A stretch of 64,000 bases of DNA from positions 1,364,001 through 1,428,000 of the forward strand of contig CM030334.1 in the NCBI GenBank assembly GCA_017654855.1, read 5' to 3'. Position numbers and translations under genes: made by a program. Below the pieces are notes generated by a model. That model ran no database searches, was not told the origin of the DNA, and saw only the letters and a program-made list of their open reading frames with translations. Every line of letters begins with the position of its first letter. The first letter of the stretch is position 1. Origin of the DNA: Podospora anserina. Lineage: Eukaryota. Shown here piece by piece: positions 1-64,000 of this stretch.

Positions 1-1057
1 CTGCTGCTGTTCTTCACGATCAACACCCCCGGCTGACGAAGTAGGAAACTCGGATGGCGGCAGACTGAATGGAGGGAAGTTTTGTGGTGGAACATAGGAC
101 ATCCCGCCCGCTGACTGGGGAGTTCCCGATGGCTGGCTGTGGTATCCTGGCTGGTTCGAAACAGGTGATAAAACGCCGTAAGGACCAACGCTGGTCTGAA
201 TGGAAGGCCGTTGAGGACCGCCTGGAGAATGAAGTGGCTGTCGTTGAGACATGTGCCCGTAGTTGTTATGGTCGTGGTGCATGTAGTCGACGGGACCGTT
301 GGACCCTCCGTTTGGATAGCCAGCCGGTGGCGTGTTGGCCATTGGACTGTACGGCATGCCGTCCTTTGGAGACTGAAATTGCATGGTCAAAGCCCGGCCC
401 TTGTTGTATGCCGTGCCTGGCCTGTTGACTTCAGGAGAGGCAGAGCCCGCCGTCATAAATGGAGATCGGTTGTCTGTGATGGGTGAGGCTTGACTCATCA
501 GCGAGTCTTTCCGGTTGAGAGCAGACCCCTTTGCCGTGTGTCGGTCCTTGTGACGATTGCAAAGATCGAGCCGGACGAAAGTCCTCTGGCAGTCACCGAT
601 GCCGCACTTGTACACTTGCTTCGGGTTATGGTTGAGCTGATGGCGGTAGCTTTTTAACAGACAAGGAGGTTAGTACAGAGACAAACTCATATTGACACTC
701 AAGATTTAAAATCACATACAGATGCTCTGCCCTCGAGTAGCTCTTCCCGCAACCCTTCTCAGGACACTCAAACTTCTTCTCCTGGCCCTTCCGGCTTCGC
801 CTACGTTTCCGCGCGGGGCCTTCCGAGTTGGACGAGTGAGCACCATCCCCGCCATCCTCGGCATCATCTAGATCGAGACCATCCACATCTTTGTCGTCAG
901 ATCGGCTACGTGTGCGGCCTCTCTCATGGTCTTCGTGCTCCTGTTTTATGTTTTCAGGAGGGGTGGGCTCCTGCTGAGGGGGCATGGACTGCATAGTTCG
1001 CGCCGGTGGTGCTGGAGGTTTGATTTCACTTGGCTGGGATGCGAGAACAGAAGCCAT
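1..1057 (-). CDS. C2H2 zinc-finger transcription factor (5' part; gene continues beyond window start)
   Basis: ATG at 1057 (MASVLASQPS...). Exon 1 ends in finger 1 (FECPEKGCGKSYSRAEHL). Intron 719-650 (GTATGT..CTAAC..AAG) restores L-YRHQLNH and finger 2 (YKCGIGDCQRTFVRLDLCNRHKDRH). Basic NLS RKRRRSRK. Confidence 0.9.
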
Positions 1058-4000
1058 GTTCTCTCGCAGAGGTGATTTTCCAATCGGAAGACACCGGCAC
1101 TGATTAGGCTGCACGGTTGAATGAGTAGCTCTTGTTCAGTCACACAGATCCGGGGTAGGAATACTGGGGAAGGTCCCGAGTGAATCTCCGAAATGCCCGG
1201 CTGGCAAAGTGTGACGATGGGTGATGAATCGGGATGGTCCGCGGGACTTACAACACAGTGCGTGCGTATGTAGGTGAAGGGCCGCTCTGTGGAGTAGATA
1301 TACGCTCGATAGAGGTGACACGAGGTATAGGCAGACGTGCTGTGAATCGATAGGGTGTGGTTTTTGTGGTGGTATGGACTGCTGTATATGTCGCTCAAAG
1401 ACGCGCCAGAGAGGGGAAAGAGAGGTGTTCGTGGAGTTGGGGGACTCGCTCTCGACCTCACCAAGAAACCAATAGGGACGAGGCTCACGATATCATGGCA
1501 GGCAAAGCTCAACACGGCGGGCAAAAGTAAAGTGACCGGCGCCTCCCGTCAGAACCAAAAAAAAAAAAAAAAAGTGAAATTTCTTTCAAACAAAGGAGGC
1601 AAAAAACAAGAGCAAGCCCGCCAGATGCCGCTGCGCGTCGGAGAAGGCCTCTTCAGTAAAATAATGCGGTTTCCTGGTCTGTAGCATAAGATCAGCGACA
1701 AGAGCTTTTGGGAACCGATGCGGGAAAATGAACGGAACATCGCCCGCCAGCACCCAGCCAGCGGACCACTCAGCACGGGGCACACATTAGGAAAAGGGCC
1801 TGGACAACCGAAGAGCGAGCGGGGGCAGCCGGGGTACGACGTGGTATGGGGGTAGGGGTTACTGTATGTAGAGGGGGGGGGTGGCCCGAGCAGCATCAGA
1901 GCATCTGCAAGCAAGCTGGTGGACCAAGCGCTCGGGTGGAGTATCTTTGCTGGAACAGCCAGGGGGACCGGGGAGGGACGAGGGATAAAAAAAAAATCTT
2001 GGGTTGCCTGCGAAGGAGGAGAGGAGCTGGTTGTCCGACCCTTTGCCCAGCCATGCCACCGAGGTCAGGTAGGTAGCTGACCAGCCTGGACTGGAAAAGC
2101 GGTCCCTTCCTACCAGCCGCGGAGCGAGGGTGGTGAGGAGACAGGAGAGAGAGGATGGTGTATCTTCATCACCTTCGTCTTGACACATGGTCCATCTCGG
2201 CAGCGCATTGTCCAGGCATATTCGGCTCCCTGCACGGGCGATATATGGTTGCGCACAGTCCAGCTGTCGTGGATGGCTGCTGGCTGGCCCGCTTCAATCT
2301 CGTCCCGAGCATCCATGCCCATATTGCCATCCGAAATGTTTTGTGGTACTCGAAGAAACCAGCTTTGGAGTCTCGGGAGTGCTTGGGCTGATGGGGTCGA
2401 AGGGGGTTGAAGGGTTGCGGATAAACACTGGAGAAGAAGAAAAAACGAGGATACATACCTGGCCGCGGGTAGCGCACTCAGAGAGGCAAAGTGTAGCGGG
2501 ACAAGGGACTCGGACAGACAAGGCTAAAGAATAAGCAGAGTCGTAATCCGCACGGGGTTTGGTGGGAAGGACCGCGACGAAGAGGGGTCTGTCGAGGGGT
2601 CTTGTTGAGGGTTGCCGTCGTCGATGCGGTGCGATGGATGGAATAGTTGCACGGGACCTGACGTCTGCGTCTTTCCCCGGACTGCTGAGGCTGTCTGTCC
2701 AACCTTGGCCTCCCGTGGGTCAGGAAGTGGTGTTTCTGGGGAAGAGCGGGAGAAGAAGAATCAGAAGCGGCGGCAGTGTGGGGGTCTCGAGGTGATGGCC
2801 CATCCATTGGGGTTTTATAAGAAAGGGACGGCTGCCCAGAGAGGCCGTGTGCTGCCGTGGCCGAAATGGGGTCCCTGAGGACTTTCCTAGGATCCATGCC
2901 CATGCATCTGCACCTCAGTTCACGCCCATCTCACCATGTACCGGTTGATGCCACTCCTGGCTGCCACATGCCGCTAGGCACTTCGGGATGCTCATCCAGC
3001 TTTGGGTAACATGTCTTGCTGCTTTCTACTGGATTGCTAATGATGATGGTAGATCCCAGCTGCTGCCGCTGGGGAGGGCGAACCGCAACCAGATTCGGCC
3101 GTCAAGAGGTTCGTTACCAGATGTGTCTTGGGTTTGAGGACACCCTTGGACACAGCATGTCAGGGTATCCGGCACCAAGGCGCGGGGCTCTCCAACTGGC
3201 GGGGTCCCGAAAAGCCCGCTCTTTTTCTACCCAAGTACCTACTGTGAAGCTGTAGTGCTGGCAGAAGGGAATCAACCGTCGAGACGGGGACTCCACGGTG
3301 GTGTTGAAGGCGCCCAGAGGTGTGCCACATGGCCAAAGACCGGAATTTGCAACGAAAATGTTGAAAAGACAATCTACGATCCCGAGGACCTGGAAAGGGT
3401 GCGCCGCGAGTTCTCACGCCCGGCCGTCGCACGGAGATGACGGCTTCCACACAGTATTCTTGCGCGGCTGGCCTGATGCGGCGCAGACACTTGAGTGTTG
3501 GGGTGCCTCGAGGATGCTGGGTGTGAGTGGGGGAACAGCCAAGCGGTAGCCAGCCAACAGGAGACGAAAGTATTTAGCCTCCCAGGTTGGTGTGTGAAGC
3601 AAGACCCTCCAGGGCTACTCGCAGACTGCGGAGGTCATGCTCTTTACTCACACTTGGAGGTCACTCACAGTCAGAGGTAAGGGTAAACGAGACCCGCCTC
3701 TCAGAGAAAGCCGACCATTGCTCTGGACTTCTGGCACCACCCCCCTTCATCTCCTGAGCCCCGCTTTCTTGCGTTAACGGAGCGTGATGTGGCCTGGGCC
3801 TCTTCATCCCATCACAATGAGAGCGGATAAACGCCGAATTCGCTGACCGTCTCGAGTCCATGATGGCCCATGTCTTTGAAACTCTCTTTTGATAGCTCTG
3901 GGCACCCGTCGACTTTTTGATCAACGTCTTTGGAGTGAGCGCGGGAGCGTGGCGTGGGGTGAATTCTGGCAGCCAAGGGACAAGGGTCGTCCCTGGACTC

Positions 4001-6430
4001 CCTGCCACCCGTGGTCCGTGGATCGGTTCGTTTGCTGAAGAAAATATGGGGACCCGGGGTAGATCTGTCTGATTGGCGGAGTCTTCCCGCTATGGGGGGG
4101 CATTGGCTGGCAGCTGGCCCGCTTTTCCTTCTATCGATTATCAAACCAAAAATCATTCCGAGACATTTCATATTTCATTCTGTGAACACCGCTTCATTCT
4201 CTCCGGTCATTCTCAAAGACAATTCCTCTCTGAGAGGACTCGGTCAGCCACTAGGTTCAGACCACGCCCAATCCCGGATTCGGTGTACGTTCAACAGCTG
4301 GCACAAGGCCCACAGGGCGACCTCAGCTTCACCAACCACCACACCCACTCAGTGCCACTCAGAATCCAACATGGTTAGGTTGGGGAGCCAAGAGCCGTAG
4401 AACTCGATTTTCCCGCAAACCGAGTCTATTCTTCCCACTGGACTTGCATATGGAAAGACGCCCCATAATCTGAGGCATCAGAATGCGCACACGATCACAA
4501 TCAGCGTGTCAAGAGCCATGGACAGCCAAGGGCATCCCTAGTCTCGTGTGACCCCCAACTTTTTTCCCCAGCAGCGTTCCCAAACAACTTGGAAGGCGTG
4601 GGACACATCCTAAGAAGCCACCATTTGTTTTTTTTTGTTTTTTTTGGGCTGACACACGATGCTGGTCATGTCAGGGCCCAAGGCTCTGGGCACGCGACTG
4701 TCATGATTCACACAAATCCACACCACTGGGACAATGACTTTGCTGCGGTATTTCTGGCATCGAATATTCTTCGGCATCCCCGAGCTCCATCAGGAACACG
4801 CAACAGTGCTCATGATTTCATGATACCTACCCAGCCGAGATGGTCTGAGGTGAAGTCGCCCCCGGCAGTACCCCGCAGCTTCATAGGTAGAGCGGCTCAT
4901 CGATCTGAACTGAATCTCACCAGCCACCACTCGAGTTTTGTCGTGTGCGCTAATGCGGACAAGTCGTGGGGATCGTGGTGGCCCTCGAGCAATGCCGTTG
5001 AGAAACGCGGGATGTGGGCAGCAAACCCAGGACGATCCTAGGTGGTTGTCAGCCTCGCTCAAAGTTGTAACACGAGCCCTCGAGATTCAAGTGCGAGAAC
5101 AAGCATTGTCCACATCGCACCTGACCGGTTACGAGGTCAGTGATTTGCTGAAGAAGCTCCAGATGCTGTCTGGGCGGCGAAAAACCACCAAGGAAGCGCC
5201 ACCGTCGTCCTAGCTGCATGCAGGTCGACCGAAAGGTGAGGATGTGGTACCTGAAGGAGGAGGTGTGTACACCCTCTTGGTGTAGTAGAAGGTCTCTTGA
5301 GAACAGCCATGCCTCGATTCTCTCAGACACCTGAGACGTAACGAGCCCACGAGTTGCTCATGCTGTGGAACTCCTGGGAAGAAGGGGGCATACACGTGCA
5401 CAGCAGCATGTCAACTCGCTGCCTGCCGAGACATTCGGTATTTTACTATGTTGCCACGTAGGTGTCGACCCTCAAGCTACCTATGGACGTAGAATAGATG
5501 CCCTCTGCCAGTGGATCCCTCTGAACAGCCGAGAAGCCAAGCAGGTCGGAGATTCGCGAGTTGCGTGACCAGGAACGCGCTGCGTGATGCACGTCAAGCA
5601 GCTATCCGAACAAAACCCCTCACATCATTCTGCGACTTCAACCCCACGGCCCACCACACAGACTTTTGGGGTGCCTGCCGAACAAATAATTGCCTGGCCA
5701 GTGCCGTCGGCTTCAACCGAAGCCGGCGCTGTCGAGGTGCGACGTTGTCACTCATCCTGAGAGGCGCCGAGGGGAACGAGACAGATTCGACAAAGATGGG
5801 ATGACAAGTACAAGGCAAAATAGGAAAGCCGGGAGTGCGGGCCTAGTCAGCCATCTTCCGTGCGAGCGATCCAAAGCTAAACTTCTCTGGGCCAATTGCA
5901 GCTCCGCGAACCTCTTCCATTCTCAACTCAATCTCACTCTTCCTGGAAAAACTTTCAGAGATTATACATATTTCCAACACCGCAGCCATAGCCGCTTTGG
6001 TCAATAACAACTTTACACCACTCCCCGGAGAAAGCAACAACTCCAACATTATGGATATGGATATCACGGCAGGCAACGACAAGTACTACAAAGCCAAAGC
6101 GGGGGGGGGGTTTCCAATGACCTGGGTTAAAGTGGTAAGGTCCCCTGCTTGACTGACCAATTAGGGCCCGAGCTTGGCCGAAAGGCGCTGTGTCGTCAGA
6201 GCTCCAGGGATCCCGCGCTTTTGCCTTGCGACGCAGGGCTGGCAGGCAATCTTTTCCGTCCCAGAAAGTCCCCTCTTGTCTCCCCCATGTCCACTTCGGT
6301 CCAGCAACTGTACAGCTTCCTGTCGTTGTTTGAGCTTGGTTGACTCCTAGGATGTGAGAACTTGCCTCGGGGAATCAAAGTCTATACTCTGTACATTTCT
6401 TCTTAGGTGGCTCAGCACCCAATCCACAAT

Positions 6431-7082
6431 ATGGCGCCCGCGAAAGCCGCCCGGGGCGGTCAGGATGACTCCAAGACGGACACACCAAATACAAAGGATA
6501 AAAACGGAGGGCATTCACACCAGTCCAACGGAAAGATGCGCCGTGTCGCAAGCAATACCGGTTCCAACCTGAAAGAAGTCACCAATGTCAGCGCCACGAG
6601 TGCTCCGGCGATGGCGACAGCGGCTGGCTCGGCCACCACGACGGGTGCGGGTGCGCAAGGGGCGAACGTTCCTGGTGTAAGACTGCCTACCCCTTTTACA
6701 CAATTTATTGACATTTTGCTAACTTTCTTCTTTCCAACAACAGCTCCAATGGCCTGCCTTTGATCGCGAAGTCCTCCACGCCTACCGCCGAGCCTACCGA
6801 TTGAGAACACCGACCACCTTTGCCAGCGAACACCACCAATGGGTTCTCACCCAACCTGGGAGTCTAGGTCTCTACTCGCCGACGATTGCAAGACGAAAAG
6901 AACTCCGAAGACAAACGACGGATCAGCTGTCGACGGCGGTCAGGAAACACTTTAATGGTCAAGGGGCGCAAGAAAATGACATTATCGTCGAGTTTCTACA
7001 CAAGATCAAGACCCGAAGACCACAAAGGCCTGTGAGGAAGCCCAGAGAGTATATACATTTACCTCCTGAGCTCGATAAATAA
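6431..7082 (+). CDS. SAP30: Sin3-associated polypeptide SAP30-like (Rpd3L HDAC subunit)
   Basis: Two exons, intron about 6676-6743 (GTAAGA..CTAAC..CAG). Spliced C-terminus WPAFDREVLHAYRRAYRL...LSTAVRKHFN...ENDIIVEFLHKIK resembles the SAP30 Sin3-binding domain. Confidence 0.85.
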
Positions 7083-7975
7083 TTTTGTGGGCACAACAAG
7101 CATGATAAGGCTATGGCTCAGCATGAGACGGGGAGGAAAGAACAGTACTCCTTTGGTCTAGTAGAGTGGGAATGCTTGGATCGGTCGGCACTACACATTA
7201 TGTACGGACGGACGGATGGGTGGGATGGAATAGGACTTATGGGTAATGGGATGGAAAGGGATACCTGCGACTACTACTACTACACCGCAAGAGGGAGTTT
7301 TCGGCGTTAGGGAGAGTTTTTCTTTTCTTTTTTTTTTGGTTGGTTTTCCATTCTGTAACAGTCCTTTGCTATTATTCGGGCTTTGTTTATAAATATATAC
7401 CAGGCATCATGAAAGTCTTTTTCGTGTTGTGGGTAGCCAATAGATATACCACTTTACCAAATGGTTAATGATTGCGACATTGCGATAGAGCCGAGGGACA
7501 ACCACCTACCACCGACTGAGAAGAATCCCGTCGCGTGTTTTGCGTGCTGTGTGTGGGCCGGGTTTTTAATTGAGAAAAGTCGCGGGTCGCGCTCGTCGCC
7601 GCCGCTCGGACCAAGTGCCGTGGGGTGGGGTCCGTAGAAACTGGTGGTGGTTTCTACAGGTGGGCAGCGATGGTACAAACCCGCCAATAAGCGGGCTTGG
7701 AAAGGTTGCCTCAGGCTCTCATACCAGCGAAGAAGTTAGCTGCGGGTCAAAAAAGTTGTCATCGAAGCTTGATCTGGAAGAGCAGCAACTTGAAGCATAT
7801 TACCAATCCTTTTTTTCCTCAGTCTTCTTGTTTCTCTCTCTCTCTCTCTTTCTCCCCGCTTTGTTGTGTGAGGTGCTTTTATTTGACGTCACACCGAGGA
7901 AAAGTTGTAGCCAATTGAGGAAAATTTGAACAGAAGCTAGGTTTGGAGGGGTTAAGAAAGAGAGAGGGCTTCGCG

Positions 7976-9716
7976 ATGAGTTCGAGCATACTGCTGCCCA
8001 AGGCTGCCGCGAAAACAGCTGCTATTGTTGCTCCTGTGAGGGGCGCGGTGCCGATATGTCGTCGTCAGCAGCGCATCAGATTGCCATCGGCGGGGTATAG
8101 CACCGCAGCTTCGACGAGAGCGAGACTTCCCAAGACGAGGGGAGGAGGAGTGCAGTATGTGGTTGTTCAACCTAGGGTAAGCTTTCCCCTTCTTTCCTCT
8201 TTGAACATCACCACGGTTCCTAACTGACGATATGTGCAAACAGTCCTTCCACACCACCCGCCCCCAGCTCGCAACCCCAAAGGACCCCTACGGCACCCTC
8301 GGCGTGTCCAAGTCGGCCTCCCAATCCGACATCAAAAAGGCCTACTACGGCCTCGCGAAAAAGTTCCACCCCGACACGAACAAAGACCCAACCGCAAAGG
8401 ACAAGTTCGCCGAGATTCAGAGCGCCTACGAGATCTTGAGCGACCCCAAGAAGAGGGAGCAGTTTGATCAGTTTGGCGCTGCTGGGTTTGATCCCTCTGG
8501 TCAGCCTGGTCCGGGAGGAGCTGGGGGTCACCCGTTTGGTCAGGGACATCCTTTTGGTGGTGGTGGGTTCGGTGGTCAAGGCGGGTTTGGGAGCAACATC
8601 AACTTTGAGGATTTATTCTCGAGCTTTATGGGAGGTGGTGGTGGACCTTTTGGTGGGGGGAGGGGGGGTAGAGGGGGAGGGGGCCCGTTTCAGCAGCAGG
8701 AGATTATTCAGGGGGATGATATCGAGGTGCAGGTTAATGTCAGCTTTATGGAGGCGGCCAAGGGGGCGAGCAAGACGATTACTATTTTGCCGCTGACGAG
8801 CTGCAAAACTTGCAGCGGGAGTGGGCTGAAGGAGGGGACGCAGAAGGCTACTTGTAAGGCTTGTGGTGGGTCGGGGACGAGGGTGCATTTTATGAGTGGG
8901 GGGTTCCAGATGGCGAGCACGTGTGGGAGCTGTGGGGGGAGTGGGACGGCTATTCCCAAGGGGGCTGAGTGTAGGAGTTGTTCTGGGGAGGGGGTGACGA
9001 GGGAGAGGAAGAGTATTAGCGTTGATATCCCCGGGGGGATTGAGGATGGGATGAGGTTGAGGGTCAGTGGGGAGGGTGATGCGCCGGCGATGGGTAGGGC
9101 TAGCACATCTGATGCGAGGGGGACGCAGGGGGATTTGTATGTGTTGGTGAGGGTGGCCAAGGATCCAAAGTTTACGAGGCAGGGGTCGGATATTCTTTAT
9201 ACGGCTTCGATCCCGTTGACTACGGCGTTGTTGGGTGGCGAGGTTACCATCCCAACACTGGAGGGGGATGCCAAGGTCAGGATTGGGACGGGGACGAACA
9301 CTGGAGACAAGATGACGCTCGCGGGCAAGGGTATGCCGAAGTTGGGAGGGAGGAGAGGGGGGATGGGCGATTTGAAGGTGGAATTTAGGGTCACGATGCC
9401 AAAGTATCTGTCTGCGAACCAGAGGACGCTGGTCGAGATGCTGGCGGATGAGATGGGCGACAAGACGGCGAAGCGGATTATGAATTTGCATAAGACGTGA
9501 GAGAACCTTTCTGCACTCCCTTGGATTTGGACAACCTGCTTAAATTACATCTTGTTTTGTGGTTTTAGGTCGGATAGTTCATCAGCAGAGTCGCACAAGA
9601 ACGAGGGGTTCCTCAAGTCGCTTTGGCACAATCTCACCAACAACCCGGAGCACATGCGCGAGAAGGAGAACGACGAGGCGAACAAGAAGGATGGTTCTTC
9701 TTCCGAGAAGAAGTAA
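7976..9716 (+). CDS. MDJ1: Mitochondrial type I DnaJ/Hsp40 co-chaperone
   Basis: Exons 7976-8176, 8244-9496, 9569-9716. Basic presequence-like N-terminus, J-domain with HPD, G/F-rich linker, four CxxCxGxG repeats and a C-terminal substrate-binding domain. Confidence 0.93.
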
Positions 9717-11381
9717 AAACACAACGAAAACAATACAACGACAAGGTTACGGAACTACGAGTGGAAAATAGTGTACGATTCTTTCGGAGTGTTTTTCCTT
9801 GAAGCTGTAAACTGCACAACAAAACTACGAACATTCGATGCATACGATCGGTTTCACTCGACATACTGGGATGGACGGATTGTACGTTTTTGGTAGAGAA
9901 GGGGGATATGGGAGGCAAGATACAGAGGTAGAGGGTGGTAGTAGGTTGGTGAAAATGGTACATGGAGTTGTTTTGGCCCTTTTTTTTTTTTTTTGTTTGC
10001 ACATGCATTGGAATGGTGTTGGCTGCGGTGGCTTGCTTGGTTACTTTTTTGAACGAAGACTATGAATTTTTCTGGTCTTTCGATCTGTTGTATATTATCA
10101 ATGTATTTTTTTTTGGTGGGGAGGGAGGATGGAGGTAGTCGAGAGAGGCTGAACTGATTGTAGACAGACATCACAGACATATACACACCACACATTATCA
10201 ACAGACAAAAGAACCACTCTGCATAGTACTATTTTTGGTTTTTCTTCCGGGGTTTGATAGTTAAGAGAGGTGGACTTGTGTATTTTTGGCATCTACGTGT
10301 AGTCAGTGGAGTTTGAATGCATGTGTTTGTGGTGGTGAAGAATTGAGGCCGGTGGTTGACGGTGGGCTCTCGGTCAATTTCTCGGGCGCTTGGGGTGAGG
10401 AGGGGTTGGCTGGCATCGGGGGAATCATGGTGAGTGAGGCCGAGGATGGCACTTCGGGAGCATGGCATGACGGGTAGGGCAGGGGAGGGCTGTGGAGAGC
10501 TGGGGTTGTTGGAGAACGATGTCTGGATTGACATCACAGAGAGAGCAAATATGATGAGATTTGAAGATTTGAGCTGACGAGATGTTGCCGTATGCACAAT
10601 GAACTAACAGACGTTTTGCTCAGCATCTACATGGCCTACAGCACTTACCACACCGTCGACCGTTGTGCCCCTCAAAAGCAAGCCACCACGATGGCGGGGG
10701 GGGTTTAGGTTGCTCCACAACCGTTGCGACTTCCCCGGAGATGTTACCCCAGAAATGAGATCAGGAACCATCAACGGCGTCCAGTTTGCGGGCATCTAGT
10801 ATTCGTTTGATCGTTGTCTACTCCATCCTCACTACTTTAGAGTCGTCGTTCTCCACGATCTAACGATATGCCACAAGTCAATCGGACCGCGCGGTGGCTT
10901 GGTGTTGACCAAGATGGCCAGGAGATGGTCTATGCAAGGAACCAGAAGTAAACAGCCATAGTCTCGGCGACCACGTTTTTCATTTGTTAGAAGGGGGTTA
11001 GTGGTTAGGTACGAGGTAATGGGTAGGTAGTATGCCCCTAGGCGGGGCGATCAAAGTCGCAACGCATCCCGGCCGGCGTAGAGACACAGCATGACATACA
11101 GCCGAGGCCGTACCGAGCATACCATACCATACAGAGGCCCCTCCCCGAATCCGAACTTGGGTCTTGGGTGTGAAGGGCCGATATCGAAAAGCAAGTTGTT
11201 GTCAATGGGTTATGTAGGTTGACAGCGGCATCATGGGTACCTAGATTGTGGATAGCGCCCAAAAAGCAAATATTTAAGATGATGATCGTCCGCCTCTGTT
11301 GTCAGAGAGAGAAGGGCAGAGACACCCGCTCTTCTCTCAGTCTCCCGATCTTTTTCACGAAACGGAAACGAGAGAAAAAAG

Positions 11382-13608
11382 ATGCCTTCCATCTCAAATC
11401 TTGCGCTGGCTGGCCTTTTGGCTGCTGGCCAGGGGGCTAGTGCTTCGCTCGTTGGGGCTATTCAGTTGGAGAAGTTTATCAAGCAGGGTAAGTTTTGCGG
11501 TTCGGTTCCTGGGGGGAGAGGAGTGAGGATCTGTGTGTTTGCTGACTTGCATTTTGCCGTGACACAGAGACCCCCATTGCTCTCCAGGCTGTCCTCGACA
11601 ACATCGGCCCCGACGGAATCAAGGTTCCTGGTGCTGGACGCGGTCTTGTGATTGCTAGCCCGTCTACTTCCGATCCTGATTGTGAGTTGGACCCAGTCTG
11701 CCGCCAACATGCCTTGCATGAATGTGCTGTCTAACCATGAGAAACCACCAGACTTCTTCACCTGGACTCGTGACGCGGCCTTGACTTTCAGGACGCTGAT
11801 TGATGATTTCGTGTTTGGAAACAAGGCTCTTGAGCCGTTGATCAACGATTATATCTACGGTCAGGCTCGTCTCCAGACTGTGAGCAACCCTTCGGGGACG
11901 CTTTTGCCCAACGGTGCTGGGTTGGGTGAGCCGAAGTATATGAAGGATGGTTCGAGGTATAATGGGAACTGGGGGCGTCCTCAGCGCGATGGGCCTCCTT
12001 TGAGGGCTATTTCGTTGATTCAGTACTCGAATTACCTTGTCTCGAAGGGGCAGAAGGCGAGGGTGAAGGATGAGATTTGGCCCATCATTGCTAATGATCT
12101 GGCTTATGTTGGACAGTACTGGTACGTTTCCATTTTGTCCTTGTTGAGGTGATATCTGCTGTTGTGTCCTCCGTATCCTGCCGGCATATCAAATGCAGTG
12201 GGAAGGATGACGGGATGGCTAGCAGAAGGGACCATGCAGCTTACTTCGACAACGTGGCCCGCGTGACCCGCGTGACGGCATGACGAGTCTGGGGAAACAC
12301 AAAACTGACAGTTGTTTTGTCTCTAGGAACTCCACTGGCTTCGACCTCTGGGAGGAGGTGAACGGTGCCTCGTTCTTCACCACCCAGGCTCAGTACCGCT
12401 CTCTCGTCGAGGGCGAGGCCCTTGCCAAGGTCCTCGGTCTCCCCTGCACGGCCTGCACCGAGGCTCCCCAGGTCCTCTGCTTCCTCCAGTCCTACTGGAA
12501 CGGCAAGTTCATCACCGCCAACTTCATCCAGGGCAACCACAACCGCGGCGGCGTCGACGCCAACACCGTCCTCGGCCCCCTTGTCGCCTTTGACCCTTAT
12601 GCCCCCTGCGACTCCCCCAGCCTCCAGCCTTGCCACCCTCGCATGCTGGCCAACTTCAAGAACTTTGTCGACACCTTCCGTGACCCGGCCTTGTACCCCA
12701 TCAACAAGGGCATCCCCCAGAACAAGGGCATCGCTCTCGGTCGCTACCCGGAGGACATTTACTACAACGGTAACCCCTGGTACCTCATCACCCTCGGTTC
12801 CGCCGAGTACCTCTACGCCGCCATCGCCAGCTGGGAGAAATCCGGCGGCATCACCATCACCCCCACCTCCCTCCCCTTCTTCAAAGACCTCTACCCCTTG
12901 GCTCGCGTCGGCACCTTTGGCAAGCTCCATCCCGCGTACTACCTCATCAAGGGCCTAGTCAAGACCTACGCCGACTCCTTCGTTGCCGTCTCCCAAAAGT
13001 ACACCCCCAAGGACGGCATGATGGCCGAGCAGTTCCTCAAGGTCGAGCCCTTCACCCCCATCTCCGCCAGAAACCTCACCTGGTCTTTTGCCGCCTTTGT
13101 CGGGATGAACCACCGCCGACAGGGCCACCTCCCTCCCTCGTGGGTCCCCAAGAATGTCAAGGTCCCTGATGTCTGCGTTGGTACCTCTGTCAAGGGCACC
13201 TACGCCCCTGCCACCCAGGCTGGTGCTCCCAATGTTACTATTCCTTGCATCTCCAACGTTCTGTTCCAGCTCAATGCCTCGACGTATTATGGCGAGAACC
13301 TTTATGTTGTGGGCAACTCGCCCACGCTGGGTAGCTGGGATTTGGAGACGGCGTACCCGCTGATGAGCAGCAGGTATACTGACGAGAGGCCGCTTTGGTT
13401 CGCCACCATCCCGCTTGAGATGGAGGAGGGTGTGTCCACGCTGAGGTACAAGTATGCCAGGCAGCAGGATTGCGGGCAGGAGTGGATTGTGGAGGAGGAG
13501 GAGAGGGTGTTGGAGGTGCCGGCTTGTGTGAAGGATGGGAGTGAGGAGGTTTTGGCGGAGAGGGATGAGGCTTTTAACGGGCCTGCTGGGTCTCCTGGCG
13601 GTTGCTAG
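11382..13608 (+). CDS. Secreted glucoamylase (GH15) with C-terminal CBM20 starch-binding domain
   Basis: Signal peptide. Exons 11382-11487, 11568-11681, 11752-12121, 12327-13608. Motifs YFFTWTRDAA, WGRPQRDGP, FDLWEEV, GRYPEDIYYNGNPW, LTWS; CBM20 TYYGENLYVVGNSPTLGSW. Confidence 0.95.
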
Positions 13609-13937
13609 ATGTTTTGTTTTGAGGAGAGCATCTGAGAAGGGGTTGTTGTACATATATGAAATCTTTGGTTGCGAAAAGAAAAAGCATGGAGAATTGACAC
13701 ATGGGGGGGGGTTGTGGGGTGTAAGGTATATTACTGAGATATAAAATTCAACTTGCACATAGTTAAGCCTTACCTTTGGTATGATTTCAACGTGGAACTC
13801 CGCAGACAATGATTGCTTCTTGCTTGACCTCCAGTGAACATCGAAAAGTGGTATATGCCCAACTGTCTATCTCTATGCAAAGAATCAACAAAAGACCGCC
13901 TACGCTTGCTATCCCAACCCAACGCCTCCAGCCAAAA

Positions 13938-14521
13938 CTACAACTTCGGAGCAGGATCAATATTAACCTTCCCATGCTCACACACAGCCACGACCGCCCC
14001 GTTGTCCTTCCGCTTCATCACACCCCTCAAGGTAGCCATCTTCGCCCCGATCTGCAAGATGTCACACTCAATCAAGACCTCGGTGCCGACCGGGGCTGGA
14101 CGGAGATAGGTGGTGTTCAACGTCCGGGATACCCCCAGATACTGCCAGAACCCGGGCTTGGACACAAGGGCGGTGGCGGTGGAGGTGCAAAAGTCAAAGA
14201 GGGTTGCCGTGCAGCCTCCGTGGAGGTTGTTGAGGCGGTTGCAGTGCTGGGGCTCGACGGTGAAGCTGAAGAGGACTTTGGGGTGGGGTTGTTCGTCTGA
14301 GGCGGAGACGAGTTTGAGGTTGGGGAAGAAGGAGTTGGTCCATTCCTGGGAGGGGTGGTTAATAAAATATATACTAGGGATGCCTGGGGGAAACATACCT
14401 CGTCTTCCTTGTTGATGGCTTTTTGAGAAAAGGTCTCGATGAGAGCCCTGACTCTGGCCTCGCCCTTGAGGTTGAGGTAGTCTTGGTCGTGTTCCCACGC
14501 GCCGCTTTTGTCTTTGGACAT
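13938..14521 (-). CDS. Hotdog-fold acyl-CoA thioesterase (PaaI/THEM2/ACOT13-like)
   Basis: Two exons, intron 14398-14346 (GTATGT..CAG). Motifs HCNRLNNLHGGCTATLFD and GVSRTLNTTYLRPAP; ends HGKVNIDPAPKL. Confidence 0.9.
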
Positions 14522-15056
14522 GGTGTTGAGTGGCTAGGGGGTTGAGATCCAGGCGTGGGTTAGGGTTGTAGGGCTGAGGAAGGTAATGCGGTTGGCTGCA
14601 ACTAGTACCAAAGAATAGAGTAACAATCGGATGTCACGTATGAGTTTACAGATCGAATCTAGACCGACCTGAATGAAGAACAGGCACACCAAACAACGTC
14701 CACGTCCAACAACACATGCAACATACCGGGCTCATCTGGGGGCTTAAAAGGATATATGGGATTCCCCCGCGTATTTCCCATCTCTAGCCCCTGCTTTTCA
14801 GGTGGAGGTTACCCCAACTGCATCACTGCGAAATCCGAACCTGGGGAAACGTGCCTCGGCAAATCGCGTCAGGAACCCCTGCCCGCTACCGCTAGCTTAA
14901 ACATGCTTAACCGCACCAACCCTTGTCGGTGATCGCATCCGTCGCAATCACATTCAAATCTTGAGATCTCATCTACACATCACATATGCGCCAACCATCA
15001 CAACCCCGTTGACCATCTTCAACACGGTTCAGTTCATCCCGGAGAACAGACCCAAA

Positions 15057-16403
15057 ATGGAGTTCGTCACCGCCCTCCGCGGCTCCTTCGACCCAGGCAA
15101 ACCCTCCCTCTTCGAGCTCCTCTCAGAACAACAACTCTCCTCCCTCCTCCCCCCAACCCTCCGCTACCTCCTCACCCTCCTCACCCACCGCTACCCCCGC
15201 CACCTCCTCCGCGCCCTCAACTCCTTCGACGAGCTCTACGCTCTCCTCTCCCTCCTGATAGAGCGCCACTACCTCCTCACCCGCCAGGGCTCCTTCACCG
15301 AGAACTTCTACGGCCTCAAACGCGAGCGCGCCCTCACCTCCGAAATCCCCCGCGCCTCCACCCACGCCCCCCAAATCGTGCGGGAAGCCCTAGCCCTCAG
15401 AACAAAAGACGTCTACAAGAACCTCTTCGTCATAGTCCTCATCCCCTACCTCAAAAGAAAACTAGATGAAGCCCACGAGGTCGACGCCCCCAGGGCCTTG
15501 CTCGGAGCAGCCTACAACGCCCCCCCATCACCCAGCGCTCCCCTCAAGGAAAAACTGGGTTATTACTACAAAATCTTCCTCAGGAAAATCTACCCGACAA
15601 TCAACATGACCTACCACCTCTCCATCCTCGCCTTCTCCCTGGGGTACCTCTTTGACAACACGAAATACTCCTCCCCCTTCCTGTGGCTCATCGGCACAAG
15701 AATCCGCCGTATGGGACCGGCAGATTACAAGGCGATAGAGGAGTGGGAGAAGGTTCTCCCCGCGGATGGGACCAGATCGAGGTCAATCTTCCAGAGACTG
15801 CTCTCCTCCCTTTCCTTGGTGCTACCGACTAGTATCTTTGCGCTCAAGTTTCTGGAGTGGTGGTACTCGTCGGATTTTGCAAAGCAGCTCTCTAGGAAGG
15901 CGGCCGAGTCGCTCCAGCTTCCACCGCCGGGGATGACCACCACGCCCAAATCTGTCTCCCCAAAGAAACAGCCGCCTCCCTCCCTCTCTGAGCTGTCCGA
16001 CATCCCCCCAGCAGAGGAAGAGTTGCTCGAACAACTCGCCTCCTCTGCCCCCGTCGCGTCGTCGTCTCTCTTGCCTATTTTCACCGTTGCTGCCATCCCA
16101 AGAGAGGAAGATGACGATGGTGAGGAGGACAAAAAGCGGCAGGAGGAAGATAGCAGTCTGTGTCCGATCTGCCAGGAAGAAATCACCACGCCGACCGCGT
16201 GCCAGACGGGGATTGTTTACTGTTACGGCTGCATTCACAAGTGGATCTCTGGTGCGAATCCGCATCAGGAGAGGTTTATGGAGAGGGTTGAGAAAGCACT
16301 TGGAGGGAGCAGCAGGAAGTGGGAGAGCGGGGAGGGGAGGTGCGCTGTTACGGGGAGGAGGGTGTTGGGTGGGGTGGAGGGGTTGAGAAGGGTTATGGTA
16401 TAA
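15057..16403 (+). CDS. PEX12: Peroxin Pex12 (RING ubiquitin-ligase complex)
   Basis: [13 protein letters not shown]...LRY N-terminus, [21 protein letters not shown], and a degenerate C-terminal RING (CPIC...CQTG.VYCYGC...CAVTG). ATG at 15057. Confidence 0.95.
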
Positions 16404-17203
16404 CTGAAGAAGGAAGGGGGTGAGGGGAGTGTATATCTATCTTGTGTGTGAGTGTGTATGACCAAGAGATGGAGATGGGAAAGTATTGATAATTATGTAC
16501 ATCTAATGATGGTGGTGGTGGTGGTGGTGGTGGACTGTTAACGAGTGGTGTAACATAGAAGCATGATAGAGCGTTTAATTCACTTTAAATACATACAATC
16601 ATACCTCCTCATGTCCTAGCCACCCAGAGCAAACACCCCTTCACCGGTGTGGCTTTCCTCTCCAGATCAAAAACCCCCACAACGTCATCTCCGTCCCACA
16701 AACTCCCTGCACAGTACCAGGCACAGCATCCCCATGCACGTATCATCTCAAGACAAACATGAACACACCCGTACACACAAACCTGCTGTACCACTCGCTT
16801 CAGAACAAGACAATGACGATATCGGGACAAGGTTCTTATTTGTTTGTTATTAGAGCTGAGCAAATTAATCTCCTTCCTATCTACAACAAGGTAGTGGTTG
16901 AGAAGCGATGAGGTATCGTTAATTCTGCGATCCCCACAGTAGTCATCATACAGATCTAGGCTAAAAATGCAACCTTCTCCCGTGTTTAAATCTTTGCTTG
17001 TTCCTCTTCGCCACGGCTGTATGTCCCCATGGCCTTGTACTTCCGGTATAATCGCTCCCCTGATCTTTCCCATCGTACACGTAAAAGTAAATCCTCAAGA
17101 AAGACAGCCTTCCAAACGCCACGGACGCCGCAGCCAATGCAAACTCCTGTAAAAATATGAGACCGTAGTGTTCGTTTGACATGATTAGAAAAGCTTCAGA
17201 GCC

Positions 17204-19222
17204 TTAAAGGGCAGCTTTTGTTGTGGGGACAGCCCCCTCGATTACTGCCGTGTCTTTTTCGCTCTTGGGTTCGTCAGGCTTCTGCTGCGAGATGCCATCC
17301 CGTCCTGAGGAAGATGACTTGCTGTGGCGCTTGAGAGCGTCGGTTCCCTTCTCTGTTGCTGTGGCAGATAGGACGGGTCCCTCGTTGGCTCCTTGTGCTG
17401 GCGGACCTGCTGCCTGGCCTGGACCTCCTGGACCTCCGGGGCCCTGCTTCTTCTTGATGCTGACCCACTCCATGCCAAATGCCATAAGCAAGGCGACCAG
17501 CACCACTCCGAGTGCTGCCAGGAATATGTGTCTGCATGCGAATTCGTAGGCGTCTACTACTTGAGACCTGTACTCGGGCCCTACTCTGTCAATGAGATGT
17601 GTGGCGCCTTCGGTCACAATGATCCTGGATCCGCCAATGCCAGGGATATCCTGCAACTGGGACACGAGAATGTTGCTGAGAATTGTTTGCCCGACCGAGG
17701 TGAAGACGGCACCACCCAACTGCTGTACGAAAAAGTTGATAGCAATTCCCGCCGGCATATCTTGCTTGGAGAGCACCGCCTGGACAGCAAGACCGCTAGT
17801 CTGCATGCCGAAGCCCACGCCAAAACCAGCCAGGAACTGGTAGGCGATCCAGTGAGATGAAGGACTGTCCTCTGTGAGGGTGCTGAGAAGGCCCTCACCG
17901 ATCGACATCAAAATGGGCGCCACGATCATGGACGGCACATAGTAGCCAATTGCCTGGGTGGCAAACCCGGAGCCTATGCTGGAGAAGACCAAGCTGAGCA
18001 CCAGTGGCACAGTGTAGATTCCCGACTTTATCGGATCGACTTGCTTGACCGTTTGGACTAGTATCATGTCAGCACAACTCCCAAAGCTGGACCGAATGAC
18101 AACCTACACCAGATTGGCACATAGTACACCAGCATTAGCATGGATCCTGATAGGAAGAATGTGTAGAGGGTGCCAAAGAACACACTCCTCTGCGTAATTA
18201 CCCTCGGTGGAATGGTTGCGGTCTCGGGCAGCTTGATTTGAACCGTGGTGTAGGCGATAGAGCAGAGTCCAAAGAAGACAAACAGTACAATGATGCGCCA
18301 GTCGTTCCAATCATAGGTCGACCCACCCCATTGCAAGGCAATGAAGAGACAGACTATGCCCGGGAAGAGAAACAGTATACCAATGGGATCCAGGCGTTTG
18401 ACATGTTGGCTGAAAGGGGCCGGCGGATGATCCTCCGTTTTGGGAGTCCACCACCACCAGAGAAAAACCGAGGCGACGGCACCAATTGGGAGGTTGATGT
18501 AGAAACACCACCTCCAGGTAGCTCCTCCGGTAAAACCACCGCCGACAAGAGGACCCATCACAGACGCCAACCCAAAGACCATACCAAAGAGGCCTTGGAA
18601 CTGGGGCCTCTTATGCAGTGGAACCATATCGATCAGAACCAGAAGTGTGCCGGAAAAGATGCCGGCTCCGCCCAAGCCGGCAATGGCTCGACCCAGGATG
18701 AAGACAATCGAGTTTGTAGCGGATCCGCAGATAGCCGAGCCGATCTCAAAAACCAGAATGCTTGTGAAGAAAGTCCTAAAGTCCTCACTGAGGTCAGTAA
18801 CGTGTCCACTCGCACACGAGTTTCACAATGACGTACCACTTCTTGTCGTAGAACTTATAAATGCGGCCGAAAACCAGTTGGGCACAGGCCGTCGTCAGCA
18901 TGTATGAGGAGCCATACCAACCAATATCGCCCAGAGAATTAAACTCGTCCGTAATTCTCGGGACAGCCGTGGCGATGATGGTGCGATCCAGGGCCACCAA
19001 GAAGAGGGCGAGAAAGTTACACAGGATCGTGACCCAGAATTTGACACTTTTAGGCTTGTAGAGGTCCTCATCCCCCCCGACAGCCGCTCCCGGAGGACCT
19101 GAAGCCGGGGCAATCTTCTCGACGTCGCTCATCTGAGGAGTCGAGGTGTCGGTCTGGGTGACCTGTCCCGACTGCCCGCTCCCGCTGCCGAGCGAAGTCA
19201 GAGATCGCTTTTCGGTAGCCAT
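17204..19222 (-). CDS. MFS drug/toxin:H+ antiporter (DHA2, 14-TM type)
   Basis: Exons 19222-18837, 18775-18108, 18057-17204. Motifs [40 protein letters not shown] and many hydrophobic helices. Confidence 0.93.
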
Positions 19223-21500
19223 GGTGGGCAGATATCCGAGACGATCGGAGACGGCAGAAGTTGCGTAAGGCCGCTGAGATAAATGGCGAAGAAGGCGTGT
19301 GAGAGGTGAGGCGTGACCAGCCGAACCGTTTGAACAAACTTGGACCCACGAGGAAATGAGGTTTGAGGGAGCGTATGTAAATAGGGGCGCGGCAAGGGAG
19401 CGAGGTTCGAAGGGAGTGACCTTGTGCAAACTTTAAAATAAAATACCTGACCTGGGTAGGTAGGTATTGCTGCTGCAAGACTCAGACTCAGACTCTGGCG
19501 GGTGGGCGAGACAGGAATGCGTCTCGGGCCTATTGCTGCGCGCGGCCAGAGACAAGATGTCGTCAGGTAGGAAGAGAGCGAGCGAGCAGCCTGGATTGGG
19601 GTATATGCCCCCGGGACGGAAGATGAGCGAGGTGACGGCCACGAGCAACATCGACAAGCCACAGCCTGGAACTGGAACTACAGCGCAACCGATACCGCAG
19701 AACTCTTGTGTTATATAGAAGCTGCGACCTGGCCGGTGCCTGCCTCTTGCGAGAAGATCAGAGCAGCCATTGTCCCCCCGAAGCCAGAACTCCGCCAGTT
19801 AGGTTGGGTAAACAAGAACTTAGGTTGGAACTAAGTATAAGCAATCTATCCGGGCCGTGTCAAATGTAGGTGCAGCGGACATGAAGCACCGGTCGTTGCA
19901 GCACTCTGTTTCGTTTAGGCCTCTTGTCTCGCTCATATTGGGCGATTGGATATTGTGATGCGAGGCCGTCGTTATTTGGACCTGGAGTTTCCCCAGACGG
20001 GTCCGGTGGTCGTGTAAGCGATCTATCTACCTGGTACAATATACCCCGGCTTCGCAACAGCGCTCCTAGTGCTAACGGTTCTTTTTAGTGTGGAGGCCCC
20101 TTCTTTGTGGGCATTGACCAATCGCGACTAGCGCCGGCATCTCGCTGAGCTAGTCCCTGTTGGTGGAGAGCGCCCAGACCGGGCATGAGCCACGTCCCTT
20201 CGGTCCCGAGACATGTTCCTTTCTTTGTTGAGACCTCACTGACAGCTGTTTCCCAGCGATTCACAGCTGACATGCGCCGGCCGCGTATAAATCCCGAATC
20301 TCCAAGAGCGCCCCCCTCTCTCTGCCGCTGCTCCTTCCCACGATTGGGACGATGTGTGCTGCCTTGTGCAACTCGAGCGCGCCAGTGGCATCCCAATCAG
20401 GGTGAGGGGGATGACATGTGTGTGTGAAGACACCCACATCCACTCCTTGACTCCTTCCTAAGCGGAGGTGGCCATGGAGGCATTGGCGGTATGGTTAGCA
20501 GGAAGGAGCTCTTCTTCATCTGGCAGCAGCAGCAGCAGCAGCCTGCCTGCCTGCCTGCCTCGTCCCTTCCGGGTTCCTTTCTTACCTTAACCAGATCCAG
20601 ATCCAGGACAGCAGGGGCAACTGCTCGGCAGCAGCTTACCCTGCGTCAGTTCTTCATCGAATTGTGTCTCCCCGTTTCTTCTTCAGGTTCCATCTTCACC
20701 TCCGTCGTCGCCGCCGCCCCCTTTTCTGAATTTGCTCTCCCCCCCAGTGCCCTCTGTTCGTTCCACCGTGGTGGTATTGCTTGTTATTTGCTGCTGCTAC
20801 ATACATACATACATTACATACATTGGATATTCCATTCCCATTGTTCTCCTGTACACGGGGGTCTGAGACCCGCAGGGCATCATCCATCAAATCCCCTTCA
20901 TCGCAGCTTCCTCGAGCTGGGTGCCATCCCAAGAGGACGGACGGCGCAGCCACTCTGGAATGGTCCGACCTGCCTATTGACAGCTGCCAATCTCGCATTT
21001 TGCTGTCGCCCGGTGTTGCCTTGTTGCGTATCGTCCATTTCGCCAGTCGTCAACCACCAGTCATCGGCCATCGGTAGTCGGTCGTCGCACCTCACTTTGC
21101 CCGCGCATCGGCAGTCAAGACACCCCCCCTGGCAGGACAGGCAGCAGAGGGAGGCATTGTTCGGCCCATCCTCACCGACTGCGCCGACTCGTGCAGCGAT
21201 CGCCCATCTTTGACATATACCATCACACATACCTGACCTCTCTGCCTTGCCTTGCCGACAGAGACCAAACATCCAGCCGGTCGGATACCTTGCGGCTCTG
21301 CCCATCGCTCCGACGGTGTTGGCCAGATCTTGCTGGCTGAACCTGGCCGAGCATTGGGGGGAGGGACCAGAGCGAAGCGCGGCAGACCTGCATCGCTTCC
21401 TACATTCCAGTTCGTCGCTTCGGGCCCGAGCGGTTCACCCGCGCTTCCGGTATCGTTCGAGAAACGACCGTCTACCAGGTCGGCCCATATTACCCACACC

Positions 21501-24241
21501 ATGGCCACAGAACAGCATCTGGAGCAGCCGCCGTCGCCCTCGCGGCTCCCAATCACTGGTTCCGAGCCGTCGGTGATGAAGTTGACGCGCGGTCACTCAT
21601 GCGTGCTGTGTCAACAACGCAAGGTTCGATGTGACAAGCAAAAGCCTTGCGCCAACTGCCTCAAGGCCCAGGTCGAGTGTCGCGTCGTGCCCCCACAGCC
21701 ACCAAGACGCAGGAAGAAGAAGCCGCATGAGAGGGACCTCATCGAGAGACTTCGGAAATACGAGCACTTGATGTCCCAGCACGGCCTCTCCTTTGAACCC
21801 ATCGCCCAGGACCTCAGGCCCTCGGACAATGGAGACGACGTTGCCGATCTGGAGCAGGATCTGAGCGGGCTCAAGACCTCGCCCTCAAGCACCGCCGACC
21901 ATGTCTCGCCAGATCAGGCCAATGACAAGTCAGTCTGCCCCCTAGAGAGGCAAGAAACACCGGGTCTTGCTGCGAGCTGACACTGCAGTGACCTTAGACC
22001 GAAATGGTATCCCAATAACAGCTACTACAAAGACGTAGGTTGCGGTCTTTTTCATATCTCTTGTCACAGATGGGCCCCCACACTTTCATTCCTACCAAAA
22101 CGCCGTGCCAGCCACCCACATGCCTGGCTTGCCACCACCAGACGGTTTAGTTTGATCTGATATATCAGATTGCTCCGGAGTGCCTGACATGTCACTAGCA
22201 ATATCGCAACGCCGACGATGACTCCTCGGACGAGGACTACGAGGGCCCAACGCTTCACCATGCCTACGATGCCATGTTCGACAACAACGATGGCTTCCCC
22301 TTCGTCGTGGGCGGCGCAACGCAAAGCGTGACTAGCCACCACCCACCAGCCATCCAAATGTTTCAGCTCTGGCAAATCTACATCAGCAATGTCAACCCTC
22401 TGCTCAAGATCAACCACACACCGACACTCCAAGCCCAGATCATCAGTGCCAGCACGGCCATCAACAAGATATCGAGGCCCCTGGAGGCCTTGATGTTCGC
22501 CATCTACTTTGCCGCCATCACATCCATGAATGACGACGAGGTTCAAAGTACCTTTGGCGAAGACAAGGCAGTCTTGTTGGGAAAGTACCACCATGCCACC
22601 CAGCAGGCACTTGTCAATGCTGGCTTCATGCGCTCGACCGACCTGGCCGTGCTCCAAGCCTTGTTCCTTTACCTGGTGCGTTTCTGACCCTATCCCAGTT
22701 AGTCTCGCTGATCTCGCTGTACTGACATCACCCAGCTCTGTGTTAGACAATATGTAGACCCACGATCCCTGTTTTGCCTGATCGGTATGGCGGTCAGAAT
22801 AGCAACGAGGCTGGGAATTCACCGCGACGGAGCTCAGTTTGGTTTGACACCGTTTGAAACGGAACAGCGGAGACGCCTGTGGTGGCAGCTCGTCATATTC
22901 GACAAGCGAGTGGCGGAAATTACTGGTTCATCCATCACCGCATTGTCGACATGTGCAAGCGACTGCAATTTTCCCTCCAACGTCAACGATACAGACTTGA
23001 GCGTCCACGCCAAGGACCATCTGCCCCCGCACCATGGGCCGACGGAGATGGTATTTTGCCTCACCCGCATCGAGCTTACTGTAGCATCCAGCCAGACCGG
23101 CAACATGCGTCCTGGGCCCTCCACTCCCGGAGGCAGACCCGGGGTCAACAACAAGGCGCAGAAGGTGCAATATAGCCCTTCTCCATCCTCCCCGGACCTT
23201 GTCACCCATGTGGCCAACCAGACGCTGCCTCACGACCTGGCCAGTTTTCACCTGTATATTGAGAACAGGTATCTGAAGCATTGCGACCAACGCATCCCTC
23301 TTCACTCGTTCACATTGCTCATGACGCGCCAGGCGCTTTCCAAGCTCCGCGTCATCGACTTTTTGACTCGTAGTTCGGGGATCGAGAGTGTCAACCCAGC
23401 CGAGCGAGAGGAGCTTTTCATAGAAGCCATCAGGACGGTTGACTTAGACAACATGATCCAGAGGGCTCCGGAACTGCAAGGGTTCCGGTGGTATACATAC
23501 CAGCATTTCCCATTTCCCGCCTACATCTTTCTCATATCGGAGCTTAGAGTGCGAACGACGGGTAGCTTGTGCGAGCGGGCGTGGGACGCTATGATCGAAA
23601 ATCACGACCGCCGGGGGTTACTTAGGAGGAATCTCCGGTCACCGTTACACATTGCGTTTGGACACTTCTTTGTGAAGGCGTGGGATGCGAGAGAGCAGGC
23701 CGAATTGCAGCTGGGGAGAGTGTTGCCAACGCCCCAGATTGTGACGCTGCTGAGGAACACGGTCTCCAAGATGAAGAGGCCGACGGGGCCGCCGTTGGAT
23801 GGAGGTGACCATCAGGCTAGTGTGCCCGGGCCGCCTGTCGCTCTGCCGCCGCCAATCGTCGGTGGGAATGACCCGCCACCGGGACTGTATCCAGGAAAGG
23901 GGATGCCGTTGACCCCCGAGACAACGGGGCCGGTGCCCGGAGCGGGGCCGCAGGTAGGACCGCCGGGAGGACCAGGACCAGGGATGATGGCAATGGGTGA
24001 TGCGCCCGTCATGTTTAATGGATATGAAGGCCTGAACCCCTTGTTCAACAGTGCCAGTGGACCTGGACCGGGAGGTGGACAAGTTGGCGGACCTGGGGGA
24101 GGAGGAGGGCCAGGTGGGATGGAAGAAATGGACTTTGGGCAGATGGACTGGAACTACCTGGTGCAGTACAGTTCTTTTGGGGCGTTCAACCCTGCTTATT
24201 ACCACCAGGGCGGCGCGGGTCCTGCGGGGAGTCACCCATGA
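21501..24241 (+). CDS. Zn(II)2Cys6 transcription factor with fungal-specific middle homology region
   Basis: Exons 21501-21928, 21998-22034, 22199-22675, 22736-24241. CVLCQQRKVRCDKQKPCANCLKAQVEC cluster; AVRIATRLGIHRD...EQRRRLWW; P/G-rich C-terminal activation region. Confidence 0.93.
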
Positions 24242-26275
24242 AAAACAGGGAACAGGAGGGCGGCTACCTGCGTCTACGGGCAGCGCCAGAATCCCGGGTG
24301 GCGTTTAGGTTTGGGGACTTGAGTGCCGCGCAGTGGTGGATGCGAGACCTGCAGATGCGGGCGAACTACCTAGGCGGACGGGCGTCGGGAGGATGACGAC
24401 TTTGGAGTCCAAGCGAGGATGTATGACTCGGTCAAGTTCGGTTCGGGTTCGGGTGACTGAGGTGACTGTTGGTGTTTTTTTCCTGATCGGGATGGAAGAG
24501 GAGGTAAGATGGGAGGAGAGAAAGGAAGCACACCACTCACTTTTTTTATTTGATGTTGGTTTTTTTGTCCATGATATTCATATGGCGGGATGGAGAGATG
24601 TTGTTGATGATGTTTTGGAACTGTTTGGTGGTTTCAAGGTTTAAAAGAGATAAAGCGCGTGTGTGTGGTGGTGGTTCTCTTTTTTACTTCTTGATGATAT
24701 ATTGTTTTTTTGTTCCTGTTGGGTGTGAAGGTTGTCTATACCATGAAGCAAGAAGTTTCTTATATTAAAGTTAGGTTTCTTTTATTTTTGTTATATATGA
24801 ATATAAAATGGAATAAAGGTTATATACCGCTCTTTACACACACACAATTAAGAAGTTGGAGAGGAGAGAGAGGGAGGGAGGAATTTTTGAGCACATGATG
24901 AAGGAAGGATGAATAGGATTTATGTTTGGGTCTGGCACGGGGGCATGCAATGCATGTGATTTCGGGTATATTACTAGCTTTTGAATCCCGGTGGTGGTGG
25001 GCTGGATTTGACAAGACCTAGTATTGAGAGCAGGCTGGTAAGGGTACAGATATTGAATTCATGCGTAGAAGTTGGAGTGGCTTGCGGCGGCGGTACGGTG
25101 CGGGACGGGCGTTGGGGAAAAGACGACTGATTGTCCGGAGGCGCGGTTTCACATGTAGGGTTCTTCTTTCGCTTTTTCATAGGTAGGGCGGGAGTTAGGT
25201 TGGGAGGGGGAAGAAGGTGGGCGGGAAGCGTTGTTCGGTTTTGGAATGGTACCCGATTTCCTGGAGGTGGCGAGAGAGGGTATGAGCATGTTTGGTAGAG
25301 GTGCTTGTGGGGAGTATGTAGGGAGTATTTTTTTTTTGGGGGGAATTGGGGAGATAGGCTGTGAGAGTGGTTGGCATGAGGTGAGGTAAGCATGTAAGTG
25401 TGAGGTGAGATAATACCCCGGGAGTTGTGACTGAGTGGGTGGTTGGTTGTTTTAGGCTGATAAGTGATATAACCAAGCTAACAGTTTCTACCCATCTATG
25501 TATGAGCAAATTCAACGAGTTGTGGGTTCTGTACTGCGACACGGAAGCCGGACATTGAGGTCGGGCGACGTAAGGGATGCTCTCGACTCATCGTCTGCAG
25601 TTGGAATTGCTCGATAATAGGGTAGCTCGGTTCGGGATTATCATACCTACCCGACGTGAGAGTAGAATAGGTAGGTGGGCAATCAATCTATGGCGATGTA
25701 ATAAGAGGGCAATATCTGAACTGTAATAATAAGCTGAGCTGTATATGCAATATGCTCGACTCTGTGTGAGCCGTGACAAGGTATAACTGCCCGGAGGTAA
25801 ATTCGAACTCCGGGCATCAGTTCATTGTCCGGTGCGCAGCAGAGGGGTCAAGTCATTCATGGCCGTCCGGGACCGAGAATCTTAGACTTGGGGATTTTCT
25901 TTTCAAGCCGTAGTCTGCTGATGTAGTTCGGATCCGGAAACTTGACGTTTGGTGTTTGGGATGCATGTAGATGGTTTGCCCCCCCCAAAGCGGCGTTTTG
26001 GCAGAGAGAGGCACACACACACATCTTCAAAGTATCTGTCTCTCTTTCCCACAGCCCTTCACTGCTCGACTTCACCTCTCTCACTCCGTGTCCATCAAGG
26101 TCCCCGTCCACGATCCCATTAAAAGTGGCAAAAAAACGTGGACAGCAAGGATTCACAACAAACAAAGGCAGGTGTGGCTCACAGCCAAGCAGAAAAATCA
26201 ATTGTGAGTGCACAACGCTGTAAATTCATCATGTGTCCTGTGCTCGTGGGTGGGCGCTGTGCTGGCGGTTTTGCA

Positions 26276-26381
26276 CTTTTCCCCCCATTCTCTCCTGATA
26301 CAATAATGCAAACCTTTTTTCTCCCTTTTCCCCCCATTCTCTCCTGATACAATAATGCAAACCTTTTTTCTCCCTTTTCCC
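26276..26381. repeat. Perfect 49-bp tandem duplication (2 copies plus a partial third)
   Basis: Unit cttttccccccattctctcctgatacaataatgcaaaccttttttctcc at 26276 and 26325, followed by cttttccc. Confidence 0.95.
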
Positions 26382-27827
26382 ATAAAATCCCTCCCTCACT
26401 TTTCACCCAACTTCATGCTTTCTTGGCAGAGAGTCCACACAACGGACACAATTTGTGCAGCTGTCATCCATCTTCAACTTAGGATTTATCATCTTCGACT
26501 TGATTTACCATCTTCGACTTACAACTATAACCTCTTTTCAGTGATCCTTCTCCCAAAACACCAGCCATCCAGCTTGGATATCAAACACACCCCGAATAAC
26601 GGAGGATAAGAAGACATGATAGTCTACCCCTCTCCTGTTCACTCTCTCTCTTCAACAACACACCCACTCAACCTTCACAACACCCATACATTTAACATCC
26701 TCACCAAATTCGACATTCAAAACTCAACACACATGAAACTCTTACAAGCACCAATCATCATATCATCATTTCAAGATGTAAAAAAACAAAAAAAGAACGG
26801 ACCCAAATTCTCCTTTCAATTTTATCTTTCCCATTCTTTTTTCCGACCAAAAAAAAACCCTACATTTTCGGCTTCCTTGGATCGGAAAAAAAAGAACAGA
26901 AAGAAAGAAGAAAACAATCCAGTCCTATCGAGACCGGACCCAACTATATCGCTTTCAAGGGAACAACAAGAAACGAAAAAAAAAAAAAAAAAACACACAA
27001 CCGTTGTGGTTTAGTAACGCCAAAAAGAAAAAGCAGCAGCAAATCCCAAACCCAGCCCAAGATCCTCTTCCCCCTTCCCCCCCTTTCCGAGCCCTTATTT
27101 CCTTCCCATCCCTCCCTGAAAAGGTTTTACGCCCCAAGAAAAAAAAACCCAAAAAAAAGAGATACCGAAAGTTCAGAAAGGTAAGAATGATTGATCGTGG
27201 TCAAAGGTCAGTTAAAACCAAGCCCACACCCTCTTCGTTTCCCACCTCCGTTTCCTTTCCTCTGCCTTTTTTTCACCCTCTCCCAGCCATTAGTCACAAA
27301 CACACATTCAACCACCCCCGAGCAATCCCATCCCATCTTTCAATCCATCCACCCCCCGTTTTGAGGGACCAGAAAAAAAGACGGTGACCATCACCACCAC
27401 ATATTGAAAGAAACAACCAAAACCAAAAGGATATAATGACCGAAACCAAGAAAAAAAAACAAGACCCGGGCCCGCTGCCAAACTCCAAGCCTGATTTCAT
27501 ATCATTAAGTTGATAAAAGTTGTCGAACCGCCTTTTTTGCGTTCGACCTAACAATAGCAGAAAAAAAAAGGAAAGAAAAAGCAACCATTCAACTGACTTG
27601 CGCAGAGGAAGCCAATGCCGGATGTCGGTTTCCTCTCCCCTTACGCCTAGCCTCTTTCTTCCTTTGATAAACGCTAACTGAAACCCAGCAGCTATCTCCC
27701 AAAACACAATACAACATTTCGACATCTCTATATACTATTACATGGGCATATTGTTCTATGCCGCCACCCCCTTCGGTTTTGCCAGTGTCGCTATAGCCTT
27801 TCGTCACACACCAAGTGGTGGACTACA

Positions 27828-30650
27828 TCAATCCTTTGCAGTGGAGGACGGGGCAACTGAGCCGGTACTTTGGTTGTCGTTCCCACCGGTCTTGGGCGCG
27901 GTCGTCGAAGTCGTTGCACTACCCGTCACAGCTGATGTTGACGGCGCGGAACCCTCCGCTGGAGCAGACTTGGGCTCCTCTGTAGTCGTGGAGGGAGGCT
28001 TGAGGCTTGTCGCGGCCGATGGTCGGCCTTCGTTTATCCTCCGCTTGTAGTCGCTTAGGCTCATCTTCTTCTTCACCGGACTAGGGGCGGGCGCTATGCC
28101 GTTGACTGATGGTGGACCAAATGGACTTGGAAATCCGTTAACAGAGAAAGGTGACTGCATGACCGACCCGCCAGCAGATAACGGGGTGCCGGCGGATAAA
28201 GAGCCAGAAACCGGGCTGCCAAACGCAGGGACTGGAGGCATTTGCACCCGGAGATCGGGCGATTTGTGCTTCATCGACGCCATCGACAATGGGCTAACGA
28301 CCGGTTTTGTAGTTGATGGGGCATCCGTCATGGCCATATCCTTGGAGCTGACAACTGTCGCTGGGCTGCTGTCGGGTCCCTTGGATGAAACCGGAGATGA
28401 TAAGGATAATCCTTGACCGGGCGAAGCATCGGCCCCTGAGATGGAACCGGCATGGTCAATCGCTCTTCGTTTTCTCCTTTCTTCCTCCTCGGCACGGAGC
28501 TGACGACGGTTATCCAAAGCTCTTTTCCTCAAAGCACATCCCACCCTCCGCTGAGGCGTCGCTGTTTCTCGCTCAGGATCCGTCTGGACGGCGGCATCGA
28601 CGTATACTGGTGGATCGGCAGTCGGTACCGGACGAGGAGGGGCAGCAGCGACTGAGCCTTTTCTAGAGGCTGCCTTTTTCGTATGACGACCATGCGGTGG
28701 GATGGTATGAGGGGAAGTGGGCGACCCGGATTTGCTTCGGACAGAGGTACCCGTACCAACGTCGGCATAGAGGCGGTCGGATAAACCATTTGATACGTTT
28801 GATGTTTGCGCAGTCAACTTGGCTTTGGAAGCCCTTGAATGGGGTGCGGCAGTCCCATCTGACACCCGCTTCTTCTTACGGGGCGGTTGCTGCTGCTCCA
28901 TGCGGCGGAACGAGTCTTCCACCATGGCAACCTTTCGCTTGTCGCGGTCCGTCGGCTCGGTAAGTATCCCAAGGGTATCGAATGAACCTTGACGCGCTGT
29001 TGGCGTCATGTCGCGACTCGGTGGTTTGCTGCGGGAGGAGCCAGATATCGACCTATGCTCGTGCTCAGGAGCATCATCCAAGTGGCCCTCACTAGGAGCT
29101 CGGCTGTTGGTGGCATGTCCTGTGCTGCTGGGCGAGATCGCATGCTGAGCTTTCGGCTTGCGCTTCTTGGTCTTTTTTGGTTGTGTCTTGTTTAGGTGTT
29201 TTCTGTGAAACAAGGCAAACGCGCACTCGGGTCCTAGATCACAAGCACACCCTCCAAATTCCGAAAGCACGATCGACACCCAGTTGGCCAGCTTTAGATA
29301 CTCTTCCTCATCGGCGGCAACTTCAGACTGGGCACCCGTCACCTCGTCGCCTAGACCAAGAATTCGGAGCATCCTCGCCTTCTGGGCGGTGGGGAACCTA
29401 AAGTCCCATGCTATCGTGATTTGTTCTCTGGGTGCAATGTCTCGCTCGCTCACGAGCCAGAAGTGATATTCGCCTTCGTCGGAAAGAAACGTGTCAAGGG
29501 CGGCATTTGGCCTGCAACTGCGCCTGACAAAGCGGGCCTCGGAACCCTCTCTTCGGGTATCGATATAAAGGGGGAGGAGAGGGTGAAAGAGTACAAAAGG
29601 GAGCGGGGTGGTGAGGTCGTCCCATCGATTCTCTAGTTCGGCACAGTACTCGGTTTGGAAGCCAATGTGACCATTGACCTCCATAAGCAGCGAGTCCTTT
29701 TCGATTGTCGATGTCGCTCGGAGATCATGCCACTGCAACACTGTCCCTGGCGCGACATTTTTCCTGGTTTGTTGGACCTCGACCTTGCCCCTGAGCGAGC
29801 TGGCATTGTCAGGAAGCTTCGAAAATACATCTTTGCCTGACAGGCCTGTTTCTTTCTTCATCTTTTCCGGATTGCGCAGCCAACTCGTCATCGTGTTGGA
29901 GACTGACAGTCCGGCAAAACTGTTGACCTTGACATTCCGAACAGACGGTTGCTCATTGCAGAGCAGCTGGAAGGTTTGGGAGTAGGTGTGTATCTCAAAG
30001 TCGTCGGGAAGATCGGGAGGGGTGGTGGCAGGACTCAAAGGGTGCGAGTGCGCTGCTTTGGCATTGCCATAGGAAGGACTTCGTTTCGGGCCCGGCGCGC
30101 TGATCGACTGACTGGACTTGTGTGAGCCCTTCGTCTTCTTGCTGGGCTGGCGGTTGTCGTGTGGAGCGGGATGTTTTGTCGCATGTTCTATGCTGTGGTG
30201 GCCATGTCCGTTGATCTGGAGATCTGTTGGCTTTGGCTTCTTCTTGTGGCTCTTGGTGGGAGGGCGCTTCGGCTTCTTATCCGACGGATCTGCCGCCAGG
30301 GGGCCTGCTATCCTGGCTCGCTGACGTTCATGTGCCTGCTGTGAATCGATGCTCCGTGGATCACAGTCCACGCAAGAATGCGGGAAGTCGGCAGCAGAGA
30401 CATCCTCGACCTTATCGGGATAGTAGCACTCGATATGCTGCCACGTTTCGCATGACTCGCAGAAGATAGTATTACCATCATCGTCTGGATAATTGCACAC
30501 ACACTTTATCGTGTATGGCTCTTCCTCGACAGGCTCCGGCCTCGGCAGATCATCTCGAACCGCAGCGGCTGCTGGAGGCAAAAACGAAGCTGGTGAAGTC
30601 TGATTAGGAGGCGCGAAAGGCGTCTGCAATGGTGGGAGCTTGTCTGTCAT
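27828..30650 (-). CDS. SET3: PHD-finger + SET-domain protein (Set3/Set4-like)
   Basis: 940-aa intronless ORF. PHD (IKCVCNYPDDDGNTIFCESCETWQHIECY..CVDC), divergent SET (YIDTRREGSEARFVRRSCRPNA...EQITIAWD), C-terminal KKKMSLSDYK motif. Confidence 0.9.
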   Translation of the reverse strand: MTDKLPPLQTPFAPPNQTSPASFLPPAAAAVRDDLPRPEPVEEEPYTIKCVCNYPDDDGNTIFCESCETWQHIECYYPDKVEDVSAADFPHSCVDCDPRSIDSQQAHERQRARIAGPLAADPSDKKPKRPPTKSHKKKPKPTDLQINGHGHHSIEHATKHPAPHDNRQPSKKTKGSHKSSQSISAPGPKRSPSYGNAKAAHSHPLSPATTPPDLPDDFEIHTYSQTFQLLCNEQPSVRNVKVNSFAGLSVSNTMTSWLRNPEKMKKETGLSGKDVFSKLPDNASSLRGKVEVQQTRKNVAPGTVLQWHDLRATSTIEKDSLLMEVNGHIGFQTEYCAELENRWDDLTTPLPFVLFHPLLPLYIDTRREGSEARFVRRSCRPNAALDTFLSDEGEYHFWLVSERDIAPREQITIAWDFRFPTAQKARMLRILGLGDEVTGAQSEVAADEEEYLKLANWVSIVLSEFGGCACDLGPECAFALFHRKHLNKTQPKKTKKRKPKAQHAISPSSTGHATNSRAPSEGHLDDAPEHEHRSISGSSRSKPPSRDMTPTARQGSFDTLGILTEPTDRDKRKVAMVEDSFRRMEQQQPPRKKKRVSDGTAAPHSRASKAKLTAQTSNVSNGLSDRLYADVGTGTSVRSKSGSPTSPHTIPPHGRHTKKAASRKGSVAAAPPRPVPTADPPVYVDAAVQTDPERETATPQRRVGCALRKRALDNRRQLRAEEEERRKRRAIDHAGSISGADASPGQGLSLSSPVSSKGPDSSPATVVSSKDMAMTDAPSTTKPVVSPLSMASMKHKSPDLRVQMPPVPAFGSPVSGSLSAGTPLSAGGSVMQSPFSVNGFPSPFGPPSVNGIAPAPSPVKKKMSLSDYKRRINEGRPSAATSLKPPSTTTEEPKSAPAEGSAPSTSAVTGSATTSTTAPKTGGNDNQSTGSVAPSSTAKD

Positions 30651-33600
30651 AATCTTGATGATAACCTCGCGATGGCGGGATGACCGAGGGATTGTACGGA
30701 TGATTATCTTTTTGGTCTGAAGGGCATACTGGTCGCGCGATTTGACGCGATTGACCGTAAGGTATGTGCCGCAATGAGGATTGGACCGGAGAAGAGGAGG
30801 GTGTCATCCGTTTGATCTGACGATGTGATCAACCCACGGGAGGGATCCGACGACGCCGATGGGATGCCCGCCTCGAGAGGCAATCAGAGACGGACGCGAG
30901 CTGCCAGTGAATGATGGTTATCCCCTTCTGGCTCGCGAATCGATCGGTTGGTCGGCTGCGTGGCTGGCCGGGTCGGTCGGGGTTGTTGTAGAGAAAGGGC
31001 CCTGTAGAAGGACACGTCTTGTTGTTGGGGTCGCGGTGGAAGCTCGATCAGCAAAATGAATAAAATATGTCGCTGTCAAGCTAGGACGATGGTGAGTCAG
31101 ACTGGCTCGCGGTGTTGCTGAAAGGGAAACCCGAAAACGGTGTGGGTGTCGAGAGTAAAAATGTGGCGATCGTCACGAAAGGCTCTCTTGACGGGAGCAC
31201 AATGGTGGTGGTGAGCGAGGAAGAAGCGCCTCGAGGACAAAGGTGCTCGAGCAGGCAGTAGGCGGGAATAAATCGCGAGGCGCAATGGTTGGAAATCCAG
31301 CTCGGGTGGTCGAGAGGCGAGCGACGAATGGGTGACGCGAAAAATGCGGACTGAATAAAGAGAGGAAGAGTTTGAAGGGGAGGAGGAGTGGGAAAGTGCA
31401 AGAGCAGAGAGGGGGGCCCACAACAACGAGGAACCAGAGAAGAGAGAGAGAGAGGAGCGCTGCCACTTGCCCACCCGCCCACAGCACGCTGCGCTGCGTT
31501 CAGTAAAGCCCCGTGTGCCAAAAGAATGGGTCTGCGACCTGGGACTGGGACTGGGACCGGGGGGGGGCCACTGGGACAAGTTGCCCAGAGCAGAGGGAAT
31601 GTGAAAGCACAGACCAGGCGAGCCGTGACTTTGCATTGGCAAAGCCTTGGGGGGATTCGGGTGAGAGGTCAAGGACCTTGCTTGAGCTTCTTTTTGGGGG
31701 GGTAGGGAGGGTGTGGCCGAAGACGAAGAGCCGAGGAAGACGACCTGAGAGTTGCCATCTGAACCTTTTCAGCAGCATTCTTCTTGTTCACCCAGTCCTG
31801 TCGGCGATGGGGCTTCTAGCGCGCGACGCCGACAACGAAAAGAAAATTGAGGAGCGAGTGAGGGCAAACCCAACCTTGGAAAGTACCCGAGTACACTAGC
31901 CTCCAAGCGCCACTTTGCTGGTGCAGTTGGTTGGTTGGATGCCGTCGGCGGCAGAGGTGCCTGAGGCATCACTCCAGGCAGTGCAGTGCCCCAATGAAGG
32001 GAAAACTCAGGGTGAAGGTTGGTGGGCATTGTTGGTTCAGAGGGCGCCCTCGGGATTGGAGGAGGGGAAGATGCGGGCGGGGCTCCCTTGGTGGTTGATT
32101 GAACGCACCGGTAGGTTGCTTTGCGCACCAAATCGCCCTCGGACTGAGGTGACTGACTCTTGACTGCTTGCCTGAGCTGAAGGGCGGGGAAAAGGAGGTC
32201 GTTCGCACACAGCGACATGCAAACTGTCAGCAGCAAAATCCTGCACACCTCGTGCAGATACTGTGGTAGATATCGCCGGGAGTACTGGAAATGAGTGATA
32301 ATGGAGAAGAGACACAAACCAGAAGTTGTAAAAGTGTCGGCAGCTCGCAGTTAGCAGAGCCGGCGAGTTTGGCTCCATATAAGAGGAGTGGTGGTGAGGA
32401 GTTGCCCACGACTAGGCCGGGAAAATTTTGCGGGTTGCAGTGGGTTTGCAATGCTGAAAGGAAGGTTTGAGAAAAGGAGAAAAAGGGAGCATGTTGGTGA
32501 TGGCAGGGAATCCCACAGCACAGAGGTCGCCGGAGAAACTCCTGAGCTGCTGTGAGCAAAAAAACAGGCCACCCTGTGAAGTGGATGGCCTGAAAGGGTG
32601 CCTTGCCTTGCTCATTGGTGTTCGCCGTGGGGTCGTGGTGTACTGTGCGCAAGGCTGCGAAGAGGGCGGGGGTTGAGAAGCATGGCCCCGTTTTTCTCTC
32701 TCGACCATCTATAATTCCCATCATCCAGCAAATGCCAGATACTTTTCCAGGCCTGGCAGCCGTGTAGGGTGAATTCTACTTTTTGTGATCCGATTGGCAA
32801 ACAGTGCCGCGTGAAAGCTTTGCCTCTTGGTTTTCTTTCACCCAGATGATTCACCCCCTAGACCCCTGAGCTTGATGACACCTTACACTGCCGTAGACAC
32901 CTGTCCACACCGTGAATCAGTTCACAGCAAAAGCTCACCCTGTCTGAAAACATTGGACGTGCAAGTGCAAGGACATGGAAGCTCTCTGCTGGCGCTGGTG
33001 CTTGTAAGATGTGGTCCGTTTCCGGGACTACCTGTCTGACGTCACGTTTCCAGATTTCCATCTGTTGTCGGTGCCAAGTCTTTCTCAAGAGGCCGTATTG
33101 GAGAATGCTTTCCAGAAGAAGTCCGTTGTAGAGTCATCAACGCCAGTGCCTTGATAAACATCACCCTACTATGAGCTTGTGGCGGGGTAGATAGATCTCC
33201 AGCGATAAGACTACTTCCTGGACGAATCCTGCTAAAAGGAGGATAGGGGTCTCGCATCAAGGCCTTTCCAAAAGACACTGCGACCAAACATCACCAATAT
33301 GTTGCCATCGTTGCACCGTGCTACAGCATGGTTGCTTTGCAGGACCGCAACAACCTTTTGCCCCACCAGCGCGCGACCGAGTCACGAAGCTCCCACGACT
33401 GATATCCAGGGGCAAAGGTCCGGCAGAGTCTCAGACAAGCATGAGGCCGTTGCTGATAAGGTAGGGAAGCTAGCTCGTGGCTGGCGTGGGTGCTGCTGGG
33501 TTGTAAGCTGTTGTGAACTGGACATCTCGTAGGAATTATTGGTGTCACGTCTGCTTCCGCACATTTGACTAACAAACAATGGCTATCGGAAGCTGGGAGC

Positions 33601-34333
33601 CGTTCCACCATGCTGGCTACGCAGGTCCCGTCCTCTCATCGTCTTGCCATTCTGTCGGCCGAATTCATGTTGGTGTATGTCATCTGCTAGCAACCTGTCA
33701 GCAATCATCAAATCATGTACTGACCGATATAAAAGAGTTCATCAGCAATAATCCTAGATATACACAATCTGGATTCCGAGAGGACTGTCTGTGATGGACA
33801 AGTTTAAATCTTGGAAAAGTCCACGATGTCCATCCGTATCGCTTGGAGAGATCCTGTGTGCGGGGGTCTGCAGATTCACGTTGGACCCCTGTTTCGGCCC
33901 GCCACTCCCAAGCGGTGATTGGTTTGCAAAGGCAAAAGTGCCCACCCCGGTTCACATGACACGCCCCCAATGAGACAAGTGTCTGTGGCGCCCCAGGTTC
34001 CTGCCGTGCACGGCCGCCCGCTGGAAAGAAGGCTGGATCACCCATGACGTGCGGTTGGGGTTTTGGAGGCGGCCAACCACGGGCAGCAGGCGAATGACAC
34101 CGCCCGCCTCTCTGCTCAACAGTAAAGCCAGTCAGCCGCTCCGTTTGTCGCCATCATCATCGACCTCTCATCAACTTGCAAAATAATCACCTGTCAGAAA
34201 CTTGTTGATTTTCACACGCGGAATCAACCATCAATTCCGCCATCAAAATCCCACGACAACAGAAGCCAGTTGTCACCGGGCCATCATCTTCCCCCGCATT
34301 TTCCCTGTTCTCCACCGATAACCAGCCCTCACC

Positions 34334-35016
34334 ATGAGGTTCTCAACAACCCTTCTCGCCCTCGCCACGGCGGTCAGCGCGAACCCCCTCAACACCTTCC
34401 GCAGTGAGAAGCAATCACTTGTCCGCCGCGACGATCTTCAAATTCCCGGTGATAACCCCCTCAAGTACTGCGATGCCGACCGCGGGGACGATATCATCAC
34501 TATCGAGAAGGTGGACTTGAGTCCAAACCCACCTGAGGCGTATGTGTACCAAAATCAGATGTCAATCATATCAACATGACAAAAAAACAGAAATCTAACA
34601 TTTTCTTCCCCCAGTGGCACCACCCTCATCATCGAGGCCAGCGGCACGGTCAAGGAGACCATCCTCGAAGGCGCCTACGTCAACCTCCAGGTCAAGTACG
34701 GCTACATCCGCCTCATTAACACCCAGGCCGATCTCTGCAAGGAGATCAAGAACGTCGACCTTGACTGCCCGATTGAGAAGGGCAAGATCTCCATCACCAA
34801 GTCTGTTGACCTCCCCAAGGAGATCCCACCTGTATGTTTTCTATCACTATCACCCTCTCCTACAACAACAACAACAACCCATGCTGACTATTAAATTAGG
34901 GAAAATACACCGTCGAGGCCGACGTCTACACCGTGGACGACGAACACATCACCTGCTTGACCGCCACCGTTGTTTTCGGCAAGAAGTCGTTCGGCAACAT
35001 CCTTGGTGACTTGTAG
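34334..35016 (+). CDS. NPC2: ML-domain lipid/sterol transfer protein (NPC2 / PG-PI transfer protein)
   Basis: Signal peptide. Exons 34334-34539, 34615-34831, 34900-35016. IPGDNPLKYC, VDLSPNPP, VKYGYIRL...DLC...CP, EIPPGKYTV...ITCLTA. Confidence 0.92.
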
Positions 35017-35547
35017 GATCCTCCAAGCAAGGGTGTCAAACCGCTGTCCAATGTGTAATATGCTGTAATGCCGTTATGGATATGAAGGGGGCGAAGGGAT
35101 GGATCGGTGGGGGGTGGTCCATGGAAAGATTGTACTGTTTATACACACGCCTTTGCACATGCATTCTGTGGGACGTTTTGGGGAGCGCAATTGCTTGGGA
35201 TTCGTTTCATTCCGTTCGTTTTTATCAGGGTAGTCTGGGAGTTTTGTTGTTTTTCTGGCTTGTTTGCTGTTTTCATTGCATTGTTTGTGAGAGAAGTAGC
35301 ATATTGAATGGTAGTAAAGGAGTCTTTGAGGCTTGCTATACTGGAATACACAGGAACATCATTATGCTTCGTCTAACCGCCTCCTGTTGGTGTTTTAATG
35401 TTGTGATCACCCACCCACCCACATGCTCTGTCACATTTCCAATCCCCAACTCGGTCATATCATTGCGTCTCCCGACTCACACTGCCAACCTTTATGTTTC
35501 CCCTTCCAAATCCCGCCTCTTGATCATGACGCCCATTGCGCACCAAC

Positions 35548-36072
35548 TTATTCACCAAACAGCCTTCTCACCCTCCTCAGCACGCTGTCCTTTTCGGGGT
35601 CATAAGGGTGGTCTTTGGAGGGGATCTCGAGGACGGTGGGGAAGGCCTGGGTGTAGGTATCGATACGGTAGCGTATCCGATCTGCGATCTATATCCTCAC
35701 ATCGTCATCATCATATCAACCCCCATTCTGTTTGTTCTTGATTACGTGTGGGGAGGGAGGGAGGAAAACGTACATGTTGGTTGATGAGCACGATGCCAAT
35801 GTCTTTGCGCTCGGTGGTGAACTTTTCAAAGGTGGACTCGATGGCCGAGGTTTCGGTTTTGGCGTCGACGACGAGGAAGTTTTTTTGGTTGTCGGGGGGG
35901 GAAGTTACGTGCTGGAGGGGAGGGGGGGTTAGCATCGGGAGGGGGGAAGGGGTTGGGGGGATTGGGGAGGAGAACATACACCAATGCCGGCGAGGAGAAG
36001 GCCAGTAACGGAGTCCTCGTCTCCTATCACGGCGAGGAATTGCCTGTCTTTGTAGTCTGCTTGGGAGGCCAT
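35548..36072 (-). CDS. VMA7: V-type ATPase subunit F
   Basis: Exons 36072-35980, 35911-35774, 35688-35548. [61 protein letters not shown]. Confidence 0.96.
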
Positions 36073-36806
36073 GGCTGGCGCTCCGGGGGTGGAGGAAAGG
36101 GGGAGAGGTTTACGGTATTGTGATTGTGTGTGCGTGTCAAATAAATGCGACTGCGACAAAAGGAGGAGTTCAGTTGGAGGGGGAAGTTGTCGTGTAAGTT
36201 GGTTTTGTTGATGTTGACGATGGTGAGGAGGAGCGGGCAGTTCCAACCAACCCCACAGTGGTGATGCTGTAACAAGAGCCAACTGAAGTGACGCCCGCCG
36301 CCGCAATAGACAGTGGATATGCCAGGAGCTCTGACCAACAAGCCAAGCCTGCGCTAGTGGGCTGGCTGCCTGCGTTCGAGTGCCGGGGGTGTGATCCCTG
36401 TCCCCGGCAATTTTCCGCTTGTGGAGAGAGCTTCCCTTCTGGTCTGGTCTGGCTGGTTGCGGGTTTGTTAAAAAAAAAAAAAAAAAGTAAACAATTGCAA
36501 CGTTGAAGGGGGAAAAGAAGAGGCAAATTTGCGACTTTCTTTCTTTTTATTTCTAGCGGGCAAAAACACTGACAACTTTCACGCCGACAGAGTGAAATCT
36601 TTGTTTCTGGCAGGGAAAAAGGTGAAAGATTGAAGGGTCTTTTCTTTCACATTTTTAACGCAGATGGGGATTTGAGAACAAGTCGTGGTGGTGACTTCAT
36701 TGAGCGGCCGAGCGAAAAGAGGGACGGACGACCGAGTTGCGCGATTGCATACCGCAGCGAACGGATAACTTTGACTTAAGAAGACAACACATCTACACTA
36801 CACACG

Positions 36807-38513
36807 ATGCCGCCGACGCGCCTGGTACGGCGACAGCCGTTGTCGGAGAGGATCAAGGCCCGTCTGAATCCTGGCGACTTTTATCTGTGGCTTTCGGAGG
36901 AGATCCAGACGTTTGACTGGGACTCTACCGCTTTCGGCACTCGGTTTGGACTTGCGGCCAACTTTCTCTTCTTGATTGCGAGGGCTAATATCGTCTCGCG
37001 TCCGGATGTGGATGATGTTTTTGGCGATGCTCCGGCCAGTGGCCCGTTGACCTTCTTGGTGAGTTCTCTCTTTTTGATGCAGAGATAGTTGGAGCTGACA
37101 GATGATCAGGCTCGTTTTAGCATGTGGGCTTTGACTGCCATCTCTTGCCTGAACGCCTTTTACACCCTGACCCGATCGCGTACCTACCGTCTATTCGAGG
37201 CAAACGTCGAGCAAAATGCCCCCTCCACGCCCTCTGCGCATCGCGTCCGCGTCGATTCTTCACCCGCGTCTTCGAGCCTATTGGGCGTAATCCAGAGCCT
37301 CCTGAGTTCCGAAACTGCCGAGCAGCGAGCGCACCCCGACAAGACACGCGATGTGTGGGAGATGAAGGTCTGGGATCCGTATCCGGCCACGCTTCGCCTG
37401 TTCTGCTTGTTCAGCCCCGGCCACGTCTTGATTCACTGGCTCTTCTTGCCTCTCGTTGCCATGGACCCCCGCCCCAGCGTCACCGTTTTCAAGTGCATGG
37501 CTCTGCAAGCCATCCTCTCCGCCCAGATGTGGCTCATGCACTCCAAGTTCACCCGTCAGGGCAAGGACAACGCCATCATTCAGAAGGAGGTCATGCATGA
37601 GTACGACGTCAAGTATGTCCACCCTAGACTGCACCCTGTCTACCGCGAGGTTGGCATACAGGTCTCCATCAACGACGACAAGATCGAACAGGAATACGTC
37701 GCTGTTGGGACGCCATCCTCTGTCATCCGTCGTAACTTTGAGACGCACCCCAACCCGAACTACGCCAAGATCATCGACCCCGACGGGCTTCAGGCCATCA
37801 AGCCGAGAAACACATTTGCTGGCACACCTAGGGGGCGCGTTTCCACAAACCCATTCACCCCCCTCGCGGCGAAAACAGCTAGACCCAGCACCCCAGGCAC
37901 CATCTCGACCCCCTCGGCCCAACTCCTCGGCTACCCCGACCGCGGAGACCACCACCACCTCCCGGCCTCAGTAACTGTTAACCGCAGAAGCACCGCCGCC
38001 CCGGCCGTTTCGTCGACCGGGTCCTTTACCAAATCTTTTACTTCCTCGTTTGAAAACGAAGCCTCGACCCCTGTCCCTCAACCCCCGTCAATGAACAGGG
38101 CTGTCTCCCCCTTCAAGGCAGGAACGCCGATGCGGTCTAGCTCGGGAACCAACCCGCTGGGTGTCCCCCCGAGCTACGGCGGAAGTCTAGGGCTGCATCA
38201 GCACAAGGACAGCCCCCTGAAGAAGGCGATGAGCATGGAGGGGATCGGGAGGTCGCCGAGGAACAACAGGGAGATGGCGGCGCTGGAGCAGAGGCAGTTG
38301 AATGAGAGGTTTAGGGAGAGGAGCAGTCCTGTTAAGCAAAGGTTGCAGGGTACTCTGGGGATTGAGCAGGAGGAGGAGGGCGAGGAGGAGGAGGAGGGGA
38401 ACAATAATGCAAGTATTGGGGATGGGAGTAGTTTGGCGCATTCACCGGAGAAGTTGGCGAATTTGAGGGCTACTAGGTGGACGCAGGAGAGGTTTCCCAC
38501 TCGGAGGTTGTGA
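36807..38513 (+). CDS. NUR1: Nuclear rim protein Nur1 / Mug154-like
   Basis: Intron 37059-37109. RLVRRQPLSERI..LNP.DF.LW N-terminus, TM segments, R.YRLFE, WDP....LRLFCLFSPGH, EVMHEYD.KYVHPRL; low-complexity tail. Confidence 0.82.
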
Positions 38514-39576
38514 TGGAAGGTAAGGTTGCTTATTTCTATGCCTGACTTTGCTACCTATGATATGGCAACAATGGGGGAGATGGGGGAACTGGACGGCGTT
38601 CTTGGGGCCTGGATTTTTGCTGAGAAATAAGGGCATGGGGACGGTGGTTTCATGCATTTTATGGGGTCTTGGGATGGGGCGTTTTTTTTTTTGGTGGTGT
38701 ATTGTTCATGCCTTGTGTTGTCTGCCCTGGTGCCTTACTTGTGGGTGAGGGCGGATGATATAAATTAGAGTAGTAATTGATTTTTATCAGCTTTTGGTCA
38801 ATCTTGAGGGAGGGTGTGTGATGGTGTGTCATCCTCTCTCTACGAGAGAGAGCGAACGTTGGTGAACTTCTCTCGAAGGAAAGGTCTAGATGTTTTATAC
38901 ATTTCAAAGGGTCGTCTTGGGGGCGTCAAGATTGTCATCACGCTACACGCTGCCAAGTTAGGAAGAGCTTACGCAGGTAGTAAGGTTACTAAGCTATGAA
39001 AATATCACACGCAGGTGTTAATATTGAACCTAATCATTTTTCTCTACCTCGCTGTTTTCCCATGTGATACCGTGAAAGAGCCACACCGAAACACGATATA
39101 ATAAAATTTATATACCGCTCAAAAATAAAAAATAAATAAAAAGCAATAATATTTTGCCACGTTTGTCAAGGTCACGTCTTCCGCTCTGAGGGTGCTCAAT
39201 CCTCTTGTTCCCTGGGAATAAGAATCGTTTTCATTGCAAAACCGTCCAAATCCTCCCCCCAGACCATGACCGCAACGTAGCCTGGCGGAGGTTCGCCATT
39301 AAAATCATCGGTCGTTTCAATCTCACCCGCCGTCCTAGCTGTGGGGGAGAGTGATCGAAGAGACTCACTGTAACTTGGAGCACCGCTGTTGTACGTAGGC
39401 TGACTCTCCGAATCTGAAAGATCATCCCCAAGCCCAGCCTCGAGTGATGCCAAAGACGAATCGCCAGAAACTTCCTAAAGCTCGCTCTGCTCTACCTCAG
39501 ACTCAGGAGTCGGTTCACCCTGAAGATTCTGGCCTTCCTCCACCTCGGCAGAAGACTGGTCGTCACGCGTACCATC

Positions 39577-41264
39577 CTAGGCGGCGGTCTCGACCTCCTC
39601 AACCTTGGCGGGCTCATCGGCCTTCTTCTCCTCAAGACTGACGTCCTCGACAGCCTTGGTGGTCTCGGCAACTGCCTTGTCCTCCTTGGCCTCTCCGTTA
39701 GAGACAACCTCGCCGCGCTCCTCGGCCTCGAGGCGCTCAATTTCCTTCTTGGCTTTCTCGACGTTCTGCAATCTCGATTAGAATGACATCGTAGCATGTA
39801 GAAAATCAAGCTTCTAAAACCCACCTTCTTGGTCTCGGCCTCCTGGTTGGCCTTCCAGTTCGCGAGCTTAGCCTTGATTGCCTCAATGGCAGCAGGGACA
39901 TCGGCAGCGCCGGACGGGAGGTTGATACCGAGAGTCTTACAGTCGTCCATCACGGCAGGGGGCAAGCTGAACTTGCCAGAGGCGGCAACACCACCCTCGG
40001 CCGCCTTGTTCTTCTTGCCCTTCTTGCCCTTCTTGGCCGCAGGGAGATAGTCCTCGTCGCGGTCCTCCTTGCGCACAAGGCGAACGCCCTTCAGGCCGTC
40101 GGCCTCAACCTTGCGGATGTCGGTGGCACCCAGACCCTTGTTGGCAACAAGAGGGGCCTTCTCGACAGTCTGGTGAGAGGGGTCGAAAAAGTGAAGGAGG
40201 CTGTTGGCGCGGCGAATCTCCTCAAGGAAAGCAGGCTCGGAAGCCTCAGCGAGCATCGCCTTGGCACGCTCCATGCGCTTCTCTTTAGCATACTTCTCGC
40301 GCTCAGCAGCTTCACGCTCGGCGCGCTTGGCCTTTTGCTCACGCTCGTAGGCAGCGGCGGCCTTCTTCTGAGTGAAGTATTCATCTCTGAGAGCCCTGAG
40401 CTCGGCGTATTTTGCATCCCTCTCGATCTTGAGCTTGGTACGCTCATCCCTGAGCTTGCCGAGGTTGTCACGGGCAGTGTTCTGCTCAGCCTTGATGACG
40501 TCGAGTTCGGCCTGAAGAGTAGCGTATTCCTCGCTCAGCTTCTTGGCCTCGGGAGTGTCCAAGCTGTCCTTGATCTCCTTGATCTTGGCCTTGTGCTCGT
40601 CAATCAGCTTCTGCTGTTGCTCAAAGCCGCCAAACAACTTCTTCTGCTTGCGGAGGTTGGAGATCTCGTTAAGCGCCTTCTTCTCATCAACAAGCTTCAT
40701 CATACCGGAGTTAACATCGCGCTCGAGACGGGCAATCTTCTCCTCGAGTTCCTCCAGGTTCTTGACGGGCAGCTTGGCACGGTCGGCCTTGCTCTCGTTG
40801 ATAAGGCGCTTCACGGTCTCTTCATGGCGCTTGATTTGGTCGAACTTGGAAGCGCGATCCTTCTTGCCACCACCCTGCTGTTCCTTGATCTCGTTGAGGC
40901 GCTTGATGAGCTCCTGTCTGCGAATCTGGGTTGGATTCTGGGACTCCTGGTCTTTTCTGGGAGCAGCAAGATCAATCTGGTTGTTTACAGCTTTCTGTGA
41001 ACAATTGGGTATTAGCATCTCCGATATTCGGTGTGACCCATATAAACCTAGGCAGCAAACGACGGGCGGTTCACAGCGGGAGGCTGCATTTCGCACCGGG
41101 GGCCAGACGGGGACAACTGAGCTGGGGCTTACAATCTTGTCCTGCAGAGCCCTGACCTCCTTGTCAAGCTTAGCCTCCTGCTCCTTGAACAGAGCCTCAT
41201 CAGGTCGGCGGATTGGGCCCGTAGGGGCGACGGCGGCGGCCGGAGCGGTGCTTTCAGTAGCCAT
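39577..41264 (-). CDS. BFR1: Nuclear segregation / polysome-associated coiled-coil protein Bfr1
   Basis: Exons 41264-41133, 40994-39825, 39765-39577. RPDE..F N-terminus, long K/E coiled coil, SGMMKLVDEKKALNEISNLRKQKK, AFLEEI, KKGKKGKK; highly biased codon usage. Confidence 0.85.
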
Positions 41265-41864
41265 TTCGAGAACCAGAGAGCGATACCGGGTAGAATGTGT
41301 TGGGTGCAAGAGGATGCTGTGAAGGGACAACCCCAGATGTTGGTGTCAATTGGTGACCCTGAATCTGGTAGGGAGATGATCCGCGGGATAGTGTGATGTG
41401 TTCCGAAGAAGTGGAGGAAAAAGAGGAGAATATTTCTGTAGCAGTACTGCGGTAGTGAACGGTGGTGACAGCTGGTCCTCCATACACGCCCTTCCTGCCC
41501 CAAAAAATCAAAAATTTGGGAGCAACAGCGCTATCAGGCGCCCGGACCAGGGGCTAAGGCTTCAATTTACCGTGTTTAATGTGGCACGTGCGCATATTCG
41601 CCTGCCAATCCCAACACCTGCAAGCACCTCTTTGATAAGCCCACCCCGCTGTGCCTTGCTGTATCAGTGGGTACACCCCCCCCAGCGGTCAATTTTTCGG
41701 TTCCCTTCTTTCTCAGCCTCGCGGAAAGAGAACCTTGCAACCTTTGAAGCTTTTCGCAAACCACCACCACCACCACCAAACTAGTCATCGCCATCGCCCA
41801 TCCTCTCCTTTGCCAGTATCTTCCCTTCGACCACATTTACAATCGCAGCAGATAACTATCCACA

Positions 41865-42694
41865 ATGTCCGACGACTTTGGCAGTGGCAACATCCACGAC
41901 AAGGAGGTGTCGCGACTCTGGCGCGCATGGAGGACCATCCACGAGATGGTCGCTGACCGGGTTCGTGGGTCTCAACATAGACAAATCGATTCTATATACT
42001 AACAAAGCCCCAGGGCTACGAATTGGCCGAGGAAGAAATCAAGATGCCCCTCGATGAGTTTAAGAGAAAGTTCACCAACGGCGACGGTTCCCCAAAGTAT
42101 GTTGTCCCCTGCCCCCCTTCCCCCCCTCCCACTCTTCAGCCTTCTAACTCTTCTGTTCATTATAGCCGCTCAATAATGTCCTTCTCCGCCCGTCCCTCCG
42201 CCAGCATGATCAAAAAGTTCACCCCTCCACCAACGGCCTCCAACCCTGACCCTGCCCCCGAATGCGGCACCATCTGGGTCGAGTTCTGCCCCGAGAAGAC
42301 GTCCATCGGCATTTCAGTTATGAAGAAGTTTGTCGAGCACTGCGCCAACAACTCATACAAGGCCGGCATTCTCGTCACCGCCGTCGCTCTTTCCGCCCAA
42401 GCCCGCAAGGTCATGACCGTGACCAGCCAGTACACCCTGATCGAGTGCTTCCTTGAGGAGGATCTCCTCGTCAACATCACCCACCACGAGCTGGTCCCAA
42501 CCCACATTCTTCTGAGCAGGGAGGAGAAGATGGCCTTGCTCAAGAGATACAGGCTGAAGGAGACGCAGCTCCCACGAATCCTGCAAAAGGATCCCATCGC
42601 GAGATATTTGGGGCTGAAGAGGGGGCAGGTGGTCAAGATTGTGAGAATCAGCGAGACGGCCGGTCGCTATGCTAGTTACAGACTCTGTGTTTAA
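41865..42694 (+). CDS. RPB5: DNA-directed RNA polymerases I/II/III shared subunit RPABC1
   Basis: Exons 41865-41960, 42014-42096, 42166-42694. WRAWRTIHEMVADRGY, LLVNITHHELVP.H, QLPRI...DPIARYLGLKRGQVVKI.R.SETAGRYASYRLCV. Confidence 0.97.
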
Positions 42695-43544
42695 ATAAGG
42701 ACAGAAAAAGACGGGGGGGTTCGGCAGGCTTTGGGGAAGTTGCGGACGAAACAGGAGGGCAGCAGCAGCAGCATGGTTTGCTAGCATGCCTTTTTTTTCC
42801 TGCACAAAGTTATACACACCAAAAAGGGGCGTCTATCTTCATATACGGGGGTTGGCATGAAACTGGGTGGTTTGCTTTCTGGCGTTATACAGGGAAGAAT
42901 GGGATTTGGTTTGCAAACAGTACAGCATGTCGTTTTGTAGTCCATAATGGCCGACGGTCTATCTCGCTCTTGTAGTTAGCGGAGAAAATGATACATGGGT
43001 CATAATTTGTAGATTGAGTAAAGCAGACGGGCGGTTGCTTATGGCTGTAGTGACTCGTGCGAGAGCGTATTGTTTTCAATGCAAACATCATTCATAAAAC
43101 ATCTTTACGATGAACATCACAGCATAGGAGTTGGCCCAATCATTCTCCCAACTTTCAAAAATATTCTGGAGGCCTTTTGTCCCTGTCGACGAACATGGAG
43201 ACATCAGGTACCATAACGCGAAGTATATGTTACACCCTCCTTCGACTATTGAGACCTGCAGCTCAGAGACATGTCAGCATCGACTGGTCAGATGACCCTA
43301 TTTCTCTTTTTTTACTTTTTTTACGACACTTTGTGGTCGAAAGCGTCGAAACTACCGAGCACAACACAGTCGTGACACTGCACACCCCTCTGTCTTGTTG
43401 CGTATATCCTGTTGCTATCACCGAGTTCATTAAACTCATATGTCACCCGAAAGCCTTGGCAGGTAGGTATGGTTCAGCTTATGGCACTCGATACCGTAGG
43501 TAGGCAGCAGAGAAACAGTCCACGCCTAGTAATCATCGGACAGA

Positions 43545-44241
43545 ATGTGCCTAGACGAATGGGTTCTTCGCAACCAACCTAGGTATTCCATAGAAGCCTA
43601 TTAACACCGCTTGGAAATTTTTCGTCTGTTGCTTTCCTATCTATTCTACAGTCCTGTAGAAGATTTCTTCCCCTTAGTATCGAATCACGGCTACAGGACC
43701 AAAAAAAAAGATAAAAATCATTCGGGGGAAAAAGTTTCAGAATCCCAAAATGTGAAGGGGGGGGGGGAGGATACCAGGTATCTGCGACATCAACCAGAGG
43801 GACTTATCTACGTCAGGTCATGGAAGTCTTGCCCGCTCCAAGATTCCTCTGATGAATGGGAGAGAATTATGAGACGAGTTTCGAATCGCAAATCATTCGT
43901 CTTGCACCATGAGCTATGATTTTGCATTTTCAGGGCTGCCATGCCCGATAGGTATGTTGCTAAAGTACCTGGATATGTTTCGTCAACTCTTAACATCAGT
44001 TATATACAATTCAGAGGAATCGCACCAGCGAACTGCACTCGAGTCAGTGTTTCTCTCCCAATTGACAAAAATATCCCGACTCACAGAATCGCTCCTTTCT
44101 TCGTCTTTGCTTTCTTTTACTATACAGATATATCTATCTCTAACGGATTTAATAATCCCCCACATAATGGGGACTGTCAGCTATAGACTACCAGCTTGGA
44201 TTCGGCTCTGTGATCAAGAAGACAATTTCTTGCCCGCATAA
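43545..44241 (+). pseudogene. Possible degenerate coding remnant of unknown family
   Basis: Protein-like frame MCLDEWVLRNQPRYSIEAY*HRLEIFRLLLSYLF...WERIMRRVSNRK, apparently continuing in a shifted frame (YDFAFSGLPCPIGMLLKYLDMFRQLL...). Lies in an AT-richer region; no family recognised. Confidence 0.25.
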
Positions 44242-45305
44242 CTAGTTTAATCGTTCTCAAATTAACGATACTAACTTACCGGGAGTTTCTAAACGGTGTG
44301 AAGGTGGTGATCATTACCGGCGGAAGGGAGGGGGAACTCGGTAAAGAAAGTAACAAGAAACTCGAGGAAGGGAAGGCCGACAGGAGAATGGACATGATGG
44401 TATATCTTCTACTTTACTTTGATGCCCGTTAACATTAATGGTATATGCTCTTCCGGTCTTGAAAAATCCTTTCCATGATAGGTTAACGAGAAGAATCATC
44501 CTATAACAACGTTGAAGGAAGTGATCCTAGAATAAGGTAGGAATCAATATTTGATCGGGAGAATAAACCCATCATCGCGTCGGACACTTATGTGTTAGAG
44601 ATGATAGACAGGTATCGTCGTGTAGGTTGTGTATGTAGGCAGGTCGTAGACAAGGCCCTATCACAAGACAAAGATAGACATAAGGTAGGCAACTCCCCAC
44701 GGTCAGTCAACAAAAAGCATAGAATTTCGATGCTCATTTTCCTTCATCATCAATCACAAAAACCGAATCTACAAAACCCCTGCGTGTTGCGCCTATATGT
44801 GCCAAATCGAGCTCCCATCTCTTCAGACTTAAGAGCAAAAGGACCAGACCTTGATCATCAATTTGATCTCCCGCTAAAATCCAACTGCCGGACCCACCCC
44901 CACACTTTTCACTTCTCGGCTGTAATTTACATGTCGTTACACCATTTCGGTAATCACCGCTTTTGTTCAGGTTCTGACGATTCCCATGTCAGCACAAGTT
45001 TTGTCTTCGTTATATAGGTACGGTAAGTTTTAGGGTATCAATTTCTTGTTTCTTATTCAAATTTAACTGCCTTATATCCCTTTTGATCCACCATCTCAAA
45101 CAATAGAAATGTTGTCCTAGGTATCATCCACTCCCGTGCCAATATATTTGGTGAAAATAACTGTTCCATGTTAAGCATGCCCCCCAATTAAACATGTGCA
45201 ACTTTTTGGTATATTCTTTCCTTTCCTTTCATTTCCTTTCCTTTCATAGCCCATACCCAAAACTCCAGCCAATAGTACCCAAATCCCAAGATCAAGAAAA
45301 CCCCC

Positions 45306-47024
45306 CTAGCACGGCGCCTCAACAACAACCCTCCTCCATCTCCCCGACCCGCCAACTTCCCCATAACCAGGTAGCCTGTCCTCTTCCTGCTCCTGACCCT
45401 GCTCGTTATCCTGCCCGGCCACAACACCATCCCCATAACCAGGCAGTCCATCCGTCCCAGAAGAAGCATCCGAGGAGGAACTCCCAGTATTCTGACTCGA
45501 CACCCCACCACCACCACCCATCCAACTATCCCTCCCCCTCTGCACCTCCTCCCTCAACTCCTCACTCATAACCTGAATCACCCTCGGCCTCAAGTGCTCA
45601 TCCGCCTGCGCCTCCTCAAAACTCGGCAGCTCTTGCCCCAACCCCCCAGCAACCGCCGCCCCAGGCTGCTCAACAGCCACCTGCAACGGCACCGTCAAGT
45701 TCACCCTCGTCCCCCCACTGCTCCTCTTCTTGCTCTTCTCCAACGCCATTGCCATGTTCAGCGACAAAGACAACGTGTACACCCTCGAAGCGATACACCC
45801 GTGAAAAGTCGGCACAAAAGTCTTCTTGTCCGTCGGTAAACCGATGGGGATGTCCACCGTGGACGTGAGATACACCGGACTCTTCTGCTTGTCTTTGCCC
45901 ACCACAGGGGAAGAAGACGACTCGGTCCCGTACCCGCTATCCCTCCGCTGGTTCCTCATTTTCTGCGTCCAGCTCACTTCGGGAACAGCAGAAATGGGGG
46001 GCAAAGAGACAGAGGTGAAGAACTGCCCTCTCCGGTCCGTGACGTAGGGCGTGTTCCACTGCTCTCCCAGATTAGGAAAATCAGAAATCGTGCCCGACGA
46101 AAAGAACGTGTGAGCCGTGACTTTCCCTGACACACCCGTTATCTGAGGCGGGGAGGCAATGTGGGAGGGGTTTTCGGGGTCAAAGGTCAGGCTGATTCTC
46201 ATTGTTGGTCGGGAGACGAGACTGTTCCCGTCCGACGAAATGACTGCTGCTGATGGTTGGTGGGCTTCGGCGGTGATCTTGCCCAGCTTCGTCGAGAGGA
46301 TGAAGCTCTTGCGCAAAGTTTTGGACTTGGTCATGCTGTATAGTCTGTCCTTGGGGGTGATGTTCAAGGGTGGTTCCTCGGGGGTTGATGGCAAGACCTG
46401 GATGTTGCGTGTCCCCTCCATGATTCTCGTCTTCTTGATGGCGGTGTTCTCTGGTCGCGGGCCTGTGGAGGAGACGGTTTCCCTCAGGACGCGAGCTTTG
46501 ATGCTGTATTCCACACGGGTCATGCGAGGCGCCATGTCGTCCTTCTCCCAGCCACCGCCCATGCTGGGTGGGAGCAAAACGTGGTGATCCTGGAGCTGAT
46601 CTGATAGTCGCTTGTGGTTACAGGCGTTGATGGTGAGCTGGCTAGGAATAACAAAGTTGAAGGGAATGGTGTAGGTCCCGCCCGTCTCCAACACCTTGGG
46701 CAGGGGGTATGTCGACTCGGGGACTGGCATGACCATCTTGAGGAAGGTGTGTGTGATCTCCTGGGGGAAGCTCATGCCGTCAAAGCTGGCCTTGGTGTTG
46801 CCAATGAGAACAATCTGAATCGAGTCGAAGTGGACATCTCGCTTGGTAACAATCGTAACCTCGCCCTTCACAGGCGATCCAGATGTATAGACTTTGGCGT
46901 TGTAGTGGTCCTTTAGGTGGACTCGGATGTCAGATTTGGGAAAGGCCAGGTCCCTAGTAAGTGGTGGGAAGTCATGCGAGTCATGGGCACTCGAGGCCGA
47001 GTTGGATGAAGGTGTAGCCGCCAT
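45306..47024 (-). CDS. Arrestin-like (ART/Bul1-type) ubiquitin-ligase adaptor
   Basis: VYTSGSPVKGEVTI, HTFLK, YTIPFNFVIP, LPPSMG, VEYSIKARV, PTFHGCIASRVY and C-terminal LPGY (PY-like) motifs x2. First ATG at 47024. Confidence 0.85.
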   Translation of the reverse strand: MAATPSSNSASSAHDSHDFPPLTRDLAFPKSDIRVHLKDHYNAKVYTSGSPVKGEVTIVTKRDVHFDSIQIVLIGNTKASFDGMSFPQEITHTFLKMVMPVPESTYPLPKVLETGGTYTIPFNFVIPSQLTINACNHKRLSDQLQDHHVLLPPSMGGGWEKDDMAPRMTRVEYSIKARVLRETVSSTGPRPENTAIKKTRIMEGTRNIQVLPSTPEEPPLNITPKDRLYSMTKSKTLRKSFILSTKLGKITAEAHQPSAAVISSDGNSLVSRPTMRISLTFDPENPSHIASPPQITGVSGKVTAHTFFSSGTISDFPNLGEQWNTPYVTDRRGQFFTSVSLPPISAVPEVSWTQKMRNQRRDSGYGTESSSSPVVGKDKQKSPVYLTSTVDIPIGLPTDKKTFVPTFHGCIASRVYTLSLSLNMAMALEKSKKRSSGGTRVNLTVPLQVAVEQPGAAVAGGLGQELPSFEEAQADEHLRPRVIQVMSEELREEVQRGRDSWMGGGGGVSSQNTGSSSSDASSGTDGLPGYGDGVVAGQDNEQGQEQEEDRLPGYGEVGGSGRWRRVVVEAPC

Positions 47025-50000
47025 TGTGGAGACTAGACGGACTTGAGACCGAGTCCAGAGGTAAACGGCTAGAAGAGGACAAGATATAGCAAAAAGGGAA
47101 ATTGCTGTCAACGACGGGTGTAACTGAATGTCTCCTGTTGGCTTCCGTGGGCAGCAAACTTTTTCAGAGGCCGTCACCTGTGCCGACAAGACAGCAAGCG
47201 TACAACAGCCAGCGGGATGGCCAAACAAACAAGGTGTAGGTAAGAGGGGTCCAGTGGTTCACAATCGATGGGTCGGAAAACTATAACAGCCTCAGGCGTT
47301 GAGCGGCGTTCGCGACCGTCTTATAGCGGGCTGCCCTAACCCCATGGTTTAGTTGGACCCAGGGTAGATGGTGGATAACAAAGCTTTTGACTCATTACAA
47401 AGCCAGAAGAAAAAAAAAAAGAGAGAGCTAGGCGGACGAGGCAGAGCATTGATCTGGCTAACCTGCTTCTGTTCCCCGGGGTGCCGTCCATGTCTCCCCC
47501 TTCCCTACCCTGCCTACCCAATGCCTACCCGGGCCAGGGGGGTGTGATTGGAGCACATGTGGACAAAAAGGACGTGGGTGGTGGTGGTGGGTGCGCAATT
47601 GCTACTTTGGTCAACGGCATCAAAAGGAGGGCGGGGCAGCTCTTGGCTCCCATCACTCGGTTGGTCGTTTCGTCAGTCGACCCGGAAAGCTGAACCGCTA
47701 TTTGGCATCGGCAAGGAGTGGGATGCCGTGATGGAGGGTGCCAAGAGCCCAGACGAACGCCTCGCGCCCTGCATCCTTTTGTGTTGCAAATGCTGGCCAG
47801 TCTCTTTGCTCAAGGAGAGGGCGTGGCCTCTCTGTGAATTTGGACTCCCTGATGGGGACATGATGTGGAAAAGGCTGACTCCCAGGGTGTTGAACAAGGA
47901 CAAAACGATCGTCAAGCTGGGGTTGTCATTGGCCAGAGCTCTCGACACTAGCTAGCCGTGATCGATGAGCTTTTTTAACGGGCACCATCGTTTCGTCTCT
48001 TGTTGGCCGAAAGGCGCAAAAGTCCGTTGACCGGTCATCGGATGTCAAAAGGAAATGCTGGGCCGTCGCTTCGACGTCAGCCGTTTCCCCTGCCTCGATG
48101 TGGCTTGGTCTAGTCTGATCTAGTGATACGTATGTGCTTTCAATATGTGATATGTTGCCCATGTGTCACTATCTGAATCTCTACGGGTAGCCATCTGTGA
48201 AGGAGCAGATAGCTTCACAATCCTGACCAACCGTCTGATATGTTCCTTAACTGTCACCAAGCCCAGCGAACAGAAGAAACTCTCCGAGGAGATCACAAAC
48301 TATACAGTCGTCATCCGATCTTCATAGACGTAAGGTACATAGTTCGAGCGGTGTTAGTGAAGGGCGGTCCCAGAGAGTGACAGAAGGCGGGTCTTGTCTT
48401 CAATTCCTAACTCCACTGGGTGCCCCGCCCACCCCACTCCTCCCCGCATCGCATCATGGGCCCCGCTCGGCGTAGACCCCAGCAGGCCGAGCCCAGAACT
48501 CCACAGCAGACCCACTGTAAACTCCATTGTTTGAAGGTCACGCCCCGATCACGGCGGCTCTGAAAACAATCAGATGTCGAAATCTAGGCCATTCGAACCT
48601 TTTGTCAAGACCCGTCTCGCTTCCATTCACCTCGATTGACTTATTTCACGGGATATTCATTGTCGAAGCTGCACTGAAAACATCCCCATCAACGGCAAAA
48701 CCCGATGGGCTCAGCCTTCTCATTGTCTTATTTCATCTTGACCTACATACAGCATCGAAAAAAAAAACGTTGTGAGGTGAAGGTAAGGCAAGGCCCTCGC
48801 AGTTGGAGTCATCGGCCAATATGCACTGGAACTTGGATCCGCATAGTGCTACTCTACACAGCAATTTGGGTCCGCATGGTCCGCAAGGTTCCCACCCATT
48901 ACCTACAATAATGAATTCACACTCGCGGCAAGAGGTCATCTTGCCGAAGCCCAGCCATGTCATTGATGAGACCGACCCATCATCAAATCTGGGCGCCTCT
49001 TGTGGCGTCGGGCTCTGTCCCGACTGCCCATGCGAGGTATGCCCTCCCGACTACCCTTTCCGGAAGACCCAAACAGCCGGGACACGGGACAGACCTTTGG
49101 GGTTCTGCTAGCTTTGTCCCGGTGAGACTCCTTGCATACCGTTCAAACCTCTCTCCTCCCCACCAGCCACGAGTTCTTCACTTTCTTTCCACTTCGTCTC
49201 TCCGAATCCGCACCTCGATACGGCTTCGAGTCTCTTCCCCGCAAACCTGGATAACCATGTTTCACGAGAATGGTGCAATATACCGTCATCAGGTTTTCCT
49301 CAGGAAAGCTTTTAAACTCCGTCAGGATCCATAATCCTAGCTCCCAACCATCACCATATTCCAAGCCACGCCCTACGTTGTACAACAGTTCAACCCCCTA
49401 CAAACTAATATGACTCAGCTATGGTTATCCATACCACTTTCGCAAAGCGTCAGCTCAGGAAGAACTTCTCGCCGTCTCTCTCCCATCACACATCCTGTCT
49501 GCACAGTCCCACTCCCGTCGTTCTCGCGACTTCGCTTTTGTCAGCGAACTGCCATTACTAATATATACCCCTAACCAAGTTGATATTGACGTCCAGCCAC
49601 ACACCCCCTACACTACCTTGCAAACAGTTCGTACAATGTACACCTCTGCCAAATGACAAGGCTGAACCGAAGGAGTCATCTTGGCAGGGGGGTTGTCTCC
49701 AAGCCCATTGTAACCACTATGGAAACATGACCGCATTGCAGAGTAGTACCCATCACCAAATCCAGCTCCACCGCTCTTAGCTCCGTACGGCAAGAACATC
49801 ACCATCTGACCTCGCCAAAAACCTAAATAAAAATAAAATCTAGATTTTCAGTCATGACCTGGCTCTGCTGAAAGGGTGACGATACCCGGTCCGGTCATCA
49901 AGCCTAATGACAACACCAAGTTGGTACCCGATCCGATAGTCTCGTCTTCCCTCTTCCGAGCCGAAAAGACATATTTCGTCCGGGCGTATTCCCGTCGCTT

Positions 50001-50389
50001 GCCCTTCCCTACGCGTACTCGCCATGACATCTTTTTTCTAATAGGTAAAATATTGTGTGTGGCACTCACCAAGGTAAGCTTGAGGCTCAGAGCCTTTATT
50101 CACCGCCCATTCTCAAAAACCGAATATTTCTATGCAAAAGTACCTTACACATGACGGTCCATCTTTTGTTTCCTTATGCCGGCACCTCCGATGATGATGA
50201 CGATGCTGCTCTCTAACCAACCCAAAAAGCCGATGTTGTATCAATAGTACACTTAGGTAAAAAAACTCCCCTTTCTCAGCTTATGACTCTTACACAAGAT
50301 ACCAAACAACCCACACACACTCCATCACTCCTATGCTTCATCGATCAAAACACAAACAAACTTTCCAATCTTCAAGTCAAGCAAGCAAC

Positions 50390-51860
50390 TTAGTCATGCC
50401 AAGAGATATAAAGCATGATGCCCGCCCCAGCAGCAATCGCCGCAAATTGCACCAGCATCTTCCTCAACTCCACCGCCTTGTTCTTCCCAGTCTCCAACAA
50501 CTCGGGGATGACCGCCACTGTGCCCACATACAAGAAAGTTCCAGCCGTGAAAGGCAGCAACATGTCTCCCCAAGTCAAGCTCGTGCCCCAGAGACCTTCC
50601 TTCATGCCCATGGCCACAGCATCAGCGCCGCTCGCTCCATTCCCTCCAAACTCCTGGATCGCAATGCCAATGAGCGTGCCGAGGAGAGCACCAATAGCCG
50701 TAACAAACTGCGCGCCCATGGCCTGCTTCTTCGTGAACCCAGACTGGACCAGCAGAGCGAAATCGCCGACCTCGTGGGGAATCTCGTGGAAGAAGACCGC
50801 AACAGTCGTAGTAGCGCCGATGGTGGGGGAAGCGTAAAACGAGGCAGACATGGCGAGACCGTCGGTGATGTTGTGTGTAAAATCGGCACTGTCCCCATAT
50901 TAGCACACCCTCCTCACCTTATAACCACCCACACCAAAACTTACATCATATTCAACAACCCACCCAATTTGACACTGGGATTAACCTCCTTCTTCTCCTC
51001 CTCTTCCTTTTCCCCCTCCCCATCATCCTTCCCTCCCTTCCGTCTCTTCAACTCCCCCTTCTTCTTCTTCTCCTCCTCCTCCTCCACCACCGCCGAACTC
51101 ACCCCCTTGGTATCATCCTCCCCATGCTTATGCCCATGCGAATGATCATGCGAATGCCCCTTGCCCCCCGTAGCAATCCTCAACCCCTTGTCCATCCCCA
51201 CAAAGACCATAAACCCAACCAAGATCCCCACCCCGAGCAGCAAGTTCCTGTTCGGCTCCACCATCACAAACCTCGCCCTGTCCTCCTCCCCCTCCCCGAC
51301 AAAAATCTCAGGCAGCAAATGAAACAGCGTATCCCCCAGCAACCCCCCAACCGCAAACGCAACCATCACCTGCAGCGAATCCGGATTAATATCCGTCGGG
51401 CAGAGGGCCAGCAAGAAGTTCGGCGGGCCGGAAATATACAGCGTCGCCAACAGGGCATTGACCGCAGGACTACCAGGAAACAGATACCCGAAAATCTTGG
51501 TCGTCAGGCTCGAGGGGGCGGCGTCGGCGTCGGCCTTTTTGAGGTTGGATAGCTTTTGGACGATTTCGCATTTCTGTTCCATTACAGATGCCAGTTAGCG
51601 ATTCCAATCCGGGCTAAGAGAAAAGGAAGGGAGAATGTAATCGAGGCAAAACGAACCTGCAGCTCCTCCCCAACCTCCCCCAAACTCAACATCGACACAT
51701 CGGCCACCTCCTCCGCCGTCCTCGGAACCACCATCCGGCTTCCATGCCCTCCAGCGCCACACTTCCCCCCAGCATGCCCCCAAGCAGATCCCGCAAACAG
51801 CACCAGCGCAACAGCGCACAGCACAAGAAGCGCACGGCTCCTCAATATCCGCAACCCCAT
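50390..51860 (-). CDS. YKE4: ZIP-family zinc transporter (LIV-1/ZIP7, Yke4-like)
   Basis: Exons 51860-51657, 51573-50945, 50888-50390. Signal peptide, AFAVGGLLGDTLFHLLPE, His-rich loop HSHDHSHGHKH, ADFTHNITDG, HEIPHEVGDFALL. Confidence 0.92.
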
Positions 51861-52712
51861 CTTTTTTTTTATGATATCTCCCTTTCAAAATATGGCGACG
51901 CGTGTTGTGGATCACCAAAATCTCTTCACAGAAAGGGAGACGTGGTGTTTTAAAAGAAGAAAAAGGGGCACAGCTCTCTCTGCTGCGTGTTCACGCGACT
52001 GGGTGGGACTGGGCGCTGACAGATTGTGGATCCTCCACCACCCAAGTGGAATTTAGCGGACACCACGGACCGGGAACCAGCAACCTTGCTCCCACCTAAT
52101 TTTAGCGCCACAAGCATGGGCCCTCGGAGCACCGAAATCCGGGGATCCAGCGTTACTCGTAGGGCTGAACCTCCCCTCATCCCATTTAGGCAGGTCGGTT
52201 TGATTCATGACAAACGAAACTCCAGACACCCACCCGCTCATCAGCTTGAGGGGAAGATGGGGAAACCTAAACTCAACGTCTCCCGTTGGGGGGTTTGGTT
52301 GTTCGGACTACACGTGGATGGTGGGACGCTCCGGTTCCGGGCCCCATCTTCATGTTGGACAGCAAAGAGTCTCGGGAGTGCAAGGTCAAAATCAAATCTA
52401 TCGCCAACAATATACTGTCCCAGTGGTCTCATTCTCAGACAGCGTGTAAGGGGTACTCGGGTCAACATCAAGGATAACCATGTGTCGAACCATTCATCAG
52501 AGTGACCCGAGTCAAGCTAACGGTAAAAACAAACAATACAACATTGTGCAACAGCGACCCTCGTCCCCCGAGCCAACACCGTTTTCACCTAGTCACAATC
52601 CTTACAGTAAGTAGTCCGAATCCTGTACATCCTAAGAAACATCCGGCCTCCAAAATTATCGCTTTATATACAGACTCAGTTTTCCACAAGCGACATCAGC
52701 CGGCGGAACAGA

Positions 52713-54234
52713 TCAAACGGCAAACACCACAGCCAGCAAGGCAGCGAAAACACCACCGAAAGAGCCAGTCGTCACATCTGCTCCATTGGTGTTCGTGGCG
52801 GGACTGGACGACGTTGAGGACACGGTGCTATTCAAGAGAATTGTCGAAGTAGAGGTCGTCGAGGAGACACCACTTCTAGGGTTGTTTCTAACGCCGGTCG
52901 AGGTACCTGCGCTCGAGAGAATTGTCGAACCAGAGACACCACTTCTAGGGCTGTTTCTGATACCGCTCGAGGTAGCTGCACTCGAGAGAATTGGCAAAGC
53001 AGAAGTCGTGGACAATGGTGGACTGGAGACATCACTTGCAGGGCTGTTTCCAACTCCGCTCGAGGTAGCTGCACTTGAAGAAGACTCCGTGGGAGGTCCG
53101 CCAGCTCCAGCATGGCCTGTAGTCACAGGCATCGGAACTGGGCTTCTGTCAAAGTGTGAGCATCCTGAACAATGTTAGAATCAACACGGAGCAAGGCCTG
53201 GACTCACGATGAGCCAGGCGGCTTGCACGAAATATCAAAAAGTGGCTTGGTCGTCAGCTGCCCAGCCGGAGTGATGCCAAAGTTGGGTTCAGCACCAGTC
53301 TGGTCGCCCTGGAACTTGTACCACCAGATGGGCTCTTTTCCGAACCTTGGGCAGCCGACCTCGTTCCAATATCGTTTGGCATTCTCGACCGAGGCGACAG
53401 ACTGTCCCCAGGTTCTACCGGACACGGGATGCCCAGTTTCGGTGATCCATACCGGCTTGCCTTGCGAAGTTGCTCGGGTCTTGTCCAAAGCTTCTTGGAA
53501 GAGGCGTGGGCTCTGCTCGATAGCGTTGTTGGGAAGCGCCGTCGATTGCCAGTATGGATAAGCGTCCATGCCGACCCAGTCACAAGCAGCAACCACTGCT
53601 GCATTGGAGCCGTTTACCCAAGCCGTCCACGTATCGACGTGTCCGATGGGGGCCTTCAGCTTCGTGCTGCTCAGCCGTTGTCGAACCTTTTGGATGTAGC
53701 TGACAATTACCTGAGGGTTGGCACCCGGATTTGAACCTTCCTCCACCGAGGCCGAGTTCCGGTACAAATCCTCACTGCCCACCGAGATGCCGTCAACAAG
53801 CCTCACAAATGCATCGCCATAACGGTTGACGGCGGTCACCAGAGCCTCGAGTTCTCTATCAAACTTGGCTGATCCAGCGGAGGCCCACATACCGAGCAGC
53901 AATCTCATGTTGGTGGCGATGGCAGCGGGGATAGCTTCGATGGGGTTGTTTCCAGCGTTTTCGTCTTGCTATTGGGCACGCTGTTAGTTTTGTCCAAAGT
54001 AGTCAGTCATGCAAACATAGGACAAACACATACAAGCATGGTGAACAGACGAACGCTGATAAACCCGCCAGCAGGGGCACCCTGAAGTGCTTTGGCGGCC
54101 CGGAACTCATTTTCGTAGTCGGCCTGGTTCTTTACGCCTCCTGGCTTTTGGGCGCCAGAGTTGTAACCAAATACGGCACCCAAGACAGGTGTGAGTGAAG
54201 CAGCGAGTGCTGCCAGTCCAAGAGCTTTCCGCAT
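52713..54234 (-). CDS. GPI-anchored GH17 beta-1,3-glucanase/glucanosyltransferase (EglC-like)
   Basis: Exons 54234-54034, 53968-53208, 53145-52713. Signal peptide, catalytic VGSEDLYR and WITETGHP, S/T-rich stalk, hydrophobic GPI signal (FGGVFAALLAVVFAV). Confidence 0.92.
52864..53083 (-). repeat. Three diverged coding repeats (about 60-70 bp core) in the GH17 S/T stalk
   Basis: gagaca(c/t)cactt..aggg.tgtttc....ccg.tcgaggta.ctgc.ct.ga recurs three times, encoding SSAATSSGVGNSP / SSAATSSGIRNSP / SSAGTSTGVRNNP. Confidence 0.85.
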
Positions 54235-57200
54235 GATGGAGCAAGACTACCGGTACCAGAGAGACAAGACGATGAGGTAGGAGCTAGATTTCACGAGGAC
54301 CAAAATGCTCCAAAAGAGTGCGAGTCCAAAAGTCCAAAAAGCGTGATAGCAGAGGTAACCTTCAGATGGTGTAGGAAGTAAATCCAAGGGAGAGAACGAA
54401 GCTTTTTTTACGGGCTGAAGTGGTTCGATGACACCACCCAGGCCGAAGAGCAATAAATATATGAGGTAGGAGCGATGAAACCTGAACGATATTAAAGAGT
54501 CACAAGAGGTAGTATGGTCGATAGGATCCAAAGGTAAAAATGCAATTAGGGCAGCGAGATGCTGGTGAAACTAGAAAATCAAAAGATCTGAAGATGTGGC
54601 AGATGCAAAGGAGGTATATTGAGGAACAGGAAAGGAATACGAAGCATGTTTCTGATTGTCGGGTCTTTGGGTAGCCACTGATTCTCTGGGCTTAGGCAAG
54701 AACATTGAAGTGGTCGAGATCGGCAAGAGCAGATCGTCATGTCTTGCGGTGTTCCTCCCCGTTGGCAGCTACATGACAGGCTAATGCTCCTGCCTCAACT
54801 CATTGGCGTAGTAGACATGGCAGTCGGAATTTCACACCGACGGGAAAGCACCTGCCAGTTGCGTTCTTTCTTCAGCTGAACCGCTTCGTCACCTTTTGGC
54901 CATGTAGAAAATTGATTGGCCTGACCCACTTGCCAGAAGTTATCGTCCCAGCCGTTCAAGACGCCGCCGGCCTTCACAACGGCGACCATACACCTCGTTA
55001 CACAGGAAAACCAGCTCACACAAGGCAGCCGCTGGGTTCCGAGGCGGTGACGCTATTATCCCGATGATGCTGATCATGAGCTCGTATTCGAGCAACAAAG
55101 ATACGATGGTGTCGATGTCGATTTGTGATCCATGAATGATTCAGCAGCTGTTCGGCCCATCGGTCTTATAGATGACACACATGGATTCCCTCTCTTCAGA
55201 CCACTGGCTCCTCTGTATCGTACCCTTTTGCTTCGGGCAAAACACGTGGCAACGTAACACAACCTCTGATTGGTCCTACCAGACGACGACAGCATTAAAC
55301 CTCGTGTTTTAAATCACATCGCCTGTCACGACCTACAAAGCATTGCCAGAGAGCTATTCGGTGGTGGTATAGACAAAAGCCCCGAGAGCACCACGTCGAG
55401 AGATGGACTCAGCTCGAGCTCACGACCAAAGGCAATGGGTCGCACAATCCTCCCAACACCTAAGAACCAATCGAGTTGAATGTTTTATAGGGCTGTGAAT
55501 ATGACCAATATTGCTACTACGTTGATCAATTCACCAAGTTTGCGGTCCATAGGTATATACGCTTCTTTTTCTTGTACATTAACGACCCCTCCACCTCATC
55601 CATCCCCTCCGCAAGAAGTATTCTGCTACTCCCACAACTGCAAACATCCACATTATCAACATGAACGCCCTCAATATCACTGTCGTTGATTTCCACCTTG
55701 ACGTCGTCGCGTGACTACCACCGCCATCATGATACCCCCAACCGCCCTCATCACCACCCTAACAAACAAACACCCCAATGCAATATCACAACCCACACTT
55801 CCAGGTTGACAGCGAAAATCTCTTGTCACAACAATACGATACAATCTACCTGCATGTGAGATTAGGATAAAAAGAGGTTAAACTACGCCCACAAGCCCTT
55901 TCAGATCCCGTAAGTGAAACTCCCCGGTGACTTGGCTCACGTAGTAGGCAAGGTAGAGTCGGTCCGACCGACCCAATCGTCTCCGAGCGAAACGAAAAAA
56001 AGCTACCTACCGACCTGACAGTGCGATTCATATACATACCTTAGCTACCCTGAGTCCCCCAGTGTTAGGTAGGAACGCCCACAGAGACAGAAATCTGTCA
56101 GCCCACGCTCGAAGTGAAAAGCTCGAGATCTGCTTTTTGAGCGTCCGCAAAGCACATGTCGCGCGGGCGGCGAGCTGGACATAGGGTATATAGTATTGGG
56201 AAAGTACCTTACCGTGGCAAATGACAAGCAACACCTGTTATGACATGCTGGGATGATAATCCTCGCGCATAGGACAAGTCAAGAATGAAACGCATAATAC
56301 CAGCCGTTGGATTTCCCAAGCATTGGCACCCCATCTCTTCCAGTCCTGCTGCATCAGCTATCATCGCTATGACCTTCCCCCCAACCCAATCCCTTAACCC
56401 CTCCTCTCCTCACTTTCACATGCCGCACAACAGCTACCCTTCCCCATCCATCTATCGTCTCTCCCACATGCAGGGACCCAAACACCTCGCGTACCTATGC
56501 ATCAACACCCATACATCCATCCAACCCCCCCCGCCCCAAAACATCCCATCGCACCCACATAAAACAACATTCAATCATATCCCCCCTTCATCATCTGTAC
56601 TTCAGCAAAGTAGATTATTATCTTGTATATACATATATTCTCATCTTTAACTTCATAACCCGCCCTTCCCCGGCCCAACCGCCCCTCACTTCATTAGAAA
56701 AAAAAGACAAGAAAAATGCAAAGAAATGGGTATAATATTTAGTCATCACAGTTCAATCCATCCATCCATCCATCCCGTTCCCCTTCCAAATTCCATCCAT
56801 CCCATCCGATTCATTCCCCAGTCCCCCCCACCCCTAAGCTCGTTCATTCCCTTCAAAAGAGAAAAATACCACCACCCTCTCCTCTGGTTCCTAGTCGTTG
56901 CTTCATCATTTTCTTGTTTATCTCGTGAATATCCTCTTTCCCGCCGTATTTGTTGTGAGAGGAAAAGATGAATGGTGTGTCGTGGTGGTGGTGGTGGTAG
57001 GTCGGCTAGTTGTTTTGTGTGTGACTGCGGGTATTTCGTATGGATTAGAACGAAATGTCGTTTTCATAAACAATAGACGCCTGCAAACGCCTCTCTCTCC
57101 CCTTATCATACAGCCCACCCAGCCCATAAGCGGAGAAAACAACAAGAACAAAAAAAAAACGCCTTCCCTTTGCCGAATTAGTAATAGGTGTAAAGCTCGT

Positions 57201-57284
57201 CGTCCCCAGATGGCCCGCCAGTCCCTGGTGACAGTAGGTAGGTAGTGTACAAATCGCACCCTTGTACGAAAGACATCATAGTTC

Positions 57285-59017
57285 TCAAACAAAGCCGCTG
57301 CTCAAGTCCTCAGTGCAGGCCCCGTTGCCGTTGAGCAACCCCCCAGGATCCAGCAACTCCGGTCCTGCCTTCTCCGGCGAAGGCATGGAATATCCCGGTG
57401 CAGCGTTAGATCCCTCCTGGGTCGACTGCTCAATGGGCTCCAGACTCGGTGGTTTCGGCTTCGCCTTTGGTTGGATCGAGGTTAGGGGACTCAGGAATCC
57501 TCCGAGATCTTGCAGCAGGGCTGCCGAGCCCCTTCGGAGACCGTTGCCGCTTGCTTGCACCGCTGGTGAGGGGTGAGTTGTCGTTAGCCCAACTGGAATG
57601 TCCTTCGAAGACAGATAACTGCCTCGTCGACTCGTGGGCCCTACGTCATCGAGAAGACCGCCGTAGTCGAAAAACGACACGCGTCGGGTTGCTGTCGAAT
57701 TACTCCTGACGGATGGGACTGGGTCGCTTGAAATCAATGGGTCGTCGCTTTGCGCTGCGCTGGCTCGGTTGGCACCCGGGAACTGCCAAGAGGTCATGTC
57801 TTCGTGCAGCTTGGTGGTCGCAATAGGCGCGGGCGTGAACACTGGGTTCTCGTTTCCGGTGGGCTGTGATTCTCGGAGCTCGGGCTTGACGGCGTATCCC
57901 ATATCCCGCACCAAATCCTCGTCACTCCCCCAATGCTTCAAAACGGTTGGCCGTCGCGACTCGGAGGCGGATGAACGGTCAATGGTGGACGCTACTGCAA
58001 CCGAGTCGTACTTGTACTTCCTCTTCTTGACGCCCCTGTCCCGAACAAAAGACCCGAGTACGAGGGCGTTGGCTGCAGCCGTCGCAAAGAGAAGCTCGAT
58101 CGAGGCGTAGAGAGATCGGCTTTGTTGACTCCCCTGTTCGTTAATAATGTGTGGCACCCGGTAGATGGTCACTCCAATGGGCGCAAGGCTGAGGGAGAAG
58201 AGCATGACAAGCTGGGCTTTTCTCTTGGTGCTCATCGTGCTCCGAACGATGATGGGCACAGGGCAGATGATCAACAGCAAGTCTGTAAACACGTTGCAGA
58301 CGGCCATTGTCAAGAGCTGCGCATACCCCTGACGGCATCTCCCGCCAGGATCCGGGAGGACTTGCCAGTAGTGTGAAAAGGGCTGACATTCCGTCAGGTC
58401 ACTGATCACAACGGCGATGAACGTTGCAACGAGAACAGCACGGATGAACCTCAACGAAAGCTCATACGACCGTTCCCATGTCACATTGAGGCGCCGAAAA
58501 AACTCCAAGATGGCGTTTTTCAGTACCCACAATCTGCAAAACGGTCAGCGGAAAGTTCCATGGCCCCAGTGAACAACGCGGGAATTGTTTGGCATGGAAA
58601 AACCTCGTGGCACGTCGTTCAAAGAAAAACGGCGTGCATAAGAGACATTCCACAGCCGCCGCCACCAGAAGGGACCACCTACGTTGCAGCGTACATCACC
58701 CGACTCAGCAAGACCAACCCGCTTGCGATCTCCCTCCTGCGCAGCCCCTCGTCCGAAAGCCTGACATTGTCCAGCTGCACGTTATTGGTTCCGAAGAGCA
58801 GTATGACATGGACGCATCCCATTCGCAGAAACAGCGGCACCAGAGCCAGAGCTGCCATCTTATCTTCCCGGAACAGCCTCTCTGTCCGCACGAGCCTGCC
58901 GCACACCCGCAAGAGGATGATGACGGCGCAGAACATGGTGATCCACCAGCACACCAGGAGGGTCGGCTTGTCATTGCTGAACGGGCGCAGCGGCGGGGGA
59001 TCCGTGTAGAGGACCAT
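57285..59017 (-). CDS. PTH11-like integral membrane protein (fungal rhodopsin-like domain, no CFEM) with long cytosolic tail
   Basis: Exons 59017-58683, 58533-57285. LRVCGR...ED, LWVLK.AIL.FF.RL, ECQPFSHYW, CNVFTDLLLIICPVPII, K.QLVMLFSL, SIELLFA..AANA. Confidence 0.88.
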
Positions 59018-59132
59018 GATGGCAGCGCGGCGGAAACACCACGCCCGTCATCCTCCGAGGAGGGGACGAGCGGGGGAGGGCGGGTGTCAATCTACAAGGT
59101 GATTCGAATGCTCCACGGCCTCTGGCGACGCC

Positions 59133-59134
<2 letters not shown>

Positions 59135-59167
<33 letters not shown>
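59135..59167. repeat. (ATG/CAT)11 microsatellite upstream of the PTH11-like gene
   Basis: Directly visible perfect trinucleotide run. Confidence 0.95.
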
Positions 59168-60734
59168 GGTCCCGAACTGCTTCGAGTGAAGCCTACAGAT
59201 TGTGTCGTCAACGTCGCTGGATATTCGAGTCCAGTGTTTACGGGTGGTGCTGTTACTGCTGCTATGACGACGTTTGGTTCGTCGTGGTAGAGTGCTCCGC
59301 TGCCGGCAATAACAGGGCCTCTCGGGTTGGTGCATACACAAAGCTGCTGTTATTGAGGAAGCGTTCGCGGTAACATGTGGGTGGTTCGACCTCGGTGGTA
59401 GTAGTTTGGAAGTGGCCGTAGTGGAGTGAGTGCTGGCAAAGATTCGATGCTGAGGTTGCCTGGCACGGTACTAGTGATAGTTTGCTGTTGTAGTTGTAGC
59501 TCTAGTTTCAGAGAAACCGGTGGACTTGTTGGAAACAAAAGCGAGGGCAAGAAGAGAGCCCGCTTTTGGTCGTGGAGCACCTAGCCGGGGATGGGTCTAG
59601 ACTAATAATAATATGCACGCAAGGCCGACATGCGAGGGCCGGCAGGTTGGCGAACCTGACGGGTGGGTGGTGAGATGGCGGACATGGATGGGGTCCGGCA
59701 GCAGCAGACAGTGCAGTGAGTGCCTATCTCTCCGGCCGCCATCCCATCCCATCTCCAGGGAACCCAGGCCAGTTCGCTAAATCGTCAAACCTGAGAGGCG
59801 CGTCACTTTTGCGATATGCACACTCGACACACCCATTACCTTGCCGTCTGGTGGCTGGTGACTATCACTCCAGCAGATCTCCTGCTTGTGTACTCCTCGC
59901 AAGACGGCCCTCTCCACTCTTGGCAGTCCTGCACATTGACAGCGGGGTTGCTGTTCTGATTTGAGCTGCCAAGTCTCCCCAAGCCCAATTCGTGGCCCAT
60001 CCTGCAGCTCAAGCAGCACGACGGCGCCTTCGTCTGCTGTGAGAAAAGCCCCCCAAAGCAGGTTTGTGTGCTGGCCTGGAAATCTGCGGTGTACATACTC
60101 CGAACCGGCCAGAGGAAAAAATCAAAACAGCGGGACGGCGAAGAGATAAGAAACAAACTACCCACCTACCCTTGTGGCGCCATGATACAGAGCCCGTGCT
60201 CTCTCTCGTGGCATTTCGGAAAGGTGGAGCCAGAGTCGGCAAGCATTTTCTAAACAAAAAAATAAGTCATTGCCTCCCTCACAAGCCCGGGCACCCATGG
60301 TGGTCCCCGAATTTCATTTCGCCATTTCACCGTCGCGTGCTCGGCAGGGATCATGAGGTGTTGAAGCTGGCCCCCCGTAATAAGAGACAGAGAGAGAGCA
60401 AGAGAACCAGGTGTGAAAACGGCAGAGTGTGTTGCTCGGCTGCAGCTGTGGCTTTCACAAGCCAGACCCTGGATGCTGGATGGGACGTGGGGGAGGTCTC
60501 CCGTGGTCCGAATTGCGTTAAGCTCTTGATGTTTAATCAAGCGAGCCTTCCCAGGGATAGCAGGTGGTTAAGGAATGCTCCAATGGGCAGAAATACCAAG
60601 CACATTTCTCTTGATCGCGTCAATCACCTTGTTCCCCAAAGTGAGGGGCAGATACCTGTTGCTGCTGAGCAGATTTGCCGTAGCATTGAGCTCGACTGTG
60701 CCGTTTCTGGCACCAGGCTGTCGGTTTCGCGCTC

Positions 60735-60826
60735 ACACGCACACACACACACACACACACGGATATCGGATTTGGAGGCTGGCTATCGGCTTTGATATCT
60801 GTCTCTCTGTCTCTGTCTCTGTCTCT
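60735..60826. repeat. (CA)n and (TCTCTG)n simple repeats
   Basis: Directly visible short tandem runs. Confidence 0.85.
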
Positions 60827-62274
60827 TGTCAATATCGCAGCGGTCAACAACACAGACAGTGGAGTCACCGTTCACCGTTAGTCCCGTGGCCTCTTCGGCT
60901 CGACGGCTGGCTGCACCAGCTCCACCTCCAACTCCGATCGCCGTTTGCCGGTCGCAAGCCACCGAGAGCATGATCGCTTCCTGGCCCCCCTCGAGAGACC
61001 CTGACACGGGCCGCCAACCGTTGGGCTAACCTTACGCCATCAACCCTGTTTCACTACACCAGACCTCAGCGGCGCGTCAACAACAGCAGACAGTCTCATG
61101 TCAACGGCGGAAGTCCACGTTGGGCACTCATCATACGCACATTTACTGTTGTACATACCCAAGGCAGAAGTTCAATATCGCCAAAGCCGTGTGATCAATG
61201 CGCATCCTCCCTCCCCTCCCTCTCCTCTCGCCTGCTGCTGTGTGCCAAGCAATGTCAACCACAACCCAAAATAAAATAAAAGCCATCTCCACCCCCCATA
61301 CACCCACCACGCACACACAACCCTGCCCGCAGCAGCTCTGTTATCTTCATGAAACAGCTGGCAGCCAAGCGGCCATAAGTCCCAAGTGGGGAAGGTACCT
61401 TACCTAGGGTGCCAGGGATACAAGCATACCCAATGTGTGTGTGTAACTCTGTGTCTGACATGTTTGGTGGTGGTCGTGGTGGTTAAGTTTCTAAATTTCA
61501 CCATGAAGAAAAAAAACGGGTATCCCATCCGGCGACGGCATTCTCACACCGGAAAACGGCTGGCGTCGGCATTGAATGATCGGTGCGGAATTAGACAGAC
61601 TATGCTCTCCCACATACACAAGTATCAAGCCCGAGCCGGCATGATGCAATCCTCCCACTCTCACCCGTCCAGCGGCGATAAGGCATTGGGCAACCGCCTC
61701 TCTCACATCATTCCACAGAACAAGGCCAACGAGATAGCGGCGGTGTCTTTCTCTTCCGCAAGTTCTTACACTTCTAAACTGTTATCTCACATCACCCAAC
61801 ACACCATGAGCGCCACAATAGGAAATATTGGGCAACGCGTTGTTCAAACTATCAGCTTTTGAAACGCCCAAGAGGGCTTGTGGGAACTAGTGTGATAGTT
61901 CCTACATATCGGCATCGAGATGGTTCTGCCAACGCCACAAGAGGGGCCAATGTTAGCCCCACAAAACGTCGGCAGTTCTAGATCGACCTACCTACATCAC
62001 ACTCCACGCCGAGATGGGACAGGTTACTTTATATCAGGTTGATCGAGGTATCATGTCAATGGTTTGATCATATTCTTTGCGCCGCGGGATTGTGGCATCT
62101 GGACTTGTTGGTGGGTTGGACCGCAGATGCTGATGCTATCAAGAGCCGAGAGGCATCTCTAGACGTCCAAGCCACGTAAAGTGCCGCAAAACAGGAAATA
62201 CGCACACAACAAACTCTCAGAACCCCTTTCCTTCCATCACATCCCTCTTCCCAGCTCTCGTGTAAGATATCCCC

Positions 62275-63195
62275 TCACGGCCACAACTCAACAACCTCCC
62301 ACTCCCCCTCCACCTTCCCCCCAGCATACTTCGCCCCTTCTCTCTCCCCCTCCTTCCCCCGATGAGTATACAACCACCTCCTCGGCCTCACATCCTCCCT
62401 CAAATCAACCCTATCAACCTCCTCCGGCACAACCACCACAACCCTAAAATTCCCCCTCGCCTCCTCATCCCTCAAATCATCCACCCTCTCCCCCAACCTC
62501 TTCCCCTGATGATAATCCACCTCCGCCCCCGGCTCCGGACCCTTAAAACTCCCCCTCATAACCGGGCTCAAATTCCCAAAATGCCCCTCCACCTCCCTCT
62601 CCCAGCTCCAATCATCGTCCCCTTCCCATTCCTTGACCCTCCTCATCCTCTCCCCCACCACCTCCCTAACCTTCCTCTCCCCCTCCCCCTCCCCATCAAT
62701 CCCCGGCCCTAGAACCCACGCCTTCCCTCTCACCCTCCACTGAGTCTTTGTCTCATCAACCCAAAACACTGCCTCCACTGGCCCCCCCCCACCGCTTGGG
62801 CCGCCAGACACAGTCTGCGAATCGGGCCCGGCGGTGTCAAGAATGTCAGACGTCTTTGACATGCGCGCGTCAGTGGTGAAAGTCAAGAGGTCAGAGCTGA
62901 AGAGGGGCGGGTTCAGAACGGCGGGGTTGCGCTCGTTGGGGGGGAGGGTACCCCAGAAGCCGCGGAAGACGCAGGTGCGCGCGCGGGGGAGGACAGTGAT
63001 GGAGGTGTGGGAGGGGACTGGGTGGAGGGTTGCGAGGGTGAAGATTGGGGGCCTCAAATGGGTTAGGTGGTGGGAGAAGGGCTCGCGCCAGGGGGCGGGG
63101 CCGGCGGATGATGACATTTTACCAGTGGCGAGGTGAGGGTTGCTTGAAAGATGGGTTGATATTGTTGATAGGCGGCCGAAGAAGGGGGTGGACAT
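62275..63195 (-). CDS. Pyridoxamine 5'-phosphate oxidase-like FMN-binding split-barrel protein
   Basis: APWR, FTLATL, PRARTCVFRGF, FTTDARMSK, VEAVFW....QWRVRG, NFRVVVVVPEEVDRVDL, RRW.Y, W..VELWP C-terminus. Confidence 0.9.
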   Translation of the reverse strand: MSTPFFGRLSTISTHLSSNPHLATGKMSSSAGPAPWREPFSHHLTHLRPPIFTLATLHPVPSHTSITVLPRARTCVFRGFWGTLPPNERNPAVLNPPLFSSDLLTFTTDARMSKTSDILDTAGPDSQTVSGGPSGGGGPVEAVFWVDETKTQWRVRGKAWVLGPGIDGEGEGERKVREVVGERMRRVKEWEGDDDWSWEREVEGHFGNLSPVMRGSFKGPEPGAEVDYHQGKRLGERVDDLRDEEARGNFRVVVVVPEEVDRVDLREDVRPRRWLYTHRGKEGEREGAKYAGGKVEGEWEVVELWP

Positions 63196-63768
63196 TTGTT
63201 GCTTTGCAAGAATGTCGATCGTGTCTGTTGAGAAGGGGAACTGTTAGGGTGGAGGTGAGCTAGGAAAGGTGAGATCTCAAAAGAGGGATGACTTCATCGT
63301 GGTGCGGGGCATTGAGGTAGGTCTTTGCTGCTGTCATCCAAATCTACCTCTCTGCCTACCAAACGGTGCGGGGTTGAGTGCATTTAGCTCAAACACCATC
63401 TCCTCTGCGGGCCGCGCCGGCGGCCGCGAGACACTTTATTTTCCTGGGACGTCTTGTGCCATATGTACAGTTATGTAGGTGTGCAGACGCAGGGTTCACG
63501 GGACAGCTGTGGTAAGAATGTAAGGGTTCAATTGTACATGATATGTCTCTTCTTGCAAGCAGAGTGACAATCTGTTTACTAATTGCTGTCAAGATATCCA
63601 CAACTGGCCATTTCAAGTCAGCAGGTAGGAAACGTCAAACATGTAAACAAAAATACAACCGTCAATGATTCGAAAACAGGCTCACCATCTGCAAGAGCAA
63701 CAGGAGCCGCCCTGACTAGAGGTTGAGACCTACCTACCATCGCCTCCTCTATATCTCTGGAAAGCTGC

Positions 63769-63819
63769 TAATAATAATAATAGTAATAATAGAAATAATA
63801 ATAATAATAATAATAATAA
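63769..63819. repeat. Imperfect (AAT)n microsatellite
   Basis: Directly visible. Confidence 0.9.
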
Positions 63820-63875
63820 CAATTGAGTGTTTGGTTTGCCCGCGCCAGGAATCGAAGCTGGGCCCCATGAGGCCA

Positions 63876-64000
<125 letters not shown>

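What the first reader, a model, noticed from the sequence alone, without database searches (positions are those of the whole stretch)
39196..39579. Hidden 127-aa C-terminal extension of BFR1 behind two in-frame UAG codons: candidate double stop-loss A-to-I editing
Seen: after the BFR1 stop (GCC TAG GAT, 39579-39577) the same frame continues for 33 sense codons (DGTRDDQSSAEVEEGQNLQGEPTPESEVEQSEL). It meets a second TAG (CTT TAG GAA, 39477-39475), then runs 92 more codons (EVSGDSSLASLEAGLGDDLSDSESQPTY...NGEPPPGYVAVMVWGEDLDGFAMKTILIPREQED) to TGA at 39196. The only internal stops are UAG, both in the context YUAGGA. The extension is acidic like the Bfr1 tail, includes a PPxY motif (PPGY), and has no AUG until near its end. 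U-rich 3'-end-like sequence starts only after 39196. Established: Sordariomycetes (Fusarium, Neurospora, Sordaria) carry out ADAR-independent A-to-I mRNA editing in fruiting bodies, favouring U at -1 and G at +1, which converts UAG to Trp and extends proteins. Inference: a sexual-stage Bfr1 isoform with two-step length control (+34 or +127 aa). Alternatives are translational readthrough, or use of either TAG as a phase-0 alternative 3' splice acceptor for the last intron (donor 39824).
Basis: partly seen in the sequence, partly recalled or inferred. Interest (0 to 1): 0.85.

Follow-up and report, generated by a model that had tools for sequence, protein, structure and literature searches.

The report
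Coding-like tail behind BFR1 stop codon
Right after the stop codon of the Podospora anserina BFR1 gene, the mature mRNA carries 127 more codons that look protein-coding and are interrupted only by two UAG stops, which makes it a good but unproven candidate for a sexual-stage protein extension produced by RNA editing.

Summary
The gene is Podospora anserina S mat+ BFR1, PODANS_3_3860, 496 aa.

New evidence:
- **Transcribed.** In 4 of 4 laid RNA-like assemblies, one spliced contig runs unbroken from the coding sequence through the whole extension. It stops at 38997-39018, so the extension lies inside the mature mRNA and is not spliced.
- **Coding-like.** The extension has strong 3-base periodicity in the Bfr1 frame (chi2 45, p 5e-8). 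All 187 non-ORF control windows score 23.2 or less, and all 22 BFR1 downstream regions of distant relatives score 10.8 or less. Frame 0 has the best codon score of the six frames.
- **Substitutions.** In two other Podospora genomes, 6 of 7 inferable substitutions fall on third codon positions and there are no indels (P 0.03-0.10).

Against or missing:
- No A>G change and no alternative junction in the four assemblies, whose developmental stage is unknown.
- No extended ORF in the protein collection.
- No homologue among 1.84 billion representative proteins.
- GC3 is only 0.49.

Verdict: the region is probably translated or was until recently. A-to-I recoding of both UAGs is the best mechanism (confidence about 0.4) but editing itself is untested. 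If true, it is a new member of a known kind.

The parts
41132..41263 (-). BFR1 exon 1 (ATG at 41263)
   Evidence: The three joined exons translate to 496 aa, identical to P0127, PODANS_3_3860.
40995..41131 (-). Intron 1 (137 nt, GTAAGC...CAG)
   Evidence: No 3-base periodicity (p 0.45).
39825..40994 (-). BFR1 exon 2 (390 codons, P0002)
   Evidence: 1102 homologues, the named ones called nuclear segregation protein / Bfr1, with precomputed PF27469.
39766..39824 (-). Intron 2 (59 nt, GTGGGT...CAG), phase 0
   Evidence: Joint 39765|39825 in one contig of each of the 4 laid runs.
39580..39765 (-). BFR1 exon 3 coding part (62 codons, ends ...VEEVETAA)
   Evidence: The close orthologues examined (P0004-P0007, P0009, P0020; P0127-P0131) end at this same position.
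39577..39579 (-). Canonical stop UAG 1 (candidate edited A at 39578; context CCGCC-UAG-GAUGG)
   Evidence: In the minimum-free-energy fold the A lies in a 6-nt hairpin loop UAGGAU, but the fold is not better than shuffles (z -0.9 and -0.4).
39478..39576 (-). Extension part 1 (33 codons, DGTRDD...EQSEL)
   Evidence: Periodicity p 6e-5. Codon score +0.148 bits/codon in frame 0.
39475..39477 (-). Second in-frame UAG (candidate edited A at 39476; context GCUUU-UAG-GAAGU)
   Evidence: Paired in a weak minimum-free-energy fold, unstructured in the centroid.
39199..39474 (-). Extension part 2 (92 codons, EVSGDSS...PREQED). PPGY is at 39288-39277. The last ~25 residues are predicted as a beta-hairpin.
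   Evidence: Periodicity p 3.5e-4. Codon score +0.148. Single-sequence AlphaFold2: disordered up to about residue 155 of P0001, then strands 163-172 and 175-184 with pLDDT 72-83.
39196..39198 (-). Terminal UGA of the extended frame
38997..39195 (-). Remaining 3'UTR (AT-rich, no coding signal) up to the ends of the RNA contigs at 38997, 39008, 39016 and 39018
   Evidence: contig ends. (periodicity p 0.30). (codon score below 0 in all frames).

Best explanation
The 381 bases that follow the stop codon of Podospora anserina BFR1 (PODANS_3_3860) belong to the mature mRNA and are a lineage-restricted C-terminal coding extension. It has no homologue outside the P. anserina species complex. It can be translated only when the canonical UAG (39579-39577), and then the second UAG (39477-39475), are read as Trp.

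The most likely way is the sexual-stage, ADAT-type A-to-I mRNA editing (UAG to UIG, read as UGG) known from Fusarium, Neurospora, Sordaria and Chaetomium. This would give Bfr1+34 aa if only the first site is edited, or Bfr1+127 aa if both are. The added tail is acidic and predicted disordered, with a PPGY motif and a short hydrophobic beta-hairpin at the end. By analogy with the Dbf2 case it may change the stability or the partners of Bfr1 in fruiting bodies.

- **Shown here:** the sequence anatomy; inclusion in an unspliced mRNA; the coding-type statistics in the Bfr1 frame; frame preservation and third-position-biased substitutions in two related genomes.
- **Inferred:** that it is translated, that editing is the recoding mechanism, and any function of the tail.
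For: 1. **In the mRNA.** Each of the 4 laid RNA-like assemblies (3 studies) has one contig of 2164-2259 nt. It is spliced at 39765|39825, runs without any other joint, indel or differing letter through 39579-39196, and ends at 38997-39018. That leaves 178-199 nt of 3'UTR after the TGA but 559-580 nt after the canonical stop. The convergent neighbour's contigs end 180-290 nt after its stop at 38513.
2. **Periodicity.** Chi2 is 45.0 (p 4.7e-8) with G-rich first and A-rich second positions in the Bfr1 frame. It is seen in both parts. It is absent from four non-coding controls, from 187 of 187 non-ORF windows (maximum 23.2) and from 22 of 22 BFR1 downstream regions of distant relatives (maximum 10.8). 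There is no tandem repeat to explain it.
3. **Codon score.** Frame 0 scores +0.158 bits/codon. This is the best of six frames, above all 187 null windows (maximum 0.101), and frame 0 is the top frame in every sliding window until 39196.
4. **Continuity.** The signal starts directly after UAG 1 and keeps the Bfr1 frame across UAG 2. The only in-frame stops are UAG.
5. **Relatives.** Two unnamed Podospora assemblies, read in another frame as P0133 and P0134, have no indel across the extension. Of 7 inferable substitutions, 6 are at frame-0 third positions and 5 are synonymous. The probability of 6 or more at third positions is 0.034-0.052; of 5 or more synonymous, 0.033-0.10. At both UAGs the A and the G are kept.
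6. **Site context.** Both sites have U at -1, G at +1, G at +2 and A at +3. This matches the preferences reported for F. graminearum (passages of PMC4817773). UAG 1 sits in a predicted hairpin loop.
7. **Precedent.** 403 F. graminearum genes have stop-loss editing, with longer, disordered extensions (section 15 of PMC13123824). 70 further genes need UAG correction inside the ORF, as does PUK1 with its two tandem UAGs (passages of PMC11156358). ADAT genes are differentially expressed during P. anserina sexual development (passage of bioRxiv 10.1101/2024.12.09.627484).
Against: - **No editing seen.** The four laid assemblies have the genomic letter at 39578 and 39476. They are consensus contigs of unknown stage, so this only argues against majority editing in those samples.
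- **No extended protein on record.** None of the 10 members of the two protein clusters at 90% identity or more is 530 or 623 aa long, and none appeared.
- **Weak structure support.** UAG 2 is not in a hairpin loop. The UAG 1 hairpin is no more stable than shuffles.
- **Low base rate.** Only about 9% of UAG triplets are edited in F. graminearum.
- **Atypical codon usage.** GC3 of the extension is 0.49, against 0.58-0.79 for nine long ORFs of the window and 0.74 for BFR1. Its codon score is under half that of the BFR1 exons (0.38-0.42).
- **No homologue.** There is none among 1.84 billion representative proteins. The 4 hits are two bisulfite-converted copies of this same locus and two low-complexity proteins.
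- **No distant counterpart.** Distant BFR1 loci have no comparable extension.
- **Small substitution sample.** The test rests on 7 events, and first-position changes are mostly invisible in the frame available.
- **General doubt about adaptiveness.** A published letter argues that stop-loss editing is generally non-adaptive (whole text of PMC13684035).
Confidence: 0.4

Rival explanations
1. Untranslated 3'UTR. The coding-like signal would be a relic, for example a fragment of a lost gene or exon that came to lie behind BFR1. The open frame and the two UAGs would be coincidence. The long 3'UTR may act only as RNA.
For: No editing, junction or extended ORF was seen. GC3 is 0.49 and the codon score is well below real exons. 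The sequence is an orphan with no homologue. Openness alone is not rare: P is 0.016-0.049, 3 of 22 distant loci have only 2 in-frame stops, and an 86-codon ORF lies in another frame. The substitution test is borderline.
Against: A relic would need three coincidences: to be in the Bfr1 frame (1 in 3), to begin directly at the stop codon (part 1 alone has p 6e-5), and to have picked up only UAG stops. All close orthologues examined end at the same residue, so the stop is ancestral and the extension was never ordinary Bfr1 coding sequence. No source gene exists in the P. anserina proteome or elsewhere. Third-position-biased substitutions (6 of 7) are not expected in a dead sequence.
Confidence: 0.33
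2. The extension is translated by ribosomal stop-codon readthrough of the two UAGs, without editing.
For: The same coding-type evidence applies as for the main explanation. Readthrough extensions are known in fungi (recalled, not from a call).
Against: Both stops are followed by G-A (UAG-GAU, UAG-GAA). This is not one of the readthrough-promoting contexts I recall (UGA-CUA, UAG-CAR-YYA). Two successive low-efficiency events would make very little +127 product, too little for selection to keep 92 further codons open.
Confidence: 0.07
3. Alternative splicing brings the extension into frame. The exon 2 donor (39824) would be joined to CCTAG|GAT (39577) or TTTAG|GAA (39475), or some other intron would remove the stops.
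For: Both UAGs are YAG|G, and both acceptors would be in frame with the phase-0 donor at 39824. A consensus donor GTGAGT (39368) and GTACGC (39572) lie in the region.
Against: In 4 of 4 assemblies the only joint is 39765|39825. None of the in-frame candidate introns has a CTRAY branch site 8-45 nt upstream of its acceptor. Skipping exon 3 would delete the conserved Bfr1 C-terminus.
Confidence: 0.08

Closest known systems
Stop-loss A-to-I editing in Fusarium graminearum (FgDBF2; 403 genes)
   Same: The canonical stop is UAG. The tail is predicted disordered and is conserved only among close relatives. The UAG lies in a predicted hairpin loop. The host gene is conserved (PMC13123824, sections 13 and 15).
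   Different: The extension is much longer (127 aa) and is interrupted by a second UAG. It carries a clear coding-type periodicity. Editing has not been observed here. TAG at the BFR1 stop is common outside the close relatives too (20 of 27 metagenome loci at 39-62% identity), so TAG bias is not informative as it was for DBF2.
Premature-stop-correction genes (PUK1 with two tandem UAGs, and about 70 others in F. graminearum)
   Same: More than one in-frame UAG must be recoded to make the full product. The ORF looks like a pseudogene until it is edited (passages of PMC11156358 and PMC4817773).
   Different: Here the unedited product is the complete, conserved, vegetatively expressed Bfr1. The UAGs gate an add-on, not the core protein.
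Neurospora Sk-2 rfk-1 (early UAG edited to give a longer product)
   Same: An early UAG and a later stop define short and long products from one mRNA (abstract in the listing).
   Different: That is a meiotic-drive killer gene, not a conserved housekeeping gene. I saw only the abstract.
Bfr1 gene models with long acidic C-termini in Monosporascus (P0077, P0088) and Xylaria polymorpha (P0084)
   Same: They are Bfr1 orthologues annotated with roughly 50-115 extra acidic, Ser-rich C-terminal residues.
   Different: They show no sequence similarity to the Podospora extension (BLASTP E of 2 or more).

Membership tests
Fungal sexual-stage A-to-I stop-loss / premature-stop-correction editing target | RNA-DNA difference A>G at the stop codon in fruiting-body RNA, absent from vegetative RNA | tested here: inconclusive
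   4 of 4 laid RNA-like assemblies show no differing letter at 39578 or 39476. They are consensus contigs that drop minor variants, and their stage is unknown.
Fungal sexual-stage A-to-I stop-loss / premature-stop-correction editing target | The stop is UAG, with U at -1 and A/G at +1; weaker preference for G at +2 and A/G at +3 and +4 | tested here: met
   The sites read CUAGGAU and UUAGGAA. The preferences come from passages of PMC4817773.
Fungal sexual-stage A-to-I stop-loss / premature-stop-correction editing target | The edited A lies in a stable hairpin loop (about 62% of sites in F. graminearum) | tested here: inconclusive
   UAG 1 lies in a 6-nt loop in both the 41-nt and the 61-nt folds, but with z -0.9 and -0.4. 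UAG 2 is paired in a weak fold and its centroid is unstructured.
Fungal sexual-stage A-to-I stop-loss / premature-stop-correction editing target | The organism has the editing machinery active in sexual development | not tested
   From papers only. Editing is reported in Sordariales (Neurospora, Sordaria, Chaetomium). ADAT genes are differentially expressed in P. anserina sexual development. Searches found no published P. anserina editome.
Fungal sexual-stage A-to-I stop-loss / premature-stop-correction editing target | Sequence beyond the stop is kept as an ORF under selection | tested here: met
   Periodicity p 4.7e-8. Codon score above 187 of 187 null windows. 6 of 7 substitutions at third positions, and no indels in two related genomes (borderline P).
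Programmed translational readthrough | Readthrough-promoting context after the stop | tested here: not met
   The contexts are UAG-GAU and UAG-GAA. The promoting contexts are recalled from memory, not from a call.
Alternative 3' splice-site isoform | Junction in RNA, plus a branch-site consensus upstream of the acceptor | tested here: not met
   The only joint is 39765|39825 in 4 of 4 assemblies. No candidate intron has CTRAY within 8-45 nt of its acceptor. Minor or stage-specific isoforms are not excluded.
Bfr1 (nuclear segregation protein / multicopy suppressor of brefeldin A) | Full-length similarity to named Bfr1 orthologues | tested here: met
   The protein is identical to P0127, PODANS_3_3860. 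There are 1102 homologues with precomputed PF27469. My own Pfam scan of exon 2 did not return that family.

The most novel reading that the evidence does not exclude
A young protein module, restricted to the Podospora anserina species complex, that arose inside the 3'UTR of a conserved housekeeping gene and exists as protein only behind two editable UAG codons. Editing-gated translation in fruiting bodies would have exposed the 3'UTR to selection and let a 127-aa tail evolve: an acidic disordered linker, a PPGY motif and a terminal beta-hairpin. The two UAGs would give graded products of +34 or +127 aa. This would be direct evidence that selection acts on a stop-loss extension, which is the point disputed in the 2026 PNAS exchange.
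Probability: 0.2. Interest if true: 0.7.

Novelty: new member of a known kind. Interest (0 to 1): 0.5.

Why it matters
Stop-loss and stop-correcting A-to-I editing is established in Sordariomycetes. Whether the resulting extensions are selected or are errors is under active dispute (PMC13123824 against PMC13684035).

Most extensions are short and show no sequence constraint. This one is long, carries a coding signature, and shows third-position-biased divergence. It sits on a conserved, well-expressed gene in a genetically tractable model fungus, for which my two literature searches found no published editome.

If editing is confirmed, it gives a clean test case: the unedited product is the normal protein, and two separate UAGs can each be mutated. 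If editing is absent, a strongly coding-like orphan sequence inside a 3'UTR still needs an explanation.

Tried and rejected
- **RNA runs.** No holder is on record as RNA. 18 runs are only guessed to be RNA. The four that I laid are spliced at intron 2, which is why I treat them as RNA. Their stage is unknown, so they say nothing about sexual-stage editing.
- **Whole genome.** None is held for this window (error), so no search for paralogues of the extension was possible.
- **Homologues of the extension.** HMMER against 1.84 billion representatives gave 4 hits. P0124 and P0125 are exact C-to-T-converted translations of this same locus with TAG read as Q (0 mismatches), so they are not independent. 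P0123 and P0126 are repetitive, low-complexity proteins. The ESM Atlas gave no usable hit. Pfam found nothing in exon 3 plus the extension.
- **More relatives through spurious ORFs.** The alternative-frame 86-aa ORF found nothing at near or longer lengths. Exact look-up of two ATG-started spurious ORFs found nothing.
- **Distant BFR1 loci.** 28 of the 47 metagenome loci had a match to exon 3. None shows an extension like this one, which shows only that it is not ancient.
- **In-window control.** A control using the post-stop regions of other ORFs in the window gave too few usable rows (4) to be informative.
- **Earlier findings of this scan.** There are none for this place, sequence or topic.
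- **Papers.** Searches for Pa_3_3860 / PODANS_3_3860 and for Bfr1 with Neurospora and A-to-I found nothing. In the 6 papers listed, 'bfr1' occurs 0 times. The supplementary tables of editing sites in PMC4817773 and PMC13123824 could list the BFR1 orthologue, but supplements were closed.
- **Rejected readings.** An antisense gene is rejected: the antisense frames score 0.012 or less, and the same-register antisense frame has stops. A tandem-repeat origin of the periodicity is rejected. An independent downstream ORF is rejected: there is no in-frame ATG before codon 104.
Full report
**Identity and gene structure.** The gene on the minus strand is BFR1. Its three exons are 41263-41132, 40994-39825 and 39765-39580, and the stop is TAG at 39579-39577. 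They give a 496-aa protein identical to P0127, PODANS_3_3860 of Podospora anserina S mat+. Exon 2 alone finds 1102 homologues, the named ones called nuclear segregation protein / Bfr1. Six named species of the P. anserina complex are annotated at 496 aa. Those orthologues, and the next relatives I examined (Cercophora samala, Triangularia setosa and verruculosa, P. australis, P. fimiseda), end at the same ...E(V/A)E(T/A)AA position. The stop is therefore ancestral.

**The observation.** After TAG 1 come 33 sense codons, then TAG at 39477-39475, then 92 sense codons, then TGA at 39198-39196. Both UAGs are in the context YUAGGA. PPGY is at 39288-39277. The first in-frame ATG is codon 104.

Openness alone is only moderately unusual:
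- The probability of one or fewer internal stops in 126 codons is 0.016 by mononucleotide shuffle and 0.049 by a first-order Markov model.
- Another frame of the same strand has an 86-codon ORF here.
- Three of 22 distant BFR1 downstream regions (L001, L003, L005; L003 and L005 gave identical rows) have only two in-frame stops in 126 codons.

**Transcript evidence.** 23 public runs hold window 39000-39900. 18 of them are RNA-like by assembly size (12-21 million letters) and hold 0.89-0.91 of the sampled words. None is on record as RNA. I laid four of them, from three studies, on 38400-39950.
- Each has one contig of 2164-2259 nt with the joint 39765|39825. This is intron 2, GT..AG on the minus strand, so the contigs derive from spliced RNA.
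- Each contig runs on through the whole extension with no further joint, no indel and no differing letter, and stops at 38997, 39016, 39008 or 39018.
- The convergent neighbour's contigs stop at 38692-38801. The stretch 38802-38996 is uncovered.

If the contig ends approximate the 3' end, which is only a weak hint for contigs, the 3'UTR is 559-580 nt from the canonical stop but 178-199 nt from the TGA. The latter resembles the neighbour's 180-290 nt.

The contigs carry the genomic A at both candidate sites. Contigs drop minor variants and the developmental stage of the runs is unknown, so this excludes only majority editing in those samples. Likewise, none of the 10 members of the two closest protein clusters is a 530- or 623-aa Bfr1.

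**Coding signal.** This is the main new result.
- *Periodicity.* In the Bfr1 frame the extension has G 0.44 at first positions, A 0.35 at second positions and T 0.37 at third positions. The position-by-base chi2 is 45.0 (p 4.7e-8), and the signal is present in part 1 (p 6e-5) and in part 2 (p 3.5e-4).
- *Controls.* The rest of the 3'UTR, intron 1, the 5'UTR and the intergenic spacer give p 0.30, 0.45, 0.55 and 0.14. All 187 windows of 378 nt taken from parts of the 64-kb window without long ORFs score 23.2 or less. Only 18% of fully ORF-covered windows reach 45. All 22 BFR1 downstream regions from distant relatives score 10.8 or less. No tandem repeat explains the signal.
- *Codon score.* With a codon table trained on nine long ORFs of the window, frame 0 scores +0.158 bits/codon. 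That is the best of the six frames, equal in both parts (+0.148), and above all 187 null windows (maximum 0.101). It is below the BFR1 exons at 0.38-0.42. Frame 0 is the top frame in every sliding window down to 39196, after which all frames drop below zero.
- *Caveat.* GC3 is 0.49, against 0.58-0.79 in the window's long ORFs, so codon usage is not that of a typical, well-adapted gene.

**Relatives.** No fungal genome DNA could be fetched directly. Two routes gave partial answers.

*Distant BFR1 loci.* 47 BFR1 loci came from metagenomes at 39-62% identity. 28 of them have a match to exon 3 and 27 a definable stop: TAG 20, TAA 6, TGA 1. Two pairs gave identical rows. None has a coding-like downstream region. 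The extension is therefore not ancient.

*Other Podospora genomes.* The protein collection holds naive ORFs called on Logan contigs of two other Podospora genomes (P0133 and P0134, 527 aa).
- These ORFs read exon 2, run through intron 2, and then read exon 3 and the whole extension in another frame. That frame is open there because its TAG is TGG.
- Each residue difference from the window has a single one-base explanation.
- Across the extension there are no indels and 7 distinct substitutions. 6 are at frame-0 third positions: 5 synonymous and one Glu to Asp. One is at a second position (Asp to Gly).
- First-position changes are mostly invisible in that frame. Allowing for this, the probability of 6 or more of 7 at third positions is 0.034-0.052. 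The probability of 5 or more of 7 synonymous is 0.033-0.10, for kappa 1 to 4.
- At both UAGs the A and the G are kept. The T could be C, because it falls on a silent position of the frame read.

This is suggestive of purifying selection in frame 0, but the numbers are small.

**Homology and structure.**
- The extension, with TAG read as W, has no true homologue among 1.84 billion representative proteins. Two hits are bisulfite-converted copies of this very locus (0 mismatches to the C-to-T-converted translation). Two hits are repetitive proteins.
- Pfam and the ESM Atlas give nothing.
- The longer Bfr1 models of Monosporascus and Xylaria have acidic tails without similarity to this one.
- A single-sequence AlphaFold2 model (mean pLDDT 55.6) predicts disorder up to about residue 155 of exon 3 plus the extension. 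It then predicts a beta-hairpin over ...GYVAVMVWGEDLDGFAMKTILIP with pLDDT 72-83. This is weak evidence.

**Mechanism.** Translation of this frame requires both UAGs to be decoded.
- *Editing.* This is the best candidate. In F. graminearum, 86% of editing sites have U at -1, A or G at +1, G enriched at +2 and A/G at +3 and +4. 62% lie in hairpin loops, and about 9% of UAG triplets are edited (passages of PMC4817773). Both sites here read UAGGA. UAG 1 lies in a 6-nt predicted loop, but the fold is no better than shuffles. UAG 2 does not lie in a loop. Stop-loss editing affects 403 F. graminearum genes and gives longer, disordered tails that destabilise GFP fusions (PMC13123824 section 15). 70 further genes, like PUK1 with its two tandem UAGs, need UAG correction inside the ORF (PMC11156358). 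DBF2 stop-loss editing is reported in eight Sordariomycetes, including the Sordariales Neurospora, Sordaria and Chaetomium. In P. anserina, ADAT genes change expression during sexual development. I found no published editome.
- *Readthrough.* This is less likely. UAG-G is not a promoting context as I recall it, and two low-efficiency events in series would yield almost no full-length tail.
But it lacks a branch-site consensus and shows no junction in the four assemblies.
- *Relic.* A relic of an unrelated coding fragment would have to be in frame, start exactly at the stop, and carry only UAG stops. No source gene exists.

**Verdict.** The editing interpretation remains the best mechanism, but its defining feature, A>G in fruiting-body RNA, could not be tested here.

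My probabilities:
- about 0.40 that this is an editing-gated C-terminal extension;
- about 0.33 that it is an untranslated relic or a coincidence;
- about 0.15 together for readthrough or splicing.

If true, it is a new member of a known kind. It would be unusual for its length, its second gate and its coding signature, and it would be useful for the current dispute over whether stop-loss extensions are selected.

Noticed in passing
L001-L045 (BFR1 loci from metagenomes), stop codon of the Bfr1 frame: The BFR1 stop codon is TAG in 20 of 27 loci with a definable stop (TAA 6, TGA 1), across relatives at 39-62% identity. The pairs L003/L005 and L029/L035 gave identical rows. The bias is not limited to the closest relatives, so it does not by itself point to editing. 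It is unexplained.
   Followed up: partly
P0077, P0088 (Monosporascus), P0084 (Xylaria polymorpha): These annotated Bfr1 proteins have roughly 50-115 extra acidic, Ser-rich C-terminal residues. They show no similarity to the Podospora extension. They could be gene-model artefacts or independent extensions.
   Followed up: partly
P0124, P0125 (Logan ORFs); window 39199-39576: The protein collections contain ORFs called on bisulfite-converted contigs of this locus, with every C read as T and TAG translated as Q. They look like homologues in HMMER searches but are the same sequence.
   Followed up: yes
window 39494-39492 (minus strand, frame +1 of the extension): The TAG that closes the naive intron-reading ORF in P. 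anserina (P0003 and P0132, 590 aa) is TGG in two other Podospora assemblies, which gives 527-aa naive ORFs (P0133, P0134). In the Bfr1 frame the change is a synonymous GTA to GTG.
   Followed up: yes
window 39368-39363 and 39572-39567 (minus strand): A consensus 5' splice-site hexamer GTGAGT and a GTACGC lie inside the extension. Neither is used in the four laid RNA-like assemblies.
   Followed up: partly
window 37089-38513 (+) and 38514-38996: The convergent neighbour ORF ends at 38513 and its RNA-like contigs end at 38692-38801. The stretch 38802-38996, between the two convergent transcripts, is uncovered in all four runs.
   Followed up: no
P0002 (exon 2 of BFR1): The precomputed Pfam column lists PF27469 for every Bfr1 homologue. 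My own Pfam-A scan of exon 2 returned only a sub-threshold Ribosomal_L7Ae match. The local Pfam copy may lack that family.
   Followed up: no
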